In this document: in pieces, positions 1 to 64,000 of the stretch
Layout: every line of letters starts with the position of its first letter
Position numbering within the stretch: the stretch's first letter is position 1
Origin: a virus
Taxonomy: Duplodnaviria > Heunggongvirae > Uroviricota > Caudoviricetes
Strand: one strand, 5' to 3'
Virus record (IMG/VR): IMGVR_UViG_3300044807_000039
Location: 64,001 to 128,000 of that record
Length of the DNA: 64,000 nt
The notes under the pieces: generated by a model
Told to the model about the DNA's origin: nothing
The model's input: the letters and a program-made list of their open reading frames with translations, nothing else
The model's database searches: none
Position numbers and translations under genes: made by a program

Positions 1-77
1 CCCGGATACCAAATTTGACCTCGTTTCTATTCAGGGTGTCATGCATTACCAGCACCAATAATTTGAAGGGTAAATAA

Positions 78-323
78 ATGCCTACGTTGTCGGAAGAAAT
101 CACCCACCTAGTTTCCGCTTGGATCGAAAGTGACCAGCCGTATTACCATCTAGCCCGTGACATTGCGAGCTATGACGTTTCGGCAATGGCTGCCATCCTT
201 ACGGAAGTTCTTAAAAGTGCCATGCCTGCCACTGCGGCGTGGCATACCGCACGCGAATTGTCCGCTGCCGATTACGACAAGGTGAATTGGCAAGAAATTG
301 CCGATACTCTTTTGGCGGAATGA
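78..323 (+). CDS. hypothetical early protein
   Basis: 81-aa ORF, RBS-like GAAGGG upstream, first gene of a tightly packed + strand cassette. Confidence 0.75.
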   Translation: MPTLSEEITHLVSAWIESDQPYYHLARDIASYDVSAMAAILTEVLKSAMPATAAWHTARELSAADYDKVNWQEIADTLLAE

Positions 324-329
324 AAGGGA

Positions 330-638
330 ATGATGAAAATCACAACCAACGGTGTCCCTAGGCTGGTAATCGATGGATATCAGCTAACGGCAACCGAACG
401 CGCGCAACTCGATTACATCGATTGGGATGCATACGATCGTGGGGAAGCTATTAGCGCTGAATTCTTTCGGTATCGTGGCGAGCTATACGATATTCACGAA
501 TTCGAGCGCTCAACTATCGATGGTTGGGATGGTATGCAATCGGATAGCTATTTCAGCGCAACGCTATTCCGATACGTGCGAGACGGTGACGACATTGATA
601 GCGACCGTGTAATTGTTGGTAGCTACTACTCCGGATAG
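330..638 (+). CDS. hypothetical early protein (acidic/aromatic, WDG..SDS(Y/F)FS motif)
   Basis: 102-aa ORF, RBS GAAAGGGA, abuts the next gene. Confidence 0.8.
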   Translation: MMKITTNGVPRLVIDGYQLTATERAQLDYIDWDAYDRGEAISAEFFRYRGELYDIHEFERSTIDGWDGMQSDSYFSATLFRYVRDGDDIDSDRVIVGSYYSG

Positions 639-914
639 ATGGAAGGAATTACTTTGTACCCTCTCAATGAGCACATTGAATTCGCACGGCAAGCGGGTTA
701 CCTCGATTTCACGCTAGCCGAACTGGAAGCAATGCCCACCCTTTCAGCTGCCCAAACGGCAGACTTGAAAATCGATTCCGACGGCGGTACCGAAAGGGTA
801 TGGCTCGAAAGGGTCGGTGCGGATAGCGGAATGGAATACGACAATAAGGTCACTGTCGAATTCTATCTACCGTATACCGGTTGGTTTATCGTTGCCGAAT
901 ATGAGGCGGAATGA
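639..914 (+). CDS. hypothetical early protein
   Basis: 91-aa ORF starting immediately after the previous stop. Confidence 0.8.
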   Translation: MEGITLYPLNEHIEFARQAGYLDFTLAELEAMPTLSAAQTADLKIDSDGGTERVWLERVGADSGMEYDNKVTVEFYLPYTGWFIVAEYEAE

Positions 915-915
915 T

Positions 916-1167
916 ATGTCAAAATTCGACCAAACCGAATTGTCCGTGTGCCTGGTTTGCATTCACATCCTGGCAAACGGTGAATTTAATGATGGTACGG
1001 ACGCCGCTGAAAAGTGCTCGGCTAAAATGGTCGCTATTTGGGGGAGTGATACCCAACATATTTCAGCGGGTGACAAGGATCTAGGCTTTTGCACGTCTAG
1101 TTGTGACACGTGCGGCGACACTTATCACGGTGACCGGTTCCAGGCAATTGCTTTAATTCCCAAATAG
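916..1167 (+). CDS. hypothetical protein with CxxC motifs
   Basis: Start moved from 817 to ATG 916 (MSKFDQ, RBS GAGGCGGA, follows TGA 912-914); CLVC and CDTC motifs. Confidence 0.75.
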   Translation: MSKFDQTELSVCLVCIHILANGEFNDGTDAAEKCSAKMVAIWGSDTQHISAGDKDLGFCTSSCDTCGDTYHGDRFQAIALIPK

Positions 1168-1174
1168 CTAGGTA

Positions 1175-1222
1175 GTCCCTAGTACGGTCTGTATGGACGT
1201 AGCCGCGAAAGCAACTAGGGAC
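1175..1222 (+). other. intergenic stem-loop (branched hairpin)
   Basis: GTCCCTAGT (1175-1183) pairs perfectly with ACTAGGGAC (1214-1222) and encloses two small hairpins, one with a GAAA loop. Confidence 0.55.
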
Positions 1223-1264
1223 ACTGCGCATAAGCGCGAACAATAACGGGAAAAGGAATAGCGA

Positions 1265-1447
1265 ATGTTTATTTATAACGTTAGGTATGTGGCTCTTTCT
1301 ACCGGCCGTCCTTCCGTTCGTCGCGTGTTTGCGGACAACGTTAAAAAGGCTCTTGCTAAATTCCCCGCTACCGAATATAGCGTGCGAGAAGTCAACCGCG
1401 TGGTTGCCGTTCGCCAGACCACAGTCAAACTCGTTATTTCCGAGTAG
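1265..1447 (+). CDS. hypothetical basic protein
   Basis: 60-aa ORF, RBS AAGGAA. Confidence 0.7.
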   Translation: MFIYNVRYVALSTGRPSVRRVFADNVKKALAKFPATEYSVREVNRVVAVRQTTVKLVISE

Positions 1448-1490
1448 CTTTTATCCATTCAATTAGAATAAAAATAAGAGGAGATTTAAA

Positions 1491-2090
1491 ATGGCTGAAA
1501 TTGAAATCAACGATCACGCTACCGCTAAGACCATTGCCGCTACCTACGGTGTCAAGTGGCCTGCCGGTCAGGGCCGTCACCCGGTTGTGGCGCTCTACAA
1601 CGCGATCGTTGCCGCTGGTGACACGGTGACCGGTTCCTACGTTCCTAATCCTAAGGCGACGCTTAAGCCTGCCGCACCTGGCGCACGTGACTACGCAATT
1701 TCGCGGACGGTTATGGTCGAACGGAAGACTAGCAAGGGCACTCGCAAGATGCCTTCGAAGGAAACAATCACGGTCAACGTTCGCGAAATTCGCGAGCTGA
1801 TGTCAAACACGGGTGTCCGTGGAAAGGTTGCCAAGTCCACCATTCTGGGAGCGCTTGCCGCATTGCGTGCGGCAAAGGATAGGACCACTGACTGGTCTGA
1901 TGACGATATCGCCAGTGCCGTTATCAAGCCTATTCCGGTCAAGGTCCCTAGCAAGTCCGCTAAGGCCGCTGTGAGCAAGGCTAAGCCTGCCGCTAAGCCT
2001 GCCAAGTCGCAGAGTAAGGGCAAGGACGCTACGGCGGTTGTGGACGCTGCCAGCGTGGCGGATAGCCTGCCGGAAACCGCTACCGCGTAG
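1491..2090 (+). CDS. putative Lsr2-like/histone-like DNA-binding protein (two AT-hook-like motifs plus Lys/Ala tail)
   Basis: 199-aa ORF with strong RBS GAGGAG; GVKWPAGQGRHP and IRELMSNTGVRGKVA resemble the Lsr2 C-terminal motif; KAKPAAKPAK tail. Confidence 0.55.
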   Translation: MAEIEINDHATAKTIAATYGVKWPAGQGRHPVVALYNAIVAAGDTVTGSYVPNPKATLKPAAPGARDYAISRTVMVERKTSKGTRKMPSKETITVNVREIRELMSNTGVRGKVAKSTILGALAALRAAKDRTTDWSDDDIASAVIKPIPVKVPSKSAKAAVSKAKPAAKPAKSQSKGKDATAVVDAASVADSLPETATA

Positions 2091-2150
2091 CTAGGCGCAA
2101 ATGTGGCTAGGTTGCGCTAGGAATTGCTAACCACATTCCTAGCGCTTCCT
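2091..2150 (+). terminator. stem-loop after the Lsr2-like gene (terminator or attenuator-like)
   Basis: GCGCTAGGAAT (2114-2124) / ATTCCTAGCGC (2135-2145), 11-bp perfect inverted repeat; the following U-tract is weak. Confidence 0.45.
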
Positions 2151-2187
2151 ATACGCAACAATGCGTGTTAGGGGAAAGGGTTTTGCA

Positions 2188-2361
2188 ATGGATATCTTTA
2201 CTTGTGATCAGAATGATTGCGATAACTTGGACGTCACGCGCACATGTTCCGAGTGCGCAGACGTTCCGGAAATTTCAACCAATCGGCGCGCGGGTATTGC
2301 AATTGCTCGCGCTTTCCGCGCGGGTATCGAGGTTGAAAGCTTTTACGGGGTGAACGCATGA
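2188..2361 (+). CDS. small Cys-containing hypothetical protein
   Basis: ATG 2188 with RBS GGAAAGGG; CxxxxC and CxxC motifs; ATGA overlap with the next gene. Confidence 0.6.
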   Translation: MDIFTCDQNDCDNLDVTRTCSECADVPEISTNRRAGIAIARAFRAGIEVESFYGVNA

Positions 2362-2603
2362 TTGATTCATTCAAATATGAGGGCCCGCGTACCGAAATTG
2401 AATGCAACATGTTCGGAGTTGCAAGCGGTTATGAATGGGCGTTTCAGGACTACGCCAGTGCAAGCGAAGGATTGCATAAGCGGGTACCGGCCGGTTGGGC
2501 TTATGCGTGGTTGGAATACAACCGGCGCAATGAATCGAGAATGTCTATTCAAATGGCGTTCCCAATGTGGCGCGCGGACGGCACATTGCCGGGGCTGGAT
2601 TAG
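2358..2603 (+). CDS. hypothetical early protein
   Basis: 81-aa ORF, ATGA overlap. Confidence 0.7.
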   Translation: MIDSFKYEGPRTEIECNMFGVASGYEWAFQDYASASEGLHKRVPAGWAYAWLEYNRRNESRMSIQMAFPMWRADGTLPGLD

Positions 2604-2671
2604 ATTCTAAGCGCTTTAAATGGCCTAGGGGTAGTGAGAGTGTCCCTAGGCGGTTTTGGTCGCTTACAATC
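2603..2671 (+). repeat. intergenic hairpin element family A, copy 1
   Basis: GATTCTAAGCG...CGCTTACAATC outer stem, CCTAGGG/CCCTAGG inner stem. Confidence 0.75.
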
Positions 2672-2688
2672 GACATAGGAGAAATAAA

Positions 2689-2868
2689 ATGACTGATGGA
2701 TTCTCGTTAAACATTGCTACGTCCGGCGTAACGTTTGATGATGCACGCAATTTTACCGTTGCGGAAATGCTGCGCGACATTGCGGAATTGCTGGAAGACG
2801 ACGTGTCAGGCGGCAATATTCGCGACGCTAACGGGAACACGGTCGGTAGCTTTGGATTCTCTAGCTAA
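2689..2868 (+). CDS. hypothetical protein
   Basis: ATG 2689 with RBS AGGAGA (track start 2656 shortened). Confidence 0.7.
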   Translation: MTDGFSLNIATSGVTFDDARNFTVAEMLRDIAELLEDDVSGGNIRDANGNTVGSFGFSS

Positions 2869-2869
2869 C

Positions 2870-2935
2870 GTTCTAAGCGCTTTAAATGCGTTGGGGGGGG
2901 TGAGAGTCCCCTAGCGCGTTTTGGACGCTTACAAC
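2870..2935 (+). repeat. intergenic hairpin element family A, copy 2
   Basis: Shares TTCTAAGCGCTTTAAAT, GTGAGAGT and GTTTTGG.CGCTTACAA with copy 1; inner stem differs in sequence but still pairs. Confidence 0.75.
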
Positions 2936-2961
2936 CCAAATTATAGGGAGTGGAATAGCCT

Positions 2962-3177
2962 TTGTATAACATTCGTGTTGAATTCTGGCAGGGCAAGCCT
3001 GGTAAATTCTCCAATGTCACAACCGAATATGTCGACATTGACGGGTTGAATCATCTAGTGATCAAAAGCGGTTCAAACATTGTTGCCGAATATCCGGAAT
3101 CAACCGTTTATGACGTGACTAAAAAGGTTGCGCCAATCAAGCGCACTAAGGTTGTCCAGAATGCTCATACCCGGTGA
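2962..3177 (+). CDS. hypothetical protein
   Basis: 71-aa ORF, TTG start, RBS GGAGTGG. Confidence 0.65.
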   Translation: MYNIRVEFWQGKPGKFSNVTTEYVDIDGLNHLVIKSGSNIVAEYPESTVYDVTKKVAPIKRTKVVQNAHTR

Positions 3178-3361
3178 TCTATTCGAGGTACCAACACGAA
3201 ACGGCAAGGCAGTAAGGAAGTGCCTAGCTAAGGCGTGGCAAGACAAACACGGAATATGGCATGTGCCATACGATGGGGGAGAGTATCAAGGTACAGAGCT
3301 ACCTAGCCCCCTTGGCTATGCTCCCTTTTGTTGGACTCGCAACGAACGCTATTACGAATAG
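3161..3361 (+). CDS. hypothetical protein
   Basis: ATG 3161 (MLIPGD) overlapping the end of the previous gene. Confidence 0.55.
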   Translation: MLIPGDLFEVPTRNGKAVRKCLAKAWQDKHGIWHVPYDGGEYQGTELPSPLGYAPFCWTRNERYYE

Positions 3362-3369
3362 GGGTAAAA

Positions 3370-3735
3370 ATGACTAGTGAATTAGCTTCCTACGTCCGGG
3401 CTGGTATTGCCGTACTGCCCGAACACATCCGAGAAGAAATTGCGGATGCTATTACGGTGGACGGATTTAGGATCAATATCAATAGTGTGCATAATTGCGT
3501 ACTGGGTATTGGTTACGTTTCGTGGCAAAGGGGAATGCGTAAGCTCGGACAGTTCGCCTATAGTAACGAGGGCGAAGAGTGGTCACGCGTACACGGATTC
3601 AGCGCGGGGAATAATGACTACGATATGTACGGCACCATTGCCGAAAGTGAGCGGCGTGGCGTAGAGCTGGAATACGTTGCACGCGTGCTCGCACGTATGT
3701 GGACCTATTACTTTACTCGGCTAGCCAACGGTTAA
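3370..3735 (+). CDS. hypothetical protein
   Basis: ATG 3370 (MTSEL) after AGGGGT RBS. Confidence 0.7.
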   Translation: MTSELASYVRAGIAVLPEHIREEIADAITVDGFRININSVHNCVLGIGYVSWQRGMRKLGQFAYSNEGEEWSRVHGFSAGNNDYDMYGTIAESERRGVELEYVARVLARMWTYYFTRLANG

Positions 3736-3738
3736 ATG

Positions 3739-3801
3739 CTTTATTGCTATTAGGTGTTGAGTCCTAATAGCGATATGGCCTTTAAACAATGGAAAGGGAA
3801 T
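3739..3801 (+). repeat. intergenic element family B, copy 1
   Basis: CTTTATTGCTATTAGG-loop-CCTAATAG...TAAACAATGGAAAGGGAAT directly upstream of ATG 3806. Confidence 0.75.
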
Positions 3802-3805
3802 ACAT

Positions 3806-4075
3806 ATGATTAACCTTAACGGTAAGACGGTAAGGATCAATACGGGCACCCCGCTTTTCGGCCAGGATAGCGCTGAAAACACCCTGATTATCGAGGCACC
3901 TTGGCAGGATATCGCGGGTAAGGGATGGATGGACTCCGCCGCGCAAGGCAATATGGCCGCATTCAATTACATGACGCGCGTTCGTGCTAATGATCTGCCG
4001 TACGATAATGACGTGGTGTACGGCAAGACTCCAAACGGCCTAGGGCACCTTATCCACGTTTCTGAAATCGTCTAG
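3806..4075 (+). CDS. hypothetical phage protein (LPxDxxVVYGK..GLGHL(I/V)HVSE motif)
   Basis: 89-aa ORF, RBS GGAAAGGGA. Confidence 0.8.
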   Translation: MINLNGKTVRINTGTPLFGQDSAENTLIIEAPWQDIAGKGWMDSAAQGNMAAFNYMTRVRANDLPYDNDVVYGKTPNGLGHLIHVSEIV

Positions 4076-4078
4076 GTA

Positions 4079-4139
4079 CTTTATTGCTATTGGGGTGGCG
4101 CCCAATAGTTTTATGGACCCTAAACAATGGAAAGGGAAT
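4079..4139 (+). repeat. intergenic element family B, copy 2
   Basis: CTTTATTGCTATTGGG-loop-CCCAATAG...TAAACAATGGAAAGGGAAT; compensatory A-T to G-C change in the stem relative to copy 1. Confidence 0.75.
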
Positions 4140-4144
4140 TGACA

Positions 4145-4543
4145 ATGTCTAAGAACCTTAGTGACATTATGGAATTTGATCACGTGATACGGGTACACGT
4201 TGGCGGCACGATTAGTGAGCCTGCGAAGGTGTATGCGCCGGAAATCTATATTACGTCCGACGTGGACGGCCAAATTAGTGCGGCTGATGACGCGTATATG
4301 ATCGAACGCGTTAAGGCGCAAGGTTGGGAATTGCTTACGGGCTATTCAGGCCAATATGGCTATTCCGGTCCGGTTATGCATCCGTCCGAATCAATCGGGG
4401 GAAGACTGGAAATGGATATTCGCAATACCCCCGGTTACTACGTTGCCCTTGTGGTTGACGATATCGACGAACTGAATACCAGTGACGACGATTACGAAAG
4501 CATCCCGGTTGGTTGGGCAGTAGCCTACCGCGAAACGGTCTAG
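4145..4543 (+). CDS. hypothetical actinophage protein (GYSGQYGYSGPVMHPSE motif)
   Basis: ATG 4145 follows the element B RBS; 132 aa. Confidence 0.8.
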   Translation: MSKNLSDIMEFDHVIRVHVGGTISEPAKVYAPEIYITSDVDGQISAADDAYMIERVKAQGWELLTGYSGQYGYSGPVMHPSESIGGRLEMDIRNTPGYYVALVVDDIDELNTSDDDYESIPVGWAVAYRETV

Positions 4544-4547
4544 GATC

Positions 4548-4616
4548 GATTCTAAGCGGGTTTTAGCCTAGGGTAGGCATAAGTTGCCACCCTAGGCTTT
4601 AAATCTCCCTAGAATC
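4548..4616 (+). repeat. intergenic hairpin element family A, copy 3
   Basis: GATTCTA/TAGAATC outer stem, AGCCTAGGGT/ACCCTAGGCT inner stem, GGCA/TGCC apical stem. Confidence 0.65.
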
Positions 4617-4634
4617 AAAATGAGAGGCAATGCC

Positions 4635-4796
4635 ATGTATCGTTGGTTGACCTTGTGGGACGCTGAAAAGTCCGAGCCTGTCGACTTTGTTGTCTACGCG
4701 GACAATAAAGATACGGCCGTAGAGCTGGGTAGAAAAATGGTGCGAATCGTTTACGGTGTTGATCCCGTTCTCTTGAACATTAAAAAGCTCGATTAA
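4635..4796 (+). CDS. small hypothetical protein (53 aa, not in ORF track)
   Basis: ATG 4635, RBS GAGAGG, MYRWLTLWDAEKSEP...IKKLD*. Confidence 0.65.
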   Translation: MYRWLTLWDAEKSEPVDFVVYADNKDTAVELGRKMVRIVYGVDPVLLNIKKLD

Positions 4797-4835
4797 ACGG
4801 ACTGCCTATTAGAATCAAAATGAGAGGGTAGGACA

Positions 4836-5261
4836 ATGCTTTTTTTGCGGGTAGAGCACGGTAAGACCATTGATACCGCAACCGGTATCCACGCTGGCCC
4901 ATACCGTTCGTCATATCACGATGCTTTAAACGAGCAACAAAGCGACGAATTGCATGACATGTCCAGTGTGCACAGCAATCCGTTTACCCATCCCGTTATG
5001 CATTATGAATTCGATTTAGAGTACTTTGCCGCTAAACAATGGTGTTGCGGTTTTATCGGAGCCGAGCAAGCCATACAGTGGTTTGAGGGCTATTTCAAAT
5101 TGCTTGACGAAATAGGTTTCATGCTTAGTGCCTACGATTTAAATAGTGTGCAATTCGCTGAAAAGCAAGCTATTTGTTTGGTGAGTGAATTGAAAAGGGC
5201 GACACCAATTTCGGTCTATCCGTTAGCCCTGCTCAATTCAATTAGCGGGGGTATTAAATAA
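4836..5261 (+). CDS. hypothetical protein, possibly ADP-ribosyltransferase-like
   Basis: 141-aa ORF; N-terminal LRVEH strand, GPY, HP and GF motifs; the fold call is a guess. Confidence 0.6.
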   Translation: MLFLRVEHGKTIDTATGIHAGPYRSSYHDALNEQQSDELHDMSSVHSNPFTHPVMHYEFDLEYFAAKQWCCGFIGAEQAIQWFEGYFKLLDEIGFMLSAYDLNSVQFAEKQAICLVSELKRATPISVYPLALLNSISGGIK

Positions 5262-5290
5262 AGCTTTCGACCTATTGGAGGAAACGTTAA

Positions 5291-5494
5291 ATGCCAAGAT
5301 ATCAAATAGAGCTAAAGCTGAATAATGGCAAGTGGCTCTATGCAGTATTGAACAGTTCGGACGCGCAACTGTTCAATAAAAAATTCGCGGGCCTAAAGGC
5401 GACTAATGCCCAATTCGTGTTTATTACCGATAAGGGCAAAAGCATAAATTTACGCGGGGGAGAATGTAAAAGCATTGTCCTAAGGGTTGTATAA
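5291..5494 (+). CDS. hypothetical protein
   Basis: 67 aa, RBS GGAGG. Confidence 0.75.
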   Translation: MPRYQIELKLNNGKWLYAVLNSSDAQLFNKKFAGLKATNAQFVFITDKGKSINLRGGECKSIVLRVV

Positions 5495-5514
5495 GGGAAT
5501 AGAGAGAAAGAACA

Positions 5515-5718
5515 ATGGGAACGTTTATTACTAAGGTCCATTACGAGGGTACACGCAATACAAACTTTACTTTCGATAAAGCGGATAGGGAACTGGTAAT
5601 TAACGGTTTTAAGGAAGCCATTGAGAAAGAATGGTTGTCGATTAGCTTCAAGGCATTAGGTGCCAGTAAGGAATTGATTATCCCTTTACGTGGGGTGACC
5701 TCCATAGAGGTATTTTAA
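5515..5718 (+). CDS. hypothetical protein
   Basis: 67 aa, last gene of the + strand early cassette. Confidence 0.7.
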   Translation: MGTFITKVHYEGTRNTNFTFDKADRELVINGFKEAIEKEWLSISFKALGASKELIIPLRGVTSIEVF

Positions 5719-6798
5719 GCGAGGGGTAGGGTGCATATAGGGTATGCATACGCATTATATGCGTATGCATATATCTATATTCTACTGTAGGCGCATACCT
5801 ACTACATATGGTGTAGGGAATGAGGGAATATTGTATAAAGCAGATATTAATAAAAGCGTCGAAAAGCATTAAATAAAGGCGCATTTACCCCTAAAAAGCT
5901 TTAATTAACCCGCAAATGCATTAGAAAGGGCCTATATGCGTACAATAGCAAAGCCAATGTTTGTAATTATCTTTATTGCAATCATCATTCTTACCTACCT
6001 AGGTATGGATTGGGCCTTTGAATTCATTAAGGGCCTATTTAACTATAAGGCTACAGGGCACTAATCCTTTAATTGATTACTCTAAGGTGATATTGACCCT
6101 AGTCTGAAACAAACAATAATTACACACTGTTACATTAGCCTATATACGCGTCTATATGGGGGTGCTATAGGGAAAGGGTTGTATTAAGCTATACGCCTAC
6201 TCCCCTACTACCCCCGCCATATACCCCTAGGTGTGTATATAGGACCATACAAGGGCATACAGGGGTACATACGCATGGTGTGTGTACGTAGGGCATGGGT
6301 GTATGGGTGCATAGGCAGGCTCATAGCTAGGGCATGGTGTGCATGGTGGTGTACATAGGCGTACATACATACACATATAGCTATGCATATATAATTAAAT
6401 AGAATAGCAATACATATACCAATACCATTGTGCTAATAGGATAACGAGGGGTGAGTAGGATAGGGTATTAGCATTACTCTATTCTCTATTCATTCATAGT
6501 GATACATTCAATAGCTTAGCTCTATTCATTAGTATTGATCCCCGCATTTATTTTTAATTGAATACATATTCAAAAGAATGGCCCACCAATTGATTATTGA
6601 ATGGGCCATTCATTGAATTAGAATGCGAATTAAAATGCCTCCGAATATGTAAAAAGAATTGATTACCATTCTTTTCTTTACAATTCACAATTCATTTAAT
6701 GTGCGCACTATTTATTTAATTGTTTTTTCTTTCAACCCTACATCGTATACGTTACAAAGTTTGTATCAAAATGTTCCAATTAAAAAGTTACTTAAAGA
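5719..6798. other. long non-coding convergence region rich in palindromes and purine-pyrimidine alternation
   Basis: No credible ORF; 13-bp perfect inverted repeat at 5743-5771; CATA/TATG/GTGT-rich tract at about 6190-6400; AT-rich from 6400 to 6790. Confidence 0.7.
6576..6611. terminator. putative bidirectional terminator
   Basis: GAATGGCCCA / TGGGCCATTC 10-bp inverted repeat in AT-rich flanks between convergent arms. Confidence 0.5.
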
Positions 6799-7017
6799 CT
6801 AGGACCCTTTGCGAATCTTTTTGTATCCGCTTAATTTGATATCCCAAATCTTTTGCTCGTAATGTCTTTTCAATTCAAGCAAACCGGGGACACTAGAAGC
6901 TTGTCCTAGCATTGTTTCTACATATCCTCGCTTGGCTGTATTTTTCACCAATAGGGCCATGCTATCCAGAATCGTATCTATTCCTTTAATGGCTGCCTGA
7001 TAGTCTTCTATTTCCAT
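6799..7017 (-). CDS. hypothetical protein
   Basis: 72-aa ORF, TAATG coupling to the upstream gene. Confidence 0.7.
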   Translation of the reverse strand: MEIEDYQAAIKGIDTILDSMALLVKNTAKRGYVETMLGQASSVPGLLELKRHYEQKIWDIKLSGYKKIRKGS

Positions 7018-7184
7018 TACTTCCTAAACCCCGGTTCTTCTATTGCTGCTCTAAGGTCATCTATTAGTCTAAGTTGGGACAATAGAATCAATTCCTCCCG
7101 GCTGGATTTTGTTTTCAAAAACTCCTCGCCGAGTTCTTCTTCTTTGTTATTAAGCCATACGTTTAGGCTCTGCTCAAAATCCAT
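7017..7184 (-). CDS. small hypothetical protein (55 aa, not in track)
   Basis: MDFEQSLNVW...EPGFRK*, TAATG overlaps at both ends. Confidence 0.7.
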   Translation of the reverse strand: MDFEQSLNVWLNNKEEELGEEFLKTKSSREELILLSQLRLIDDLRAAIEEPGFRK

Positions 7185-7276
7185 TATGGTCTCCATAATC
7201 TATAGAGCTTGACCCCACACCAAAGGATCCCAAGCCCAATTACTGCGAGGAATCCAATGGCAAAGGTTATGGTCAT
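7184..7276 (-). CDS. 30-aa single-TM membrane peptide (not in track)
   Basis: MTITFAIGFLAVIGLGILWCGVKLYRLWRP*, coupled by TAATG to the next gene. Confidence 0.6.
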   Translation of the reverse strand: MTITFAIGFLAVIGLGILWCGVKLYRLWRP

Positions 7277-7278
7277 TA

Positions 7279-7821
7279 CTAGCTGACTTCCGGCCAGCTG
7301 TTTACGCTACGCTTGTCTCGGTTTTCAGCTTCCCGGCTGATTTTGTTTCCTAGTGCTTGCCAGGTTGGTAAAGGGGTATCAAGCTTAGCAATATAGATAT
7401 CTGCCTTTCCTGCTGGGTCAAAGCTTACCGTTGGCATGTTATTGCTAATGTAAACAAAGTACTTGTCGCGGAATTTAATAGCCGCTTCATGCCAGCCCGG
7501 CGACTTATCCAGCGTGGTATCCGCACGGTGTGCATCCCAACCTGCATTAGCAATCAAACCCCAAGCAGCTTCCAGCATATCGTCAACCAATTCTTTTTCC
7601 TTATTTTCCTTGGCTACAATCGAGTCCTTTTCCTGCTGGATTTCTAGCTGCTTAGTTAGGATGCTAAGCGTACGGCCGTATTCATTAATTTTGCGGCTGA
7701 TATCGCGCGGGTTGTCACCACCAATTGCGTCCGACTTAGCGTTGGTGAATCGTACGGCAAGCGCAGCAATTCGGTATTCTAGACTGCTAATTGCTTTGGT
7801 TAGGTTTTCGGTTTGGGTCAT
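7279..7821 (-). CDS. hypothetical coiled-coil protein
   Basis: 180-aa ORF, RBS AAGGAA. Confidence 0.8.
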   Translation of the reverse strand: MTQTENLTKAISSLEYRIAALAVRFTNAKSDAIGGDNPRDISRKINEYGRTLSILTKQLEIQQEKDSIVAKENKEKELVDDMLEAAWGLIANAGWDAHRADTTLDKSPGWHEAAIKFRDKYFVYISNNMPTVSFDPAGKADIYIAKLDTPLPTWQALGNKISREAENRDKRSVNSWPEVS

Positions 7822-7855
7822 TGTTTTCCTTTACTATTCAATTACCGCTTGTAAA

Positions 7856-8011
7856 TTAGACCTCTAGATTTTTAATTACCTGATTGAGTTCGTTGACCAA
7901 TAGAGCAAGCTGTATCGCTTCATCTGGATTAAGCTTTCCTTCTGCCAGGGTGGCCTCCCCCGCGTTTAAAATTGCCGCGAGCATATTCTCATAAAACTTT
8001 TTTAGATTCAC
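7856..8011 (-). CDS. small hypothetical protein (51 aa, not in track)
   Basis: GTG start, VNLKKFYENMLAAILNAG...KNLEV*. Confidence 0.55.
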   Translation of the reverse strand: MNLKKFYENMLAAILNAGEATLAEGKLNPDEAIQLALLVNELNQVIKNLEV

Positions 8012-8012
8012 T

Positions 8013-8222
8013 CTATTCCTCAAACAATTCATACTCAGCTATTCCGTAGCCCCGCCACACCAACGAATACTTTTTTATTTGGCTATCATCAATAAATTCA
8101 TATTCGAAGGGCGGCGGATTTGCTACTTCTGTATGCCTACCTAGCAAAGGACCATTACGAAAATACCCAATGACCAGCTCCGAATTTGCTTTCGCAAGCT
8201 CAGCCACGATGCTTGATTTCAT
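8013..8222 (-). CDS. hypothetical protein
   Basis: Likely start MKSS at 8222 (track start 8267). Confidence 0.6.
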   Translation of the reverse strand: MKSSIVAELAKANSELVIGYFRNGPLLGRHTEVANPPPFEYEFIDDSQIKKYSLVWRGYGIAEYELFEE

Positions 8223-8442
8223 AGGTGGTAATCTTATTGTCTTCCCACTCAATACTAGTAGTTCCATTCTGACCGTGGATATATTGCACGTCCTCGATGG
8301 AATTGTAGAAGCTAATGCTTGTGTGCTCGGTAAGCCACGTCATTGCCACTAGACCATTATCGAATTCGGTACCCTGTGCGACGCGGCCTTCGCCGCTAAT
8401 GCCGCTGGTATCCTTAGTCCTATTTAGCCAAAAATTACGCAT
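8200..8442 (-). CDS. hypothetical phage protein (DxSG(V/I)SGxGxVAxGxEF motif)
   Basis: 80 aa, RBS AGGAG. Confidence 0.75.
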   Translation of the reverse strand: MRNFWLNRTKDTSGISGEGRVAQGTEFDNGLVAMTWLTEHTSISFYNSIEDVQYIHGQNGTTSIEWEDNKITTYEIKHRG

Positions 8443-8453
8443 TGTTTAATCTC

Positions 8454-8660
8454 CTATAAATTATTTTGTAATGCTTCTAGCTCCGCGTCCGATCGAGCTA
8501 TGCGGTTATTTTCTAATGCGAAAAGAATTACTTTGCGAACGGCAATAGCATCTGCTATCCATTGCAATTCCTTTTTACCTAGAGTTTTATTCTTCCGGGC
8601 AACGTAAGCTTCATCCCTCGCGATAAACCCTTTGAGATCAGCGATAATTTTTTCGCTCAT
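8454..8660 (-). CDS. hypothetical protein
   Basis: 68 aa, RBS GGAGGAG. Confidence 0.75.
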   Translation of the reverse strand: MSEKIIADLKGFIARDEAYVARKNKTLGKKELQWIADAIAVRKVILFALENNRIARSDAELEALQNNL

Positions 8661-8928
8661 TATTACTCCTCCGTGCTAGCTGCTTATCGATAGCCTCTTC
8701 TGCTTTAAGCAATCTCCTATAGGAGCTAACAGAAAGAGATTTATTTTTAAGCTGCAAATGAATTAGCATTTTGAGAATTCTAAGAACTATCAACGCGCTC
8801 CCCCTTTATTTTTTGGTTAAGATTCACAAGATCCTTTTGTAGCTGAATCCTACATGCGGCTTCTAGCTTATTGCTCTTTAATTCCTTTACTACAATTTTC
8901 CGCATTGCCAATAAACCTAGGTGTTTAA

Positions 8929-9375
8929 CTACCATTGGATATCCTTTGATTTGTTTAATGGATAGGTTTTCCTAAGCTCTCTAATTCCCCCGGGAACTAG
9001 AATTGAAACAACCTCACTCACTACCTTCTTAGGCATATCGTAATACTTAGCAATCTTTGTAATGGTAATTCCTTGCTTAATGTATTCGACGTATTGCCAA
9101 CCCGGTTGCTTTGGTCGGAGATTATCTAAAGCAGGATTCATTTTGTCATGGTCAATATGCTGCAATCCACCAAATGGAATCTCGGATTTAAATGCTCGCC
9201 ATATCTCCCTATGCACCAGAATTCCAATTGAATTTCCGTCCCCTTTAGGAATCGTTGTGAATGCATATCCATTTTTATTGGTGGACAGCTGGAGGTGTCT
9301 TTGCTTATGCGGGGACCAGATTCGGCCGTCTTCGCCTAGCATGTAGCCCGTGTTGTACAGGTCGTGTGTCCGCAT
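8929..9375 (-). CDS. HNH endonuclease with C-terminal HTH-like segment
   Basis: LVHREIWRAF...HIDHDKMNPALDNL HNH motif; RBS GGAGG. Confidence 0.75.
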   Translation of the reverse strand: MRTHDLYNTGYMLGEDGRIWSPHKQRHLQLSTNKNGYAFTTIPKGDGNSIGILVHREIWRAFKSEIPFGGLQHIDHDKMNPALDNLRPKQPGWQYVEYIKQGITITKIAKYYDMPKKVVSEVVSILVPGGIRELRKTYPLNKSKDIQW

Positions 9376-9424
9376 GTGTGCCTCCGTCCGTGCGCGTAAG
9401 TGCAGTCGTAACTACTTCTCTTCG

Positions 9425-9453
9425 AGTTTAGCACACCATTAAAATGATGTCAC
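9425..9453 (-). promoter_or_regulatory. sigma70-type promoter of the HNH gene
   Basis: GTGACA-N17-TAAACT with TGTG extended -10. Confidence 0.5.
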
Positions 9454-9486
9454 CCTTGCTGTGCCGCCCTATTTATTAAGGTCAGA

Positions 9487-9635
9487 CCCCGTAACACGCG
9501 AAAGTAACAAATGGTAACACGGTGGGTAACAACCAAAAACCTACACAGAGAGTGAGAGTAACAAAAAGTAACACTACTCTCTGTGTAGGTGACAAGCCGT
9601 AACACGGGGGTGACACTAGCTTCCGGTGAGTAACC
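9487..9635 (+). repeat. phased 8-bp direct-repeat array RGT(A/G)ACAM with a nested 14-bp inverted repeat (candidate clt locus)
   Basis: GT(A/G)ACA cores at 9491, 9504, 9514, 9526, 9558, 9568, 9589, 9599 and 9610, plus GTAACC at 9630; inverted repeat CCTACACAGAGAGT 9540-9553 / 9576-9589. Confidence 0.85.
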
Positions 9636-10143
9636 AGATGTTAATTTCATTCAAATCCTGCTGGGTGATACCAATAGAAGGATCAACGTAGTGGAGCTTT
9701 GTACGTCCGTGCCTACGCCCTAGCATGAATGCCTGGCCCTCGCGCTTAAAAAATTTGAAGTCATCGTCCATCCAAACCAAATCCCGATTCTTTGCAAAGT
9801 CACCGACGCCCTTAAATTTCCAGACATTCTTATTGCGCAAATCGAAACGGTCAAACTGGACGACCGGCCAATTCTCAGTAAGTCCGATCTTGGGACCAAC
9901 CCAACTATTAGCCTCATCCATCCAGGTTGTAGCCCACGCCAATTCCATTCCCGCGTTCTTCGCATATTGGGTTAGCATAGCCCCATGGTCTTCATTCAAC
10001 CAAACCCTAAATGGCTTGTCGGTCCAACCTGCTGGGGAATATCGATAGGTACTGTAGCCCTCGGGTCGGCGATGTGACTTGGCTCGCCAAGGATTCAATG
10101 GACCATCGACATCAACCAGCAGGAGCGGTTTCGTATTTGTCAT
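9616..10143 (-). CDS. HAD-superfamily phosphatase (HAD_SAK/RNA-repair type)
   Basis: LLLVDVDGPLNP (DxD motif), WATTW and WMDDD motifs; start MTNTK at 10143. Confidence 0.8.
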   Translation of the reverse strand: MTNTKPLLLVDVDGPLNPWRAKSHRRPEGYSTYRYSPAGWTDKPFRVWLNEDHGAMLTQYAKNAGMELAWATTWMDEANSWVGPKIGLTENWPVVQFDRFDLRNKNVWKFKGVGDFAKNRDLVWMDDDFKFFKREGQAFMLGRRHGRTKLHYVDPSIGITQQDLNEINIWLLTGS

Positions 10144-10152
10144 TGGCACTCC

Positions 10153-10686
10153 TTAGCATTTAGTATTCCTGATGGCATTCGTTTCGCGCTGATCATAGGA
10201 GAGCCTGTAGAATTCCTTTACAGCCCTGTATCGACCAATGTAATTACAGATAAATTTTGGCTGCGGCAAGTAGCTACTAGGATCCTTGTCGCCCTTACTC
10301 CTATTTGAACTTTGGGAGACTGCAATAAGGTTGGTAGGATCGTTGTAAAATTTTGCCATTTGTGAGCGTGTCCAAAGGTTAGCACCGGAGTCCCAAGCTT
10401 CCTTGAGTGGGACAATGTGATCGATGTCCATCTTGCTTGAATCGGTAATAGCAGCACTATCGTATGCACTAATCCAGACACCACTAATAGGGTGGCAATC
10501 ACTGTCCACTATGACGTCCTTACCGTCCCGCTGCAAGATCTTTTCACGCGTGTCACAGTTGCCCGTTTTCGACCAGTCGCCCCAGGAATCCCGATTGTAG
10601 GCAGCGCTATAATCAACGCTCTGGGTACATCCGGTCAGAGCAAGAACCGACAGCAGAATCGAACTGATAATAATCTTAAGCTTCAT
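10153..10686 (-). CDS. DUF1524-type HNH nuclease, predicted lipoprotein
   Basis: Signal peptide with lipobox LTGC; DIDHIVPLKEAWDSGA and NLIAVSxSSNRSKGDKDP motifs; start MKLK at 10686 with RBS AAGGAG. Confidence 0.8.
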   Translation of the reverse strand: MKLKIIISSILLSVLALTGCTQSVDYSAAYNRDSWGDWSKTGNCDTREKILQRDGKDVIVDSDCHPISGVWISAYDSAAITDSSKMDIDHIVPLKEAWDSGANLWTRSQMAKFYNDPTNLIAVSQSSNRSKGDKDPSSYLPQPKFICNYIGRYRAVKEFYRLSYDQRETNAIRNTKC

Positions 10687-10702
10687 GAAGACTCCTTTTA
10701 TA

Positions 10703-10747
10703 AAAAGCAAGTGCGCCACATAGAAATTTAACTATGTGGCGCACTGC
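10703..10747 (-). terminator. intrinsic terminator after traB
   Basis: 13-bp perfect inverted repeat GTGCGCCACATAG/CTATGTGGCGCAC followed by TTGCTTTTT on the minus strand. Confidence 0.75.
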
Positions 10748-10754
10748 CTATTTA

Positions 10755-12599
10755 TTAATTTCTCTTGCGTAGATTCGGTGGGAACTTGTAGGTTGCATCC
10801 TCCTTCTCAAGCTCGCCTCCATCTACCTTAACCTGTAATTGCTTATATAGCCATGCTCGTGACAAACCTGTTACCAGCAAAACATCTGCTAGCTTGGGTG
10901 CCTCAAACTCGGTACCCTGTGCTCGCAAGTCCTGCAATGCTTCCTCAAGTACAGCCTTAGCTTCCTCAGCTGGCATCTTAACAGGCTTGTCAAACTCTAG
11001 CAAGACGTCGTGCTTGGCTTTGAGTTCTTCAAGCGCTTCTAGATCATCTTCCACTTCTTCACGTTCCTCCTCCGGATATAAGTCGTCTAGCTCTTCTTCA
11101 TCATTCCCGGGATCTTCATCAAGCTCTGCCTGATATAGATCTCCCAGCGCTCCCAGCGTAACAGGGTCGGTCTCATGGGGCAAGCGGTTCTTTCCCGCCT
11201 CCTCAAGCTCCTCATTTTCTATTAGCAGGGTTCGAGCTGGAGTAGTCCAGTACTCGTCATCTGCGTCAGGATGAACAAGGTAATTATAGCCTTGACGCTT
11301 GTTTTTCCAAATAGCTGGGTTTGCACCTGCATCTGTAACCTCATCTGGCAAAGCAAATGTTGCATCCGAGATGTCTGCTACGCCGAAGCATAGCACCGAA
11401 CTAAATTGCGCGCGGGCAGCTGTATCAACCGCAACATGACTAGCACGCTGCAAGCTGGCTGTAATTTGAATACCAACTGAACGGGCGGTCTCCATCATCT
11501 TAATGAAAGCGGGGTTATTGGCAATAAGCCCCGAAGCCTCTTCAACATGCAAATAAATGAAGCTTAGACCGCAACCTGGCTCCCATTTAGCCAATCGCTT
11601 TCTACCTAGATAGTCAGCTCTAGCTTTTACTAGCTTGGGAAACTTTTTAAAAAGCAGGTCCGCAATTTTTTCCTGGGTAATAACCCAGTCAAGGTAAGGC
11701 ATGACAACACCAAGGGTTTGTTCTCCCTTGGTAATATCAATTACCCACATCTCGGTTTCGGAACGTTTGAAGGCTTCTGCAAAAATGACCTTCGCGGCTT
11801 CGGATTTACCCGAACCATTCATTCCCTGGATGAGCATATGCACCGCACCTAAATGCTTTGAATGCAAACTAAACTGCTCTGGAGTTCCGTCTTCGTACCA
11901 CCCAATGGTCATTGGATCATTTGGTGTTAACTTTTCATCCAACCAAACGTATGGTCTGGTTTCCTTAAGCAGATCTCGCTTTACTAATTTGAAATATGCT
12001 TTGGATGAATCGTCGGCATCGGTACGAATGCGCACTCCGTTCGCAGGTGCCCCAAACAGGCTAGCTAATCGGGGCTGTAGCTTTTGCAGATCGTCTACCG
12101 TGTTAGAACCTCGCTTGAGATTAATAACTCCCTCAGCCGTATCCTTGCCACGTTTTGTAAACTTGTAGCGAGTCCCCGGCATGCCTGCATCGGTGAAGAA
12201 CTTATCTATTGGATCTTCCCGGGGTTCCGAACGAATGGCATGTCTAATGTTCCAACTAAGACCTAGAGTTAACCCACCAAGTAACCAAACGAGAAATATG
12301 CTTGGACTGGGTCCAGCAATTACCATTGCCATTATAAATCCACCAGAAGCGATCATACTCAATAGGGAATGGAATCGACCGAATTCTCTTCGATCTTGTG
12401 AAGCCTTCCAGGTGAATAAACTAAGTATGCTTGTTGAAATACCTAACGATGCTGCTATCTCTGCTGTGTAGTTTGCTTTAAGCCCGATAAGCCAAAGAAC
12501 GACACTTAACGCGCCAACCAAGCCCATAGCAAAATAGGGTTGCAAGAGTAGCATACCCTGATTTGAGGTCTTTTCTACTACCTTCTTGGCACGTTTCAT
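10755..12599 (-). CDS. traB: TraB-like FtsK/SpoIIIE DNA translocase (actinomycete conjugative transfer protein)
   Basis: 614 aa; N-terminal TM helices, Walker A GMNGSGKS, Walker B-like HVEEA, ARSVGI...SLQR motifs, acidic linker, C-terminal wHTH (GLSRAWLYKQL). Confidence 0.8.
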   Translation of the reverse strand: MKRAKKVVEKTSNQGMLLLQPYFAMGLVGALSVVLWLIGLKANYTAEIAASLGISTSILSLFTWKASQDRREFGRFHSLLSMIASGGFIMAMVIAGPSPSIFLVWLLGGLTLGLSWNIRHAIRSEPREDPIDKFFTDAGMPGTRYKFTKRGKDTAEGVINLKRGSNTVDDLQKLQPRLASLFGAPANGVRIRTDADDSSKAYFKLVKRDLLKETRPYVWLDEKLTPNDPMTIGWYEDGTPEQFSLHSKHLGAVHMLIQGMNGSGKSEAAKVIFAEAFKRSETEMWVIDITKGEQTLGVVMPYLDWVITQEKIADLLFKKFPKLVKARADYLGRKRLAKWEPGCGLSFIYLHVEEASGLIANNPAFIKMMETARSVGIQITASLQRASHVAVDTAARAQFSSVLCFGVADISDATFALPDEVTDAGANPAIWKNKRQGYNYLVHPDADDEYWTTPARTLLIENEELEEAGKNRLPHETDPVTLGALGDLYQAELDEDPGNDEEELDDLYPEEEREEVEDDLEALEELKAKHDVLLEFDKPVKMPAEEAKAVLEEALQDLRAQGTEFEAPKLADVLLVTGLSRAWLYKQLQVKVDGGELEKEDATYKFPPNLRKRN

Positions 12600-12940
12600 T
12601 AGACTATCTTAAACTTATCTACCTTAGTCTTCTTTGGTGCTGCGGCAAGCTCCTCAACGAAGCGCTGCTCAAACTGTATCCAGGTTGCGGTACTCTGACC
12701 GGCCGCTAATTTACAAAGCTCTGCTGCCTTGCGTAAGGTTCCCGCAACAACTCTTGCACGAACGGAATTCCTAATGCCCTTAATGCTACGTAGGTTCGCT
12801 TGTAGCATTTCGGCGGAAAAAGAAATATCAATGTATAACTCGTAGAGGATAGAACGAAGATCTGTTAGGTATGCCCTAAGCTCCTCGTTATCCCCTAGTT
12901 CGCGATTCTTAATTTTCGCCATCTTTGTAGCTGCTATCAC
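12599..12940 (-). CDS. traA: TraA-like plasmid/AICE transfer protein
   Basis: GTG start at 12940 after AGGAGG; RARVVAGTLRKAAE...TWIQFEQRF..EL pattern recalled from actinomycete TraA; TAATG-coupled to traB. Confidence 0.6.
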   Translation of the reverse strand: MIAATKMAKIKNRELGDNEELRAYLTDLRSILYELYIDISFSAEMLQANLRSIKGIRNSVRARVVAGTLRKAAELCKLAAGQSTATWIQFEQRFVEELAAAPKKTKVDKFKIV

Positions 12941-12964
12941 TAGTTTTACACCTCCTAATCTTTG

Positions 12965-12993
12965 ATGGTAACAAACCACACGCAGTGTGTCAA
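12965..12993 (-). promoter_or_regulatory. sigma70-type promoter of traA-traB
   Basis: TTGACA-N17-TACCAT; GGTAACAA overlaps the -10 and GTTACC abuts the -35. Confidence 0.7.
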
Positions 12994-13009
12994 CGTTACC
13001 TGGTGTAAT

Positions 13010-13300
13010 CTATTCGGTTACAGCATCCATGAATCTATCGTTATTATTTGGGAACTTGGTATTGTAGTCCTGAATAATAATGCCACCGGTTACAAATAGT
13101 CGTTCTTTGAATCCGGTGACACTATCTAGTCCAGATATCTCGGAATCATATTCGAATGGACAACTGAGAACGTCACCATCCAAGAAATGAAAAGTGAGGG
13201 TGCCGTCGATACCATCGTAGACACCCTCCACAACTCTTACACCTTGGGTGTAAAATGTTTCTTTAATTTGATATAAAAAATCTGCTTTAATTAGCATCAC
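13010..13300 (-). CDS. hypothetical protein
   Basis: 96 aa, RBS GGAGG. Confidence 0.7.
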   Translation of the reverse strand: MMLIKADFLYQIKETFYTQGVRVVEGVYDGIDGTLTFHFLDGDVLSCPFEYDSEISGLDSVTGFKERLFVTGGIIIQDYNTKFPNNNDRFMDAVTE

Positions 13301-13321
13301 TAGCCTCCTAGGCTAATGATA

Positions 13322-13840
13322 TCATCCTTGAGACCATTTTTCCCACTGGAGCTTTTGAAACTTAGCATCCCATAATGCGTGGTGTCCAGGGTATTCAGCC
13401 GGTCGTGGTGGTGGTTGCTGTAATCCACGAATTGTCATGTCCTCATTGGTAAACATGGGTACAGGCTCGGGAAGATTGATCATTGGCCCATAGAGCTGTG
13501 CGAGCGTAACGTGATCGTAGGCACTGCAATGCCCCCAAAGCTCAATGTCTTCACGCGAGGTGTAACGGCCATTGTCGGAAATGAAATCAAGAACGATCTT
13601 CGGGAATGCTTGAATAGTGCAGCCGAATTCTTTAATATCCTTTGGTGGGATCTTATCCAGTACATTATTAATTACCCACAGGTGTGGCTTAACCAAGCCC
13701 TGCTCATATCTCCTGAAATAGGTAGAGTTAATGAGGTAAAGCTCGCGGCCATCTTCCGCTACCATGCCGAGACTAATTGGCTCGATTGTGCGGCCATTCT
13801 CGTCAAACTCCCAGTCGTACCAATATTTTTGTTCCGTCAT
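13322..13840 (-). CDS. DEDDh 3'-5' exoribonuclease (Rv2179c/RNase AS-like)
   Basis: YDWEF..NGRTIEPISLGMVAEDGRE.Y, YDHVTLAQLYG and HHALWDA motifs. Confidence 0.85.
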   Translation of the reverse strand: MTEQKYWYDWEFDENGRTIEPISLGMVAEDGRELYLINSTYFRRYEQGLVKPHLWVINNVLDKIPPKDIKEFGCTIQAFPKIVLDFISDNGRYTSREDIELWGHCSAYDHVTLAQLYGPMINLPEPVPMFTNEDMTIRGLQQPPPRPAEYPGHHALWDAKFQKLQWEKWSQG

Positions 13841-13841
13841 G

Positions 13842-14249
13842 CTAATTCCTTAAGTTCCATAGGGTTACGCTATTAATAATAATGTGGATCATATTGTCTG
13901 CAATAATCATAAGCCAGGTAGCCAACCATATTGGCGTGCTGTTGGGGTAGCCAGTCTTTTTGGAATCTTCCCAGCTTGGCCAATATTTCCGGGGAGCTAA
14001 AAAGTTCTTAGCAAATACAATATGCTTGGCTAAACGATATCTGTCTATTACGGCATGGGTTCCGCCAATAATAAGCAATGCTAAAATGTTTTGGGTGAGC
14101 AATAGGAAAGGCAGAGTATAGCTAAGCGCATGTAAAAACGCTGGCCACCAACGTTTCAGCTTTTCACTAGCCATCCAATTAGATTGCAGTAGATAATCAC
14201 CCACAAAATGGAGCAAAACGCCCCAAAATAAAAGCTCAATAAGTTGCAA
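13842..14249 (-). CDS. DUF3307 family membrane protein
   Basis: HFVGDYLLQSNWMA..K, HAVIDRY and DNMIH motifs. Confidence 0.8.
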   Translation of the reverse strand: MQLIELLFWGVLLHFVGDYLLQSNWMASEKLKRWWPAFLHALSYTLPFLLLTQNILALLIIGGTHAVIDRYRLAKHIVFAKNFLAPRKYWPSWEDSKKTGYPNSTPIWLATWLMIIADNMIHIIINSVTLWNLRN

Positions 14250-14299
14250 TATTCCTCATTAATTTGCATAAAATGCCTGAAAATGAGCTACAAATCGCA

Positions 14300-14497
14300 T
14301 TAATCTGCAATATTTAGCAATGGGCTGTTTTGGTAAAATTTGACTAATTCTTGATCATGCAGCAAAATATGTTGCTGGCAGCCGCTACAAACGTTAATAG
14401 GAAATGTGCCGGGAGATAGCGACATTGCAACTATCTCACCGGAGCACACGTGATTTCTATACAACGAATGAGCGCATCTGCAATTTAGCATGTTCAT
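14300..14497 (-). CDS. Cys-rich hypothetical protein
   Basis: 65 aa, several Cys/His. Confidence 0.6.
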   Translation of the reverse strand: MNMLNCRCAHSLYRNHVCSGEIVAMSLSPGTFPINVCSGCQQHILLHDQELVKFYQNSPLLNIAD

Positions 14498-14531
14498 ACG
14501 CTCGCCTCCATTGGCGAATTATAACATCTAG

Positions 14532-14858
14532 CTAATTATCAGCAGACTTTCTGCAAACCCACTTGACAACCGTAATAGTTTCCTCAGTGCGGAAAACTTC
14601 CTGTGGATCATAGGTTTCCCATTCTTCCTGCATTTCGGAAGAAGGCTCACCTACGGTTACAGAAACGTAGCGGTCTTCAGCAGGGATATGGTAGACGATT
14701 TCGTAGTCGTTAAACCACCGACGCTTGCCAATAAATTCTTTGCTTACGATTACCGGCTGGTAGTACTCCTTTTCGGTGAGTCCACTTTCCATCGCGTTAT
14801 CTGGAGAGATATCCCTATTTTCTTTAAAAAGAACAAGCAGCTTTTCGGTCAACGACAT
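14532..14858 (-). CDS. hypothetical protein
   Basis: 108 aa. Confidence 0.75.
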   Translation of the reverse strand: MSLTEKLLVLFKENRDISPDNAMESGLTEKEYYQPVIVSKEFIGKRRWFNDYEIVYHIPAEDRYVSVTVGEPSSEMQEEWETYDPQEVFRTEETITVVKWVCRKSADN

Positions 14859-15206
14859 TTAAACATCCTTCCAAATTACTTCTGCTTGCTGTACTCGATA
14901 ATCTTTGGTGCCTGGCTTGCTTTGTCTAGTTGCCATTCCACGAGCAGCACCGATGGTCCTATAGAGTCTATCAATGATTCCTCTTTTACCGACAATTCTA
15001 TACACGTACTGTGGAATGTATTCCAATTCATTTTCTGTTACATGTAGCAAACGTGTCGGGCGTTGACTCTTATAAAAGAAGGTTCTAATAACATAGACCG
15101 GATTTGCTGGGGTGCCGTTAATTTCTATAATGGTAGAAAGTTCGCCATTCGATTCATTTGATTCTGGACCGATATAGCGAACTTCTTCGCCTTCAATGAA
15201 TTTCAT
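14859..15206 (-). CDS. hypothetical protein (SH3-like N-terminus)
   Basis: 115 aa, RBS GAGGAG. Confidence 0.75.
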   Translation of the reverse strand: MKFIEGEEVRYIGPESNESNGELSTIIEINGTPANPVYVIRTFFYKSQRPTRLLHVTENELEYIPQYVYRIVGKRGIIDRLYRTIGAARGMATRQSKPGTKDYRVQQAEVIWKDV

Positions 15207-15209
15207 TAA

Positions 15210-15425
15210 CTACTCCTCGGTAGTTTGGAAAGGTAGAGGTCCAATGTACTCCCATTTGGAGTGCATGGCAAGAAGCTTTTCAGCGTCCTCTTTGTTGGTC
15301 TGCATAATTAAAGTGGCAAGAGCATCGTAAATACGCAAGCTAACAACCAGCTGCATTTGCTGCATGTCTGCCATCTTTTGCATTAGAGCTGGAACCGTAG
15401 CTTCTGGATCAATCAAATCTGACAT
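15210..15425 (-). CDS. hypothetical protein
   Basis: 71 aa. Confidence 0.7.
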   Translation of the reverse strand: MSDLIDPEATVPALMQKMADMQQMQLVVSLRIYDALATLIMQTNKEDAEKLLAMHSKWEYIGPLPFQTTEE

Positions 15426-15565
15426 TAATCTAATTCCTCAACGTCCAAAATAATATCGACGTCTTCTAAAACGTCGCGCTCTACGCTAGCTTGATCGTCA
15501 CCTTCGGCGAAAACCGTTTTAATATATGTATCATCTACGTAAATATCAAGCTTCCACTGGGGCAT
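15425..15565 (-). CDS. small acidic protein (46 aa, not in track)
   Basis: MPQWKLDIYVDD...DVEELD*, TAATG coupling. Confidence 0.6.
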   Translation of the reverse strand: MPQWKLDIYVDDTYIKTVFAEGDDQASVERDVLEDVDIILDVEELD

Positions 15566-15740
15566 CGTGCTTATCCAGTTCTCGCTTCAACTCCGTAAGC
15601 TTCGCATCCCAATTTTTAACATTGGCTTCGTGCATCTCAATGTTAATCTTGGTTTCAAGAATGATTTCATTAGTCCAACTGACATCTCGTTCTAGCTTTG
15701 CAATAGCCTCGGTAAGAACCTGCTTAATGTATTCACTCAT
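15546..15740 (-). CDS. coiled-coil hypothetical protein
   Basis: 64 aa. Confidence 0.7.
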   Translation of the reverse strand: MSEYIKQVLTEAIAKLERDVSWTNEIILETKINIEMHEANVKNWDAKLTELKRELDKHDAPVEA

Positions 15741-16450
15741 TTATTTTCTCCAAAAACTGATTCAAATGTTGCTGGGAAAAGCGGAGCCACAAGATCACGC
15801 ATTGCTTGAGCATATACAAAAATTTCGTGCTGCGCGCGGTGGCCCAAGCGCTCGTCCAATAGGTGTAATAGGGCAGCTAGGGACATCGTTGAACGTAGTC
15901 GTACAAACATACCATACGCGGGGAGGAAAAGCCTTGCCTGCTCCGCGCAGATTCCCATTGACATCCATTTTTCGTACTGCTCTACGCCCTTGTCTACATA
16001 CTCTAGAAGCTCCTTGGTGGCAACCTCTCCAATGCGAGGGTCTACGAGATCACCGGAACCCTGTTTCTTATTCGCTGGTGTTCCACGCCATTCGGTAGCT
16101 TCCGGAATATAAAAGGTGGGTTCTTCAGTAATGTATCGACGTGAGGACTCATTCATGCAGGTGCCATCGTCAATATGCGAGGCCGCGACAATGTATTTCC
16201 AATACTGCCTAGCTGTCATCAACGGCATGTACATTTCGAATTGTAGGGTTGCGTGACGGAAAACCGAGAATTCGCGGTTTCGAACAAGATAGTCCATAAG
16301 CTTTTTATCTGGAGCGCTCAAACCCATAGGGCTCAGAGTGGTTTCTTTGTCGAAAGAAACTCGGGCGGCATTAACAACTGTGGCATCATTACCCATGTAG
16401 TCAGTCAGGCGCACGTAGCCCTTATTTAAAAGGTCAATACGATCAGTCAA
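15737..16450 (-). CDS. thyX: FAD-dependent thymidylate synthase
   Basis: VVNAARVSF, FRHA and NESSRRY motifs, CAEQARLFLP; likely TTG start at 16450 (RBS GAGGAG). Confidence 0.92.
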   Translation of the reverse strand: MTDRIDLLNKGYVRLTDYMGNDATVVNAARVSFDKETTLSPMGLSAPDKKLMDYLVRNREFSVFRHATLQFEMYMPLMTARQYWKYIVAASHIDDGTCMNESSRRYITEEPTFYIPEATEWRGTPANKKQGSGDLVDPRIGEVATKELLEYVDKGVEQYEKWMSMGICAEQARLFLPAYGMFVRLRSTMSLAALLHLLDERLGHRAQHEIFVYAQAMRDLVAPLFPATFESVFGENK

Positions 16451-16589
16451 GATATTCAAGCTCCTCAAGTTCAACCTGCGTAATTCTATTGTCGTCCACT
16501 AGCACGAGATTGTTGGTGGGATGATATTTTAATCTATCGGCTTCTTTGTCCGTAAGGTCAGCCACCAGAACTATTTTATAGGTTGCCAT
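16443..16589 (-). CDS. small hypothetical protein (48 aa, not in track)
   Basis: MATYKIVLVADLTD...ELEYLD*. Confidence 0.55.
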   Translation of the reverse strand: MATYKIVLVADLTDKEADRLKYHPTNNLVLVDDNRITQVELEELEYLD

Positions 16590-16839
16590 CTAGATTCCAC
16601 CAGTAATCTTCCTCTGCCATGTTAGGAGCTATTTCCTTAGGGAACATTCTAAAATATTCACTTTCTTCCTGGGTATCCCAATCCAGGTCAGAAAAGGTTT
16701 GTGCAAGCTTAGCTACAAATGGACGCATTAACTCTATTGTATCCTGTGGATTATCGTCCCCCACGGTAGTTTCGCCTAGCATTTCAAAAGCAGCTTCAAC
16801 CGTGATGTCAAATATATCTACCGCGCTACCCCAACCCAT
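16576..16839 (-). CDS. hypothetical actinophage protein (MGWGSA...DWDT..ES motif)
   Basis: 87 aa. Confidence 0.75.
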   Translation of the reverse strand: MGWGSAVDIFDITVEAAFEMLGETTVGDDNPQDTIELMRPFVAKLAQTFSDLDWDTQEESEYFRMFPKEIAPNMAEEDYWWNLDGNL

Positions 16840-17035
16840 CAGTCAATCCCGTCTTAATTGCTCGATCGCTAGTAACCCAACGAGTCTTTTCTCCACTGGA
16901 ATTATTATATTGGTAACTAATCTTGACCCCGGACTTTCCAATTTGAATCACAATGCCTTTGACCGGCACAGAATCATTTGGAATAGTTGCGACTTCATCA
17001 CCAAGGTCAATTGGTCGTCCGAAAGTATCATTCAT
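16826..17035 (-). CDS. small SH3/KOW-like protein
   Basis: MNDTFGRPIDLGDEV pattern. Confidence 0.7.
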   Translation of the reverse strand: MNDTFGRPIDLGDEVATIPNDSVPVKGIVIQIGKSGVKISYQYNNSSGEKTRWVTSDRAIKTGLTDGLG

Positions 17036-17382
17036 TGAACAACCCTTACTAATCGCTTACATCCAATGATTTGACCTTCCTTGCGTACTAGCTCGTAAGG
17101 TACATAAAGATCGTCTCGTTCTGGGAACTGCTGAGCAACCAGCACCGACACAACATACATATCATTCTCATTTGGTGGAGGAAGATCGGTAACTTTTGAA
17201 TAACTTAAGGTCCCAGTAAGCAAATTTACGTTTGCTCCGATGTTCACTAAATAGATCGGATACTCATCTGGTGTGAACACCTCCGCACAACGAGCTGGGG
17301 GAGAGGTTGGTGGAATAGAAAGGACGCACTTGCCGTCCCGGATAATATTTACATTATGCGGGGTTAAGTTAATGATGGACAT
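17032..17382 (-). CDS. NLTPH-family protein, possible Crn4-like ring nuclease
   Basis: INLTPH, PARC, LPPP..YVVS.LVA...R.DL..P..VR..GQIIGC..L motifs; family assignment is from memory. Confidence 0.55.
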   Translation of the reverse strand: MSIINLTPHNVNIIRDGKCVLSIPPTSPPARCAEVFTPDEYPIYLVNIGANVNLLTGTLSYSKVTDLPPPNENDMYVVSVLVAQQFPERDDLYVPYELVRKEGQIIGCKRLVRVVQ

Positions 17383-17383
17383 T

Positions 17384-17602
17384 CTAATCCTTATTCTCTA
17401 GTTGGGAAAGAATTTCGTTCTCGTAGGCTAGTGCGTGCTCTTCCAGGATAAACCTATAGACGCAGTACCCCATTCCATAGCAGCAGACTAATGCCGGGAT
17501 GATGAAAATGAGAGTCCCTTGACCTCCGTGTATCGAGTCAATCGGGGCCTTGAAGAACAGGGTAGCCAGCATAAACCACATGAAATTTGTAATCCAGTGC
17601 AT
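17384..17602 (-). CDS. small membrane protein
   Basis: 72 aa, two hydrophobic segments. Confidence 0.65.
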   Translation of the reverse strand: MHWITNFMWFMLATLFFKAPIDSIHGGQGTLIFIIPALVCCYGMGYCVYRFILEEHALAYENEILSQLENKD

Positions 17603-17829
17603 TATTCCTCCTTGAAGGTTTGTTTTGCGCGAGCGACGCTCTTCTCAAGATGCTCATATTCTGCCCTACCAATTATCTTCTTGTAAAGGCATAGCGGACA
17701 CTTGATGTAAATGCCCTTTTCATCTACTGAGATCAAGCAGCTAAGGTCTTCGTGGCGGGGGCATGCAAGCTTAGTTAGATAACCTCGATCAGCCCACCGC
17801 TGGTAATCTTCTACAACATATGTGTACAT
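17602..17829 (-). CDS. zinc-finger-like protein
   Basis: CPRH...C...CPLC. Confidence 0.7.
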   Translation of the reverse strand: MYTYVVEDYQRWADRGYLTKLACPRHEDLSCLISVDEKGIYIKCPLCLYKKIIGRAEYEHLEKSVARAKQTFKEE

Positions 17830-17835
17830 ACTAGG

Positions 17836-17865
17836 ACACTAGCAGTTGAATAGGGGTAGTGTCAA
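17836..17865 (-). promoter_or_regulatory. sigma70-type promoter
   Basis: TTGACA-N18-TAGTGT upstream of the 17829 start. Confidence 0.6.
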
Positions 17866-18039
17866 CTACTTGAAGCGGCTATGAAAGAGAGTCAGCTCCC
17901 ATACTTCCTTATTTGATCTCCCACGCTCATCCTTAACAGTAAGCCACACGTTACGGCCATCATAGCTGGTCACGGTACAACGAAAGGTTTCATTATCTGT
18001 TTTGTAAAGGTAAAGCTTGTTGATCTTAGGTAATTTCAT
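17866..18039 (-). CDS. small hypothetical protein (57 aa, not in track)
   Basis: MKLPKINKLYLYK...HSRFK*, RBS AAGGAG. Confidence 0.65.
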   Translation of the reverse strand: MKLPKINKLYLYKTDNETFRCTVTSYDGRNVWLTVKDERGRSNKEVWELTLFHSRFK

Positions 18040-18056
18040 GGTACTCCTTAATTAGT

Positions 18057-18242
18057 TTAAAACGGGGGTGGGTCACTCATCTTATAGTTCCGGTAGGCGT
18101 ACAATACTTGAAGCAATTCTTCCTCTGTATAAGAACCAAATTTAACACCTTTGGCTTCTGCAAGCTTTCCAAATTCATCTAATAGGGATACAATCTTAAC
18201 GAATTCAATCTTTGGAATTGTAATCTTAAATTGCTTATCCAT
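18057..18242 (-). CDS. hypothetical protein
   Basis: 61 aa, RBS GGAGG. Confidence 0.65.
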   Translation of the reverse strand: MDKQFKITIPKIEFVKIVSLLDEFGKLAEAKGVKFGSYTEEELLQVLYAYRNYKMSDPPPF

Positions 18243-18339
18243 ATGTCCTCCGGAGGGGCAAGTCTCCTTCGTCGACTTGCTGATTGATAATTCTATTAAA
18301 GAAATAGAGAAGGTATCGGAACCGAGCGTAGCGAGGTTA

Positions 18340-18546
18340 TCAATTAGGACTACCTAGTCCACCCGAAACTATATTTCTAACTCTATTTTTAGTTTTAACA
18401 TTAATTTTTCTAGATATACAATCTTTGTGATAAGGCATCTTGGTCTTTAACTGACCCTGCTTGTTCTTTTTCTTCTTTGGATTTATGTAATCCATTACTA
18501 ATTCTTTAGAATCTTTGATTTCTTTTTTACACCAAGTACATGTCAT
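18340..18546 (-). CDS. basic zinc-binding hypothetical protein
   Basis: Start MTCTWC at 18546 (RBS AAGGAG); CxxC...HxxC. Confidence 0.65.
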   Translation of the reverse strand: MTCTWCKKEIKDSKELVMDYINPKKKKNKQGQLKTKMPYHKDCISRKINVKTKNRVRNIVSGGLGSPN

Positions 18547-18785
18547 TCTGTACTCCTTATATGTTGATATCTCTTTTGGGCACGCTGTCAGAAGGAAAGA
18601 ACAGTATCTCAAAGAAGATTCTGTCGACTTTCGCTTTTACAGGGGCTTCTGGGATGCCATTCCCGCGCCTTTTTCCTGCTTATCCCTGGATTAGTGGGGC
18701 CTTAGCGTCTTAGATCGCCCTAGGTGCACGTAAGATAGAACTCAAACTACCTCACTACTGCCATATCCATTTTCGGGCATGAAAA

Positions 18786-18823
18786 AGCCCGGTAGATGAC
18801 CCTTGACCTCCATCTACCGGGCT
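18786..18823. terminator. inverted repeat in the divergent promoter region
   Basis: AGCCCGGTAGATG / CATCTACCGGGCT 13-bp perfect inverted repeat with an A-tract on the left. Confidence 0.5.
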
Positions 18824-18934
18824 AAACTTTTCGATTATCGCGGCGAGATTACTTGTCAAGGGTAACCTGTTAAAACTACTATAGCACACTCCATCAAGCG
18901 ATTGCAAGAGGGGTCTTTCATGCTACTATAAGAC

Positions 18935-19909
18935 ATGCAAAAATCTATAAGCTTCTACACACCCCGCTCTAATTTCATTAGAGGAATAGGATATTCAGAA
19001 GCAGCGTACTACCTGGTCAACTCGCTAAATAAGCTGGGTTGGGAAGTACCTTTCGACTCTCCCGAGCCTACAGCACAGCTTCACTTCTGTCAACCAACCT
19101 TTTTTGCCGATGCCCTCCGCAAAAACCAAAAGAAAATAGCCTTGCTTCCTTGGGAGTCTACCGAGCCGATGGATGACTGGTTGGAGATTCTAGTAGATGT
19201 GGATGAGCTATGGGCAACCAGCACTTGGTGCGCAGAGGTTTATAAATCATGGGGTCTTGATGTAGCAAAGGTCTATCCGCATGGCATCAGCTCTGCCTGG
19301 ATGCCTAAAAGAAAAAAGCCGGGAAGCGTATTAAAATTTCTCCATGCAGGCGAGCCCGCAGCACGTAAGGGAGGACAATTAACCTACGAAGCTTTTAAAG
19401 CGGCCTTTGGTGAACGGGAGGATGTTTGCCTTTATATTAAAACCAGAGACCACTCCACAATTAGAAATAAAAGGGGCGGATCTATTGTTTCACAGGACTT
19501 GGGCAAGAATGTCAAGCTCATGCCTGTTGATTTGCCTGAGGACCGACTTATCATGCTTTACCAGCAGTGTGACTTCCTCGTCTACCCCAGCTTTGGAGAA
19601 GGCTTTGGTCTATTTGGTTTACAGGGTTTGGCAACGGGTACTCCAACGATCTGTACTGGTGAATGGGCAGAGTACAGGGACTTTTTGGGTGAGCTAAGTC
19701 TCGATTCTAAATACATCGATTCACCATGGCAAGAAATGCACCCGGGACAGGTTTTACAGCCGGACAAGGACCAGCTAATTGATAAACTGAGGTACTGCGC
19801 GGACAATGTAGATGCTCTCCACCAGCGGTTTTACCGTCAAGCTTTCGATGTACATACAAAATTCGATTGGGATATTTTAACCGAAAATGCGTTCAAAGAC
19901 GTCACATAA
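18935..19909 (+). CDS. glycosyltransferase, GT4 family
   Basis: PWESTE, PHG, RKGG and VYPSFGEGFGLFGLQGLATG motifs. Confidence 0.85.
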   Translation: MQKSISFYTPRSNFIRGIGYSEAAYYLVNSLNKLGWEVPFDSPEPTAQLHFCQPTFFADALRKNQKKIALLPWESTEPMDDWLEILVDVDELWATSTWCAEVYKSWGLDVAKVYPHGISSAWMPKRKKPGSVLKFLHAGEPAARKGGQLTYEAFKAAFGEREDVCLYIKTRDHSTIRNKRGGSIVSQDLGKNVKLMPVDLPEDRLIMLYQQCDFLVYPSFGEGFGLFGLQGLATGTPTICTGEWAEYRDFLGELSLDSKYIDSPWQEMHPGQVLQPDKDQLIDKLRYCADNVDALHQRFYRQAFDVHTKFDWDILTENAFKDVT

Positions 19910-19950
19910 ATGCAATGAAGCTAAAGATCCTGTGCTATAGTTAGCAAACT

Positions 19951-20508
19951 ATGTCAACCGATCTCACAGGAAGTATTCATGGACAATTACAGGTTCTCAC
20001 GCGGAACGAAGCTAGAAATAAAAAGGTTTTCTGGGGTGTTAAATGTCTTTCTTGCACCCGTGAATACGAGCTTTCGTCTTCGGACATTAAGAAAAATACC
20101 TGGGGCTGCGGTGAATGTGCTAGAAAAAATACACCTAAAGGTAGCGATAGTATTTATTGGCGCGGCGGCAAGCACATCTCCTCTATTTTCCTTTCAAACG
20201 TAAAGTACGGAGCCAAGAAGCGTAATATCGAATGTCATGTCACCCTGGAAGATTTGGATGCTCTGTGGGAAAAGCAGGATGGCAAATGCGCTTATACTGG
20301 ATTAGATCTGAAGCTCTCAGAGGGTTGTACGGCAAGCCTGGATAGAATCGATTCATCCATTGGCTACACCCCAGAAAATGTGCAATTTTTGCACAAAAAC
20401 GTAAACGTAATGAAATGGGCACTTTCGGAGGAAGAGTTCTTCCTATTTATTACACAAATTTATAATTATAAGGTGAGGGATAATGATTACAGTATTTACA
20501 AAGAATAG
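19951..20508 (+). CDS. free-standing homing endonuclease (His-Me finger/HNH-like)
   Basis: Zn-ribbon N-terminus (CLSC, CGEC); QDGKCAYTG and SLDRIDSSIGYTPENVQF...N.MK motifs. Confidence 0.75.
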   Translation: MSTDLTGSIHGQLQVLTRNEARNKKVFWGVKCLSCTREYELSSSDIKKNTWGCGECARKNTPKGSDSIYWRGGKHISSIFLSNVKYGAKKRNIECHVTLEDLDALWEKQDGKCAYTGLDLKLSEGCTASLDRIDSSIGYTPENVQFLHKNVNVMKWALSEEEFFLFITQIYNYKVRDNDYSIYKE

Positions 20509-20701
20509 TTGCCCGGCATGCACTCAAACAAAGAAATTCTTGGATACCATGGGTGTTGAATATGTGGTACGCAATATTGAAGAAGATGATAGCAATTTTC
20601 AGGAAGTAATCCATCTAGGCTATCAGCAGGTGCCCGTTGTGGTAGACGGCGATCAGAGCTGGTCTGGACACCAGCCATCAAAACTTATGCAACTCAAATA
20701 A
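20483..20701 (+). CDS. nrdH: NrdH-like glutaredoxin
   Basis: CPAC, GYQQVPVVV and WSGHQP motifs. Confidence 0.92.
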   Translation: MITVFTKNSCPACTQTKKFLDTMGVEYVVRNIEEDDSNFQEVIHLGYQQVPVVVDGDQSWSGHQPSKLMQLK

Positions 20702-20719
20702 ATTAAGGGAGAAATACAC

Positions 20720-22681
20720 GTGGTTTTAGTAAATGAAGGAGGTCAGCTCACTGATCCTTACAGAAATTTCATTGCAGTTTCAAGATACGCACGCTGGGAT
20801 GAAGAAAAAGGTCGCAGGGAAAATTGGTCTGAGACTGTAGATAGATATGTAGAATTTATGCTTGAGACCGTAGCCAAGAATAACAATTATAAGGCTACAA
20901 AGGCGTTGCGTGAGGAAATTCGCTCCGCAATTCTTAATCACCAGGTAATGCCATCCATGCGAGCGCTTATGACCGCAGGACCAGCATTGGAGCGTGAGAA
21001 TCTAGCTGGATATAACTGTGCTTTCATTTCCGTAGACTCTCCCCGCGCATTCGATGAAGCACTATACGTTCTTATGAACGGAACTGGATTGGGATTCAGC
21101 GTCACCCAGGAAGACGTAAACAAGCTTCCGATTATTGACGATGATTTCCACCAGACCGACACCACAATCATGGTGGCGGATTCTAAATTGGGTTGGTCGA
21201 AGGCCCTCAAAGAATTGGTTGCCATGCTTTATACTGGTCAGGTTCCATTCATTAATACGGACAAGGTCCGTCCTGCTGGAGCAAGACTAAAGACCTTCGG
21301 CGGTCGTGCAAGTGGGCCAGCTCCATTGCGTGAGGTATTAGAATTCTTCATCCGTACTTTCAAGAAGGCGGCAGGCCGCAGGCTTACCACTCTTGAGTGC
21401 CATGATCTGGTCTGTAAGATCGCAGAAATTGTTGTGGTGGGTGGAGTTAGGCGAGCAGCACTTATTTCGCTTTCTGATCTTAGCGATAACAAGGTAGCAA
21501 GAGCAAAAACCGGGGAGTGGTGGACAGCTAATCCACAAAGAGCACTAGCTAATAACAGTGCAATTTATGCAACCAAGCCAGACGTAGAGACCTTCCTGGC
21601 GGAATGGTCCAATCTTATTGAAAGCAAGTCAGGCGAGCGCGGAATCTTCAACATCGATTCTATTCGTAAGCACATTACAAAGTTTGGTCGTAGAGATCCT
21701 GATAAGGTTCAGGGAGTCAATCCCTGTGGAGAAATTCCGCTTCGTCCGAATGGTCTATGTAATTTGACCGAAGTAATCGTAGAAGCTGCTGACACCAAGG
21801 AGACAATTAAGGAAAAGATTAGAATTGCTACCATTCTTGGTACATTCCAGTCAACCTTGACAAACTTTAAGTATCTTCGCAAGTCTTGGCGTGAAAATGC
21901 CGACGAAGAGAGGCTACTTGGAGTGTCCTTGACCGGCCAGTTTGGTAATACTTTGTTTAATGGTTCAGAGGGACTGGATAAACTTTCTGAAACTCTCGAT
22001 GAGCTTCGTCTTTATGCAGTGGAAGTAAATAAGGAGCTTGCGGCAAAGCTTGGAATTAACCAGTCGGTAGCAGTTACCACCGTTAAGCCAAGTGGGACCG
22101 TAAGCCAGCTAGCAAAGTCTAGTTCGGGCATGCATCCATGGCACAGCGAATATTACCTAAGGACAGTACGGGGATCGAATAATGACCCGCTTACCACCTT
22201 CCTTAAGGACAGTGGTATTCCTAGCGAGCCATGCGTAATGCGTCCGAATGACACTACTGTGCTGTACTTCCCAACCGAGGCACCGAAGGGAGCTGTTACG
22301 CGTAAGGATCTCACTGCTCTTGAGCATCTAGAAATTTGGCGCGTATATAGAAACCACTGGACCGAGCATAATCCTTCGGTAACAATTTCGGTAAAGGATG
22401 AAGAGTGGATTGATGTAGCCGCCTGGCTTTACAAAAACTGGGAGGATGCAGCTGGAATTAGTTTTCTACCCCAGACTGACCACGTATACAAGCAGGCTCC
22501 TTATCAGGATGTCACTCAGGAAGAATATGAGGCATGGATGGAAAGGATGCCAGATGAAATTCATTGGTCATTGCTTTCGCATTACGAGGTAGAGGATACA
22601 ACTACGGGCTCACAGACTCTTGCTTGCTCCGCTGATGGCGGTTGCGAAGTAGTTGACATTGGAGTACAAACCCAAGTATAA
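20720..22681 (+). CDS. nrdJ: class II (adenosylcobalamin-dependent) ribonucleotide reductase
   Basis: GYNC, VVVGGVRRAALI, NPCGE, TVKPSGTVSQL and C-terminal CSADGGC motifs; no beta-subunit gene nearby. Confidence 0.92.
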   Translation: MVLVNEGGQLTDPYRNFIAVSRYARWDEEKGRRENWSETVDRYVEFMLETVAKNNNYKATKALREEIRSAILNHQVMPSMRALMTAGPALERENLAGYNCAFISVDSPRAFDEALYVLMNGTGLGFSVTQEDVNKLPIIDDDFHQTDTTIMVADSKLGWSKALKELVAMLYTGQVPFINTDKVRPAGARLKTFGGRASGPAPLREVLEFFIRTFKKAAGRRLTTLECHDLVCKIAEIVVVGGVRRAALISLSDLSDNKVARAKTGEWWTANPQRALANNSAIYATKPDVETFLAEWSNLIESKSGERGIFNIDSIRKHITKFGRRDPDKVQGVNPCGEIPLRPNGLCNLTEVIVEAADTKETIKEKIRIATILGTFQSTLTNFKYLRKSWRENADEERLLGVSLTGQFGNTLFNGSEGLDKLSETLDELRLYAVEVNKELAAKLGINQSVAVTTVKPSGTVSQLAKSSSGMHPWHSEYYLRTVRGSNNDPLTTFLKDSGIPSEPCVMRPNDTTVLYFPTEAPKGAVTRKDLTALEHLEIWRVYRNHWTEHNPSVTISVKDEEWIDVAAWLYKNWEDAAGISFLPQTDHVYKQAPYQDVTQEEYEAWMERMPDEIHWSLLSHYEVEDTTTGSQTLACSADGGCEVVDIGVQTQV

Positions 22682-22775
22682 TTTAAATATCGCAGCGAGG
22701 GCTTGTGATGAATAGAGATTAGGTAGGTCCAGTACGCCATCTAAGGATGTGTGCATTTCCTACTTTAGGATGATT

Positions 22776-22805
22776 AAGCCAGGCGACTTCGGTCCCTGGC
22801 TTTTT
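22776..22805 (+). terminator. intrinsic terminator
   Basis: AAGCCAGG-C-GAC-TTCG-GTC-CCTGGC followed by TTTTT. Confidence 0.8.
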
Positions 22806-22888
22806 CCTTTCTAGAGACATTTATCTCTAACGGGCTAATCGATTTGCGTTATAGCCATCATAATTGTATCCTGCTATAGGAGGGAACA

Positions 22889-23212
22889 ATGATTAGTTAC
22901 TATCAATTTGTGCCGGGTCCTGGAAGTCAAGAGGAATTCGACGCAACAGCTTTACACGTAACGGAACATCTATCGTCTGTCGCAGATGAAGATGATAATC
23001 CAAATACTCATGCTGGCTCGGTTAATATTTCCATTGAACCAGCAGTCCGAGAGTCAGATGGTATGACTGGATTCATTATTCAAGGCTATCTCGATGCTGA
23101 TCCCGTTGCTCCGTATCTACGCGAGGACTTCAATCCGGAAGACGATATTGCAAACAACCCTCTTTCGGTGCCTTCCATTCTGGATAATAAAACAGAAGGT
23201 GGAGGTCTATGA
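22889..23212 (+). CDS. acidic hypothetical protein
   Basis: 107 aa, RBS GGAGGG, ATGA overlap with the endolysin. Confidence 0.75.
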   Translation: MISYYQFVPGPGSQEEFDATALHVTEHLSSVADEDDNPNTHAGSVNISIEPAVRESDGMTGFIIQGYLDADPVAPYLREDFNPEDDIANNPLSVPSILDNKTEGGGL

Positions 23213-24033
23213 GCGTCGCACGAGCAACAGAGGTAATGGCAAGACTTCGAAATGAAGGTATTGCCGTCCGCGAGCAGGCGGGTTGGCAGTCCAGAGGAAA
23301 TGGACAGACCTCTGCTTATCAAGGTATTGTCACGCACCACACAGCTACAGCATTCGCCAATGCCAATCTTGGTGTTTTGATTAACGGAAGACCAGATCTA
23401 AGCGGACCACTATGTAATAGTTGTGGTTGGGCAGATGGATCGGTTGGTATCATCGCCGCACACCCTGCAAATCATGCGGGGGCTTCGGGAGGCTACAACA
23501 CAGCACCACTTCCTAAAACATCTCTATTTAACAAGATGGTTTGGGGACATGAGATTATTTATCCAGGTACCTCTCCAATGACAGCAGCACAGTATAGGAC
23601 AGCGACAATCCTTTCTAAGATCTGCGTGGATGTATTCGGATTTAGTGATGTAAACAGAATTAAAGGCCACGCTGAAACCAGTATTACCGGAAAATGGGAT
23701 CCAGGTTATGCAAGTGGTAAGACAATTGATCTAAATAAATTTAGAAATGATGCACGTATTGCATTAAATACGCCAGTAAAGGAGGTAGACATGGAACTAA
23801 CAGATAAAGTTAGAATGCCTAACTGGCTTGGCACCGATACCCCAGACAATACCAGGACTGTGAACGACATTCTCAGCACCTGCAACGTCTGGATTTCACA
23901 GACCAAGACAGCCGTTGGCGAACTTTCTGCAAAATTGGACAAGGTTAGCAAAGTTGAGCCAGTCATCGATTACGATCTGCTTGCAGACAAGGTAGTTAAG
24001 CGCCTTGCGGCAATTCAGTTTAAGGCTAGTTAA
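23209..24033 (+). CDS. endolysin, N-acetylmuramoyl-L-alanine amidase (Amidase_2)
   Basis: HHTA, GRPDLSGPLCN, ANHAG, GHEI, IKGHAE and KWDPG motifs. Confidence 0.88.
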   Translation: MSVARATEVMARLRNEGIAVREQAGWQSRGNGQTSAYQGIVTHHTATAFANANLGVLINGRPDLSGPLCNSCGWADGSVGIIAAHPANHAGASGGYNTAPLPKTSLFNKMVWGHEIIYPGTSPMTAAQYRTATILSKICVDVFGFSDVNRIKGHAETSITGKWDPGYASGKTIDLNKFRNDARIALNTPVKEVDMELTDKVRMPNWLGTDTPDNTRTVNDILSTCNVWISQTKTAVGELSAKLDKVSKVEPVIDYDLLADKVVKRLAAIQFKAS

Positions 24034-24042
24034 AAAATAATC

Positions 24043-24076
24043 AAACAATACCCCCTTTATGGGGGTATTTGTTTTT
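24043..24076 (+). terminator. intrinsic terminator
   Basis: AAACAATACCCCC-TTTAT-GGGGGTATTTGTTTTT. Confidence 0.75.
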
Positions 24077-24087
24077 AAAGGTGGGTA

Positions 24088-24516
24088 ATGTACAATACAG
24101 ATATAATGGGATTATTCAATCGAGTAGAGGAGCTATCAAAAAATCTTGAAAGCCTTATTGAAAAGGCTGAGCTTTGGCAACTGCTTTTTGATGAATCCCC
24201 AGACGCAATAGCTCTTTTTAATGAGGGAATGCGATTCTTTTTGGTAAATAAGGCTTTTTGTGAGTTAACCAATTTCACTGAAGAAGAGATTACTGGTCAA
24301 AAATTAAGTATTGTTTTGCCATCCGAATTTCGCAGGGCGCACAAGCAATATGAAAGAGACTTCATGAAAAGCCCTGAAAAGAAGGTAAATAGACACGGAC
24401 TTGCACCAAAGATACTTACTCGTGAAGGTGAAGCGTTAGCGGTCGACATAGATTTGTCCTTTTTTAACTACGATGGTCGAACCTACTACACTGCTTTCAT
24501 TAGAAAGTTAGCTTGA
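24088..24516 (+). CDS. stand-alone PAS domain protein (FixL-like) with N-terminal coiled coil
   Basis: LFDESPDAI...VNKAFCELTNFTEEEITGQKLSIVLP...H...Y...G...REGEALAVDI...YYTAFIR. Confidence 0.85.
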   Translation: MYNTDIMGLFNRVEELSKNLESLIEKAELWQLLFDESPDAIALFNEGMRFFLVNKAFCELTNFTEEEITGQKLSIVLPSEFRRAHKQYERDFMKSPEKKVNRHGLAPKILTREGEALAVDIDLSFFNYDGRTYYTAFIRKLA

Positions 24517-24535
24517 TTGATGTTACAATAACGGT

Positions 24536-25042
24536 ATGCCCTTTCAAACTTTAGTATTACCAGCAGGTGTCGAGCAGTCAACTATCATTACTATTCCCCG
24601 AAATGGAGACTGGTCTGGTTTGACTCGTATTCGAGCCACCACCTATGGCGTCAACGCCGTGATTCATTCTCTGGAGTTCATTGACTGTTCACAGAATGAT
24701 AATAGGACAAGATATCGCCGGGTTGGTTACAAGAGGGCTAATAACTGGTATAACTTTGCATTAGTTAAGGATCAGGAGTTTTATTGGTGGGCGCGAGGCA
24801 AGGAATCCTTGGTTAAGATGACCTATACCGCCACTAATCCCATTTGGTTTATTTACGAGACTGCTAAATATGGTTGGATTGACCCAGCAGACCCATTGCC
24901 AGCTTTTTCATGGAACAAGTATGCAGATGCAAAGCCTTGGGTTACTAATCTAGCTGCGAATAATCCAACTGAATATAGAATTATTGACCCATTTCCTGCG
25001 CGAGATAACCTTGGGGTAACCTACTGGAGGCCAAGAGTTTAA
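24536..25042 (+). CDS. hypothetical (virion-associated?) protein, paralog 1
   Basis: 168 aa; clearly similar to the next ORF. Confidence 0.8.
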   Translation: MPFQTLVLPAGVEQSTIITIPRNGDWSGLTRIRATTYGVNAVIHSLEFIDCSQNDNRTRYRRVGYKRANNWYNFALVKDQEFYWWARGKESLVKMTYTATNPIWFIYETAKYGWIDPADPLPAFSWNKYADAKPWVTNLAANNPTEYRIIDPFPARDNLGVTYWRPRV

Positions 25043-25545
25043 TGGCGACAAGAACAATGCAGCTGCCAGCCGGGACAACCCATACCGAGCTTATAGCTCT
25101 ACCTCTTACTGGTAGTTGGCTCGGTATGGTTCGTGTTGGTATCGCAACCCAAAAAGCAAATGCAACGATTCACGAATGGGTATTTATATGGCCAAATATG
25201 CCTAATAATAAAACAGGCTATAGGCGTACGGCTATGTCGAGTGCTAATAATTATTATAACTCTACGCTCACTCCGGATGTAGCTCAGTACCGTTGGTTAT
25301 GCCAAAATGAGTCGTTAGTGAAGATAACCTATACCTCAGCTAATCCAATCAGTCTTATCTATGAGACCAACAGGGTAATTTTACCATCACCATATCCCAA
25401 GTTGTCCAATACGCCATGGAATATTTCTAGTGCTACGCCATGGACTGGAGCCGGTAATAATCTTACTGGTCCAAATCCTACGGAAAGGGTGGCTGGACCA
25501 ACCGCACAACTTACAGGATTTGTGTATTGGAAGCCAACAACATGA
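25042..25545 (+). CDS. hypothetical (virion-associated?) protein, paralog 2
   Basis: 167 aa; LPAG, NNYYN, ESLVKITYT.ANPI..IYET and YW.P shared with paralog 1. Confidence 0.8.
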   Translation: MATRTMQLPAGTTHTELIALPLTGSWLGMVRVGIATQKANATIHEWVFIWPNMPNNKTGYRRTAMSSANNYYNSTLTPDVAQYRWLCQNESLVKITYTSANPISLIYETNRVILPSPYPKLSNTPWNISSATPWTGAGNNLTGPNPTERVAGPTAQLTGFVYWKPTT

Positions 25546-27122
25546 GTAAATATGATCAGCTAGCTTTTGCTAGTAAGCCAAACCTTTATCTGGCTGCCCC
25601 AAGTCTACTAGATCAATCTAATTCTGGAGCTTTTACGTTCCTGGTAAACAATCTAGCGTTGGGTGGCCAGCCAATCATATATGGCCATGAAAGCTCATTT
25701 AAGCTGGAGACAGGAGCAACCTGTAGTGTCGGTGGCAACCCGGTCTTTAGGTTCGGTGTTACCACTGAACTTGTAATGCTTGCTTCGTTGCCAAGTCAAG
25801 AGACTGAGGTAATTGTGGCAAGTAATGGTAGTGGTCTGTTCATTACTCCGACTTCTGTTGTCTTGCGTTTAAATTACATCAAGGACGAATCCGCAAAATC
25901 GTTAACGGCTGAAATTCTTGTACCGGATTGGAGTCAAAAACTCTATATCACAATTTCGATCGGGGACAATCAGGCGTCATTGACGGTGAACAATAAATCA
26001 ACAACCGTTATTTTGGATGGACTATTGGACAGTGCTATTACCAGCACTAATATAGGTGGCACCTTCGCCACAGGTTACTTCATCCTATTGGATGGATTTG
26101 GCGTATATAGTCGAAAGCTTCTAAACAAAAACGATGCATTAAATGATCCAACTCGCGGACATAACATATATGCGTCTGCTGTTTACGGTGCCAATTCAAC
26201 AGACTTTTCTACTTATAGCAGTATCGAGGCAATTAATGTAAATATAGGCGATTTCCAATACGTCAATTACGTAGGTCTAGATCATGAAAGTCTTTTGTAT
26301 AGATACCAGGTGTCAGCTAACGATGGAAACGTTTCATATATTGCCGTGCAGACAAACAATGATTCATTAGTTGTGGAATGGGATCTTAATGGTGGAGAGG
26401 TCGGAACATTCTTGCGTTACTTGGTGGTTCCAATTACTTCGCCAGGTAGCGTCATTACGTTTAAAATTCCAGCGCAAGGCTCTGGAGAATTTAATATGCG
26501 TATTGAAAATATACTGTCTGGAAACGTAATGTCCGAAACTCCTGCATTTCTGCGGACTACGGGTAAGCCAATTTTTCCAGCGGAGCCATCTGACTCTATT
26601 GTTAACTGTCCTCCAGGTGTAATTATGGACTTCGCAAGCTTTGAAGGTACCTGGCTTGAGCAGGGTATCGAGAGCTGGACCTTGCCTAAGTCGGTTGAAT
26701 TGATTTTTAAGCCGGATGAAGCTGGAGTAATATTTTCTAGTTCTAATGGAGTGATCAGTACCAGTGCTCAGAGCGGTTATAGTATGTGGCTTAATGGGGT
26801 GGCGGTAGCAAATCTAACCAACATCCTTATGAATCAATGGAATCATCTTGTCCTTATTAACACTACTCCAACGGCTACAACCTTTACTTTGAATACGAAT
26901 GGGACTTCAGTTCCAACAAAGATGCGCTATCTTTTACTTTCTTCATACCGTCAAGAATTAGTTCAAGCCGATATTGAGCAAATGTATAAGGTGTCAATTG
27001 GAGTGGATACTATTACCGTAAATGAAGTACCAGTCGTTGTAGCCGAAGGAATGTTTGAAAACAGTCAACCCTTTCAGGTATTTGGTAATGTTTGGTCAAT
27101 TGTTGGTGCTGGCGGAAACTAA
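25542..27122 (+). CDS. minor structural protein with LamG/ConA-like domains
   Basis: Start MSKYDQ at 25542 (ATGA overlap); beta-rich, WNHLVLI LamG-like motif. Confidence 0.65.
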   Translation: MSKYDQLAFASKPNLYLAAPSLLDQSNSGAFTFLVNNLALGGQPIIYGHESSFKLETGATCSVGGNPVFRFGVTTELVMLASLPSQETEVIVASNGSGLFITPTSVVLRLNYIKDESAKSLTAEILVPDWSQKLYITISIGDNQASLTVNNKSTTVILDGLLDSAITSTNIGGTFATGYFILLDGFGVYSRKLLNKNDALNDPTRGHNIYASAVYGANSTDFSTYSSIEAINVNIGDFQYVNYVGLDHESLLYRYQVSANDGNVSYIAVQTNNDSLVVEWDLNGGEVGTFLRYLVVPITSPGSVITFKIPAQGSGEFNMRIENILSGNVMSETPAFLRTTGKPIFPAEPSDSIVNCPPGVIMDFASFEGTWLEQGIESWTLPKSVELIFKPDEAGVIFSSSNGVISTSAQSGYSMWLNGVAVANLTNILMNQWNHLVLINTTPTATTFTLNTNGTSVPTKMRYLLLSSYRQELVQADIEQMYKVSIGVDTITVNEVPVVVAEGMFENSQPFQVFGNVWSIVGAGGN

Positions 27123-27182
27123 AATGTGCAGTCTTGGTTTACAATTTAGCGTATATGAATAAAAAGTGGTATACTTTTTGAT

Positions 27183-27509
27183 ATGGGCAATAAAAGTAAA
27201 CTTACTGAGGTACGAGAGACCAATCTGGGTGTTTATGTTTGGCAGCTTCAAGATGGAAGTTTTCTCAGTGACGACGATTTGAACATTTTATCGATCACCG
27301 CAATGCGTGGTGACCTGCGTGCGATGGCTAATATCACCGCTACAGCTAAATATTTAGGATTTGGTGATGGCCATCCCGTTTTTGCCGAGGGCCGCAGGAA
27401 AATTGATCAGGAGGAATGGGAGTACCAGCAGGAACGTTCCCGAAACGGCTACATTCCAGACCCATACGATATTGGAATCTTTAAGGAAGGATTGAAAAAG
27501 AAAAAATGA
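27183..27509 (+). CDS. conserved hypothetical protein preceding the portal
   Basis: 108 aa; IPDPYD motif. Confidence 0.8.
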   Translation: MGNKSKLTEVRETNLGVYVWQLQDGSFLSDDDLNILSITAMRGDLRAMANITATAKYLGFGDGHPVFAEGRRKIDQEEWEYQQERSRNGYIPDPYDIGIFKEGLKKKK

Positions 27510-29077
27510 TTACAGCAGTAACCAAAGACGAAGTAGACTATGCAGTTACGTCTACCCTGGAAAAGCGCCACGAACGCGCCGATGACCCATTTGATCTTAA
27601 GCTAAAGGACGTTCGTAAGCTTAAGGGGCTTTCTCGTAAGTTCATTGCGAAGGCTGATAGACGAACCAAGAAAGGCTACTACGGCGAGAATGGGGCTGCT
27701 TCTAAGCAAATAACCGATGAAGTTTTTTATGGTTATGGATATCTAGACCTTATTACCCCTCCATACAACCTTAACTACCTAGCAAAGCTATACGAAATCT
27801 CTCCCGCACATCATGCAGCATGTGATGCCAAGGTTGAGAGTGTTTTTGGTTTGGGCTGGGAATGGATTGAATCACCTAAGCTAAAGCGTGCTCGTGAAGC
27901 TACCCGAACCACTTCTGGCTTAGATAAATTAGAAAAAAACCTTAGCTCAGTTCGTGCAGACATGACCGAATGGCTAGATAACATCAATAACCTAGATGTA
28001 TTTGATGAGATCATGAAAAAGGCCGGAAGTGATTATGAAACTACTGGCAATGGATATATTGAGGTGGGTAGAACCCAATCTGGAAAAATTGGATACATTG
28101 GTCATATTCCTTCGCAGCATGTTCGTATTAGACGAGAGCGCGACGGCTTCGTACAGATTATTGGGAATAGAGTTGCTTTCTTTAATAACTTTGGACAAAA
28201 GGCCGTTAATGATGTTACCGATGATCAAAGCCCTAACGAAATAATCCACCTTAAGAAATACAGTCCCACAAGCTTGTATTATGGCGTGCCAGATATTGTC
28301 GCGGCCAAGGGACCACTTGCCGGTAACGAATTTGCCAATAGATATAACCTAGACTACTTTGAAAACAAGGCAGTTCCAAGGCATGTTATTGTGGTTAAGG
28401 GCGGTTCGTTGTCGCAGGACTCAGTTAATAAGCTTGTAGAATTTTTTGAGACTGGTCTACGTGGACAACACCATCGTTCCATTTATATCCCATTGGGAAA
28501 GTCGGGAATAGAGGGACCTGACCCAGACATTGAATTCAAGTCGATTGAGGCAGATCAACAGGACTTTAGTTTTGGTGATTACCGTGAAGCTAATAATGAA
28601 GAGATCTTTATGGCTCACCGTATTCCCGCCTCTCGTGCTGGTGTATTTAGTGCGAACATTTCCCTAGCGGCATCGCGCGACGCAGATAAGGTGTTTAAGG
28701 AATCCTATTCACGTCCGGAGCAAGCGATCTTTGAAAAGAAGATGGGGCGCATATTCAAGGAAATCACCGATGTTGTTGTCTTTAAGCTTAATGAGCTTAG
28801 CCTAGTTGATGAGGACACTCGTAGCCAGATTGACGAACGTTACCTACGTGCTGGTGCATATGTACCTGATGAGGTACGTAGGGTCAAGGGGATGCCTCCT
28901 CGACCAGATGGAAAGGGAATGGAGCCAAGCATGCTTAATCCAGCCCAAAAGGCTGAGGCGACAGCACAGGCCACCGCCTCCAGGACCAGAGACTCAGCAA
29001 GACAGGCGTCTAGCAGTGGAAAAGCCGGGGACACCGGAACAAGGAACGCAAAGGGAGCAGGTAGGAAGACACCATGA
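27506..29077 (+). CDS. portal protein
   Basis: 523 aa; LITPPYNLNYLAKLYE, HIPS..VR, EIIHLKKYSP.S.YYGVP and YFENKAVP motifs; position before protease and capsid. Confidence 0.9.
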   Translation: MITAVTKDEVDYAVTSTLEKRHERADDPFDLKLKDVRKLKGLSRKFIAKADRRTKKGYYGENGAASKQITDEVFYGYGYLDLITPPYNLNYLAKLYEISPAHHAACDAKVESVFGLGWEWIESPKLKRAREATRTTSGLDKLEKNLSSVRADMTEWLDNINNLDVFDEIMKKAGSDYETTGNGYIEVGRTQSGKIGYIGHIPSQHVRIRRERDGFVQIIGNRVAFFNNFGQKAVNDVTDDQSPNEIIHLKKYSPTSLYYGVPDIVAAKGPLAGNEFANRYNLDYFENKAVPRHVIVVKGGSLSQDSVNKLVEFFETGLRGQHHRSIYIPLGKSGIEGPDPDIEFKSIEADQQDFSFGDYREANNEEIFMAHRIPASRAGVFSANISLAASRDADKVFKESYSRPEQAIFEKKMGRIFKEITDVVVFKLNELSLVDEDTRSQIDERYLRAGAYVPDEVRRVKGMPPRPDGKGMEPSMLNPAQKAEATAQATASRTRDSARQASSSGKAGDTGTRNAKGAGRKTP

Positions 29078-29466
29078 TGGATAGACTAGCCAGAAGATTA
29101 TTAGCTCCAGTCAATACTTCAGTAATTAGCATCATGGGAGTTTTTAATGTTCTTTTAGGGTTCTGGCTTGTTCTCCCTTTCGATTCTTTAAATAAATATC
29201 ACCAAGGTTACTTGGAACTATTTATTGGTGTTATTTTGTTAATCATTGGCTCAACAATTCTTTTTGGAACAATCAAGGAGCACCTACCAGTGCTCAGTAG
29301 AGGAGCCTTGGTCGGATTCATGTTTTGGATTACAGTAACCGGCCTGGCTATTTATGTCAATTGGAAAGGATCAGACTGGATCTTTACTTTGATGATCGCC
29401 GTTTATCATGGGTTTGTCGGCGTCAATTTATGGGTGAATTTGAATAATTTGCCAAATAAAAAGTAA
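29074..29466 (+). CDS. 4-TM membrane protein
   Basis: 130 aa, four hydrophobic segments. Confidence 0.75.
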   Translation: MMDRLARRLLAPVNTSVISIMGVFNVLLGFWLVLPFDSLNKYHQGYLELFIGVILLIIGSTILFGTIKEHLPVLSRGALVGFMFWITVTGLAIYVNWKGSDWIFTLMIAVYHGFVGVNLWVNLNNLPNKK

Positions 29467-29477
29467 TAGTTTAGAAT
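29449..29477 (+). promoter_or_regulatory. promoter upstream of the capsid protease
   Basis: TTGCCA-N17-TAGAAT. Confidence 0.5.
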
Positions 29478-29486
29478 GTAAATGTT

Positions 29487-30740
29487 ATGGAAAAGGCATA
29501 TTTCTCTACTACCGAGGACAAGGTTCAACTCCACATTCCTTTCTCAAAGGCTGGAGTTAATGTCGAAAAGCGCACCGTATCTGGTTACGCTACCATCGAT
29601 AATGCCGATCAGACTGATGACGTTGTAACTAACGAATCCAGTATTGAAGCATGGAAATCTTGGCGCGGTAATGTTCGTGAACAGCATGGCGACCTAGCCG
29701 CCGGACGAGTATTGGACTATCACCCGGAAGAATTTGTCGATGAGCATGGCAAGGTTTATACCGGAATGTATGCAAATGTTTATGTTTCTAAAGGTGCTCC
29801 AACTACCTGGGAGAAGGTTCTAGATGGAACACTTTCTGGTTTCTCAATTGGCGGGGAGATTCAAGAATGCCACACTGAGTATATTCCTGATGAAGAACGT
29901 ACTATTAGATATATTACAAAATACCGTATGGTTGAACTGAGTCTTGTTGATTCGCCAATGAACCAACACTGTAATATTCTTTCCGTACAAAAAGCAGACG
30001 ACGGTACCGCAGTTTATTCGGGTATGGCGATGGACACCGCTATTGATAGCGTATTCTGGTGTTCCGAAGATCGCATTGCAGTTGCAGCACACGCTGATAT
30101 GCGAAAGTGCTCCGCATGCGATAGTGAGATGGAAAACATCGGTTGGTTTGAGCCTGTTGAGGGGCAAGCAACAAAAGATGCAATTCATAAGGTTTTGCAA
30201 GCTAATAATAAGCTTGAAAAGAAGTTTGACGCAGCGAAGGGAGGTTCCGAAATGTCAGATGAAACAAAAGAAGAAGTTAAGACAGTAGATGAGGATGTTA
30301 TTACCACCGACGATACTGAAAATAAAGCCGACACAACCGAAGAAGAAGCAGAGGTTGTAAAAAAGGCAGATGAGCCCGACCTAGCTACTATTACCAAGGC
30401 TCTTGGTGAAATTCAGGCCACTCTTTCCGAAAGTGGGGAGAAGAATCGTGCTGAGACCGTGGAGCAAATCCAGAAGGCAGTTGCATCCGTGAAGGAAGAC
30501 GTTGATGCAAAGCTAGAGGAGCTACTACAAAAGCACGTATCACTAGAGCAGGAAGTCAAGGGATTCAAGGATAACCTTGGTACCGTTGAAAAGAGTCTTA
30601 AGAGTGTACTTGGCGCGGTAGAAAAGTCTAGCGCAGGCAAGAAGTCAGCAGATGTCGAAGACGACACAAGTCTAGAAAAGGCTGACAAGCAAGAAGGTTT
30701 TTGGTCGTCCCGTTTTCTTCCAACTACGTATGACCAGTAA
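29487..30740 (+). CDS. capsid maturation protease with scaffold-like C-terminus
   Basis: RTVSGYAT, REQH, GTLSGFSIGG and ELSLVDSPMNQ motifs; acidic coiled-coil C-terminal half. Confidence 0.9.
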   Translation: MEKAYFSTTEDKVQLHIPFSKAGVNVEKRTVSGYATIDNADQTDDVVTNESSIEAWKSWRGNVREQHGDLAAGRVLDYHPEEFVDEHGKVYTGMYANVYVSKGAPTTWEKVLDGTLSGFSIGGEIQECHTEYIPDEERTIRYITKYRMVELSLVDSPMNQHCNILSVQKADDGTAVYSGMAMDTAIDSVFWCSEDRIAVAAHADMRKCSACDSEMENIGWFEPVEGQATKDAIHKVLQANNKLEKKFDAAKGGSEMSDETKEEVKTVDEDVITTDDTENKADTTEEEAEVVKKADEPDLATITKALGEIQATLSESGEKNRAETVEQIQKAVASVKEDVDAKLEELLQKHVSLEQEVKGFKDNLGTVEKSLKSVLGAVEKSSAGKKSADVEDDTSLEKADKQEGFWSSRFLPTTYDQ

Positions 30741-30781
30741 TATAAAATAAAAATATGATAAAGAAAGGAGTGAAGTGACGC

Positions 30782-31771
30782 ATGAGTGAAATTATTGAAA
30801 AGGTAATTAGGACAACTAACACTGCACCGGATAAGCCGGGTATTCTACAGAACGAGCAGGCTGACAAGTTCATCGACTATATGTTTGATGCAACTGTTCT
30901 GCTTAATGGAGATTGCCGTACACACCGTATGCAGGCTCCTATTGCCGACATTGACAAGATTGCAGTTGGACAGAGACTAGTTCGTGTAGCAACTGAGGCC
31001 GTTGACACTGGTGAGAACGCTGGTGCAACCTTCTCCAAGATCTCGCTTACTACTGTAAAGCTACGTCTAGACTGGGAAATTTCTACAGAAACTCTGGAGG
31101 ATAACCTTGAAGGCCGTGACATCGAGGATCACATTGCACGCCTTATGGCGACCGCATTTGGTAATGACCTTGAAGACATCGCCATCAATGGTGACACCGC
31201 AAGTTCTGACGGAACCCTAAAGGCATTCGATGGTTGGTACAAGCGTGCACTTGCAGAGGCTCACGTTGTAGACCTTGGTGGAGCAACCCTTAAGTGGGAA
31301 GCTTTCAACAAGCTACTTAAGGCTATGCCACGTAAGTTTATGCAGAAGCGTGCAGAACTAGCGTTCTACACAGGTACTAACGTACTACAGGACTACCTAT
31401 CTGACTTTATGCAGGCTGGTGGAGATCCTTGGGCGGGTCCACGCGCTGATCAGGCACGTGACGGAGCAGTCCGTACCGAAGGCGCAGCAGGATTCACCGC
31501 TGGTAGGCCATTCGGTGTAGAGCTACGAGAGATCCCGTTGTTTAACGAGACCTCAACTGGTACCTACTCAGGTGCATCGGGCGAGCACGGACACATCGAG
31601 CTTACCTTCCCTAAGAACCGTGTTCTTGGTGTAAGGCGTGAGATTCAGGTCCACCGCGAGTTCAAGCCAAAGAAGGACGCAATTGAATACACCGTATTCA
31701 CACGCGCTGGAGTAAACATCGAGAACGCAGATGCTTACGTGGTTGGCAAGAACCTTAAGGTAGCTAGCTAA
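30782..31771 (+). CDS. major capsid protein (HK97 fold)
   Basis: GILQNEQADKFIDY, KLRLDWEISTE.LEDN.EG and NDLED.AING motifs. Confidence 0.92.
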   Translation: MSEIIEKVIRTTNTAPDKPGILQNEQADKFIDYMFDATVLLNGDCRTHRMQAPIADIDKIAVGQRLVRVATEAVDTGENAGATFSKISLTTVKLRLDWEISTETLEDNLEGRDIEDHIARLMATAFGNDLEDIAINGDTASSDGTLKAFDGWYKRALAEAHVVDLGGATLKWEAFNKLLKAMPRKFMQKRAELAFYTGTNVLQDYLSDFMQAGGDPWAGPRADQARDGAVRTEGAAGFTAGRPFGVELREIPLFNETSTGTYSGASGEHGHIELTFPKNRVLGVRREIQVHREFKPKKDAIEYTVFTRAGVNIENADAYVVGKNLKVAS

Positions 31772-31782
31772 TAGACAAATTG

Positions 31783-31813
31783 CAAAAGCGGGACTTCGGT
31801 CCCGCTTTTGTTC
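31783..31813 (+). terminator. intrinsic terminator
   Basis: CAAAAGCGGGAC-TTCG-GTCCCGCTTTTG. Confidence 0.85.
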
Positions 31814-31851
31814 TATCTATGCCCATGTTATAATTGCGAAAGGAGGTTAAA

Positions 31852-32226
31852 ATGAGCAATCTGAACCAGCTAAATAAAAGAGAGCTTGAGAAGCTAGCCG
31901 CGAAGGCAGACGTCGTTCTCGACGGCGATGAGACTAATAAGCAAATTGTTGCTAAGCTAAAAGAAAACAATGTGAGCTACGAATTCTATAAGAAAGCCAT
32001 TCTTGATGCAGAAGACGCGGAGGATGATGGAGAGCCACTATTTGCAGACTCGCCGATTTTGCTTAAGATGGAGCGTCATAATCCAAGCTTTCAAGCATTC
32101 GGTTTTAAATTTACCCGCGAACATCCATATGCACTGATGAGTCCAGAACAGGCACAGCAGATTATTGATACTCATGAGGGTTTTCGTCTTGCATCACCAG
32201 CCGAAGCCAAGTCGTTTTATAGTTAA
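31852..32226 (+). CDS. hypothetical protein (Rho-N/HeH-like N-terminus)
   Basis: ATG 31852, RBS AGGAGG; F.FTREHPYALM motif. Confidence 0.8.
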   Translation: MSNLNQLNKRELEKLAAKADVVLDGDETNKQIVAKLKENNVSYEFYKKAILDAEDAEDDGEPLFADSPILLKMERHNPSFQAFGFKFTREHPYALMSPEQAQQIIDTHEGFRLASPAEAKSFYS

Positions 32227-32253
32227 TAAGAAATGTGCTAAAATGAAAGCACT

Positions 32254-33165
32254 ATGAAAGAAATACTAGCAAATACTATTAGTGACGTCTACTACGACGT
32301 ATTTAAGAATGGCGTATTGACTGACGCTACTGGGAACGTGCTGGTTAGTGTTTACAGAGATGGCGTGAAGCTAATTGATTCAGCTGTAGCCACCAAGATC
32401 ACAGGCAAGGTAGGGAAGTACTCCTATACCTTGCCTGTCTCTGTTACCATTAATTTAATTGTGACCGGGGTAGTGCTAGAAGAATCCGAACTAGAAATAG
32501 ATTGGACTTTTACCATTAATTCAAGCACTCTCACCGTTAAGGATTTCTACCGGGTTGTCACTCCATACAGCCCTTGGTCTTATTTTAACGATGCAGGCAC
32601 CAACTACGCAGATTATCTAGAATGCGAGCGTGTAAGCCGTTTCATCATCAATTCCTATTGTGGACAGTCCTTTGGTAAGCGCACTACAACCTATGCCATC
32701 GAGGGACATGGAACCGACAGTCTTAGCTTGCCGGAAAGATTAATGAGATTGACCAGTGTAACCTACCTTAGGAAGTATCCGACTAGACCTGGTTCTAGAA
32801 TTGGATATGCTTCTCCCAGCTGGGAGATTGCTTCTAATGGATGGACTCTTCGAACACAGCCAAATAAAGTAGACCTAGATCCAGTATGGCCAATAAATAA
32901 TGTGTTTACTCGGAACCTGCTCTATAACGTAGCGGGGCTCTGGGGCTACAATGCCGTTCCTGGCCCTATAGAAGAGGCTAGCAAAATACTTACTGCTAAT
33001 CTGCTATGTGCAGATCATAAGTACCGCGATAAATACTTACAGTCGATTAAGATGGGCGAATGGCGTATTCAGTTCCACGACCAGGCATTCGTTGGTACTG
33101 GTGATGCTACTGTAGATAGGCTATTGGTAGACTATAGAAATTACGTGGGGATCGGTTTGATATGA
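32254..33165 (+). CDS. head-to-tail adaptor
   Basis: Synteny; I.SYCGQSF and G.WGY..VP..IEEA motifs. Confidence 0.75.
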   Translation: MKEILANTISDVYYDVFKNGVLTDATGNVLVSVYRDGVKLIDSAVATKITGKVGKYSYTLPVSVTINLIVTGVVLEESELEIDWTFTINSSTLTVKDFYRVVTPYSPWSYFNDAGTNYADYLECERVSRFIINSYCGQSFGKRTTTYAIEGHGTDSLSLPERLMRLTSVTYLRKYPTRPGSRIGYASPSWEIASNGWTLRTQPNKVDLDPVWPINNVFTRNLLYNVAGLWGYNAVPGPIEEASKILTANLLCADHKYRDKYLQSIKMGEWRIQFHDQAFVGTGDATVDRLLVDYRNYVGIGLI

Positions 33166-33602
33166 TAGGTGGATGTTTCTTGTCTGCTGGTTATGCATTT
33201 TATGCTGATGTATATACCAAGCGTAGAACAGTAGACGATGCAACCGGCGAGATCGGTTATAAATGGCAACTATGGAAGACTGTAGATTGCCTAGTCAGTC
33301 CTTTTACTTCTACTAGTTTTAAAGCACAAGGAACCACCGAGACGTTTGGTGATGTATATGAAAAGAAGTCCTACCTGAAGATGCTAACCAAAGAAAACAT
33401 TGGCCGAAACGTACAAGTCACTAATATTCGTCAAAAGTCTACCGATGAATTAGTCTATTATGAAGTCGAGCTTCGTGCTGGACCAGCAACCTGGTATAAC
33501 TCCAGTGGTTCTTCACCGGTATTGGATCCATTCGGTAGGATAATAGAATGGGATACACTTATTCACCGTGCAGATGAGCAGGGCGAAAAAGCCAATGTTT
33601 AA
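33162..33602 (+). CDS. head-to-tail stopper
   Basis: Synteny; P.LDPFG motif. Confidence 0.65.
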   Translation: MIGGCFLSAGYAFYADVYTKRRTVDDATGEIGYKWQLWKTVDCLVSPFTSTSFKAQGTTETFGDVYEKKSYLKMLTKENIGRNVQVTNIRQKSTDELVYYEVELRAGPATWYNSSGSSPVLDPFGRIIEWDTLIHRADEQGEKANV

Positions 33603-34419
33603 TATCACAATGGAAGTAGATAAGTTTGGTAAGGCAGCCAATGTCATTGATGCTGTTTCAGTAGTTGTTAAAAGCAATGTGCACGTTAATGAATTAATCA
33701 AAGCATCAAATACTTTGATTACCGGTGAATTTGTTTTGCATATGTCCAGGGAAACATTAGGGAAGCCACTTAAATTCGGCCATATGTATGAATGGGGAAT
33801 GCTAGGAGATCCTAATGGCCGTTTGTGGAAACATGAATTGCGCGGACGTGGAGCTATGCGCCAACTTACATTTACTTTTAAGGCATCGCAAAAGGCCGTT
33901 CCGGTCGCTCCTGCACTCTCTGCTATTGGTGTTAAAAAGAACCATATCTTTCATATGAAGGCATCTGTCATGGAGCTTGGCCTTCCAGTTCGCATCAGTG
34001 AAAAGCTTGCTAAGGCTTTGGTATTTGAAGCCAAAGAAGTAAAACGTGGAGCGAAAACCAGTGGCACTGGATATGAAACAGGTGGAATTGTATTTCATCG
34101 CGGAGTTATCGAGATTCCTAGAGCTGGTTCAGCAGAAGCTTGGGGATCATTTACCACGGAATTTAATACTTGGTTCGCTTCTGGACTACCAGAAGAAATT
34201 ATTGCTACCGGTCTAACAATTCCGGCCGGTAGAACGATCAAGAGTGCCGTGTTGGCTAAACTTCGTAGTATTGGTAGTGCGAAAGTAAAAAAGAAGACAA
34301 TTGTATTGGAGCCAGCTGGCATAGATAAAAGCTTTGCTGCCACTCTAGAGAAAAGCTTGCAAACAAACTATATTGCCGGAACGGCAACAAGAAGGGCCAT
34401 AACGGATGACAGTGTATGA
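33595..34419 (+). CDS. neck/tail-completion protein
   Basis: Start MFNIT at 33595; HMYEW and F..KA.VME.G.PV.I motifs; synteny. Confidence 0.6.
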   Translation: MFNITMEVDKFGKAANVIDAVSVVVKSNVHVNELIKASNTLITGEFVLHMSRETLGKPLKFGHMYEWGMLGDPNGRLWKHELRGRGAMRQLTFTFKASQKAVPVAPALSAIGVKKNHIFHMKASVMELGLPVRISEKLAKALVFEAKEVKRGAKTSGTGYETGGIVFHRGVIEIPRAGSAEAWGSFTTEFNTWFASGLPEEIIATGLTIPAGRTIKSAVLAKLRSIGSAKVKKKTIVLEPAGIDKSFAATLEKSLQTNYIAGTATRRAITDDSV

Positions 34420-35038
34420 TGAGGCACCATACTATAGAATTAATAGGTGGATAGAAAATAGACTCAGGGGAATAAAGGAGCTTAATGGTACAGTATTAAG
34501 CTCTCAAGTTATAATTCCTCCTAAGGCTTCCTACGTTACTGACGTTGACACTAACGATAGGTTTAGCGATGTTAGTTCCAATCAGGCTATCCCCTTTTTG
34601 TCTCCAGGTGGAGTGCTACCAGAGACCTTAACTGTTTATAACAGCACTACAAAGGCGTACTCACAATTGCCGGTAGGAACCTATACCGTGGGTCTACATA
34701 AGAATCATGATGAACCATGGAAGCTTTGTGGCCAAATTGCATATACCTTTATGTTTGGTGAGCAGAAAAAGCTTACTGAGATTGTCAACTTTGTTGAAAC
34801 CTTGACCAAGCGCGAGGACAAATCAGCCTACGATTGTAACTGGTTCTATCGTAACGATGCCACTTATCCATTTGATATGAAAAGCATTAATTTTTTGACG
34901 GCAGCCGGTCCAACTCCATCAAAGGATGAGGGTGGACCAGCTCTATTTGTCGTTGCAATTGGTTATGACGCCACCTATGAAGGTCCAAACAGGGTTGGCG
35001 ACTATGGCGACGAAACTGATAGCTTTATGTGGAATTAA
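34406..35038 (+). CDS. tail terminator-like protein
   Basis: Position before the major tail gene. Confidence 0.55.
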   Translation: MTVYDEAPYYRINRWIENRLRGIKELNGTVLSSQVIIPPKASYVTDVDTNDRFSDVSSNQAIPFLSPGGVLPETLTVYNSTTKAYSQLPVGTYTVGLHKNHDEPWKLCGQIAYTFMFGEQKKLTEIVNFVETLTKREDKSAYDCNWFYRNDATYPFDMKSINFLTAAGPTPSKDEGGPALFVVAIGYDATYEGPNRVGDYGDETDSFMWN

Positions 35039-35040
35039 AT

Positions 35041-35070
35041 TTGCGTGATAACGTCTAGATGTGTGATAAT
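35041..35070 (+). promoter_or_regulatory. promoter of the major tail gene
   Basis: TTGCGT-N18-GATAAT with TGTG extended -10. Confidence 0.55.
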
Positions 35071-35125
35071 AAATTCGGAAGAAGACTCGATCGACTATAA
35101 ATAAAACAGGAGGTGAAAATAAGAT

Positions 35126-35875
35126 ATGGCAAAGGCAACTAACAGAAACGTTATCGTTGGTGCGGCTGCAACCTTTCTTTCTGTAAGTGATTCACTTCAG
35201 AGCGATTGGGATAGTGTAGTCCTTCCGGCGCGTGTACCGGGTACTCCGTACACAAGAACCCTTGAAGCTAATGATGCAGCAAGCGCACCTACTCGTAAGT
35301 GGCGCGGAACTGGTTATACTTCTGGAGGTATTGAGGTTTCCTACAACCCAGACTATGGAGAGGTTGACGTAGATCAACTACTTGATGCTGCAAAGATGTT
35401 CAAGCAGAAGATGAGCGCTACCGTAAAGACTACATTTGCTGAGGCAACTCTAGAAAACTTGCTTGTTGTTTGGGCACAGGGTGGATCTTCACTACGTAAC
35501 GCCGCAGGAAGTGCAACCGCTGTTGACATCGCTGGTAACGTTGTAGACGCAACCAAAGACTTTGAAGGTGTAACCGTTCCAGCCGATGAAGACGTTCTAG
35601 GTCTAGAAGCAGGTTCACTTGGTGTTGAGCCGGTAGAGCGTCAAGTAGTATTCGTTGGACCTTCTCCGCGTGTTGCACCTGGTGGTGTAAACGCTAATAA
35701 GAAGCGTGAGCGAATTTACCACGTTCGTCGTGCACTCAGCGTTGATGCTTCAACCCACTCACTAAAGAAGAATGAGGCGACCTTGTTCCCAGTGAACTTC
35801 CGCCTACTACCTTCCGAGGTATCTGGTGCTGAATATGGTACCATTCGTGATCGTTTGATCCCGGTTTCAGCGTAA
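35126..35875 (+). CDS. major tail protein
   Basis: RNVIVGAA, GYTSGG.E..Y.P.YGEV.VDQLLD and T.FAEATLENL motifs. Confidence 0.9.
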   Translation: MAKATNRNVIVGAAATFLSVSDSLQSDWDSVVLPARVPGTPYTRTLEANDAASAPTRKWRGTGYTSGGIEVSYNPDYGEVDVDQLLDAAKMFKQKMSATVKTTFAEATLENLLVVWAQGGSSLRNAAGSATAVDIAGNVVDATKDFEGVTVPADEDVLGLEAGSLGVEPVERQVVFVGPSPRVAPGGVNANKKRERIYHVRRALSVDASTHSLKKNEATLFPVNFRLLPSEVSGAEYGTIRDRLIPVSA

Positions 35876-35893
35876 TAATTTTATAGTTTTAAG

Positions 35894-35922
35894 AAAATAC
35901 CTCCCTTCGGGGAGGTATTTTT
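35894..35922 (+). terminator. intrinsic terminator
   Basis: AAAATACCTCCC-TTCG-GGGAGGTATTTTT. Confidence 0.85.
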
Positions 35923-35928
35923 GTGCGT

Positions 35929-35958
35929 TTGCCCTGAGTCATCACAATGTGTTAAAAT
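35929..35958 (+). promoter_or_regulatory. promoter of the chaperone/tape measure operon
   Basis: TTGCCC-N18-TAAAAT with TGTG. Confidence 0.55.
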
Positions 35959-35988
35959 AAAGCTAACAAAGAAAGGGATTAAAAATAC

Positions 35989-36345
35989 ATGAGCAAGCGT
36001 ATTTATACTGTTGAGGAAGTGGAGCTACAGGATTGGGAAACCCCCGTCCGTATTCATCCTCTAACAATTAAGAAGTTCCGCAGACTTGCAGAAATCCTAG
36101 AAAAGCTAAATCCTACCGATGCAGTCAAGGCTAAGAAAGGCTACAAGGAAGAAGCTTTCCTAGATGTCATTCTTGAAGCAACTGCCTTTGCAATGGAAAC
36201 TTTTGAGCCAGAACTTGGCGAAGTTGATAAGCTCGCAGATCATATCGACATGCCAACTATGGAACGCATTCTAGATATTGCCGCTGGAGTGAAATTAAAT
36301 GACCCAAATCTAGCGGCGGCGACGGAGATGGGTGGGAAGAGTTAA
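35989..36345 (+). CDS. tail assembly chaperone (G)
   Basis: 118 aa between major tail and tape measure. Confidence 0.85.
   Translation: MSKRIYTVEEVELQDWETPVRIHPLTIKKFRRLAEILEKLNPTDAVKAKKGYKEEAFLDVILEATAFAMETFEPELGEVDKLADHIDMPTMERILDIAAGVKLNDPNLAAATEMGGKS
36303..36309 (+). other. -1 programmed frameshift slippery heptamer C CCA AAT
   Basis: X XXY YYZ in frame 0 of the chaperone; the -1 frame is open from here to TAA 36659. Confidence 0.75.
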
Positions 36346-36659
36346 TAGAACTAGAAGCTGAAGTTCTATATCTCTATCCAGGAGCCTATAAAAACTTTGA
36401 TGAGCTTGAAGAATATCTTACTAGAGATGAATTAATTAAGATGTACGAAAAAGCTTATGAAGTTCGTAAAGAAGAAAAACGTTTCGCTGCCGCCTTAAAA
36501 GGTATTGATATTGACGAAGGCGCAACAACTGAATTTGATGACATTAAACGTAGGGCAGAAGCTAAGGCAATGGGCCTAAGTGAAGAACAATTCGAGCTTC
36601 ATGGAATAATTAATATTATCGATGAAGACGAAGAAGAATACGAGGATGAAACAGAATAA
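36309..36659 (+). CDS. tail assembly chaperone frameshift extension (GT)
   Basis: -1 frame reads ...WEELIELEAEVLYLYPGAYKNFDELEE...EDETE*; includes track ORF 36441..36659. Confidence 0.7.
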   Translation, partial: SSGGDGDGWEELIELEAEVLYLYPGAYKNFDELEEYLTRDELIKMYEKAYEVRKEEKRFAAALKGIDIDEGATTEFDDIKRRAEAKAMGLSEEQFELHGIINIIDEDEEEYEDETE

Positions 36660-39600
36660 GTAGCGAAAATATTGGCGTTAATTTTAGCGTCACAGCAGAA
36701 ACTACAGCGGCAACCACCGCTGTTAATTCGCTACGTACTTCTGTTGCTGGACTAGAAAAGCAGATAGGAATGCTGAATAACAGCAAACTGTCTGCTATTT
36801 CTGGTGAAATTGGTAAGATTGCCAATCCGAAGTTTGATTGGAATCCTGGGCTTAGGCAGATGGATGATCTTACTAAGAGTATTCAAAAAGGTAAGCTTAG
36901 TATTGGTGAATATTTCAAGCAATGGCGTACCGGTGTTGACGATATCGCCAGTCATCAAGAAAGACTTTCTAGATCAGTAGCTACGCCAATTGGCACCAAG
37001 GGCGCCATGGCGATGACAATTCCATCGGCTGCTAGTATAGCTCCGACTGTAACGGCAATGGAGAAGATGAATAGGCAGTTTGCCGTTCAATCTGAATTGC
37101 TTTCCGGAATGGGAACCAAAATCCAGGATTGGGGTAAGAATACCCAATGGGCTGGACGCCAGATGATGGTCGGTTTTACCGTTCCATTTGCTATGGCAGC
37201 AGCAGCAGCCGGTAAGTACGCTATGGATATCGACAAGGCACTGACTCGTATTGAAAAGGTATATGACGGGTCTACAAAGGGACTCCGTGAGCAAGCCGTA
37301 TCTGTAGCTACCGACATTACTAAGTCTTTAGGTGTAACCGTTCAGTCCAGCCTTGAGATCATGGGTGAACTTGCAGCGGCGGGCAAGCAAGGTGCGCAGA
37401 TGTTTGAACTTACCGCACAGGCACAAAGACTTTCTGTTCTAGGTGACGTAGACAAGGAAGAGTCAATTAAAGCCGTAATCTCCTTGTCTACTATTTATGG
37501 ATTGACCACCAAGGAATTAGCCGCCTCTATTGATTACCTTAATGCCGTAGACGCCAAGACTCCTACCAGCATGAAGGATCTAGCCGACGCTATTCCAATT
37601 GCTGGTGCAACTGTTAAACAATTGGGTGGAGATCTTAAGGACACTACTGTATTACTTTCTGCGTTCAAGGAGCGTGGCATTAGCACTGTTGAGGGTGCTA
37701 ACGCTATCAAGTCTGCTATGAACCGAGTATTGGTACCGACTGCGGCTGCTAAGAGTCTCTTTAAGGAATTCGTACATCAGGATCTAGAAACTGTCGTAGC
37801 TAGCAAAAAGGGTGACCCGCTAGACACTATGCAGGCTATTTCTGATGCAGTTATGGGTGGAAACGTAGCCCTTGAAGACCAGCAAAAGATCATCAGCAAG
37901 CTTTTTGGAACATATCAGTCTACCAGAATTACTGGTCTCCTACAGGGTCTCCAGCAATCTAATGGTGCCGTAGCTGAAACAAAGAAACTGTCCGAACAAT
38001 CGGATGGTGAACTTCGTGACATTGCGGAAAAGCATCGTCTAGCGATTGTCAACTCTGCCTCAAGACAGTTTACCATTGCAGTAGAAAGCTTTAAGACCGA
38101 ACTAAAATCATTCGGTGACTTTGCACTTCAGATCGCAACCGTAGCCATTCAGGCATTTGGTAAGATCTTCAATCTCTTTAATAGTATGCCGGGGCCGCTT
38201 AAGGCTATCGTTATAGGTGTAGCATTACTAGCCGCTGTAGCTGGCCCTATTGTCATGCTTGCCGGTCTATTCGGTAACCTGTTTGGTAGCGTAATTAAGT
38301 TTGCTGGATTCCTTACTGGTCTACGCAAGGGTTACAACTCAATGACTATTGACCAGAAGGCTGCACAGCTGGCAGCCAATGGAATGACCAATAGTATGAT
38401 GAAAGAGTCTGAAGCGGCTCAAATTCTCATCGTGCAGATGGGTAAGCTTCTTGGGGCAATTCAAGCCGTAGATGTTGCGCAGGCAAAGGCTGTTGCTACT
38501 CCAGGAGTACTTGGTGGCGGTATGGCTGTATTGCCTAATCAAACTCGTGCAGTGCAGAATCCCGTGACTGGATCTTGGCGTACAAACACTGGAAAAGATG
38601 TTTCTGCTGATGAGGCGGTATTACTCAACAAGCAGCAGAAGGATCTTACCGCCGAGAAGGAAAAGACTGCAAAGGCAGAAACTCAAGTAGCAGAGGAAGT
38701 CAAAAAGACTAGTTTGGCACAGCGTGCCTTTAGCACCGAATCCCTAGTCGGTGTCGGTGCGGTTGCTGGCATAGCGAGCATGGCTGCTGAATCTGGTTCT
38801 AACATGGAAAGATGGCTTACCTGGATTTCACTAGGATCAGTAGCCTTGAGCGCCATCATTCCGATTGTCACTAAGATTGGCACTGTGGTTGCTGGAATGG
38901 ATATGTTTAAGGCTTTAACCGGAGGTGGAGGTTTAACCAGTAAGCTAGGTGATCTGGGAGCCAAAATTGGTTCAAGCATTAAGAGCGGATTCAGTGCAGC
39001 CATATCTTTTATGAAAACGCCAATGGGTATTGGAATTGGGGTAGCAACACTTGCTGTTCTTGGTATTACAAAGCTTGTCTCGGCTGAAGCAGATCGCTTG
39101 CAAGAAAAGCACCAGCAGATCCTTCGTTCAACCGATGACTGGACCAAAGCACTTGGACGAACTAAGGTCGAATGGGGTCAAATCAAGAATGAAGCCGGAC
39201 AAGTAGAAGACACTGTGGCTTCAATGGCTGAAAAAATGAAGACCGATAATGCTCCAATGGTAGACCGATTCAAGAATGTCAGTGATCCGAAGGAACTTCA
39301 ATGGATGGCAAATACCCAAGTTGGTAACCTACAAGGTCAAGGACTAAATCAAAAAGAAACCATGGATGCCATGGAGGCTCTACTTCGCGCCGCTGGTAAA
39401 ACTCGTGAGGAAATTTTAAAGATTCTTTCTAATATTCGAGTAAGTTTTGACTTTACTAATGGCGAGCAGGACTTTGAGGGATTTATAGCGGCCATTAAGA
39501 AGAAGGCAGCTGCCCTACAGACTAATCTATTTAGCGATAAGGCTACCCAGTTCGATAGCGCTGGCACTGCTTCTATTTCTGGTGACGCTTTGCAGAATCT

Positions 39601-42600
39601 CAATAGGGAAACTGAAGAGCTTGCTCAGCAATTCAAGGATCGCATTGCAAATATGTCCGATGTTGACCGAGCTGTATTTGCTAAGAAGTTTGCTGATCAA
39701 ATGGCTCAGGGCTATTCTGCTGGGTTCCAAACTCTTAATAGTGAGTATGGCGGAAAGCTTGGTAAGGATTGGGCGGATGCAAGGCAGAAGTTTATGGAGT
39801 TCAACAAGGACGATGGAACTTGGCAGCTCAACGATGCTGGAAAAACTCAGCTGGATACTTCTGCTGGGCAGAAGCTAACCTACCTAGCTAAAGAAGAATC
39901 TGATCTAGCCAAGGCTATTGCAAAGGCCAATGGCGCTAGCGATGATCAGCTAAAGCATATTTCCGTAATGGGAGACATTATGCCTTCGCTAAGCCAGGGT
40001 GTAGGAGATGCCACCAAGACCCAGAATGCATTCAATAAGGCTGTAGAAGCTTATGAAAAGGGCTCAGGCCGCAAGATGACCGATGTTGAGAAACTGAAGA
40101 TGGCAGCCGTATACGCATCTGTATCTGGCTTGACCGCTGCGGTACTCGTAACCAACGGTTATTCTAATGCAAACATGGCATCGGCACAGGCAGCAGAGGC
40201 CAATGCTCGTGGAATTCAAACACTTATTGGCGGCTTAAAGGAAGCTGCAACTGCGGGTAAGGATATGTGGGATAACATTGCAGATCCAGGCGGTGGCGGA
40301 TTCGATGCGCTCGGTGGAGATGCAGCCGCTCAAGCACAGAAGCTTACTGACGTTCAAAAGGGTATTTTCAGTGGTACCATGAATAACGTATATGATGCAT
40401 ACGCATCAAGTGCTGAGGAGACATGGAAAAATAGACTGGACAATATCACTAAGGCATTTGAATCTAAAAAGGAAGCACTGCAAAAGCAGATGACTGACTT
40501 TGATAAGGCTTATGATCAAAAACAGCAGGCATTTGGTGATCGCTGGGATGCCACCATGGAATCCACAAAGCAGTCATTTGCAGATCGCCAAAAAGCAATT
40601 GAAGATCAGGCAACTGCACAAATTGATTCCATTGATAATCAAATTCAAGCAATTCAAGATCAGAAAGCTGCCGAGGCAGAACTAGAAAACGCTCGCCAAA
40701 AGCAATTTGAGGCTGAGAAGCAGCGCATCGAACGCATGACTACACTTGCCAATAACCGCATTGCCTACAGCAGAGCAATCGGCGGGGGTAATCTAGACGA
40801 AGCGGCACGTGTACAGAACAACAGCGAGTCAGTATCGCTAGGTTGGTCTATTGATGATGCTAATTCACGCGCATCGGATAAGGCCGCTGCTAAAGACAAG
40901 CTAAGCGACCAGCAGATAAAGGAGCTTAATAGCACCAAGGATCTTATCCAGAAGCAGAAGCAGGCTAAGCTTGATGCACTCAAGGAGGAAGAGGACGCTG
41001 TAACCAAGTCGCTTGAAAAGCAACGCGAGGCTGAAAAGCGCTCTATGGAGACCGCCCGTGATATCGAAAAGGAACGTCTTCAGAATAGATTGGATGGTCT
41101 AGCTAAAGAGCAGTCTGCCGCTGAAGATAAGGAGCGCAAGGTCCAGGAAATGAATAAGCGCACCCTGGATATCCAGCTTGCCACTCTAAAAGCATTCATT
41201 CCACAGAATGAGGCTCAGCTAAACGATCACATCAATAGGGTCGGTGGAGCATATGGCCAATTCGGTCTAGGCTTGCAAGGTGCTGGTAGTATGTGGGGAC
41301 AGATCGTTGGTAACGCATTGCAAAACAACGTAGATATTGCTAGGAATCAGATGTCTAGTGATGCAAACTGGGGTGCCTTTGGTGCACAGGTAGCCGGTGC
41401 TATCGCACAGGGTGCTTTTGGTTTGAACCTTAATGACTTTATGAACTTGCTTCGTACGGGTAATCCGCCTGCTGGTTGGGCTCCTCCAGGAGTTCAAACA
41501 ATTCAGCAGCGCTCTTCGGATGCTATTCACTACCGACACACAGGTGGTTTGGTTGACGACACCCTAGGTTCTCGTGCTGGTATTGGCGGCGATGGTCTAC
41601 ATCCTTCTGAGATGCCAATTGTGGCACAGCGCGGAGAGTTTGTTATCAACAAGGATGCAGTGCAGCGTCTAGGAACACAGAACCTAACTCGCATTAACGC
41701 GGGTGATCCAAAGGCAATTAGTTCTGGTGTAAGCGTCGCAGGTTACGGTGGTGGTTTTGCTGGAATTATGGGTAGAGCAATGACCCAGATAGCAGTTAAT
41801 AACCTTGCGGCTCACTATGCTGCGGAAAATTCAAAGGTTGCAGCTGCCCTTGGATTTGATACTGGTTCTGGCACCGGTGCCGCTGTAGACTTTGCTAAGG
41901 CTCAGGATGGGAAGCCATATATCTGGGGTGGAGTAGGACCAGCAGGATATGACTGTTCAGGTTATATGTCTGCAATTGCTAACGTACTTACTGGAAAGAG
42001 CCCTCACAACCGTCTATTTAGCACTGGAATGGTTCAGAATGGAAAGGCATTTGGTCCATTCGTTCCTGGTCTAGGTGGTAAGTTCCAAATTGGTGTATCT
42101 AATGGTCACACTGCTGGTACGCTTATGGGAACAAATGTTGAGTCAACCGGAAACCATGTTCGTTATGGAAAAGATGCTCACGGTGCTACCGATAAGCAAT
42201 TTAATCTTCGTTTTCACGTACCGGATGATAAGGTTGTAGAAGGTGCAGCAGCATGGAGCGGCGGCCCTGTAGATGAATCTAATCTATCTAGGCTTATTGT
42301 TCAAATCGGTAAGAATAGAGGATTCAGCCGTAAGGGTGCCGAGGTTGCTCTTATTACTGCTATCGTTGAGTCTGGAATTAGGAACCTTAATTATGGTGAT
42401 CGTGATTCACTGGGTATTTTCCAGCAGCGTCCAAGTCAAGGCTGGGGTACTCCTGCACAGATTATGGACCCTAACTATAGTACAAATAAATTCTATAGTG
42501 CTTTGGCCGGAGTAAAAGGCTGGGAGGGCATGCTTGAAGGAACAGCTGCTCAGCGAGTTCAGCGTTCTGCATATCCAGATAGATATCAGACTAAGTTGGG

Positions 42601-42970
42601 ACAGGCAATCAGTCTTGTTAATCAGTCTGGTTTTTATGATGCTGGAGGCGACATTCTTCCCGGAAATACTTTGGTAAAGAACGCTACTAACCAGGTAGAA
42701 ACCGTTGTTACTTTTGATACTCGAAATGCTCTTATTGGAGCACTAGAAAAGGCCAACGTGACCTATTCTGGATTTGCAGATATTTTGAAAACAGCCATTG
42801 TGCCTGGTAGCGTAGCTCCCGGCTTTGACACTGGCCCGTCAAACACATATACTTACGAAGTGAACATTAATGGTTCTAGTTTGAGTGCAAACGAATTGAA
42901 GCGCGTAGTTAGCGATGCCATTGATGAAAAACACATGAAGACTCAAAAGAAACTGGGAAAGATTAAATGA
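36656..42970 (+). CDS. tape measure protein with C-terminal NlpC/P60 and lytic domains
   Basis: More than 2060 aa; reading frame open back to ATA 36656 (track uses ATG 36770); KPYIWGG.GP.GYDCSG and AIVESG.RNL..GDRDSLGIFQQRPSQGWG motifs. Confidence 0.92.
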   Translation: MSSENIGVNFSVTAETTAATTAVNSLRTSVAGLEKQIGMLNNSKLSAISGEIGKIANPKFDWNPGLRQMDDLTKSIQKGKLSIGEYFKQWRTGVDDIASHQERLSRSVATPIGTKGAMAMTIPSAASIAPTVTAMEKMNRQFAVQSELLSGMGTKIQDWGKNTQWAGRQMMVGFTVPFAMAAAAAGKYAMDIDKALTRIEKVYDGSTKGLREQAVSVATDITKSLGVTVQSSLEIMGELAAAGKQGAQMFELTAQAQRLSVLGDVDKEESIKAVISLSTIYGLTTKELAASIDYLNAVDAKTPTSMKDLADAIPIAGATVKQLGGDLKDTTVLLSAFKERGISTVEGANAIKSAMNRVLVPTAAAKSLFKEFVHQDLETVVASKKGDPLDTMQAISDAVMGGNVALEDQQKIISKLFGTYQSTRITGLLQGLQQSNGAVAETKKLSEQSDGELRDIAEKHRLAIVNSASRQFTIAVESFKTELKSFGDFALQIATVAIQAFGKIFNLFNSMPGPLKAIVIGVALLAAVAGPIVMLAGLFGNLFGSVIKFAGFLTGLRKGYNSMTIDQKAAQLAANGMTNSMMKESEAAQILIVQMGKLLGAIQAVDVAQAKAVATPGVLGGGMAVLPNQTRAVQNPVTGSWRTNTGKDVSADEAVLLNKQQKDLTAEKEKTAKAETQVAEEVKKTSLAQRAFSTESLVGVGAVAGIASMAAESGSNMERWLTWISLGSVALSAIIPIVTKIGTVVAGMDMFKALTGGGGLTSKLGDLGAKIGSSIKSGFSAAISFMKTPMGIGIGVATLAVLGITKLVSAEADRLQEKHQQILRSTDDWTKALGRTKVEWGQIKNEAGQVEDTVASMAEKMKTDNAPMVDRFKNVSDPKELQWMANTQVGNLQGQGLNQKETMDAMEALLRAAGKTREEILKILSNIRVSFDFTNGEQDFEGFIAAIKKKAAALQTNLFSDKATQFDSAGTASISGDALQNLNRETEELAQQFKDRIANMSDVDRAVFAKKFADQMAQGYSAGFQTLNSEYGGKLGKDWADARQKFMEFNKDDGTWQLNDAGKTQLDTSAGQKLTYLAKEESDLAKAIAKANGASDDQLKHISVMGDIMPSLSQGVGDATKTQNAFNKAVEAYEKGSGRKMTDVEKLKMAAVYASVSGLTAAVLVTNGYSNANMASAQAAEANARGIQTLIGGLKEAATAGKDMWDNIADPGGGGFDALGGDAAAQAQKLTDVQKGIFSGTMNNVYDAYASSAEETWKNRLDNITKAFESKKEALQKQMTDFDKAYDQKQQAFGDRWDATMESTKQSFADRQKAIEDQATAQIDSIDNQIQAIQDQKAAEAELENARQKQFEAEKQRIERMTTLANNRIAYSRAIGGGNLDEAARVQNNSESVSLGWSIDDANSRASDKAAAKDKLSDQQIKELNSTKDLIQKQKQAKLDALKEEEDAVTKSLEKQREAEKRSMETARDIEKERLQNRLDGLAKEQSAAEDKERKVQEMNKRTLDIQLATLKAFIPQNEAQLNDHINRVGGAYGQFGLGLQGAGSMWGQIVGNALQNNVDIARNQMSSDANWGAFGAQVAGAIAQGAFGLNLNDFMNLLRTGNPPAGWAPPGVQTIQQRSSDAIHYRHTGGLVDDTLGSRAGIGGDGLHPSEMPIVAQRGEFVINKDAVQRLGTQNLTRINAGDPKAISSGVSVAGYGGGFAGIMGRAMTQIAVNNLAAHYAAENSKVAAALGFDTGSGTGAAVDFAKAQDGKPYIWGGVGPAGYDCSGYMSAIANVLTGKSPHNRLFSTGMVQNGKAFGPFVPGLGGKFQIGVSNGHTAGTLMGTNVESTGNHVRYGKDAHGATDKQFNLRFHVPDDKVVEGAAAWSGGPVDESNLSRLIVQIGKNRGFSRKGAEVALITAIVESGIRNLNYGDRDSLGIFQQRPSQGWGTPAQIMDPNYSTNKFYSALAGVKGWEGMLEGTAAQRVQRSAYPDRYQTKLGQAISLVNQSGFYDAGGDILPGNTLVKNATNQVETVVTFDTRNALIGALEKANVTYSGFADILKTAIVPGSVAPGFDTGPSNTYTYEVNINGSSLSANELKRVVSDAIDEKHMKTQKKLGKIK

Positions 42971-42982
42971 TTGGAGTAGGTA

Positions 42983-43396
42983 ATGCCACCGCGTCCTAGA
43001 ATACTGCCTATCGATGCCGGTTTGGCAATCGCTGGCCATAGACTATCCGATCATAATAGAGGGCCTATAAGCATTAGTCCTGAAAGATTTGAGAATCGAA
43101 AGCGCATGGCTAACGGAACCTTGCGCAATTTCGTTGTTTCACAAAAGAGAAAAATAAAGACTAGCTGGGAAAATTTACCAGCACAGGACGCGATTACGGT
43201 TGATGGATTTTGGGGGGCAAATAGTATTTCTGGATTCTACGATGATACTTTTGGTGCCTTCACCTTACGACTTACTTATGGAGATAAAACCTTTGAGGAT
43301 ATTTTGGTAATGTTTGCAGACTTTTCAATACAGCTGCGAAAGCGCGGCGGATATACAGATTTATATAGCGTTGATGTAACATTCGAGGAGGTTTAA
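42983..43396 (+). CDS. distal tail (Dit)-like protein
   Basis: Follows the tape measure; RMANGTLR and SW..LP motifs. Confidence 0.75.
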   Translation: MPPRPRILPIDAGLAIAGHRLSDHNRGPISISPERFENRKRMANGTLRNFVVSQKRKIKTSWENLPAQDAITVDGFWGANSISGFYDDTFGAFTLRLTYGDKTFEDILVMFADFSIQLRKRGGYTDLYSVDVTFEEV

Positions 43397-43397
43397 G

Positions 43398-46300
43398 TTG
43401 ATTACAATGCCAGGTGCTTTCCAGACTGCTCTACGGCGCGGATACGCGATTGAGGGTAGCTCTATTGTTGTGGCTGAATGGAATTACAACTACCTTTTCG
43501 ATACAACCGTTACAAATCCTCCAGATGATATCGGATGGATTCTCAATAAAGAATACTTCACCACTAAGTCTATTGTTTCTAGTCTTCGTCCTAAGAGCGG
43601 TATTTTTTATGGTATGACCGATGACGCACGCACAAATGGTTCTAATTTGGGTCTTGATGCTAATCGTTACTATTCTATGGATGAAGTTAATCACTATAAG
43701 TATTGGATGTGTCCAACTCCTTCTGCTGGGGATCCCCCGGACGCTGGTGCTGGAGACATTGCAAACTGGGTTTTCGCTGTAGATCGTGGAACGCTCATTG
43801 TAGATTATGGTCAGTTTCTAAACATGAATAAGGTTAGTGTCACCTTCAATCTTGGCCCAATGCCAATTGATTGGAGTATATTTGTATTTGAAGAAACCGC
43901 TAATGCTTGGATGGAAATTGTAAATCCAGCCATTAATGACATTACTGGCGTGGCTGAGATCTGGTGGGATGGTACAAATTGGGTAGAACAACAGAAACTC
44001 AATGAATTGGTTTTTAGGCGTATCTCAAAAATTAAGATTGAGGTTCGTACAATCGATAAGGCTAAGACTCGCTTCCAGGTTGTTGAGATCGCAGGCAAGC
44101 GAGAGATTGATATTACTAATCGCGTTGAGAGCTATAACATCAATTCCTCAATGGACAACCAGGACTTCATTTTCCCGGTTGGTAAAATGTCTGCTAACGA
44201 TGGTGCTATCACTCTTAATAACAACGACCTCAAAATGAATCCAGAAGATCCTACATCGGACTTTTACGGCCTGCTTATCGGTTGGTGCCAATATCGTACC
44301 TACGTAAAATACGATTTAACTCCTTGGGATGGCGCATCAGATTATACTGTTCGCACCGCAACTATGTGGTCAAATGATACTCAACAAATTAACGAATATC
44401 AATATTCAGTTGAGTTGTTTGATATCTTTAAGATCTTACAGATGATTGATTGTCCTGCCTTTTTGGTAGAAGATCAATCCTTAGCTAGAGTAATTGCAAC
44501 CATTCTTGATATGGTGGGATGTGATACCTATAGTTTTGAATTTGCTGACTGGGATATCACTCATACTGTTAAGTATTTCTGGACTGACGGCAAGGAGAAG
44601 GTATTTGACGTGCTTGCCAAATTGGTAGAGTCACATCAAGCCGCTCTTTTTGTTGATGAAGATGGACTTATTCGTCTTCTCACTCGCAATGACATTACAC
44701 CCGTAGCAGGTGAGGAGCCAGTATGGACTTTCCGGGGTGATAATGATGGTCTGGACATTCCAGATATTTCCAAGCTAAGTAAGAAGTACAGTCTACAAAT
44801 CAATAAGCTTAATATTAAATATACTAAACGCCAAGCAAAGGTTGATGATCTAGACATCACCCAGCAGCCGCTTACAAGTACTGTTTGGGAGTCATCTGAC
44901 CCTATTGTTGTTCGTGCTGCCCCATTGATGCGTAATCTAGGACCTGTCATGACTCCTGGAGCACCCGACCCCGCTGACGTCTGGATTCCATCCAACCAAG
45001 CAGAAACCTGGCCTTATAAAGGAAAGGTTAATATCAATGGTGAGCTTATTGAATATAACGGAAAAGGTTATGCGTATTATAATCACAGCACTGGTACCCC
45101 AGTGTACGCCGAAGTACCAGTGTTTACTGATGAAGATCGAAAGGCATTTGATCAGGCTACCTATAATAGCTACACCCAAAGCGGTGTAATCGGTGGCGTA
45201 AGTACTAATCCAACCAAGCAGAATGGGTATACTGGTAGATTAATTATTTCTAAGCGTGATGCGGATGGGACTGGAGAAGCACAATCCCATTTTATTACAC
45301 AGAGCGGCGGCTGGCAGACAAACGACTTCTGGTTGCAAAAAGCCGGAATGCCCTGGACTTATCCAAACCATTGGGTTACTCCTGGAGGAAATGTCAACAT
45401 TCCAGAGCACCAAAGGGATTGGGTTAATAAGCTTGATTGGACCGAAACTCAGGCAAGAACAACTATCGCAAATAGTATTGCTACTATTAATAATACTGGT
45501 CCTAGTGGAGTTGCCGATAGGGATTCCCATGCAACGATCATGATTAAAGATCAGCCGGATACCGAGTACCGTGAGATTGGCGCTAGATTACGCTTGCGCG
45601 GCGGAACCATGGGAAGGGCTATTATTCCTTTCTACATGACCAACGTTGATGGATATAAGAATGAGGTAGCTCCTTTGGCTTGGGCATTTAATATGACCAG
45701 ATGCTACGTTCTCAATATAAATGCGACTGAATACTCCGATAACGTTAATAGAGGACGTCAGGAAATTTCGATTGATTATAAGAACCGAGATTCCATTGTT
45801 CAGGTACCAACAGCGGGACAGGGAGGGAATGGTGGAAATATCAAGATTGACTTTGATAAATGGTATGATATTGAAATCATCTTTAGGGACGGTTCTGGAG
45901 AGATTCTAGAAGGTGGTGGTACCTTTGGTCCACGTTCAGCTATTGAAGTATTTGTTGATGGTGCTTATATGGATACTTGGTATCCAGAAGGTGACGCAAA
46001 CATTCGCCCGACCTCTCTGATTGGTTTTGGAGCAAGAGACAAGTCTATTGTCGATTTTGAATATATGTATGGAACTACTACTACCCCAAAGGGTCGCATT
46101 AGATATACTGACGACGACGAATATGATGCCTTCACTTTGACTCTGCCTCCAGGCACGAATGTTACTCAAACTATTCCATGGCCCGTGGGCCACGACTGGA
46201 TGGGTGATGGTGCATTCGGTTTTTCAACTTGGGGTACAGCCGCCACCATTCATCAGCTAGAAATGCAGGTATTCACCCAGACGCGCAGTTTGAATGTTGC

Positions 46301-47204
46301 TGGAGCAGCCGGTCTAGTGGTCAAGCCAGATCAAAGACTGCAATATATGGTATTAGATACATTACCGGACGTTGGTCTAGTTAAGTTTAGATATACAGCG
46401 GTCAATCCACTATCAGTAATATATGAATACTCAAGAAGTTCTGCCTTCCCGTACGGTATTGATAACGAGCCGACACCTCCACCAATGACCTATTATGATA
46501 TTTTGAAGGGCGGATATGTATCTACTAAGGTAGATGAGGTATTCTTTACTCCACAGAAATATTCCGGAAGCGATTATCTTTCAAGTAGTGTGACTACTCC
46601 AGTTTTCATGGGGTATTTCTTTGATGACTTTGGCTCAATTGTTCATGAGGTGCGAGATATAAGCGTAGATTATGATGCAGCTCCAGCAAAGGGCGTATCC
46701 ATCTATTCGTCTAATCCGAGAGTTAAAATCATTGGACATAAGTATAATCCAATGCGCGGAGATTTTACATTGGTTAACACCTCGCACCGCGATGAAATTG
46801 TCAGCGGAACGGAACAGATTGATGAATCTAACAGCATCGATCAAGCTCTTATGCTTTATGGATATGTCTTGGAGGATAAGGGAGAAGAAATTGAGACTGT
46901 GACAAATCCGCTTAGTGTTCTTCGCCATGGATTCGTTGCACAAGATCTAGATGCAACTTGGATCTTTACCAAGGAAGAGGCAAAGTCTCTTGGAGAATGG
47001 GTTACCTCTCATTGGGGAGAAGCAATGGATACCCTTACCATGGAGACGTTTTGTAGCACCTTTATTCAAATAGGTGATAAGGTCAGCATCTACTATCCCA
47101 ATGCTCATATTAATGCGGAATGGACCTTTGTGGTTACTGATAAGCAATTAGATATGGGTAGTCAAGGACTGTCGACCACTATAACTGTACGTAGAGTTAG
47201 GTAG
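43398..47204 (+). CDS. large minor tail/baseplate hub protein
   Basis: 1268 aa; TTG start; FVDEDG and C-terminal IQIGDKV.I.Y motifs. Confidence 0.8.
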   Translation: MITMPGAFQTALRRGYAIEGSSIVVAEWNYNYLFDTTVTNPPDDIGWILNKEYFTTKSIVSSLRPKSGIFYGMTDDARTNGSNLGLDANRYYSMDEVNHYKYWMCPTPSAGDPPDAGAGDIANWVFAVDRGTLIVDYGQFLNMNKVSVTFNLGPMPIDWSIFVFEETANAWMEIVNPAINDITGVAEIWWDGTNWVEQQKLNELVFRRISKIKIEVRTIDKAKTRFQVVEIAGKREIDITNRVESYNINSSMDNQDFIFPVGKMSANDGAITLNNNDLKMNPEDPTSDFYGLLIGWCQYRTYVKYDLTPWDGASDYTVRTATMWSNDTQQINEYQYSVELFDIFKILQMIDCPAFLVEDQSLARVIATILDMVGCDTYSFEFADWDITHTVKYFWTDGKEKVFDVLAKLVESHQAALFVDEDGLIRLLTRNDITPVAGEEPVWTFRGDNDGLDIPDISKLSKKYSLQINKLNIKYTKRQAKVDDLDITQQPLTSTVWESSDPIVVRAAPLMRNLGPVMTPGAPDPADVWIPSNQAETWPYKGKVNINGELIEYNGKGYAYYNHSTGTPVYAEVPVFTDEDRKAFDQATYNSYTQSGVIGGVSTNPTKQNGYTGRLIISKRDADGTGEAQSHFITQSGGWQTNDFWLQKAGMPWTYPNHWVTPGGNVNIPEHQRDWVNKLDWTETQARTTIANSIATINNTGPSGVADRDSHATIMIKDQPDTEYREIGARLRLRGGTMGRAIIPFYMTNVDGYKNEVAPLAWAFNMTRCYVLNINATEYSDNVNRGRQEISIDYKNRDSIVQVPTAGQGGNGGNIKIDFDKWYDIEIIFRDGSGEILEGGGTFGPRSAIEVFVDGAYMDTWYPEGDANIRPTSLIGFGARDKSIVDFEYMYGTTTTPKGRIRYTDDDEYDAFTLTLPPGTNVTQTIPWPVGHDWMGDGAFGFSTWGTAATIHQLEMQVFTQTRSLNVAGAAGLVVKPDQRLQYMVLDTLPDVGLVKFRYTAVNPLSVIYEYSRSSAFPYGIDNEPTPPPMTYYDILKGGYVSTKVDEVFFTPQKYSGSDYLSSSVTTPVFMGYFFDDFGSIVHEVRDISVDYDAAPAKGVSIYSSNPRVKIIGHKYNPMRGDFTLVNTSHRDEIVSGTEQIDESNSIDQALMLYGYVLEDKGEEIETVTNPLSVLRHGFVAQDLDATWIFTKEEAKSLGEWVTSHWGEAMDTLTMETFCSTFIQIGDKVSIYYPNAHINAEWTFVVTDKQLDMGSQGLSTTITVRRVR

Positions 47205-47205
47205 C

Positions 47206-47234
47206 TAGACATGCGGTAGTCGTTTTGCTATAAT
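47206..47234 (+). promoter_or_regulatory. promoter
   Basis: TAGACA-N17-TATAAT with TG. Confidence 0.6.
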
Positions 47235-47241
47235 CAAACTA

Positions 47242-47628
47242 ATGAGTCAGATACGTGAAAGTCAAATTATTCCCTCACGTGAGTTGGAGCAGAATCCATA
47301 TGTTTCTCCACCACGTGATCTAGCACTAAACACTGTGCAGAGTAATGGCCAAACGCCATCCAAAGCAAATACCAGTGTGCCGATTGATACTACTCCGCGT
47401 GGAGAAGATATCAGTCAGGTCGTTAATCCCGGTGGAATCGACTATGGTATTGGACATAATGATGCGGTTCAACCTCCTTCTACTCCACATATTATTAGTG
47501 TAAAGCAACAAATTGTTAATATGCATGATGATGGAACGGTAACCATTGATCTCATTTTGGTTCTTGAGGATATCGTGGGCTGTACCGAATATGACATAAG
47601 GGTGGGCAAGGATGCAGGGAACCTATAA
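47242..47628 (+). CDS. minor tail protein
   Basis: 128 aa, synteny. Confidence 0.65.
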   Translation: MSQIRESQIIPSRELEQNPYVSPPRDLALNTVQSNGQTPSKANTSVPIDTTPRGEDISQVVNPGGIDYGIGHNDAVQPPSTPHIISVKQQIVNMHDDGTVTIDLILVLEDIVGCTEYDIRVGKDAGNL

Positions 47629-48493
47629 AATTAGCAGCAAGCACGGTGTGTTTGTGGCTAAAAACATAATTACGGATGCTGGTAGAGCCAGCATCCTTAA
47701 TGCTATTTCTGGTAAATCTACTGGATTCGCTTCATCCCTGGTTGCGGGAATAGGTACTACAGCTGCCACAACAGCTGATGTTGAGCTTCAATACGCAGTT
47801 GGTGGAAATGATATAAACGCCATTATAACCGATCTTGTAAACGAAAAGATTTATTACAAAGCCACCCTTCCAGCTAATGATAACTATAGTATTTATGAAT
47901 TGGGCTGCTTCTCAACCAATTTTACTGCCGCACAAAATTCAAATGGCGCGGGAAATATTGCATTGGTAGCTTTCGGTAGTAGTACCGGATGGCTCGATAT
48001 TGTTGGCACATCGGCAATCAGCTCGGTAAATAACAGGGTTGGAGTCGACTCTATTCAGTATACAAGCTTCAGCTCGGCAAAAGGCTATATGCTCTTTAAT
48101 TATGATTTGTCTTCATTGGCTTTAAATGCTACCTTTGATTTGGCATACTACACTAACGCGGTAACTGATCTCATTGTGCGATTCAAGTTTGATGACGATA
48201 ATTACTTCGAAGCTAACACTTGGTCCGTATCTAATGGATATAATATCTCTAAGATACCCGTAAGTGCATTTACTGCAACTGGTGTACCTAGCTGGAATGA
48301 TTTGCGTATTCTAGAAATAGAGGCAACTGGTACAGCTGCGACTCTGTCATTGGATTCTTTGCGCTACACGATTCCAGTTGTTTCTGAGGCAATTGACTCT
48401 AGCTTACTATCTAGAGTTGTTTTGACAACCCCACAACAAAAATTAGCTGGGGTCTCAATGGACGTTGAATACATGTTGGAGCTAAATATATAA
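47612..48493 (+). CDS. minor tail protein
   Basis: 293 aa; KNIITDAGR..I and IYELG motifs. Confidence 0.7.
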   Translation: MQGTYKISSKHGVFVAKNIITDAGRASILNAISGKSTGFASSLVAGIGTTAATTADVELQYAVGGNDINAIITDLVNEKIYYKATLPANDNYSIYELGCFSTNFTAAQNSNGAGNIALVAFGSSTGWLDIVGTSAISSVNNRVGVDSIQYTSFSSAKGYMLFNYDLSSLALNATFDLAYYTNAVTDLIVRFKFDDDNYFEANTWSVSNGYNISKIPVSAFTATGVPSWNDLRILEIEATGTAATLSLDSLRYTIPVVSEAIDSSLLSRVVLTTPQQKLAGVSMDVEYMLELNI

Positions 48494-51400
48494 TGGAGAT
48501 TTTGGTAAAAGATCTACTTCCGGGAACGAAGTATATCCTTCAGGCAAGAGCTAAGGCACCAAGCGGAATAACCTCTCCTTGGTCTAATACGTTTAGAGTT
48601 CTTACCGAAAGCGATACAGTTGCGCCGATGCCGGTTACTGATTTAACTTGGGTTGTCAGCACCAGTAGCTTTACTGGAACTTGGACAAAGCCAACATTAG
48701 ATTCAAATGGTAAGTCTCTTAAGGACTTCAACGGCTATGAGCTTACTCTTACATCAGGTGCAGTTTCAAAGAAATTCATTTGTATGCAGGAGCGCTTTAC
48801 GCTGACCTTTGAGGAAAACGTAGCAACCTTTGGTACTCCAGGTCCAATAATTAATATCGTAGTTAAGTCTAGAGATATCGTTGGGAATCTTTCAACTCCG
48901 GTTACGGCAACCGCCACTAATCCAATTCCAGCCAACCTTACAAACTTAACAGCGACAGGAATTCCATTGGCAATATCTTTGTCTTGGGATGCTACCGTAG
49001 AAGACGACTTTAAGTGCTACGAAGTGCATACTTCCACTTCCCCCATATTCACTCCGGTTGCAGGAAACCTAGTGACTAGAACCACTTCAAATTCATTTGT
49101 ATTTCCAGCTACCGATATCATCGCACACTACTTCAAGGTTAGACAAGTTGATGTATTTAATCAACCATGTCCTAGTTACCTTCTTGCAAGTGCGACAGCT
49201 CTTAACACAACCGAATTGAATACAACTCCTCCGAACGCGCCCACTGCTGTTACAGTGGCAACCGTCCCGGATGCCAATGGCTCTTCCTCTACTATTAATG
49301 TTTCTTGGACTGCTTCCGCATCAACGAATCTGGCTGGCTATGTAGTTAGATTTAGTCCCGACGAAGTAAGCTGGCAATATATTAACGTTCCGAGCAATAA
49401 AACGAATGTTAAAATTACTGGCCTTCCTCCTGCAACTAACTATTACGTTGCTGTAGCTTCAATTAGTTTTATGAGTAGCTATAGTTTATTCGTAAATGCT
49501 AGCGTGGGTGGATATCCAATTGCTACAGCTGTTGACACTGTAGCTCCATCTACTCCTGCTATTCCCACTGTTTCGTTTAATACACAGATGGTTCAGGTCT
49601 CTCATAGCTTGGCTAAGTCCGGCGGCGGAAATCTAGAGGCTGATGTTAGGTATTTGGAGGTCCATAGCTCAATAACCACTGGATTTACTGCATCATCCTC
49701 GACTTTGATAGGTACATTGGATTGCCCTGCTCAGGGTGTTACTGTGGTTGGAAACTTCCCCGCACCCGTAACAGATAGCATCAGTAATATGTATTGGCGT
49801 GTAATTGCTGTAGACTATGCTGGAAATAAGTCTGCACAATCATTTCAAGCAACTGGATTGCCTGGACTTATTTCAGGCACCAATATTGCTAATGCTACGA
49901 TTACTGATGCTAAAATTGGTAGCCTGTCGGCAACAAAATTAGTTGCTGGTACTGCCTTCATTAACGATCTTAGCGTTAGATCTGCTTTAACCTTGGACGC
50001 TGCGACTGGTTATATCAAGTCTACAAACTTTGATATTCCAACTCAAACTGGTTGGCGTTTGGACCAGAATGGTTTGGTGATTTATAGCGGTTCAATTATG
50101 GCCAAATCGCTTATGCTACAGAATGGTCCAAACATTGCACCAGCTGTATTTGCTGACTTCGAATTTAATACCGATTACTACCACGATGTTGCAAACGCAC
50201 CAAATTCATTGCAGCTTACTGCCACAAGCGGTTTGCTAATGGCCACCCAGTTCACTGGACAAAAGGTGGGCAAGCAGGCAATGCGTGTTTACAACACTTC
50301 AATTACCGGCGCCACCATCCATCAATTGCATTTTGCGACGGGAGGCCAAACAGCTACCGGAGTAAATGTTGATGTTAATCCTGGTGATTATATCTATTCA
50401 CTATGGGCTAAAAAGAATGGAGCAGTTGATCAGAATATCAAGCTTGCCCTTTACACTGATACAGGAGTTGCGATAGCATCTTCCAATATTCTTATTACTA
50501 GTACTACTATGACCCAATATAGTGCGGTACTCACTGTACCTTCTGGTGTGGTAAAGGCAAAAATGTATATGGAGCTGACTGCGGTGACAACTGGCTATGA
50601 TATAGTAATAGATGCACTACAGCTAGAACCAAAACTTACTGCACAGACTCTTCCATCTGCGTGGAAGCCTCCTTCTACCACAGTAATCGATGGTGGATCG
50701 ATCATTACCGGCTCTATTAGATCAAGCGCGGCTAGTGCTACAGTTCCGGGGCAACCAGCTTGGTCAATTAATACTGCTGGCAATATGCAGATCGGTGATG
50801 CGCTTATTCGTGGAAAGCTTATTGTGGGTGCGGTCAATGAGACTGTAAATATTGTTGCGCCTACATACAGTTCATTTGAGGATGCAGCAGCGACTTATTA
50901 CAATGTGAGTACAAACGTACCAGCAGCAGCTAAATTTAATGTGCCGATTGGTGCTACTCAGTTTAAGATCATTCAACAGACCACTGGAAGCCCTCCACAG
51001 GGTGCAAATGCTTTGCGTATGTTCGGAACTGGATTCACAGCGGCTTCTACACCTGCAATAATCTTTTCTGCGGGAGCCACTCCAAATATTACTGTAGTTC
51101 CTGGTCAGACTTATATCCTATCTGCGTGGGTGAAGACTAACGACATCACCAAAAACCAGACCTTTACTATGGGATTTTGGACGGCTTCGCAGGGATATGT
51201 ACACGCAATTCCCTTGGGTTATGTTCCTACTGCAACTTGGACGAGAGTATACGGAACAGTGGTTTCAACCCAGGACAAGGTAGCATTGTTTACCTCAATA
51301 GTATTAGGTCCTTCCGAAACCGTCATGGACGTATCTATTGATGGTGTTCAGTTTGAGGCTCCACCAGTAGGTGTAACCACTCCATCAGCCTGGCAGCTTG

Positions 51401-52383
51401 GTCTGTCCGGCGGTAGTGCAGTGCAATCAACCAACTACGTAGCGGGTTCAAAGGGTTGGGTAATTAACTCAGATGGTACCGTAGAATTTAATGCGGCTAC
51501 AATTCGAGGTAACTTGGTTGTTACCGGTACAGCTGGTAACATTAGAACCAACCTAAATGGATTTTATCCAACCTTGTTTTTTAATAGTACGGACGGAAGT
51601 TATTCTTATATCAATGCCGCTGCTGGTTCTCCATCGACCAAAGCTCAAATTGGAATAAATAGTGCTTCTTATGTCAATGGCGCCTCCCATACCATTAGAC
51701 CAAGAATGTGGATGCCAGATCAAATTGGTATTGAACTAGTAGATGAAACAGCTGGAATCTTAATTGGCGGCGGAGTTTCCTTAACTGATGTACAAGCAAT
51801 CCTAAGAAATAGAAATTCTTCTGGAGTCGAAGACGCATCATATGTGGCATATTCTGGACAAACCTTTATTGAGGCATCCAGTAATTACATTGACGCAAAA
51901 ACAGGGATAACTAATATTGAGGCTTGGGATGCAGGTCAGACTACTAGTCGTGGGTATTTCCGTGTAAAGCAGGACGGCTTATCTTTCCACGGGGCAGCCA
52001 CACCGTCTACACTCAATTGGAATGAATACTGGTTCGCAACTGGCTACTTTAGATCTGGATCATATCCAGATTGGATCAATATTCCGTTTGGTAATGGATG
52101 GAATAGTACTTCAATTCCTACTCTACAGTGTAGGCTAGACGCAAATGGTCGTGTTTGGTTCCGAGGACAAGCAAAGGGTGGTACGATTGGTGCAGGTCCA
52201 TTTGTTATCGGTACAGTTCCGGTTAACTTCCGACCAGCACAAACAGCAAACTTTTGTTGCGCTTCGGATTCATCACCAGACAATAGGTTCCAGGTGAATG
52301 TTACTGGAGATATTTACGCCTGGAATATTCAATTTGGAAACAGTCCCATTTATTTTGATAACGCCAGCTACAGCATGAATTAA
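48493..52383 (+). CDS. tail fiber/receptor-binding protein (FnIII repeats, two CBM-like domains)
   Basis: 1296 aa; DTVAP..(P/V) FnIII linkers, ITDAKIGSLSATKL, DALQLE / IDGVQFE, C-terminal P.NFRP domain. Confidence 0.85.
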   Translation: MEILVKDLLPGTKYILQARAKAPSGITSPWSNTFRVLTESDTVAPMPVTDLTWVVSTSSFTGTWTKPTLDSNGKSLKDFNGYELTLTSGAVSKKFICMQERFTLTFEENVATFGTPGPIINIVVKSRDIVGNLSTPVTATATNPIPANLTNLTATGIPLAISLSWDATVEDDFKCYEVHTSTSPIFTPVAGNLVTRTTSNSFVFPATDIIAHYFKVRQVDVFNQPCPSYLLASATALNTTELNTTPPNAPTAVTVATVPDANGSSSTINVSWTASASTNLAGYVVRFSPDEVSWQYINVPSNKTNVKITGLPPATNYYVAVASISFMSSYSLFVNASVGGYPIATAVDTVAPSTPAIPTVSFNTQMVQVSHSLAKSGGGNLEADVRYLEVHSSITTGFTASSSTLIGTLDCPAQGVTVVGNFPAPVTDSISNMYWRVIAVDYAGNKSAQSFQATGLPGLISGTNIANATITDAKIGSLSATKLVAGTAFINDLSVRSALTLDAATGYIKSTNFDIPTQTGWRLDQNGLVIYSGSIMAKSLMLQNGPNIAPAVFADFEFNTDYYHDVANAPNSLQLTATSGLLMATQFTGQKVGKQAMRVYNTSITGATIHQLHFATGGQTATGVNVDVNPGDYIYSLWAKKNGAVDQNIKLALYTDTGVAIASSNILITSTTMTQYSAVLTVPSGVVKAKMYMELTAVTTGYDIVIDALQLEPKLTAQTLPSAWKPPSTTVIDGGSIITGSIRSSAASATVPGQPAWSINTAGNMQIGDALIRGKLIVGAVNETVNIVAPTYSSFEDAAATYYNVSTNVPAAAKFNVPIGATQFKIIQQTTGSPPQGANALRMFGTGFTAASTPAIIFSAGATPNITVVPGQTYILSAWVKTNDITKNQTFTMGFWTASQGYVHAIPLGYVPTATWTRVYGTVVSTQDKVALFTSIVLGPSETVMDVSIDGVQFEAPPVGVTTPSAWQLGLSGGSAVQSTNYVAGSKGWVINSDGTVEFNAATIRGNLVVTGTAGNIRTNLNGFYPTLFFNSTDGSYSYINAAAGSPSTKAQIGINSASYVNGASHTIRPRMWMPDQIGIELVDETAGILIGGGVSLTDVQAILRNRNSSGVEDASYVAYSGQTFIEASSNYIDAKTGITNIEAWDAGQTTSRGYFRVKQDGLSFHGAATPSTLNWNEYWFATGYFRSGSYPDWINIPFGNGWNSTSIPTLQCRLDANGRVWFRGQAKGGTIGAGPFVIGTVPVNFRPAQTANFCCASDSSPDNRFQVNVTGDIYAWNIQFGNSPIYFDNASYSMN

Positions 52384-52392
52384 TAAAGGAGA

Positions 52393-52602
52393 ATGAAAAT
52401 GGAAGAAAACGAGTGGAAAGACATCGTGGATGATCTGACCGAGCAGAATACTAGACTTAGTATCGAGCGAGCAGTTGCCCGCGCAGACGTTAAAAAGCAT
52501 CTACGCGCACTAGGTGAATCTAATTCACAAATCAAGGACCTGACCGAGGAACTGGAAAGAATAAACTCGGCAGATGTACAGGTTATTACCACCAAGGAAT
52601 AA
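52393..52602 (+). CDS. coiled-coil protein (tail fiber chaperone-like)
   Basis: 69 aa after the fiber gene. Confidence 0.65.
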   Translation: MKMEENEWKDIVDDLTEQNTRLSIERAVARADVKKHLRALGESNSQIKDLTEELERINSADVQVITTKE

Positions 52603-52603
52603 A

Positions 52604-53053
52604 ATGAGCTGGCTAAAACGTTATACTCCTCCTAAGCCTACAGCAGAGTTTGTGCCGTGGAAACAACAATTGAAATACCCCATGTGGACCTTTGCTAGGC
52701 TAGCAGGAAGTCATAAATATTTCTTGCTTCTTGAGAAGACAAAAATGGAGTTCATCAGCGAACGAGCCTTCTGGTCATGGGGGAAATCCTATGTGCTAGT
52801 ATCAGAAGAATCAATCTCTAATTATAAACCATGGAAAAAGATTGGCTTTTCGGTAGGTACTATGCTAGAGTCGCAGGCAGATGGTACCCAATGGTATATT
52901 ACAGGGAGTGATCCTTTGGCAGCAGAGCGTAGACTAATTGCAAATCCTGATCTGTTCGACGTGCTAGGATTTGATCGCGATGAGCTATACGTGGTATCAT
53001 TACCAGAGGTAGATTTTCATAAAAAGGGAGAAGACTTAATTGGAGTCGAGTAA
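52604..53053 (+). CDS. hypothetical protein
   Basis: Start MSWLK at 52604; G..ESxADGT.W.I motif. Confidence 0.75.
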   Translation: MSWLKRYTPPKPTAEFVPWKQQLKYPMWTFARLAGSHKYFLLLEKTKMEFISERAFWSWGKSYVLVSEESISNYKPWKKIGFSVGTMLESQADGTQWYITGSDPLAAERRLIANPDLFDVLGFDRDELYVVSLPEVDFHKKGEDLIGVE

Positions 53054-53055
53054 TA

Positions 53056-53499
53056 ATGAGTAGTGTATACAAGCGTCTAAGCTGGGGTCCAGGTGAATCC
53101 ATCACCACTGCAAAGCTTAATGATATGATTGGCAATGCCGACTGGCTCTTTCAGAACAGTATCTCAGGATACTACGATGCGCTTGGAATCACCCGTGATT
53201 CAGGTCTATCGATGCGCGTTGGCTATATTAAGTCAATTAAAACCGAGGACACGGGTGTATTCATTGGCTCCTATTACTCTCGACCTTTTATTCCGGGTGC
53301 CAGGCCAGTTGTAGTGACTGGAACAGCCAGTGATAGCTTCATTGGATTGTTTCACGGAGTTAAAGGTTTTGATGGGCGCTCCGTGCCTGATCACCGTGGG
53401 TTTAATTTGAATATAGCTCAGAACCGCGACCCGGGCGGCCCTTCAAAATTTACTGGAACCCAATACATTTCTTACATGGCGATTGCCCCAACCGGCTAA
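53056..53499 (+). CDS. minor structural protein (putative)
   Basis: 147 aa; W.PGE.IT..KLN.M..N..WL motif. Confidence 0.65.
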   Translation: MSSVYKRLSWGPGESITTAKLNDMIGNADWLFQNSISGYYDALGITRDSGLSMRVGYIKSIKTEDTGVFIGSYYSRPFIPGARPVVVTGTASDSFIGLFHGVKGFDGRSVPDHRGFNLNIAQNRDPGGPSKFTGTQYISYMAIAPTG

Positions 53500-53502
53500 A
53501 AC

Positions 53503-53532
53503 TTGCACTGATCAACATTGGTGTGCTAGAGT
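53503..53532 (+). promoter_or_regulatory. promoter
   Basis: TTGCAC-N18-TAGAGT with TGTG. Confidence 0.5.
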
Positions 53533-53555
53533 CGCTAACGACAGAAGAGGACACA

Positions 53556-54305
53556 ATGACAGAACATTTAAAATGGCTGGTTGCTTCCGATTTACATTTC
53601 CCTAAGCATGATCCGCGAACGGTGGAATTGCTTTTGAAGGTGATAAAGAAATGGCAACCAGATGCAATTGATTTAGCCGGGGATATCGATGATGCCGAGT
53701 GCAGTAGCCGATGGGTAGAAGGTACACCCGCTGAAACCTATAGTGTACAGTCTGGAGCTAAGCCAGTCAAGGATTTTCTTAAAACCTTAAGGGACTTATG
53801 TCCCAATTCGGACATGCATTATCATTGTGGTAATCATGACTATTATAGACATAAGAAATACATGGAAAAGAATGCTCCCGGTATGGCTGAATTTATTACT
53901 CCAGATACTCTTTACGGAGTCAAGGATAGTGGATTCGCTTGGCACGAATATGAAAAGCCACCAGTAGAACGTTTGGGTGGTATTTACGTTCATCATGGAG
54001 AGGCAATTAGCAAGCACTCCGCACAGTCAGTTATGAACGACGTACAAAATTACATGGTCCCGCTCATTCGAGGTCACTCACACCGAGCAGGGGCTTATTT
54101 TGTAACCTATCCATTAGCTGGAATTGATATTGAATCTTATGAAATCGGACATATGACGATGCCTGAATTGCATACTTATCAAACTACACACAACTGGCAG
54201 CAAGCATTTTTGACTGCACACGTTGTTGATGGTGTTGCTCATTGTTCGCTTAATATTATTAAGGATCATACTGTTTTTGTTGATGGAGAATTTTTCCAAG
54301 CATGA
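53556..54305 (+). CDS. calcineurin-like metallophosphoesterase
   Basis: SDLH, GD..D, GNHD, HHGE and GHSH motifs; start MTEH at 53556. Confidence 0.9.
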   Translation: MTEHLKWLVASDLHFPKHDPRTVELLLKVIKKWQPDAIDLAGDIDDAECSSRWVEGTPAETYSVQSGAKPVKDFLKTLRDLCPNSDMHYHCGNHDYYRHKKYMEKNAPGMAEFITPDTLYGVKDSGFAWHEYEKPPVERLGGIYVHHGEAISKHSAQSVMNDVQNYMVPLIRGHSHRAGAYFVTYPLAGIDIESYEIGHMTMPELHTYQTTHNWQQAFLTAHVVDGVAHCSLNIIKDHTVFVDGEFFQA

Positions 54306-55102
54306 TTCCCGATCGTGTACATATTTGGACAGCACGCGGCTTTAGGAATATTGGAGACGTAGCCGTAGGAGACAGAGTCATCAGCTATAATCCAAGCCGG
54401 GGATGCACGGAATACGATAGTATCGGTTCCGTGCAAACCGAATGGAAACAAAAAGGCTTAATCGGTATTAATCGAGTAGGTACTAACCTTCTATTAACTC
54501 CTGATCATCCAATGCTAATAACTAATGTGCGTACGAAACAATTGGATAGAATTAAAGCAGATGATCTTTTTATGTCTACCTTTGGCAGAGGAAATAAGTT
54601 GCTAATGAATAGACCATTTGAACCTTACTGTAGACAACAGCCTATTGAAGATGTAGAATGGTTAGCTAGACTAGCGGCATCTTCTTCTCGACACAAAGCA
54701 CCACCATTGTATTACGATGCAATTGAAGACGGATTAAGAGATATTACTGCTCAGGAAGCCCAAGCGTGGTTAACCACATTTTTTCATTGGAATATTCTTA
54801 AAGCAAGACCTAATTACATGAAAACAACGTTGTTGCGAAGTAGCTTCGTAAGAGCTATGCTATATCATGTGGCACCAAGAGCTGGGGTTGGAACCTATTT
54901 AGGACCATACCGAAATAAACCAAATCATAAAAGATTTGTGCAAGCTTTCAGTATAACTAAAACTGGGGACAGCCAAATTCAAAGGGAGCATTGGTGTGCA
55001 GACAGGCAGGATGGAATACTATACAATCTTACGACTAAGAATGGAAATTTCTTGGCTAAGTTTGGCAGCAGCACATTCCCGATGGCCTGTGAGTTCTCGT
55101 AA
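54302..55102 (+). CDS. free-standing intein-like Hint domain protein with degenerate LAGLIDADG insert
   Basis: IWTARGFRNIGDVAVGDRVISYN (block A), LLLTPDHPM (block B), GILYNLTTKNGNFL (block F); no exteins, no Cys1, no terminal Asn. Confidence 0.75.
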   Translation: MIPDRVHIWTARGFRNIGDVAVGDRVISYNPSRGCTEYDSIGSVQTEWKQKGLIGINRVGTNLLLTPDHPMLITNVRTKQLDRIKADDLFMSTFGRGNKLLMNRPFEPYCRQQPIEDVEWLARLAASSSRHKAPPLYYDAIEDGLRDITAQEAQAWLTTFFHWNILKARPNYMKTTLLRSSFVRAMLYHVAPRAGVGTYLGPYRNKPNHKRFVQAFSITKTGDSQIQREHWCADRQDGILYNLTTKNGNFLAKFGSSTFPMACEFS

Positions 55103-55118
55103 GGAGAGAAAATAAATA

Positions 55119-55508
55119 ATGATTTCCCAAGTAGTAGCACAGTGGCTCGCCGTAGGCGCGGGCGTCGTGGCAGTACCGGTAACCTCACTTTTTAAGAACA
55201 AGGGCTGGGATAAGAAGGCCAAGTTTGCGCTTGCGTCGTTCGTTTCCATTCTTGCTAGCCTTGGAATTGTAATTCCGGCGGCAGTTACAGATGCAGGAGT
55301 AAACAGTGGAGCGGTCATTGCTACCTCTATTGCTGCATCGCAAATTCTCTATAAGTTAGTTGCAGAGGGTACTAAGTTCGAGGATAAGCTTGCCAGCTCA
55401 CTTGTTAAGCCGAAGACAAGTGTAACGCGCGAAGCAGAGGAAGTTTATATTCCTTCTACTCGTGTCGATGAGCAGGTAATCGACACTAATAAGCATGACT
55501 CTCTATGA
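55119..55508 (+). CDS. holin candidate
   Basis: 129 aa, 2-3 TM segments, charged C-terminal tail. Confidence 0.55.
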   Translation: MISQVVAQWLAVGAGVVAVPVTSLFKNKGWDKKAKFALASFVSILASLGIVIPAAVTDAGVNSGAVIATSIAASQILYKLVAEGTKFEDKLASSLVKPKTSVTREAEEVYIPSTRVDEQVIDTNKHDSL

Positions 55509-55720
55509 TGGGTGTGCTTCATTGTTCCAAATGCAGCGGTAGGGTACTTCTCGATCGAGCATACAGTAGCTATGGTCACGTAGAATTATTTTGCCTTAGG
55601 TGCGGTAAACGCTGGGAGGCCCACAGAGATTCCCCTATCGCTAAGATCTTTAAGAAGATTGAGCGAAAAAGGGAGTTAGGTCACTTTGGCACAAATATTA
55701 CCGAACATATTCTTTCTTAA
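55505..55720 (+). CDS. zinc-ribbon protein
   Basis: CSKC...CLRC. Confidence 0.75.
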   Translation: MMGVLHCSKCSGRVLLDRAYSSYGHVELFCLRCGKRWEAHRDSPIAKIFKKIERKRELGHFGTNITEHILS

Positions 55721-56171
55721 CGGAAAGCTGCATAAGAAAATCAAGATAGTAAAGAGTGAAGATTTGGTCGTCGCCTTCTGCTTTCCAGATGAAAAACGCA
55801 TACATTATTTGTATAGTCTAATTCGTCGGGATATGCAGAAGGCGTTCACCATGGGCGACGTAGCTACTATTGTTAGACGTCCCACTAAAGAAATACATCG
55901 TTTTCTCAAAAATAAGCTCATAGATCGACCATCCGGATTCGAATACACTATTTCCAATAAAAGACCAAAAAATATGCATTGGTCTCAAAACGAGGTGCTC
56001 GAATTGCGTGATAGACTATACGAGCTGGCTCCCAAAGGTGAAGACGGATTCCCTTCGGGGAGATACCAGCTTGCCAGCAGAGCCGAAGTACTAGAGGCAA
56101 TTAATGGAGATGCCTCATATTACGTGAGAAACGCAGAAGGTGAGTATATAAAAGTTTGGCGGCCGTTGTGA
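55686..56171 (+). CDS. putative HTH (MerR-like) DNA-binding protein
   Basis: AFTMGDVATIVRRPTKEIHRFL and WSQNEV motifs. Confidence 0.6.
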   Translation: MAQILPNIFFLNGKLHKKIKIVKSEDLVVAFCFPDEKRIHYLYSLIRRDMQKAFTMGDVATIVRRPTKEIHRFLKNKLIDRPSGFEYTISNKRPKNMHWSQNEVLELRDRLYELAPKGEDGFPSGRYQLASRAEVLEAINGDASYYVRNAEGEYIKVWRPL

Positions 56172-56485
56172 GAAAGTACGAGTACGTAGAAATTGAGAGC
56201 GAAACCCAAATCCATCCTGGAATTGCCATCGCTCAGGCAGTCCAACTATTAGACCTTGCTGCCTCTATGGCAACTGACACCAAGGATATAGACCGGATGG
56301 TTAAGGTATCCACTAAGTGGCTAAATATGGGAGAACGCCTCGTTAAAATAATGGAGGACGAAGACGACGACGCTCCAGAGGAAGATGTAAAGCAGGCGAT
56401 TGAGTATGGATTCAAGGCTGGTTTAACCAAGCAGATCCTTGAAAAGGGGGAGGTGGAAGAAGATGTCAGAAGTGACGAGGATTAA
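56168..56485 (+). CDS. hypothetical protein
   Basis: GTG 56168 overlaps the previous TGA. Confidence 0.65.
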   Translation: MRKYEYVEIESETQIHPGIAIAQAVQLLDLAASMATDTKDIDRMVKVSTKWLNMGERLVKIMEDEDDDAPEEDVKQAIEYGFKAGLTKQILEKGEVEEDVRSDED

Positions 56486-56663
56486 TGTTCGTTTAGGAAC
56501 AACCGTAAATCTGGGAGACTTCGAAAATATTCGTTTGGATATTGAAGTTCAGGATTATGTGCGTGAAGGTATTGACAAAAACGCAGGAGAAGCAATCAAT
56601 AGAGTACATGAACTGGTAGAAAAGAAACTTGCAGAAAAACTAAACCCCTTTAGGACTGCATAA
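56463..56663 (+). CDS. hypothetical protein
   Basis: Start MSEVT at 56463; T.NLG.FE..R.D motif. Confidence 0.75.
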   Translation: MSEVTRINVRLGTTVNLGDFENIRLDIEVQDYVREGIDKNAGEAINRVHELVEKKLAEKLNPFRTA

Positions 56664-57022
56664 TGGCAACTCCGAAAATCGAGGACATTCATTCCCTAAT
56701 CACCTATTATCAAAAGCTGCATTTCCAGAAGTTCGGATTCAAGCTTGTTCCAAATAGAAACAAGCTGGTACACTTGATCCGCAACGTCCTTATGGATGTT
56801 ACAATTGACGAATTTAAAAGTCTCATGGTGTATTACCTTAAGACCGATCATGATCCGTCCTTGACCAATCTGTGCTACGAATATGCTGACCTTCTTACAA
56901 CCAAGAAGCGAAATGAAAAGGATTTGGACGAACGTCAGCAGCTTATGCGTGAGACCGAACGTCGTACACGGGAGTTTAGAGATTTTTATAAGAAGAAGCC
57001 AGAAGGCGGTTCAGTGGAATGA
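56663..57022 (+). CDS. hypothetical protein (possible helicase loader)
   Basis: 119 aa directly upstream of the helicase. Confidence 0.6.
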   Translation: MATPKIEDIHSLITYYQKLHFQKFGFKLVPNRNKLVHLIRNVLMDVTIDEFKSLMVYYLKTDHDPSLTNLCYEYADLLTTKKRNEKDLDERQQLMRETERRTREFRDFYKKKPEGGSVE

Positions 57023-58278
57023 TTAACGAAGCAAGGTTGCTTTCAGCAGTTATTAATAACAAGGATATTGCTCCGGTCCTGAATAGTCAGAATGTCGATA
57101 TGCTCTTCACGAGTCATGAAGATATTTGGAAGTTTACCAAGGAATATTTCATTCAGAACCGAGCAATCGTTCCATCTTCAATCCTCAACGAGCATTTCCC
57201 TGATTTTAGGGTAATGCCCGAAGCCGAGACTGCTGGTACCGTAAAGCATTATCTAGAGCAGCTTAGGGATGAATACACTGCTGTTCTGCTTGATAGAATC
57301 GCAGTTGGTGTTTCAAAGGATCTAGGGGTTAGGTCCAACAAGGCTATTCTTGGTAAGCTAGCCAGCATGGTATCTGATTTGACTAAGGTCACCAGTGGAA
57401 TTAGGGACCTTGACATTACCGATCCCGTAAAAGCAAACGAGCACTACGCGGAGATGAAGCGTTTGATGGAACTTAACGGCGGGGTGATGGGAATTCGTTC
57501 TGGTTTTGATGCTATTGATGCGTGCTATCCTACTGGATTCGCACCAGGTCAGTATATCATTGTTATTTCCAGGACCAACCAAGGTAAGAGCTGGATTGCA
57601 TTGGATCTTGCCATTAACGCATGGGCATTGGGACACAGCGTTCTGTATGCATCCTTGGAAATGTCTCCGCAGTCGGTACGTGACCGTGCATATACCTTGA
57701 TGTCTGAAGGTAAGTTTAAGATGTCCGATCTTTCTCGCGCACAAATTGACCTTCTGCAAATGGAGGAATGGACTGCCGAGAAGATGAATAAAAGTGGTAG
57801 TTTTATTGTCACATCTAGTGATGGCATGGGCGACTTCTCTCCTGCGCAACTTCAGGGTAAGATTGAGCAGTATGGCGCGGACATTGTCTTCGTCGATTAT
57901 TTGCAGCTCATGATTGACAACCGTGGATCAACTGGCGAGACCGAAAGGATTCGTAATGTATCCAAGGAACTGAAGTCGCTAAGTATGTCCGCAGAGGTTC
58001 CGATCATTGCAGTTGCAGCGGCATCGTCAAACGACACCAAGGAATATAGCAAGCCTCCAGAGATTTACGAATTCGCAGGGTCAAGGCAGGCAGCTTACGA
58101 TGCAGATCTAGTACTCTCTCTCTTCTCACATAAGCAGCACGACGGTTCATTGCGCACTGAAATTGTTGCTAAGAAGAACCGCAATGGTCCGCTATTTGAT
58201 TTTGTGGTAAAATTGGATATCGAGAGCGGAACCATTACCGAGGAATTTAATGCGGGTCTTCTCGAAAACGACGAGTAA
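57019..58278 (+). CDS. dnaB: DnaB-like replicative helicase
   Basis: SRTNQGKS, SLEMS, VFVDYLQLM, GSRQ..YDAD and KNRNG motifs. Confidence 0.92.
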   Translation: MINEARLLSAVINNKDIAPVLNSQNVDMLFTSHEDIWKFTKEYFIQNRAIVPSSILNEHFPDFRVMPEAETAGTVKHYLEQLRDEYTAVLLDRIAVGVSKDLGVRSNKAILGKLASMVSDLTKVTSGIRDLDITDPVKANEHYAEMKRLMELNGGVMGIRSGFDAIDACYPTGFAPGQYIIVISRTNQGKSWIALDLAINAWALGHSVLYASLEMSPQSVRDRAYTLMSEGKFKMSDLSRAQIDLLQMEEWTAEKMNKSGSFIVTSSDGMGDFSPAQLQGKIEQYGADIVFVDYLQLMIDNRGSTGETERIRNVSKELKSLSMSAEVPIIAVAAASSNDTKEYSKPPEIYEFAGSRQAAYDADLVLSLFSHKQHDGSLRTEIVAKKNRNGPLFDFVVKLDIESGTITEEFNAGLLENDE

Positions 58279-58286
58279 GGCGTACC

Positions 58287-58574
58287 ATGCATGGCAAACA
58301 AATAAAGAAGTATTCACAAGCTGGCGAGATCTTGGATGACGCAGACTTCGTTAAGGTTCGTGAGAATTTAGAAAAGCTGATGGTTCAGACCATGCGGGAC
58401 GAAGGCTATTTACCAATTCACGACCTTCGCTCGCAATGGTCTACCACCTGGCTAGGTAAAAAATACAGTTTTGTTCTCACGATGTGTGCGATGTATGCAG
58501 GAAAGAAAAAGGCTCAAGAATATGATTTCATCTACGACTGGCGATTGGTTAAAATCGGGAGATCAGTACTCTGA
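58287..58574 (+). CDS. hypothetical protein
   Basis: 95 aa; GY.P..D and Y.GKKKA motifs. Confidence 0.75.
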   Translation: MHGKQIKKYSQAGEILDDADFVKVRENLEKLMVQTMRDEGYLPIHDLRSQWSTTWLGKKYSFVLTMCAMYAGKKKAQEYDFIYDWRLVKIGRSVL

Positions 58575-59598
58575 TCAACAAATCAATTCCGTTCTTTCTG
58601 AGATTGGTGTTGAAATCGTTGGAGAGACCGATGCAGTTTTTTTGGCACTCTGTCCATTTCATCGTAATACCGATACACCAAGCTTCGCAGTGAATAAGGA
58701 GAATGGCTCCTATATCTGCTTCTCTCCCTCTTGCGATGTTAAGGGTAGCCTGGTAGGCTTAGTTCAAAGCTTGGCTGATCTTACAATTTTTCCGGCAAAA
58801 CGTCTTATTGCTCGATTTTATGGCGGGGGTAAAACTACTGCCGAACGAGTAGAGGATATCTTTGCCAAAAAGAACGAACTACCCAGCTTTCCACAGGACA
58901 TTATTAATAGAATGACTGACGAGTTTTGGGGATCACCAGCAGCCGATTATATGCACGGCAGAGGTTTTACCGATGAAACCCTGGCTCATTTTAGTATAGG
59001 TTATTCTAAGGGTAAAGGTTTGGTCGTCGTTCCAGTTCATAATTGGGAGGGTGACCCGGTTGGTGTTATTGGTAGAACAATTACCGGCAAGCGTTTTGAG
59101 AATAGCGAGAAGCTACCCACCAAGAAGACAATGTTTAACCTGCATCGTGCTAAACGTGTAGGCGAAAAGATAATTGTAGTTGAGTCGGCGTTTGATGCAA
59201 TGCGAATTCATCAAGCAGGCTTTCCAAATGTTGTCGCTACATGTGGTGGATTTTTTACCGAGCATCACCAACAACTACTCAATCGACATTTCAATGAAAT
59301 CATTATTATGACCGATAATGATGATCCCGATGAGCACCGCACCCCTTTATGTAGGAAGTGTCCAAATACGTGTCAGGGTCACAACCCGGGGCGAGTGCTA
59401 GGAGATAAGATCCAGGAAAGCCTTCGCAACAAAAGAATTAGATGGGCCAGCTACGATTATGGTATTATCTATCCTCATGGCGCAAAGGACGCCGGGGATC
59501 TAACTGAAGAAGAAATAGCGCAATGCATTAATAACTCTATTGGCGCAGCGGAAATGGTAATTTGGCGCAGGAATATTGAAGAATTGTCTATAGTTTAA
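58522..59598 (+). CDS. dnaG: DNA primase (DnaG-type, CHC2 zinc finger plus TOPRIM)
   Basis: CPFH...SF...C, VVES.FDA and MTDND motifs; start probably 58522 or later. Confidence 0.9.
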   Translation: MISSTTGDWLKSGDQYSDQQINSVLSEIGVEIVGETDAVFLALCPFHRNTDTPSFAVNKENGSYICFSPSCDVKGSLVGLVQSLADLTIFPAKRLIARFYGGGKTTAERVEDIFAKKNELPSFPQDIINRMTDEFWGSPAADYMHGRGFTDETLAHFSIGYSKGKGLVVVPVHNWEGDPVGVIGRTITGKRFENSEKLPTKKTMFNLHRAKRVGEKIIVVESAFDAMRIHQAGFPNVVATCGGFFTEHHQQLLNRHFNEIIIMTDNDDPDEHRTPLCRKCPNTCQGHNPGRVLGDKIQESLRNKRIRWASYDYGIIYPHGAKDAGDLTEEEIAQCINNSIGAAEMVIWRRNIEELSIV

Positions 59599-59614
59599 GC
59601 ATAACCGCAGGTCA

Positions 59615-59626
59615 GTGTGCTATAAT
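59615..59626 (+). promoter_or_regulatory. extended -10 promoter element
   Basis: GTGTGCTATAAT upstream of the SSB gene. Confidence 0.5.
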
Positions 59627-59682
59627 AGAGATGGCAGCCTTAAGAAAAGGCGGAAGCCAAAAACAATAGGAGAATAAAAATA

Positions 59683-60399
59683 ATGGCTACAGATCTAAAG
59701 AGTATCCTTCAGCGCAAGAAGGAGTACGCAGAGCGTACAGAACGTCCGAGCTTCGATTGGTTCGGTATTCCTGTGAATAGTACCGTCAAGGTTGTATTCT
59801 TACAGGAGCTTGATAAAGAATTGGCAGATGACAAGGGTGCCGCGCGCTACCTTGTTGAGCACACTTCTCCAGAAAACTTTAAGCGCAAGGCCGAGTGCAC
59901 CTTTGATGAAGAGACCGGCGAACGTTGCTTTGCTTGTGAAATGGCGCAGGAATTTCCTAAGGTTGCAGAAGGCTCCTGGTGGGCCAAGACTAACTTCTAT
60001 GTTCAGGTTTATGTAGAGGGTAAGGACGACAAGCCAGGCAAGGGAAAGGTAAAGGTTCTTTCTCGCCCGGTTTCTCCAAAGGGTGGCGACTTCTTTGATT
60101 TGCTGCTTACCTGGGCAACCGAGGAGAACGATGGCCGCGTTACTGGCCAGACCTTCCAGATTAGCAAAGGCGCGGAGAAAACTTCTCCATGGACTCTTAT
60201 GCCAACAAACAAGGTTCTAGAAGTTCCGGATACTGCGGAACTTATCGATCTAGAAAAGGCTGTTGGCCTACGTGTCGAATACGACAAGCAGAAGGGCTTT
60301 TATATGCCTGGTGGAAACACTGGTTCTAAGCCTGCTACTGCTGAAGCGGGAATCGAACAGCCTGCTGTAAAGAAGGCTGAAGACACTTCGGTCTGGTAA
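59683..60399 (+). CDS. single-stranded DNA-binding protein (gp32-like)
   Basis: 238 aa; Zn ligands H...C...C..C; acidic/aromatic C-terminus; position between primase and polymerase. Confidence 0.7.
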   Translation: MATDLKSILQRKKEYAERTERPSFDWFGIPVNSTVKVVFLQELDKELADDKGAARYLVEHTSPENFKRKAECTFDEETGERCFACEMAQEFPKVAEGSWWAKTNFYVQVYVEGKDDKPGKGKVKVLSRPVSPKGGDFFDLLLTWATEENDGRVTGQTFQISKGAEKTSPWTLMPTNKVLEVPDTAELIDLEKAVGLRVEYDKQKGFYMPGGNTGSKPATAEAGIEQPAVKKAEDTSVW

Positions 60400-60408
60400 G
60401 ATGTTAGA

Positions 60409-60442
60409 CGGCCCTAGCTTCGGCTAGGGCCGCTCTCTTTTT
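60409..60442 (+). terminator. intrinsic terminator
   Basis: CGGCCCTAGC-TTCG-GCTAGGGCCG followed by CTCTCTTTTT. Confidence 0.8.
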
Positions 60443-60485
60443 AACAATCAATTAAAGCTTCTCGAAGCTATATAGAAAGGTAATT

Positions 60486-63400
60486 ATGTCCTACGTAAAT
60501 CTGCATGCCCATACCCATTATTCTCCTATGGATGGATATGCAACCATTCAAGAATACATGGCTCGCCTGAAGGAAATTGGTTCTGATTCAATGGCAATCA
60601 CGGATCACGGAACATTGGCGGGACACCGAGAATTTCAGCGGGAAACGAAAGCAGCAGGCATTAAGCCTATTCTTGGAGTAGAAGCCTATCTCTCTCCAAC
60701 AGATCGTTTTGATCGTCGAACAAAAGCTAATCGTGAAGAAGCCGATAGCGTTTACAACCACCTTATTTTGCTTGCAAAGACCGATACTGGCCTGAAGAAT
60801 ATCCAGGCTGGCAATAGGGTTGCATGGGGAGAAGGTTTTTACAACAAGCCGCGTTGGGATTTTGAGCTGCTTGCTGAACACTCAAAGGATCTCATTGTAT
60901 TGTCGGGCTGCCTTAATGGAGTAATCTCCAAGGCAATTGATCGTGGAGATTTTCAGGCTGCGAACACCTGGGCAGAACGTTTCCAGGAAGTATTTGGTGA
61001 GGACTTTTACATTGAATTGCAGACTCACAACCCTGAATTAATTAACCGAGGATTGCTAGCGGTTGCTGACACCTATGGAATTAAGCCAGTAATTACCGAT
61101 GACTGCCATCACGCTTCTCCAGGTGACAAGATCATGCAAGAGATCTTTCTTATTCTCTCTACGCACCCAAAGCAGGATCGTACCGCAGATATCAATAAAG
61201 CACAGAAGCTTGAACTTCTTGACCGATTTGATTACCTTTATCCAGACCGCAAGATGTCCTTCAAGGATTTTGACCTTTACTTGGAGAGCTACCAGGAAAA
61301 GCAATTGAAGATGGCAGCAAAGGGATTTGATCGACAGGATATTTATGAGAACACCCTGGAAGTAGCTTCCAAGGTAGAGAGCTACACCTACCTAGAAAAC
61401 ATTGCGACACTTCCTAATATTGTTGCAGACCCGGATGAGGTCATTAGGATTAATGTCCAAAAGGGTCTAAAAGAAAAGGGTCTTGCTGATGATCCTATTG
61501 CACAGGCTCGTGTTGAGCGTGAACTAAGTGTTATCGCCGCGAAGAAAATTCCTAACTACTTCCTGGTGGTTCAAGATATGCTGGAGTTTGCTCGTAAGGA
61601 AAAGATCCGTATTGGCAAGGGTCGTGGTTCTGCGGCCGGTAGCTTGGTTTGTTATGCTCTCGGTATTACCGGGGTGAATCCTCTGGATTACAACCTGCTA
61701 TTTGAACGCTTCCTAGATCCCGACCGTGCAGACTACCCAGATGTTGATATTGATATTCAGGACACTCGTCGTGATGAGGTGCGTAAGTACCTAGTTCAGA
61801 AGTATGGACACGTTGCGAACATTACCAACATTAACACCTATAAGGGTAAGAAGGCACTGAAGGACGCAGCTCGCGTAATTGGGGTTCCGTACAACCTTGT
61901 TAATAAGACCATGAAGGTGCTTGAAGGTATTGATGAGATCACCGGTCACGATGTCATTGCGGAATTCAAGAAAGCAAAGCAGGCTAGGGAATTCAACCAG
62001 CTATATCCAGACGTGGCGGTAATTGCTGAAAAGCTTTACGGTCGAATTAACGGGTATGGAATGCATGCCGCTGGTGTTATCATCGCTAACGTTCCTATCT
62101 CGGATTATGCTCCGATTGAAACAAGAAAATCGGCGGGCACGGATGAGCGCGTAGAGGTAGTAGCGCTTGATAAGAATGAGTGTGAAAGCCTTGGATTGAT
62201 TAAAATGGACCTTCTTGGTTTGAAGACTCTATCTGTAATTGACGATGCCGTGCGATTGGTTAAGGATAACAGCGGAATAATTATTGATATTGATGCCGTT
62301 TCAATGGATGAGGATAGAGTATTTAAAGTTCTTGCAGCTGGTAAGACTCTAGGTACGTTTCAATGTGAAGCTGCTCCATATACAAAGCTACTTGTTAAGA
62401 TGGGCTGCGAGAACTTCAACGATCTGGTAGTATCAAATGCATTGGTTCGTCCGGGTGCTTGGAATGCTATTGGTGAAGACTACATTCTATTTAAGAATGG
62501 CCATAAAAAGGCTAAGGCTATTCATCCTGACGTGGAAAGCTACATGGCAGAAACCTTCTATCTTCCTGTCTACCAGGAGCAGATGATGAAGCTATCGGTC
62601 GACCTTGCAGACTTTACTGTTGGTGAATCAAATGAGCTTCGCCGGGGAATTGGTAAAAAGAAGCGTAGCATTATTGACGCCTTCAAGCCTAAGTTTATCA
62701 ATGGAGCTAAGCACAAGATCAGTGAAACCTTGGCGGAAAAGCTATGGACTTCTTTCGAAGAAGCTGGTTCATACGCGTTCAACCTATCACACGCGGTATG
62801 CTATTCTATGTTGAGCTACCAGACAGCCTGGTTGAAGGTTCACTATCCAATTGAATTTATGTGCGCGCTCTTGCAGAATGAATCAAACGGTGACGCAATT
62901 ACTGATTACCTTTTGGAGTGCAAGAATATGGGAATCAGCATTAAGCTTCCACATATCAATAGGTCGGATATGACCATCAGTATTGATGAAGAAGCATTGC
63001 GTATGGGCCTTGTTGGAGTTAAGTATATCTCGGATAAGGTAGCCAGTAGAATTATTGCTGAGCGTCCATACGATAGCTATGGAGAATTTAAGGAGTACGT
63101 TCTTCGTAAGGGTAGTGGTCTGAACACCCGCGTTCTGATGGCTCTAAATAGCTTTGGTGGTGCTGCCTTCGAAGACAATCCCGTGCCGGATGATTACAGG
63201 GAAAAGTTGTATGAATTCCTTGGAATCCCTGCATTTGATACCAAGATGATCTCCCCGCGAATGAAGGAGGGGTTACGTCCACTCGATGAATACACCGATG
63301 ACGAAACCTTTATTTGCACTGCTATGGTTAAGGGTGTTAAGCGCGGAACAGGTTGGGCTAGGATTGATATGATCGATGGTACCGCTTCTGCGGGAGCGTT

Positions 63401-63782
63401 CACCGAACAGAATACAGATATCGCCAAAGGTACCCAGTATCTATTCCTTATTGGCAACAACAAGATTCTAAAGGCCGTTCCATTGATTGGTGAACTAGAT
63501 CCTACCGATGAGGTCATTCTGGATTATGTTCGACGTCCAGCTCTTGATGAGGTCCCTAAGGGCCAGTACAAGATTATTGCGGCACAAGCTCGAAAGACCA
63601 AGGCTGGTGCGGATATGGCCTACATTACCGTTTCGGATGCGGACAAAAATCTAAAAACACTTTTAGTTTTCGAAAGCATGTTTGCGAAGGCACGATTGTT
63701 CTGTCGTTTAGGATCCGTGCGCGTTATTGATATTGGAAAGACCAAGGACGGAAAAGCCGAATTCATGAAGGATGTGTATTGA
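60486..63782 (+). CDS. dnaE: DNA polymerase III alpha subunit
   Basis: PHP domain HAHTHYS/TDHG, GRGSAAGSL, DYPDVDIDI, KMDLLGL and YAFNLSH motifs. Confidence 0.95.
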   Translation: MSYVNLHAHTHYSPMDGYATIQEYMARLKEIGSDSMAITDHGTLAGHREFQRETKAAGIKPILGVEAYLSPTDRFDRRTKANREEADSVYNHLILLAKTDTGLKNIQAGNRVAWGEGFYNKPRWDFELLAEHSKDLIVLSGCLNGVISKAIDRGDFQAANTWAERFQEVFGEDFYIELQTHNPELINRGLLAVADTYGIKPVITDDCHHASPGDKIMQEIFLILSTHPKQDRTADINKAQKLELLDRFDYLYPDRKMSFKDFDLYLESYQEKQLKMAAKGFDRQDIYENTLEVASKVESYTYLENIATLPNIVADPDEVIRINVQKGLKEKGLADDPIAQARVERELSVIAAKKIPNYFLVVQDMLEFARKEKIRIGKGRGSAAGSLVCYALGITGVNPLDYNLLFERFLDPDRADYPDVDIDIQDTRRDEVRKYLVQKYGHVANITNINTYKGKKALKDAARVIGVPYNLVNKTMKVLEGIDEITGHDVIAEFKKAKQAREFNQLYPDVAVIAEKLYGRINGYGMHAAGVIIANVPISDYAPIETRKSAGTDERVEVVALDKNECESLGLIKMDLLGLKTLSVIDDAVRLVKDNSGIIIDIDAVSMDEDRVFKVLAAGKTLGTFQCEAAPYTKLLVKMGCENFNDLVVSNALVRPGAWNAIGEDYILFKNGHKKAKAIHPDVESYMAETFYLPVYQEQMMKLSVDLADFTVGESNELRRGIGKKKRSIIDAFKPKFINGAKHKISETLAEKLWTSFEEAGSYAFNLSHAVCYSMLSYQTAWLKVHYPIEFMCALLQNESNGDAITDYLLECKNMGISIKLPHINRSDMTISIDEEALRMGLVGVKYISDKVASRIIAERPYDSYGEFKEYVLRKGSGLNTRVLMALNSFGGAAFEDNPVPDDYREKLYEFLGIPAFDTKMISPRMKEGLRPLDEYTDDETFICTAMVKGVKRGTGWARIDMIDGTASAGAFTEQNTDIAKGTQYLFLIGNNKILKAVPLIGELDPTDEVILDYVRRPALDEVPKGQYKIIAAQARKTKAGADMAYITVSDADKNLKTLLVFESMFAKARLFCRLGSVRVIDIGKTKDGKAEFMKDVY

Positions 63783-63783
63783 T

Positions 63784-63987
63784 ATGTCAAGGTTTCAGGG
63801 TATGAACCAAGAACACCTTTTGCCATTGCTGCTAGGGGCACTAGTTGATACAATGGGTGGAATAGTAGAGCTAGATACGATCGCCCTGGAGAAGTTCTCC
63901 AGCGAGGAGTTTTACGCAGTTAAGTTAGACTTCCAGGATGGCCTGGTTGTTTTGGAGGTATTGAATGAAGATCCAGCTAAGGCATGA
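63784..63987 (+). CDS. hypothetical protein
   Basis: Start MSRFQ at 63784. Confidence 0.6.
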   Translation: MSRFQGMNQEHLLPLLLGALVDTMGGIVELDTIALEKFSSEEFYAVKLDFQDGLVVLEVLNEDPAKA

Positions 63988-64000
63988 GCTAGCGAAGGTT

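Follow-up and report, generated by a model that had tools for sequence, protein, structure and literature searches.

We identified, in the genome of a large tailed phage, an array of short repeats that is probably the clt-type locus recognised by the phage's own TraB translocase, and class it as a known type of site in an unusual carrier. In Streptomyces plasmids and AICEs, clt together with TraB makes up the minimal conjugation machinery, in which the TraB motor pushes double-stranded DNA from cell to cell. The clt reading had been put forward in an initial annotation of the DNA, and is now supported by TraB and TraA homology, linkage to traB, positive controls and covariation, all of them comparative lines of evidence. 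The stretch of DNA analysed (the window, 64,000 nucleotides) comprises bases 64,001-128,000 of an IMG/VR virus record that is complete (132,127 bp) and has terminal repeats; the phage DNA comes from soil metagenomes and has a GC content of about 44%.

The genome encodes a tailed-phage gene set (portal, protease, capsid-type virion protein, a 2,066-aa tape measure, minor tail proteins and endolysin), along with ribonucleotide reductase and a large DNA polymerase. Its portal shares ~49% identity with the portals of lytic Streptomyces phages in the Stanwilliamsviridae (Beuffert, Blueeyedbeauty, Annadreamy), the nearest cultured kin. A search of the complete 132,127-bp genome turned up no tyrosine integrase, serine recombinase, resolvase or ParB, so the phage looks lytic. 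Genes between window positions 6,000 and 18,500 are oriented leftward, and the order in that direction is traA-like gene, traB, GmrSD_C/HNH-type nuclease, HAD-like gene, array, AT tract, inverted unit with -35, TACGACTGC block and HNH gene. The features are as follows.

12599-12922, minus strand: traA-like gene whose stop codon overlaps the start of traB, to which it is translationally coupled; assigned by profile NF041213
10755-12599, minus strand: traB, for a 614-aa FtsK-type dsDNA translocase, by homology and model membrane-anchored with a C-terminal winged helix (C-terminal domain at about residues 538-614, recognition helix at about residues 581-593); its Walker A sequence is GMNGSGKS
9616-10719, minus strand: two cargo genes between traB and the array; basal relatives lack them and have the array right at the traB stop
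10153-10719, minus strand: cargo gene for a GmrSD_C/HNH-type nuclease with a lipoprotein signal
9616-10149, minus strand: cargo gene for a HAD-like protein
9630-9635, minus strand: tenth, degenerate unit (GTAACC on the plus strand), inside the 3' end of the HAD-like ORF
9491-9616, minus strand: core array of nine co-oriented units that read TGTYAC on the gene strand and GTRACA on the plus strand, recognised by positions, phasing and homologous arrays in relatives
9535-9589, minus strand: hairpin with a 14-bp perfect stem (extendable), nested in the array with two repeat units in its loop, from folding and sequence
9470-9488, no strand: palindrome GGTCAGACC plus a short AT-rich tract, conserved in relatives just past the last repeat
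9448-9455, plus strand: lone inverted unit copy (TGTCACCC on the plus strand), overlapping the -35 of a promoter-like site
9402-9410, minus strand: TACGACTGC block with a GC-rich leader behind it, separating the array from the next gene; present once in this genome and conserved in all relatives
8929-9375, minus strand: HNH endonuclease gene downstream of the array; the gene at this place varies among relatives

The array comprises nine GTRACA cores and one GTAACC variant within 145 bp, all in a single orientation and with no core on the opposite strand: GTAACA at 9491, 9504, 9514, 9526, 9558, 9568 and 9599, GTGACA at 9589 and 9610, and GTAACC at 9630. On the gene strand the unit reads TGTYAC(C). 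The array region (126 bp) holds 7 of the 13 GTAACA and 9 of the 28 GTRACA occurrences of the whole window, and elsewhere in the window GTRACA reaches at most two copies per 160 bp, so that the enrichment greatly exceeds what chance would give. Across the whole 132,127-bp genome this is the top-density same-orientation 6-mer array, and it occurs once. The best-fit period of the ten positions is 10.6 bp (Rayleigh R 0.85), a fit reached by random placement in 1.5% of trials. The direct repeats are accompanied by one nested 14-bp inverted repeat and one inverted unit, a layout typical of clt loci, which consist of several imperfect direct repeats of 7-9 bp, usually along with inverted ones. Most particulars of the initial annotation stood: the nine cores lie in one orientation where it had placed them, the unit spacings are as it gave them (near multiples of 10.5 bp), the variant at 9630 is present, and the perfect 14-bp inverted repeat (9540-9553/9576-9589) matches exactly. 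Its RGT(A/G)ACAM consensus holds for 7 of the 9 units and fails for those at 9491 and 9599, which start with C; likewise, the array does lie 1.1 kb 3' of traB (1,120 bp from the stop) and does occupy most of the 9376-9615 gap that it was said to fill, but its tenth unit falls inside the preceding ORF.

Judged by profile alignment, the 614-aa protein is a true full-length homologue of actinomycete plasmid TraB: it matches NF041214 plasmid_TraB over profile positions 21-631 of 639 (E 2e-111, 373 bits), scoring below an equivalog cut-off of 800 bits that pJV1's own TraB (784) also misses. A protein search found ~60 relatives on contigs up to 140 kb, with more distant matches to NCBI-named plasmid transfer protein TraB of Streptomyces and Streptosporangium; identity to named plasmid TraBs is 28-33%, and the phage protein is further set apart from these by its sub-cut-off score and its own motif. 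Searching the TraB family profile against the PDB found FtsK (2e-8). In the full-length AlphaFold model (pLDDT 86), four N-terminal helices precede a motor domain, and a winged helix forms the C-terminal part; Foldseek matched the motor best to that of E. coli FtsK (E 1.9e-15). The N-terminal helices, predicted to be long and hydrophobic (residues 2-121), suggest that phage TraB is membrane-associated. Modelled alone (AF2, pLDDT 87), the C-terminal domain has H-S-H-H-S-S topology, and its Foldseek matches are winged helices only, some of them DNA-bound, although generic and weak (E 0.03 or worse) and without FtsK-gamma among them. This TraB-type winged helix occurs once in the genome, as does the array, a point in favor of pairing the two. 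The TraA match to NF041213 plasmid_TraA (E 3.6e-13) scores under the strict equivalog cut-off; relatives match PF28214 (TraA-like), and traA adjoins traB in every case.

Co-occurrence of array and traB in related phages, which the initial annotation had suggested checking, was complete among 15 informative loci (the window, L005-L010, L015, L016, L119-L122, L137 and L138): each has traA-traB and then an array of like type. The trailing block (AT tract, inverted unit, TACGAC(TG)) is likewise present in 15 of 15. L011-L014, L017 and L020 are the same loci as L005-L010, while L139 and two further contigs, lacking usable DNA 3' of traB, stood outside the array comparison. The flanking genes are rearranged among relatives; a Rv2179c-like exonuclease gene, for example, precedes traA in one subclade but follows the array in the other. 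In basal lineages of the TraB tree the array starts 2-18 bp past the traB stop, and only the six-member subclade that includes this phage has 0.65-1.4 kb of extra genes in between, so the 1.1-kb gap is secondary. Typically a clt lies at the translocase gene's 3' end or shortly past it; this placement would thus apply here too, the gap being explained by inserted cargo.

We also looked for arrays without traB. There are 18 portal relatives that lack TraB; the two viewed in full share 0 of 13 gene-block proteins and have 37% GC, and closer relatives are fragments that stop short of the region. Streptomyces phage Beuffert has no TraB and no GTNACC triple, which is weak evidence because Beuffert is a distant relative and the pattern was tuned to the GTCACC units of the relatives; in the present genome only 4 of the 9 units end in C.

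Linkage of repeat arrays to traB extends well beyond these phages. A profile search of viral contigs yielded 28 loci, many of high GC, and 29 traB loci entered a blind scan that took the most locus-specific same-orientation 6-mer array per ~10-kb locus. In 20 of the 29 the start of the top array falls at -14 to +655 bp relative to the traB stop, mostly within +83 bp (binomial P = 6e-16, for loci that are not fully independent). The motif differs by lineage (GAACAG, GTGGCACC, GTTGCACC, GGGGTGA, CGTGACA, TGACAC, CGGAAAG and others), and spacings pooled over the 29 arrays peak at 10-13 and 19-24 bp. Two plasmids served as positive controls: for pWTY27 the blind scan gave TGACAC in four copies starting 13 bp before the traB stop, and for pJV1 it gave CGCACA in nine copies starting 7 bp past the stop. 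Both plasmids have the same traA-traB order as the phage, and in both inverted copies stand beside the direct repeats. The pWTY27 repeats are the clt bound in vitro by the Tra translocase, and those of pJV1 are a clt essential for transfer (PMC3583192; PMC4447253). On these comparisons, arrays directly 3' of traB are a general property of the TraB protein family.

The repeats also vary together with the TraB recognition helix. Over the 29 loci, motif groups match recognition-helix groups, the same helix going with a shared motif, and a small helix change goes with a small motif change (TDMSR with GTGGCACC, TDMTR with GTTGCACC). Within the phage family the recognition-helix residue after 'AWL' is His, Tyr or Arg; in the phage studied here it is Tyr586. 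His lineages have (T/C)GTCACC; Tyr lineages have T or C as the central base, with TGTTAC of a third Tyr lineage (L137) lying inside a longer 12-bp unit; and two Arg lineages (L012/L122 and L120) both have TGTAACC, each being sister to a Tyr lineage with TGTYACC. Covariation of repeat and helix, another check suggested in the initial annotation, was thus found, in that the central base tracks the residue after 'AWL', with few independent contrasts. Such a correlation is what one would predict for a repeat read by the TraB winged helix, again with the proviso that the contrasts are few.

On the gene strand the nested hairpin folds with a dG of -37 kcal/mol (z -6.4), a stability equalled by 0 of 200 shuffles, and is followed by T5 (U5 in RNA). 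A hairpin followed by U5 looks like an intrinsic terminator of the leftward traA-traB operon, and we consider that it probably terminates the traA-traB transcript; its sequence is not kept among relatives. Beside the array lies the AT-rich tract of ~12 bp (9470-9481), and ~40 bp beyond the array end there is a promoter-like site on the gene strand, GTGACA-17-TAAACT with a TG extension. The inverted unit overlapping its -35 matches the local repeat in relatives (GGGGTTACA where the repeat is TGTAACC), and this placement at the -35 of the next promoter may link TraB occupancy to downstream expression. The TACGACTGC block and a GC-rich CGCGCGCAC-like leader (window 9376-9420) are kept in L005-L010, L119-L122, L137 and L138. 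Reading TACGACTG as a repeated phage promoter was rejected because the full block has a single copy in the genome.

These surroundings invite explanations of the array that involve no TraB. It could be an operator or enhancer for a regulator of the next promoter (TraA-like, a host factor or another phage protein), its proximity to traB reflecting nothing but operon layout. The local layout fits this: traB is 1.1 kb away, a promoter-like site comes immediately after the array, the -35 of that site coincides with an inverted unit tracking the local motif, and a terminator-like hairpin inside the array marks an operon boundary. Yet the array lies within a few bp of traB also in unrelated high-GC elements whose downstream genes are quite unlike, the motif tracks the TraB winged helix, and the equivalent arrays of pWTY27 and pJV1 are experimentally defined clt loci (PMC3583192); we regard the operator as unlikely, although such a role, alone or alongside that of clt, is conceivable. 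An OmpR/PhoB-type response regulator (PF00486, Trans_reg_C) had no match in the 132-kb genome; a regulator of host origin is conceivable. Alternatively, TraA could be the array-binding protein, since its presence alongside the array is as strict as that of TraB.

The array might instead consist of iterons of the phage replication origin: an initiator would attach to these phased units and open the adjoining AT tract. Same-orientation, helically phased repeats at a single-copy locus, with an AT-rich tract and an inverted copy near a promoter, do recall iteron plasmids; against this, the AT tract is only ~12 bp long, the DNA polymerase gene lies ~51 kb away, and across distant elements the conserved partner of the array is traB, also on plasmids with replication loci elsewhere. 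No match to a Rep-type or other initiator family was found near the array, where the neighbours are the HAD-like, GmrSD/HNH nuclease and HNH genes, and we hold an origin to be improbable, more so than an operator. Both of these options had been named in the initial annotation (origin iterons, OmpR-type operator), and both fare worse than clt, as neither the neighbourhood nor the genome contains a Rep-type or OmpR-type gene. A function in RNA, as a 3'-UTR or small RNA whose UGUUAC motifs titrate an RNA-binding protein, seems the most far-fetched: every unit is on the transcribed strand and two lie in the loop of a very stable hairpin, but that hairpin is not conserved in sequence, half of the units lie past the terminator-like T-run, and 10.6-bp phasing is a property of duplex DNA; Rfam gave no credible family match for the region. 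The rivals thus have some support and fit the cross-family linkage to traB less well.

Under the clt reading, TraB would be anchored in the membrane through its four N-terminal helices and, by homology with FtsK and pSVH1 TraB, would act as a hexameric dsDNA pump. Its C-terminal winged helix, we infer, would read the 7-bp unit TGTYAC(C), and the nine to ten co-oriented units on one helix face would allow several winged helices to be bound together, loading the TraB ring onto the phage genome at a single site and with a single polarity. ATP-driven movement could then carry phage dsDNA across the membrane or a hyphal cross-wall of a mycelial actinomycete host. A recognition site on the phage genome makes the phage genome the presumptive cargo. 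Binding of TraB to the array is suggested by the sequence evidence above; translocation of the phage genome between compartments is a speculative extension by analogy. By analogy with pSVH1 TraB (PMC4447253), it is an attractive possibility that phage dsDNA passes from one hyphal compartment to another or enters spores. Still more tentatively, and with some doubt on our part, apparently lytic Streptomyces-type phages may keep the TraA-TraB-clt module so as to pump their replicating genome as naked dsDNA into neighbouring compartments. If so, the routes would be hyphal cross-walls, adjacent hyphae or prespores, and phages could spread or persist in multicellular bacteria in a capsid-independent, conjugation-like way.

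Among known systems, FtsK-gamma is a winged helix on an FtsK-type motor that reads short polar KOPS motifs, which set the loading site and direction. KOPS are scattered and skewed over the whole chromosome, whereas the phage motif is concentrated at one locus and has no genome-wide skew. Plasmid TraB and, by prediction, phage TraB are membrane-associated, hexameric FtsK-like pumps whose C-terminal winged helix reads short repeats on their own replicon. The closest layout is that of pJV1, which like the phage has the order traA, traB, array, with nine same-orientation repeats in two blocks split by an inverted repeat, and whose array, 7 bp past the traB stop, is placed as in the phage's basal relatives. 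The two differ in repeat sequence, in the 1.1-kb insertion of the phage, and in carrier, a high-GC 11-kb plasmid versus a ~44% GC, 132-kb tailed phage. pWTY27 shares with the phage 7-bp direct repeats at or just past the translocase gene 3' end and an inverted copy further downstream; its TGACACC resembles the TGTCACC of the phage family, but it has four copies against nine to ten, and its core is TGACACC rather than TGTYACC. Binding and transfer have been demonstrated for pWTY27; for the phage array both are putative. The Streptomyces plasmid-phage pZL12 (Zhong et al. 2010, as cited in PMC4487206 and PMC3583192) reportedly depends on a tra gene for conjugal transfer; it is like our phage a phage-related replicon of a mycelial actinomycete with a tra gene, but is a plasmid prophage with ParA and ParB, whereas our phage has no detectable integrase, resolvase or ParB.

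The TraB family was found in 0 of the 50,697 records of INPHARED (GenBank phage records), searched by near-identity and protein searches with the array region, the phage TraB and a relative's TraB as queries; a plasmid TraB query gave motor-domain matches only, in Bacillus, Listeria and Ralstonia phages. The module thus lies so far outside experimental phage work, and our literature search found no paper on a TraA-TraB-clt module in large lytic-type tailed phages. Here the whole module (TraA, TraB and co-varying array) is a conserved core feature of a family of ~105-140-kb tailed phages in which no lysogeny or plasmid-maintenance genes were detected. A site on the phage genome makes phage DNA the likely substrate, so that virion-free spread in mycelial bacteria becomes a testable idea, and the naturally occurring helix-motif combinations (Tyr, His and Arg with T/C, C and A) offer a means to dissect DNA reading by TraB-type winged helices.

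Several further observations concern the relatives and the surroundings of the module. Beuffert (MT952852.1; L135, L136) and similar cultured Stanwilliamsviridae are tRNA-rich and Ro60-carrying like this phage and are without traA-traB, so the module marks an uncultured sister clade. Six relatives (L119, L120, L121, L122, L137 and L138) encode, a few genes past the array, homologues of the anti-CBASS proteins Acb5 and Acb2/Tad1, and the leftward block therefore mixes counter-defence genes with the transfer module. In L137 (4330-4500) the 12-bp unit TGTTACTACGCG occurs 8-9 times at a spacing of ~21 bp, interleaved with inverted GTAACA copies, which points to an additional determinant of specificity or to binding by another protein. 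The nuclease encoded at 10153-10719 (minus strand) has an LTGC lipobox ahead of its GmrSD_C/HNH-type domain and, given this lipoprotein signal peptide, may be secreted or membrane-tethered; in L139 a GmrSD_C gene likewise lies 3' of traB. In pWTY27 (L123, locus 6804-8264) a gene that RefSeq annotates as 'phage major capsid protein' lies 0.8 kb downstream of traB-clt, a hint of traffic between TraB plasmids and phages. Finally, where the rightward and leftward gene blocks converge, window positions 6060-6800 form a ~750-bp gene-free block full of alternating purine-pyrimidine tracts (GTGTGTACGTA, CATACATACACATATA), which contains the second densest 6-mer array of the genome (TACATA in five copies, near 6266-6411); in relatives, similar Pu/Py-rich sequence follows the TACGACTGC block.

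Follow-up and report, generated by a model that had tools for sequence, protein, structure and literature searches.

What does a conjugation operon of the actinomycete type do in the genome of a tailed phage? The window (the whole stretch analysed, 64,000 nucleotides) belongs to a complete phage genome of 132,127 bp with 45% GC that is akin to Streptomyces phages, and the tailed-phage nature given in a preliminary description made from the letters alone is supported by a portal, a protease, a capsid protein and a 2066-aa tape measure. The clade that carries the locus consists of roughly 125-140-kb Stanwilliamsviridae-like phages, from which 62 TraB protein clusters with 43-76% identity were recovered on contigs up to 125-140 kb. 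A Streptomyces-type host is inferred from these relatives only. No cultured carrier of the locus was detected: tblastn and megablast against 50,697 GenBank phage records gave no match, and a direct search of the cultured relative Beuffert did not find traB. Among sequencing runs, only soil DNA runs contain the stretch, and no RNA sequencing run containing it is listed.

To our knowledge, all cultured members of the phage's family are virulent. The absence of an integrase, claimed in the preliminary description for the window, extends to the complete genome, in which PF00589, PF00239, PF13614 and PF02195 (integrase and ParA/ParB) had no match although the controls were positive. A genome-wide search for a GntR-type TraR likewise returned no GntR domain above threshold (best E 0.044).

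The traA-traB operon and its products

The two genes and their signals lie on one strand, with the following features.

12965..12993, minus strand: sigma-70-like promoter of traA-traB, TTGACA-17-TACCAT with an extended -10 TG, 10/12 matches in the consensus scan
12599..12922, minus strand: traA, 107 aa, all-helical and without a membrane segment, its stop overlapping the traB start
10755..12599, minus strand: traB, 614 aa, membrane-anchored FtsK-fold protein of the actinomycete conjugation type, matching NF041214
12237..12551, minus strand: membrane domain of TraB, four hydrophobic N-terminal helices (residues about 17-121), from the hydrophobic sequence
11802..11825, minus strand: Walker A P-loop GMNGSGKS of TraB, residues 259-266, read from the sequence
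10785..10970, minus strand: C-terminal winged helix of TraB, residues 544-605, H-E-H-H-E-E in the full-length and domain models
10710..10745, minus strand: intrinsic terminator after traB, 14-bp stem plus T-run, from a terminator scan

The transcription unit has the layout proposed in the preliminary description. The consensus scan placed the TTGACA-N17-TACCAT promoter on the minus strand, where it ranks best among 12 consensus matches in 8800-13400, and a TTGACA-N17/18-TGTTACnnT promoter stands at the equivalent position before traA in most related phage loci shown. The traA stop and traB start share one base (TAATG), so that the two genes are translationally coupled as had been claimed, and the expected terminator, a 14-bp stem with a T-run, follows traB. 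The operon sits among the early genes, in the leftward early region. The possibility that TraB acts as its own repressor through an array motif in the traA promoter was considered and rejected. The TGTTAC of the promoter is attributable to the extended -10, because it is kept where the arrays described below use TGTCACC or TGTCACACC; a GGTGACA close to the traA start belongs to the Shine-Dalgarno region.

TraB matched the NCBIfam model NF041214 plasmid_TraB over almost its entire length (E 2.1e-111, residues 33-605), the next NCBIfam family reaching only E 0.006. Its score of 373 bits is below the equivalog cut-off of 800, marking the protein as a divergent homologue and not an equivalog. Pfam alone gave weak P-loop matches only (DUF87, E 3e-4), FtsK_SpoIIIE (PF01580) remained weak (E 0.14, 12 bits versus a gathering cut-off of 24), and a PDB sequence search with the TraB family profile returned only P-loop-level matches. 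All 58 matches of a plasmid tblastn with TraB were actinomycete plasmids, several of them annotated traB, and identity to Streptomyces plasmid TraB was 30-34%. In the tree, 26 phage TraB proteins formed a single clade (SH-aLRT 99) nested among actinomycete TraB. The conjugation-module reading had been declared refutable by a grouping of the protein with packaging or other non-conjugative FtsK ATPases; neither the HMM search nor the tree revealed such a grouping, and the full-length model match, the TraA homologue and the nesting in the tree all sustain that reading. Sequence comparison places the phage protein in the conjugative TraB lineage, apart from chromosomal FtsK.

The predicted structure agrees with the layout first read from the sequence (membrane helices, P-loop ATPase, acidic linker and winged helix). 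The AlphaFold2 model (mean pLDDT 86.8) places membrane helices at residues 2-42, 45-66, 72-95 and 99-121, with pLDDT above 84, followed by an alpha/beta motor at ~130-460 and an acidic helical linker at ~495-535. Foldseek ranked the FtsK motor first (2ius/6t8b, E 4e-16, about 400 aligned columns), then TcpA and EccC. G259, K265, the Walker B residues E353/E354, R396 and Q384 are invariant in 64 phage and actinomycete TraB proteins. The winged-helix domain modelled alone reached pLDDT 86.6. Foldseek matched the tail to generic winged-helix DNA binders (E 0.03-0.15) without singling out the FtsK gamma domain, and a Pfam search of the isolated tail returned nothing significant. The dN/dS of traB was 0.01-0.11 in pairs with informative dS.

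The maximal traA open reading frame is 12979..12599; the real start, judged from homologues, is the ATG at 12922 (MAKIKNREL). The likeness to TraA that the preliminary description had claimed for this gene was recovered as a match to NF041213 plasmid_TraA (E 3.3e-13), at 50 bits and thus under the cut-off of 80. Precomputed PF28214 TraA-like matches exist on traA homologues in related loci, and the phage TraA profile matched the open reading frame just upstream of traB in 12/12 actinomycete loci (E 1e-10 to 4e-17). Across phage loci, traA overlaps or abuts traB in 23 of 24, and no TraA was called in the two most divergent clade members. The dN/dS of traA was 0.03-0.09. A TraA-TraB complex prediction scored 0.02, below the mark and without controls, and speaks neither for nor against binding. 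TraA is a conserved accessory protein whose action is unknown.

A repeat array downstream of traB

Downstream of the operon, two cargo genes are followed by a repeat cluster and its tail.

10153-10719, minus strand: lipoprotein-type DUF1524/GmrSD_C nuclease gene, cargo between traB and the array, from Pfam
9616-10149, minus strand: HAD-like protein gene, cargo between traB and the array, from Pfam
9491..9615, minus strand: clt-like array, nine same-orientation TGTTAC/TGTCAC units (traB strand) spaced 10-13, 21 or 32 bp
9385..9486, minus strand: conserved cis-site tail, with TCTGACC at 9480-9486, an inverted GGTGACA at 9448-9454, TACGACTGC at 9402-9410 and a GC-alternating stretch

The array lies 1.1 kb downstream of traB, outside the span covered by the preliminary description.

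It is the strongest local 6-mer cluster and, in all 132 kb, the sole dense repeat cluster. Of the 61 GT[AG]ACA sites counted genome-wide, 9 are packed into 120 bp here. With 61 and 54 such sites on the two strands, the genome shows no strand-biased scatter of the motif, and the recognition sites are gathered in one array. Equivalent arrays follow traB in nearly all phage loci (25/26). In several (L004/5/6, L010, L039, L045-49 and L052-55) no more than ~25 bp separate the traB stop from the first unit; in the others, variable cargo or HNH genes intervene. Both cargo genes of the window occur elsewhere only in its closest relative group, L002, in a table covering L002-L007. L009 has a HAD_SAK_2-like gene in the same slot, and L004, L005, L006 and L010 carry neither cargo gene, their arrays directly following the traB stop. 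The cassette region as a whole is variable and rich in HNH genes and other cargo, the genes downstream of the array differ between loci, and the same block of related loci holds homologues of the anti-defence proteins Acb5 and Acb2/Tad1.

The same unbiased k-mer scan recovered TGACACC arrays after traB in actinomycete loci. TGACACC is the clt repeat of pWTY27, a repeat that the Tra protein binds and on which transfer depends (Wang et al. 2012, PMC3583192). The order of last repeat, TCTGACC and GGTGACA is common to phage loci (the window, L004, L007, L009 and L044) and to the clt regions of 68-70% GC actinomycete loci (L013, L016, L018, L020 and L023). By this sequence evidence, the phage array is homologous to the proven clt of pWTY27, its motif having been kept although GC dropped from about 70% to 45%. 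Repeat cores are more conserved than spacers (76% versus 55%, Fisher p 1e-7; 98% versus 83% in the closest pair), and no such array was present in the 50 kb examined of the traB-less relative Beuffert. Repeat type and the recognition helix vary together: Arg585 occurs only with TGTAACC, in two separate clades, residue 585 is His or Tyr with TGTCACC, and the window TraB combines a unique Leu579 with TGTTAC. All three associations rest on few independent events and no binding data.

Promoter-like elements follow the array, and the GTGACA of the inverted unit coincides with a -35-like hexamer (9453..9425). Separately, TACGACTGC was considered as a repeated phage promoter and rejected, as it has a single copy in the genome.

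The 'direct terminal repeat' of the record was rejected as the physical end; it measures only 127 bp and is an assembly overlap. Beuffert has an 812-bp terminal repeat, and its leftward early block stops about 130 bp from that repeat. Synteny with Beuffert suggests that the physical genome end probably falls in the non-coding zone at ~5.9-6.8 kb, ~2.7 kb from the array.

Possible roles of the cassette

We consider it somewhat better supported than its negation that traA, traB and clt form a complete, functional cassette at this locus and that its TraB pumps phage dsDNA to neighbouring compartments or hyphae, the transfer itself being inferred. This reading starts from what was observed, namely the homology, the architecture, the cis site with its homology to a proven clt, the conservation and the selection. 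On this view an ancestor of the clade captured the cassette once, and purifying selection has kept it since. In the leftward early region, host RNA polymerase would use the sigma-70-type promoter that the operon itself carries to transcribe traA and traB. TraB would then enter the membrane by its four helices and form an FtsK-like ring, an assembly that is inferred, and its winged helix would dock on the phased 6-7-bp repeats of the phage's own array, a binding event that is equally inferred. The motor would pump phage dsDNA out of the infected compartment, across the cross-wall of a septum or into an adjoining hypha; both direction and substrate are deduced and not observed. The presumed outcome, and with it the inferred benefit to the phage, would be an infection that spreads through the mycelium without virions or receptors.

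Movement of DNA across septa or between hyphae, as first put forward in the preliminary description, is better founded than before and remains an inference. Because an intact gene pair and a docking site of the plasmid type are both present, virion-free spread in a filamentous host may be possible. Several points count against our preferred reading. There is no experiment or expression data for the phage and no cultured clade member was found; a genome of 132 kb, which inside the cell is probably linear or a concatemer, is not a proven substrate; and the usual TraR is absent. In addition, intramycelial plasmid spreading requires Spd proteins (PMC4447253), and no Spd was identified beside the cassette, where no Spd-like conserved neighbour was found and conserved adjacency is limited to traA and traB. 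The missing Spd is weak evidence, because Spd proteins have no general model.

Among the rival explanations, the cassette might be functional in intracellular DNA handling, with genomes moved or kept across closing septa, of the sporulation or the vegetative kind, and so trapped in spores or other compartments as a carrier state. We regard this as unlikely. Chromosomal FtsK/SpoIIIE moves DNA across closing septa, the phage motor shares the fold of FtsK, all the recognition repeats point one way, and Streptomyces phage papers note FtsK-like genes and suspect phage manipulation of host development. However, the protein is of the conjugative TraB lineage, not chromosomal FtsK, the homologue of its cis site has a proven role in conjugal transfer, and no lysogeny or maintenance genes were found to fit a long-lived carrier state.

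We give still less credence to the possibility that the array is not a TraB docking site at all but a set of regulatory operators or the iterons of a replication origin, placed downstream of traB by chance. Its association with traB in 25 of 26 loci, whereas the downstream genes vary, its absence from traB-less Beuffert, the lack of a Rep-like gene beside it and its homology, together with the TCTGACC-GGTGACA tail, to the proven clt region of pWTY27-class elements all argue otherwise. The promoter-like elements after the array and the inverted GTGACA on a -35-like hexamer would suit an operator, and Streptomyces plasmid iterons can look alike, as the RepA iterons of pWTY27 resemble such repeat arrays (PMC3583192).

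A role of TraB in host takeover or competition, as a membrane pore, a killer or an agent that interferes with resident conjugative elements, is in our view improbable. Plasmid traB is not tolerated without traR, unregulated traB being toxic (Kil function; PMC4447253), and the phage, which has no TraR, carries the gene at an early position, with anti-defence homologues (Acb5, Acb2/Tad1) in the same block of related loci. A killer would nevertheless need neither a conserved winged helix with a matching, selected array on the phage's own DNA nor ATPase residues that are invariant across the clade.

It is very improbable that TraB assists genome entry by a T5-like two-step injection, in which a first segment would express TraB, which would pull in the rest through the array. 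The probable physical end only ~2.7 kb from the array and the host-type promoter of the operon are compatible with such a scheme, but motors of the FtsK, SpoIIIE and TraB family drive DNA out of the compartment in which the motor domain sits, and import would call for a reversed polarity; moreover, related phages without traB inject their DNA anyway, and the position of the genome end is only inferred. Finally, that the cassette is an inert passenger, an AICE or plasmid remnant without phage function, is already disfavoured and scarcely credible: no cultured relative has it and its surroundings are variable, with many HNH and other cargo genes, but after a single acquisition it has persisted in members with as little as 44% identity, both genes have dN/dS of 0.01-0.11, and the cis site kept its motif despite the fall in GC.

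Returning to the transfer cassette, we can extend it to an idea that is held only tentatively and falls short of probable, in which a phage without detectable lysogeny or maintenance genes uses a conjugation motor as a 'movement protein' for its 132-kb clt-marked genome. If true, the phage would need no capsids, receptors or lysis to pass through a multicellular bacterium, a counterpart of plant viruses that move through plasmodesmata. The usual picture of phage spread is that a cell lyses and the released virions adsorb anew. In the multicellular Streptomyces and its relatives, infections are held back by cross-walls and by development (Luthe et al. 2023, PMC10117723). A selected cassette across the whole clade suggests a second, virion-free route, which would sidestep receptor-based resistance and compartment barriers and, in a lineage without signs of lysogeny, make the distinction between phages and conjugative elements less sharp. 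With no more than two genes and a cis site in 3.6 kb, the cassette is directly testable in Streptomyces mating assays. Its repeat variants (TGTTAC, TGTAACC, TGTCACC and TGTCACACC), each with a small change in the recognition helix, also offer material on how TraB/FtsK winged helices read DNA.

Comparison with known systems

Among characterised systems the cassette is nearest to the pWTY27 class, and in gene order it is like pSN22 and pSVH1. With pWTY27 and the actinomycete loci L013-L023 it shares an FtsK-like translocase that is anchored in the membrane and ends in a DNA-binding tail, and with loci L011-L023 a TraA-like open reading frame directly upstream of traB. The phage loci and the pWTY27 class further agree in having direct 7-bp repeats that set in at the 3' end of the gene or shortly behind it (TGACACC versus TGTCACC/TGTTAC/TGTAACC in phages) and an array followed by TCTGACC and an inverted GGTGACA. 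They differ in that the phage protein is only about 30-34% identical, the repeat is off at one or two positions and the GC content is 45% versus about 70%; the window phage also has 1.1 kb of cargo between traB and the array, and the carrier is a 132-kb tailed phage without recognised plasmid replication genes, partition genes or TraR.

Like pSVH1 and pSN22, the phage has a small gene directly upstream of traB and translationally linked to it (by position, the counterpart of Orf108/TraA in these plasmids; PMC4447253), and the domain order of membrane domain, motor and winged helix is the same. In the model, helix 3 of the winged helix would read short direct repeats, which in pSVH1 are the 8-bp repeats of clt. 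Hexamer and pore formation and peptidoglycan binding have been demonstrated for pSVH1 TraB (PMC4447253; Vogelmann et al. 2011 cited there). TraB and clt are enough for primary plasmid transfer (Thoma et al. 2015, PMC4447253), and TraB has also been implicated in spread across septal cross-walls (PMC4447253). Unlike these plasmids, the phage has no recognised Spd genes beside the cassette and no GntR-type TraR.

Chromosomal FtsK/SpoIIIE shares the motor fold and a winged helix that reads short oriented DNA words (KOPS/SRS), but the phage sites stand in one array and are not strand-biased along the genome. Cultured phages such as Coruscant, Mildred21, Naboo and others encode FtsK-like proteins of similar size (612-620 aa), which have been given no function (bioRxiv 10.1101/2024.02.16.580700, PMC13587820, PMC11536984). 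The Coruscant protein resembles the phage TraB in having a hydrophobic N-terminus, a P-loop motor and, at the C-terminus, a helix-turn-helix-like stretch. These proteins nonetheless match the TraB model over the ATPase core only (E 1e-7 to 1e-9 versus 1e-111), and their genes lie at another genome position, with no repeat array within the 3.5 kb examined.

A parallel in lifestyle terms is pZL12/phiZL12, reported to be a tailed-phage genome with Streptomyces tra genes that transfers conjugally (PMC4487206, PMC3583192). pZL12 has genes for phage particles and its own ParA and ParB (PMC4487206), in contrast to the phage studied here, which lacks detectable ParA, ParB, integrase and TraR, and the pZL12 relative pSLE1 has 69% GC versus 45% in the 132-kb phage. 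The phage thus shows none of the lysogeny and maintenance functions (integrase, ParA/ParB) sought as marks of the pZL12 type. A plasmid/lytic phage cycle is reportedly described for pZL12 in the title of Zhong et al. 2010 (J Bacteriol 192:3747). Here the cassette sits in a large phage without lysogeny genes. The idea of a phage equipped with tra genes is not wholly new, and pZL12 provides the experimental precedent for a phage with such a second route of spread.

The traA–traB operon and its products

The preliminary description had proposed an actinomycete-type traA–traB conjugation module in a tailed phage. All of the elements it named, including the promoter, the overlapping gene pair and the terminator, were found on the minus strand of the window.

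Operon elements and flanking genes (window coordinates)
12993..12965, minus strand: promoter TTGACA-17-TACCAT with TG extension (sequence scan)
12922-12599, minus strand: gene 1 (traA), 107 aa, ATG start at 12922
12599..10755, minus strand: gene 2 (traB), 614 aa, sharing one base with gene 1 (TAATG overlap)
10745..10710, minus strand: terminator with 14-bp stem (terminator scan)
13322-13840, minus strand: Rv2179c-like 3'-5' exoribonuclease gene, flanking the cassette
15737-16474, minus strand: ThyX gene, flanking the cassette

A start for gene 1 at 12979 (the maximal ORF) was rejected, as homologues place the true start at the ATG at 12922.

Pfam gave only a weak P-loop signal for gene 2 (DUF87, E = 3e-4; FtsK_SpoIIIE, E = 0.14). 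Comparison with NCBIfam was decisive, predicting that gene 2 encodes TraB (plasmid_TraB, NF041214, residues 33 to 605, E = 2.1e-111; next family, E = 0.006) and gene 1 a TraA homologue (plasmid_TraA, NF041213, E = 3.3e-13). The suggested TraB assignment thus held in the HMM comparison with FtsK_SpoIIIE, and the suggested TraA likeness of gene 1 gained profile support: a phage-TraA profile picked exactly the ORF directly upstream of traB in 12/12 high-GC actinomycete loci (E = 1e-10 to 4e-17). Both NCBIfam scores (plasmid_TraB and plasmid_TraA) fell under the equivalog cut-offs, and the phage TraA and TraB are therefore divergent homologues. A tblastn search of 72,556 plasmids matched 58 records at 30-34% identity, all actinomycete (50 Streptomyces) and several annotated as carrying traB.

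An AlphaFold2 model (pLDDT 86.8) bore out the anticipated architecture of gene 2: four membrane helices at the N-terminus lead into an alpha/beta motor, from which an acidic helical linker runs to a winged helix at the C-terminus. In Foldseek, the FtsK motor domains 2ius and 6t8b ranked first (E = 4e-16 over about 400 columns), ahead of TcpA, a conjugation coupling protein, and EccC. Modelled separately (pLDDT 86.6), the tail formed an H-E-H-H-E-E winged helix resembling DNA-binding winged helices generally, without singling out the FtsK gamma domain. Walker A and B residues and further motor residues were invariant among 64 phage and actinomycete TraB sequences.

traA overlapped or abutted traB in 23 of 24 loci. 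No TraA was called beside the shortest, most divergent phage TraB (563-584 aa; locus L010, 6001-7692, and the contig of protein P0061); L010 retains a five-unit TGTCACC array that begins at the traB stop codon. The exoribonuclease gene has no constant place: some lineages have it upstream of traA, others (L004, L006, L007 and L039) downstream of the array. The surroundings have thus been rearranged about a fixed traA–traB–array core. In related phages, the leftward early block that contains traA–traB also carries small genes with precomputed Pfam matches to anti-defence sponges (Acb5 and Acb2/Tad1_hairpin).

Acb5/Acb2/Tad1_hairpin-type small genes in related loci (Pfam)
L009, 9706-10032
L010, 9351-9584
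L038, 8964-9200
L039, 4025-4234
L040, 9647-9889

The clt-like array downstream of traB

A repeat array lies downstream of traB in the window, and unbiased k-mer scanning of related loci from IMG/VR, Logan assemblies and JGI metagenomes revealed its counterparts.

Features downstream of traB (window coordinates)
10153-10719, minus strand: nuclease gene with lipoprotein signal (LALTGC), 177-188 aa, GmrSD_C/DUF1524 HNH-type (Pfam, E = 2e-11)
9491-9615: array of nine TGTTAC/TGTCAC units within 125 bp, all in traB orientation

The units, spaced at 10-13, 21 and 32 bp, account for 9 of the 61 such sites genome-wide and form the strongest local 6-mer cluster of the genome. An equivalent array in the same orientation was present downstream of traB in 25/26 phage loci. 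Variable cargo (genes for the lipoprotein nuclease, a HAD-like protein or HNH proteins) separates traB from the array in the window and some other loci, and in many others (L004-6, L010, L039, L045-49 and L052-55) the array begins no more than about 25 bp past the traB stop, so direct adjacency is probably the basic arrangement. Among L002-L007, the nuclease gene, which lies between terminator and array, was confined to the group of closest relatives (L002, 47% identity); a predicted phage DNase acting outside the cytoplasm and encoded beside a DNA-export module is a curious pairing.

As a positive control, the identical scan of actinomycete TraB loci (68-73% GC) recovered TGACACC arrays directly 3' of traB. 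TGACACC is known from the clt of pWTY27 as the DC1 repeat; Tra protein footprints on it, and transfer depends on it (PMC3583192). Phage and actinomycete sites alike continue 3' of the last repeat with TCTGACC, an inverted GGTGACA and a GC-alternating stretch. Just downstream of the array in the window, at 9385-9410, stands the word TACGACTGC, single-copy in the genome, followed by an alternating GCGCGYGCGC stretch; equivalents are conserved in L002-L007, L038, L039, L045 and L047, and the element resembles TAGGTCA...GCGCGTGCGCG past the clt repeats of actinomycete loci L013, L018, L020, L022 and L023. Given the TGACACC-type arrays and the common tail, the phage cis site is, as judged from sequence, homologous to a proven clt, beyond mere similarity, and traA–traB–clt was evidently acquired as one unit. 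A less likely rival reading is that the array is an operator or origin.

The repeat word varies among loci (TGTTAC, TGTAACC, TGTCACC, TGTTACCaCC and TGTCACACC), and variation in the putative recognition helix (S580-L588, SRAWLxKxL) goes with it. Arg585 was seen with no word other than TGTAACC, and this in two clades that the tree keeps apart; TGTCACC goes with His or Tyr at 585, and the window pairs a unique Leu579 with TGTTAC. This covariation fits the rule from pSVH1 that helix 3 of the winged helix determines specificity (Vogelmann et al. 2011, as cited in PMC3583192 and PMC4447253) and may mean that TraB reads the array; with few underlying events and no binding data, it is only suggestive. 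Between related loci, conservation was higher in the repeat cores than in the spacers (76% versus 55%, Fisher p = 1e-7; 98% versus 83% in the closest pair); alignments of the more distant pairs were rough.

Descent of the cassette and its phage carriers

Homologue searches yielded 62 protein clusters with identities of 43-76%, and many of these were on contigs of 125-140 kb; below that range identity dropped to ≤34%, where actinomycete TraB begin. A maximum-likelihood tree, which had been put forward as a check, placed the phage proteins among actinomycete TraB as expected. Because the 26 phage TraB form one nested clade (SH-aLRT 99), the tree implies, as far as sequences can tell, that the cassette was captured once and then long retained. 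That the cassette is an inert passenger is a disfavoured alternative; dN/dS within the clade was 0.03-0.09 for traA and, over pairs with informative dS, 0.01-0.11 for traB. A clade of L011, P0068 and P0070 stands beside the group of phage TraB plus P0064 (SH-aLRT 94). L011 (IMGVR_UViG_3300022917_000001) is a high-GC viral contig (70% GC, 59.7 kb) whose phage or plasmid nature is unchecked; its TraB is 33% identical to that of the window over the full length, and downstream of traB lies an array of GGGGTGACA units, in which the phage motif stands reverse-complemented.

The window, which encodes portal, maturation protease, capsid, a 2066-aa tape measure and minor tail proteins, is from a tailed phage. 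The source record (132,127 bp), of which the window covers bases 64001-128000, is rated complete in IMG/VR; its 'terminal repeat' was rejected as a physical end, being just a 127-bp assembly overlap. Among cultured phages, this one is closest to Streptomyces phages in the family Stanwilliamsviridae, such as Beuffert, Blueeyedbeauty, Coruscant and Mildred21 (portal about 50%, capsid about 62% identity), with which it shares the gene order ThyX, glycosyltransferase, ribonucleotide reductase, portal. GC content is 45%, and the host is inferred, without direct evidence. Domain searches of the complete genome found no tyrosine or serine recombinase, ParA, ParB or GntR-type TraR, which fits a virulent phage; to our knowledge, cultured Stanwilliamsviridae members are all virulent. 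The cassette was not found in cultured phages (tblastn of 50,697 GenBank phage records, with Beuffert searched directly).

Further features of the window
5885-6798: AT-rich, palindrome-rich 0.9-kb stretch with no ORF ≥55 aa, between convergent rightward and leftward gene blocks
25527-27122, plus strand: 531-aa ORF ahead of the portal gene, with a 380-bp gap between

Since the 812-bp terminal repeat of Beuffert occupies exactly the position syntenic with 5885-6798, the genome probably has its physical end in this stretch, which lies some 2.7 kb away from the array. The 531-aa ORF, which had no PHROG or Pfam match and corresponds to Beuffert gene 21 (annotated hypothetical), is by position a candidate for the large terminase of this phage family.

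Proposed function and comparison with known systems

Conjugation in Streptomyces requires just one protein, TraB; as a hexamer it makes a pore in the membrane, and it binds 8-bp clt repeats through its C-terminus, pumps unprocessed dsDNA and participates in spread over septal cross-walls (PMC4447253). Homology, architecture, cis site and selection emerged directly from our analysis; the assembly of a ring, the binding of the array, the DNA substrate, the direction of pumping and the benefit to the phage are inferred by analogy with plasmid TraB. We propose that the host-type promoter would drive the operon early, and that TraB would dock on the array borne by the phage genome and export phage DNA to an adjacent compartment or touching hypha, where it could start a new infection without virions. 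Weak points are that no Spd proteins were recognised beside the cassette, that TraR is lacking, that there is no expression or other experimental evidence and that the host is inferred. Less likely readings are that TraB serves intracellular segregation or spore trapping, has a Kil or competition function, or acts in T5-like assisted entry.

Three cultured Boydwoodruffvirinae phages encode, elsewhere in their genomes, a different 'FtsK-like' protein with a membrane anchor and a comparable length (612-620 aa).

'FtsK-like' frame loci
L059: Coruscant, MT711976.1, 72480-76010
L060: Mildred21
L061: Naboo

In the Coruscant frame, a hydrophobic segment at the N-terminus is followed by the P-loop IIAGPGGGKS, a Walker B motif and, at the C-terminal end, a region resembling a helix-turn-helix; all three frames match the TraB model in the ATPase core alone (E = 1e-7 to 1e-9), and no repeat array was found within 3.5 kb. 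Published work names FtsK-like genes of Streptomyces phages without giving a function, and our searches found no literature on TraA, TraB or clt in Streptomyces phages of Stanwilliamsviridae. A phage with a TraB transfer module has precedent as a general kind, because of the plasmid-phage pZL12 (Zhong et al. 2010, known to us through citing papers), which is described as carrying phage-particle genes, ParA and ParB (PMC4487206). The novelty lies in both carrier and module: the carrier belongs to a lineage of large, low-GC phages that lack maintenance genes, and the module takes the form of a minimal traA–traB–clt with demonstrable cis-site homology and helix-motif variation.
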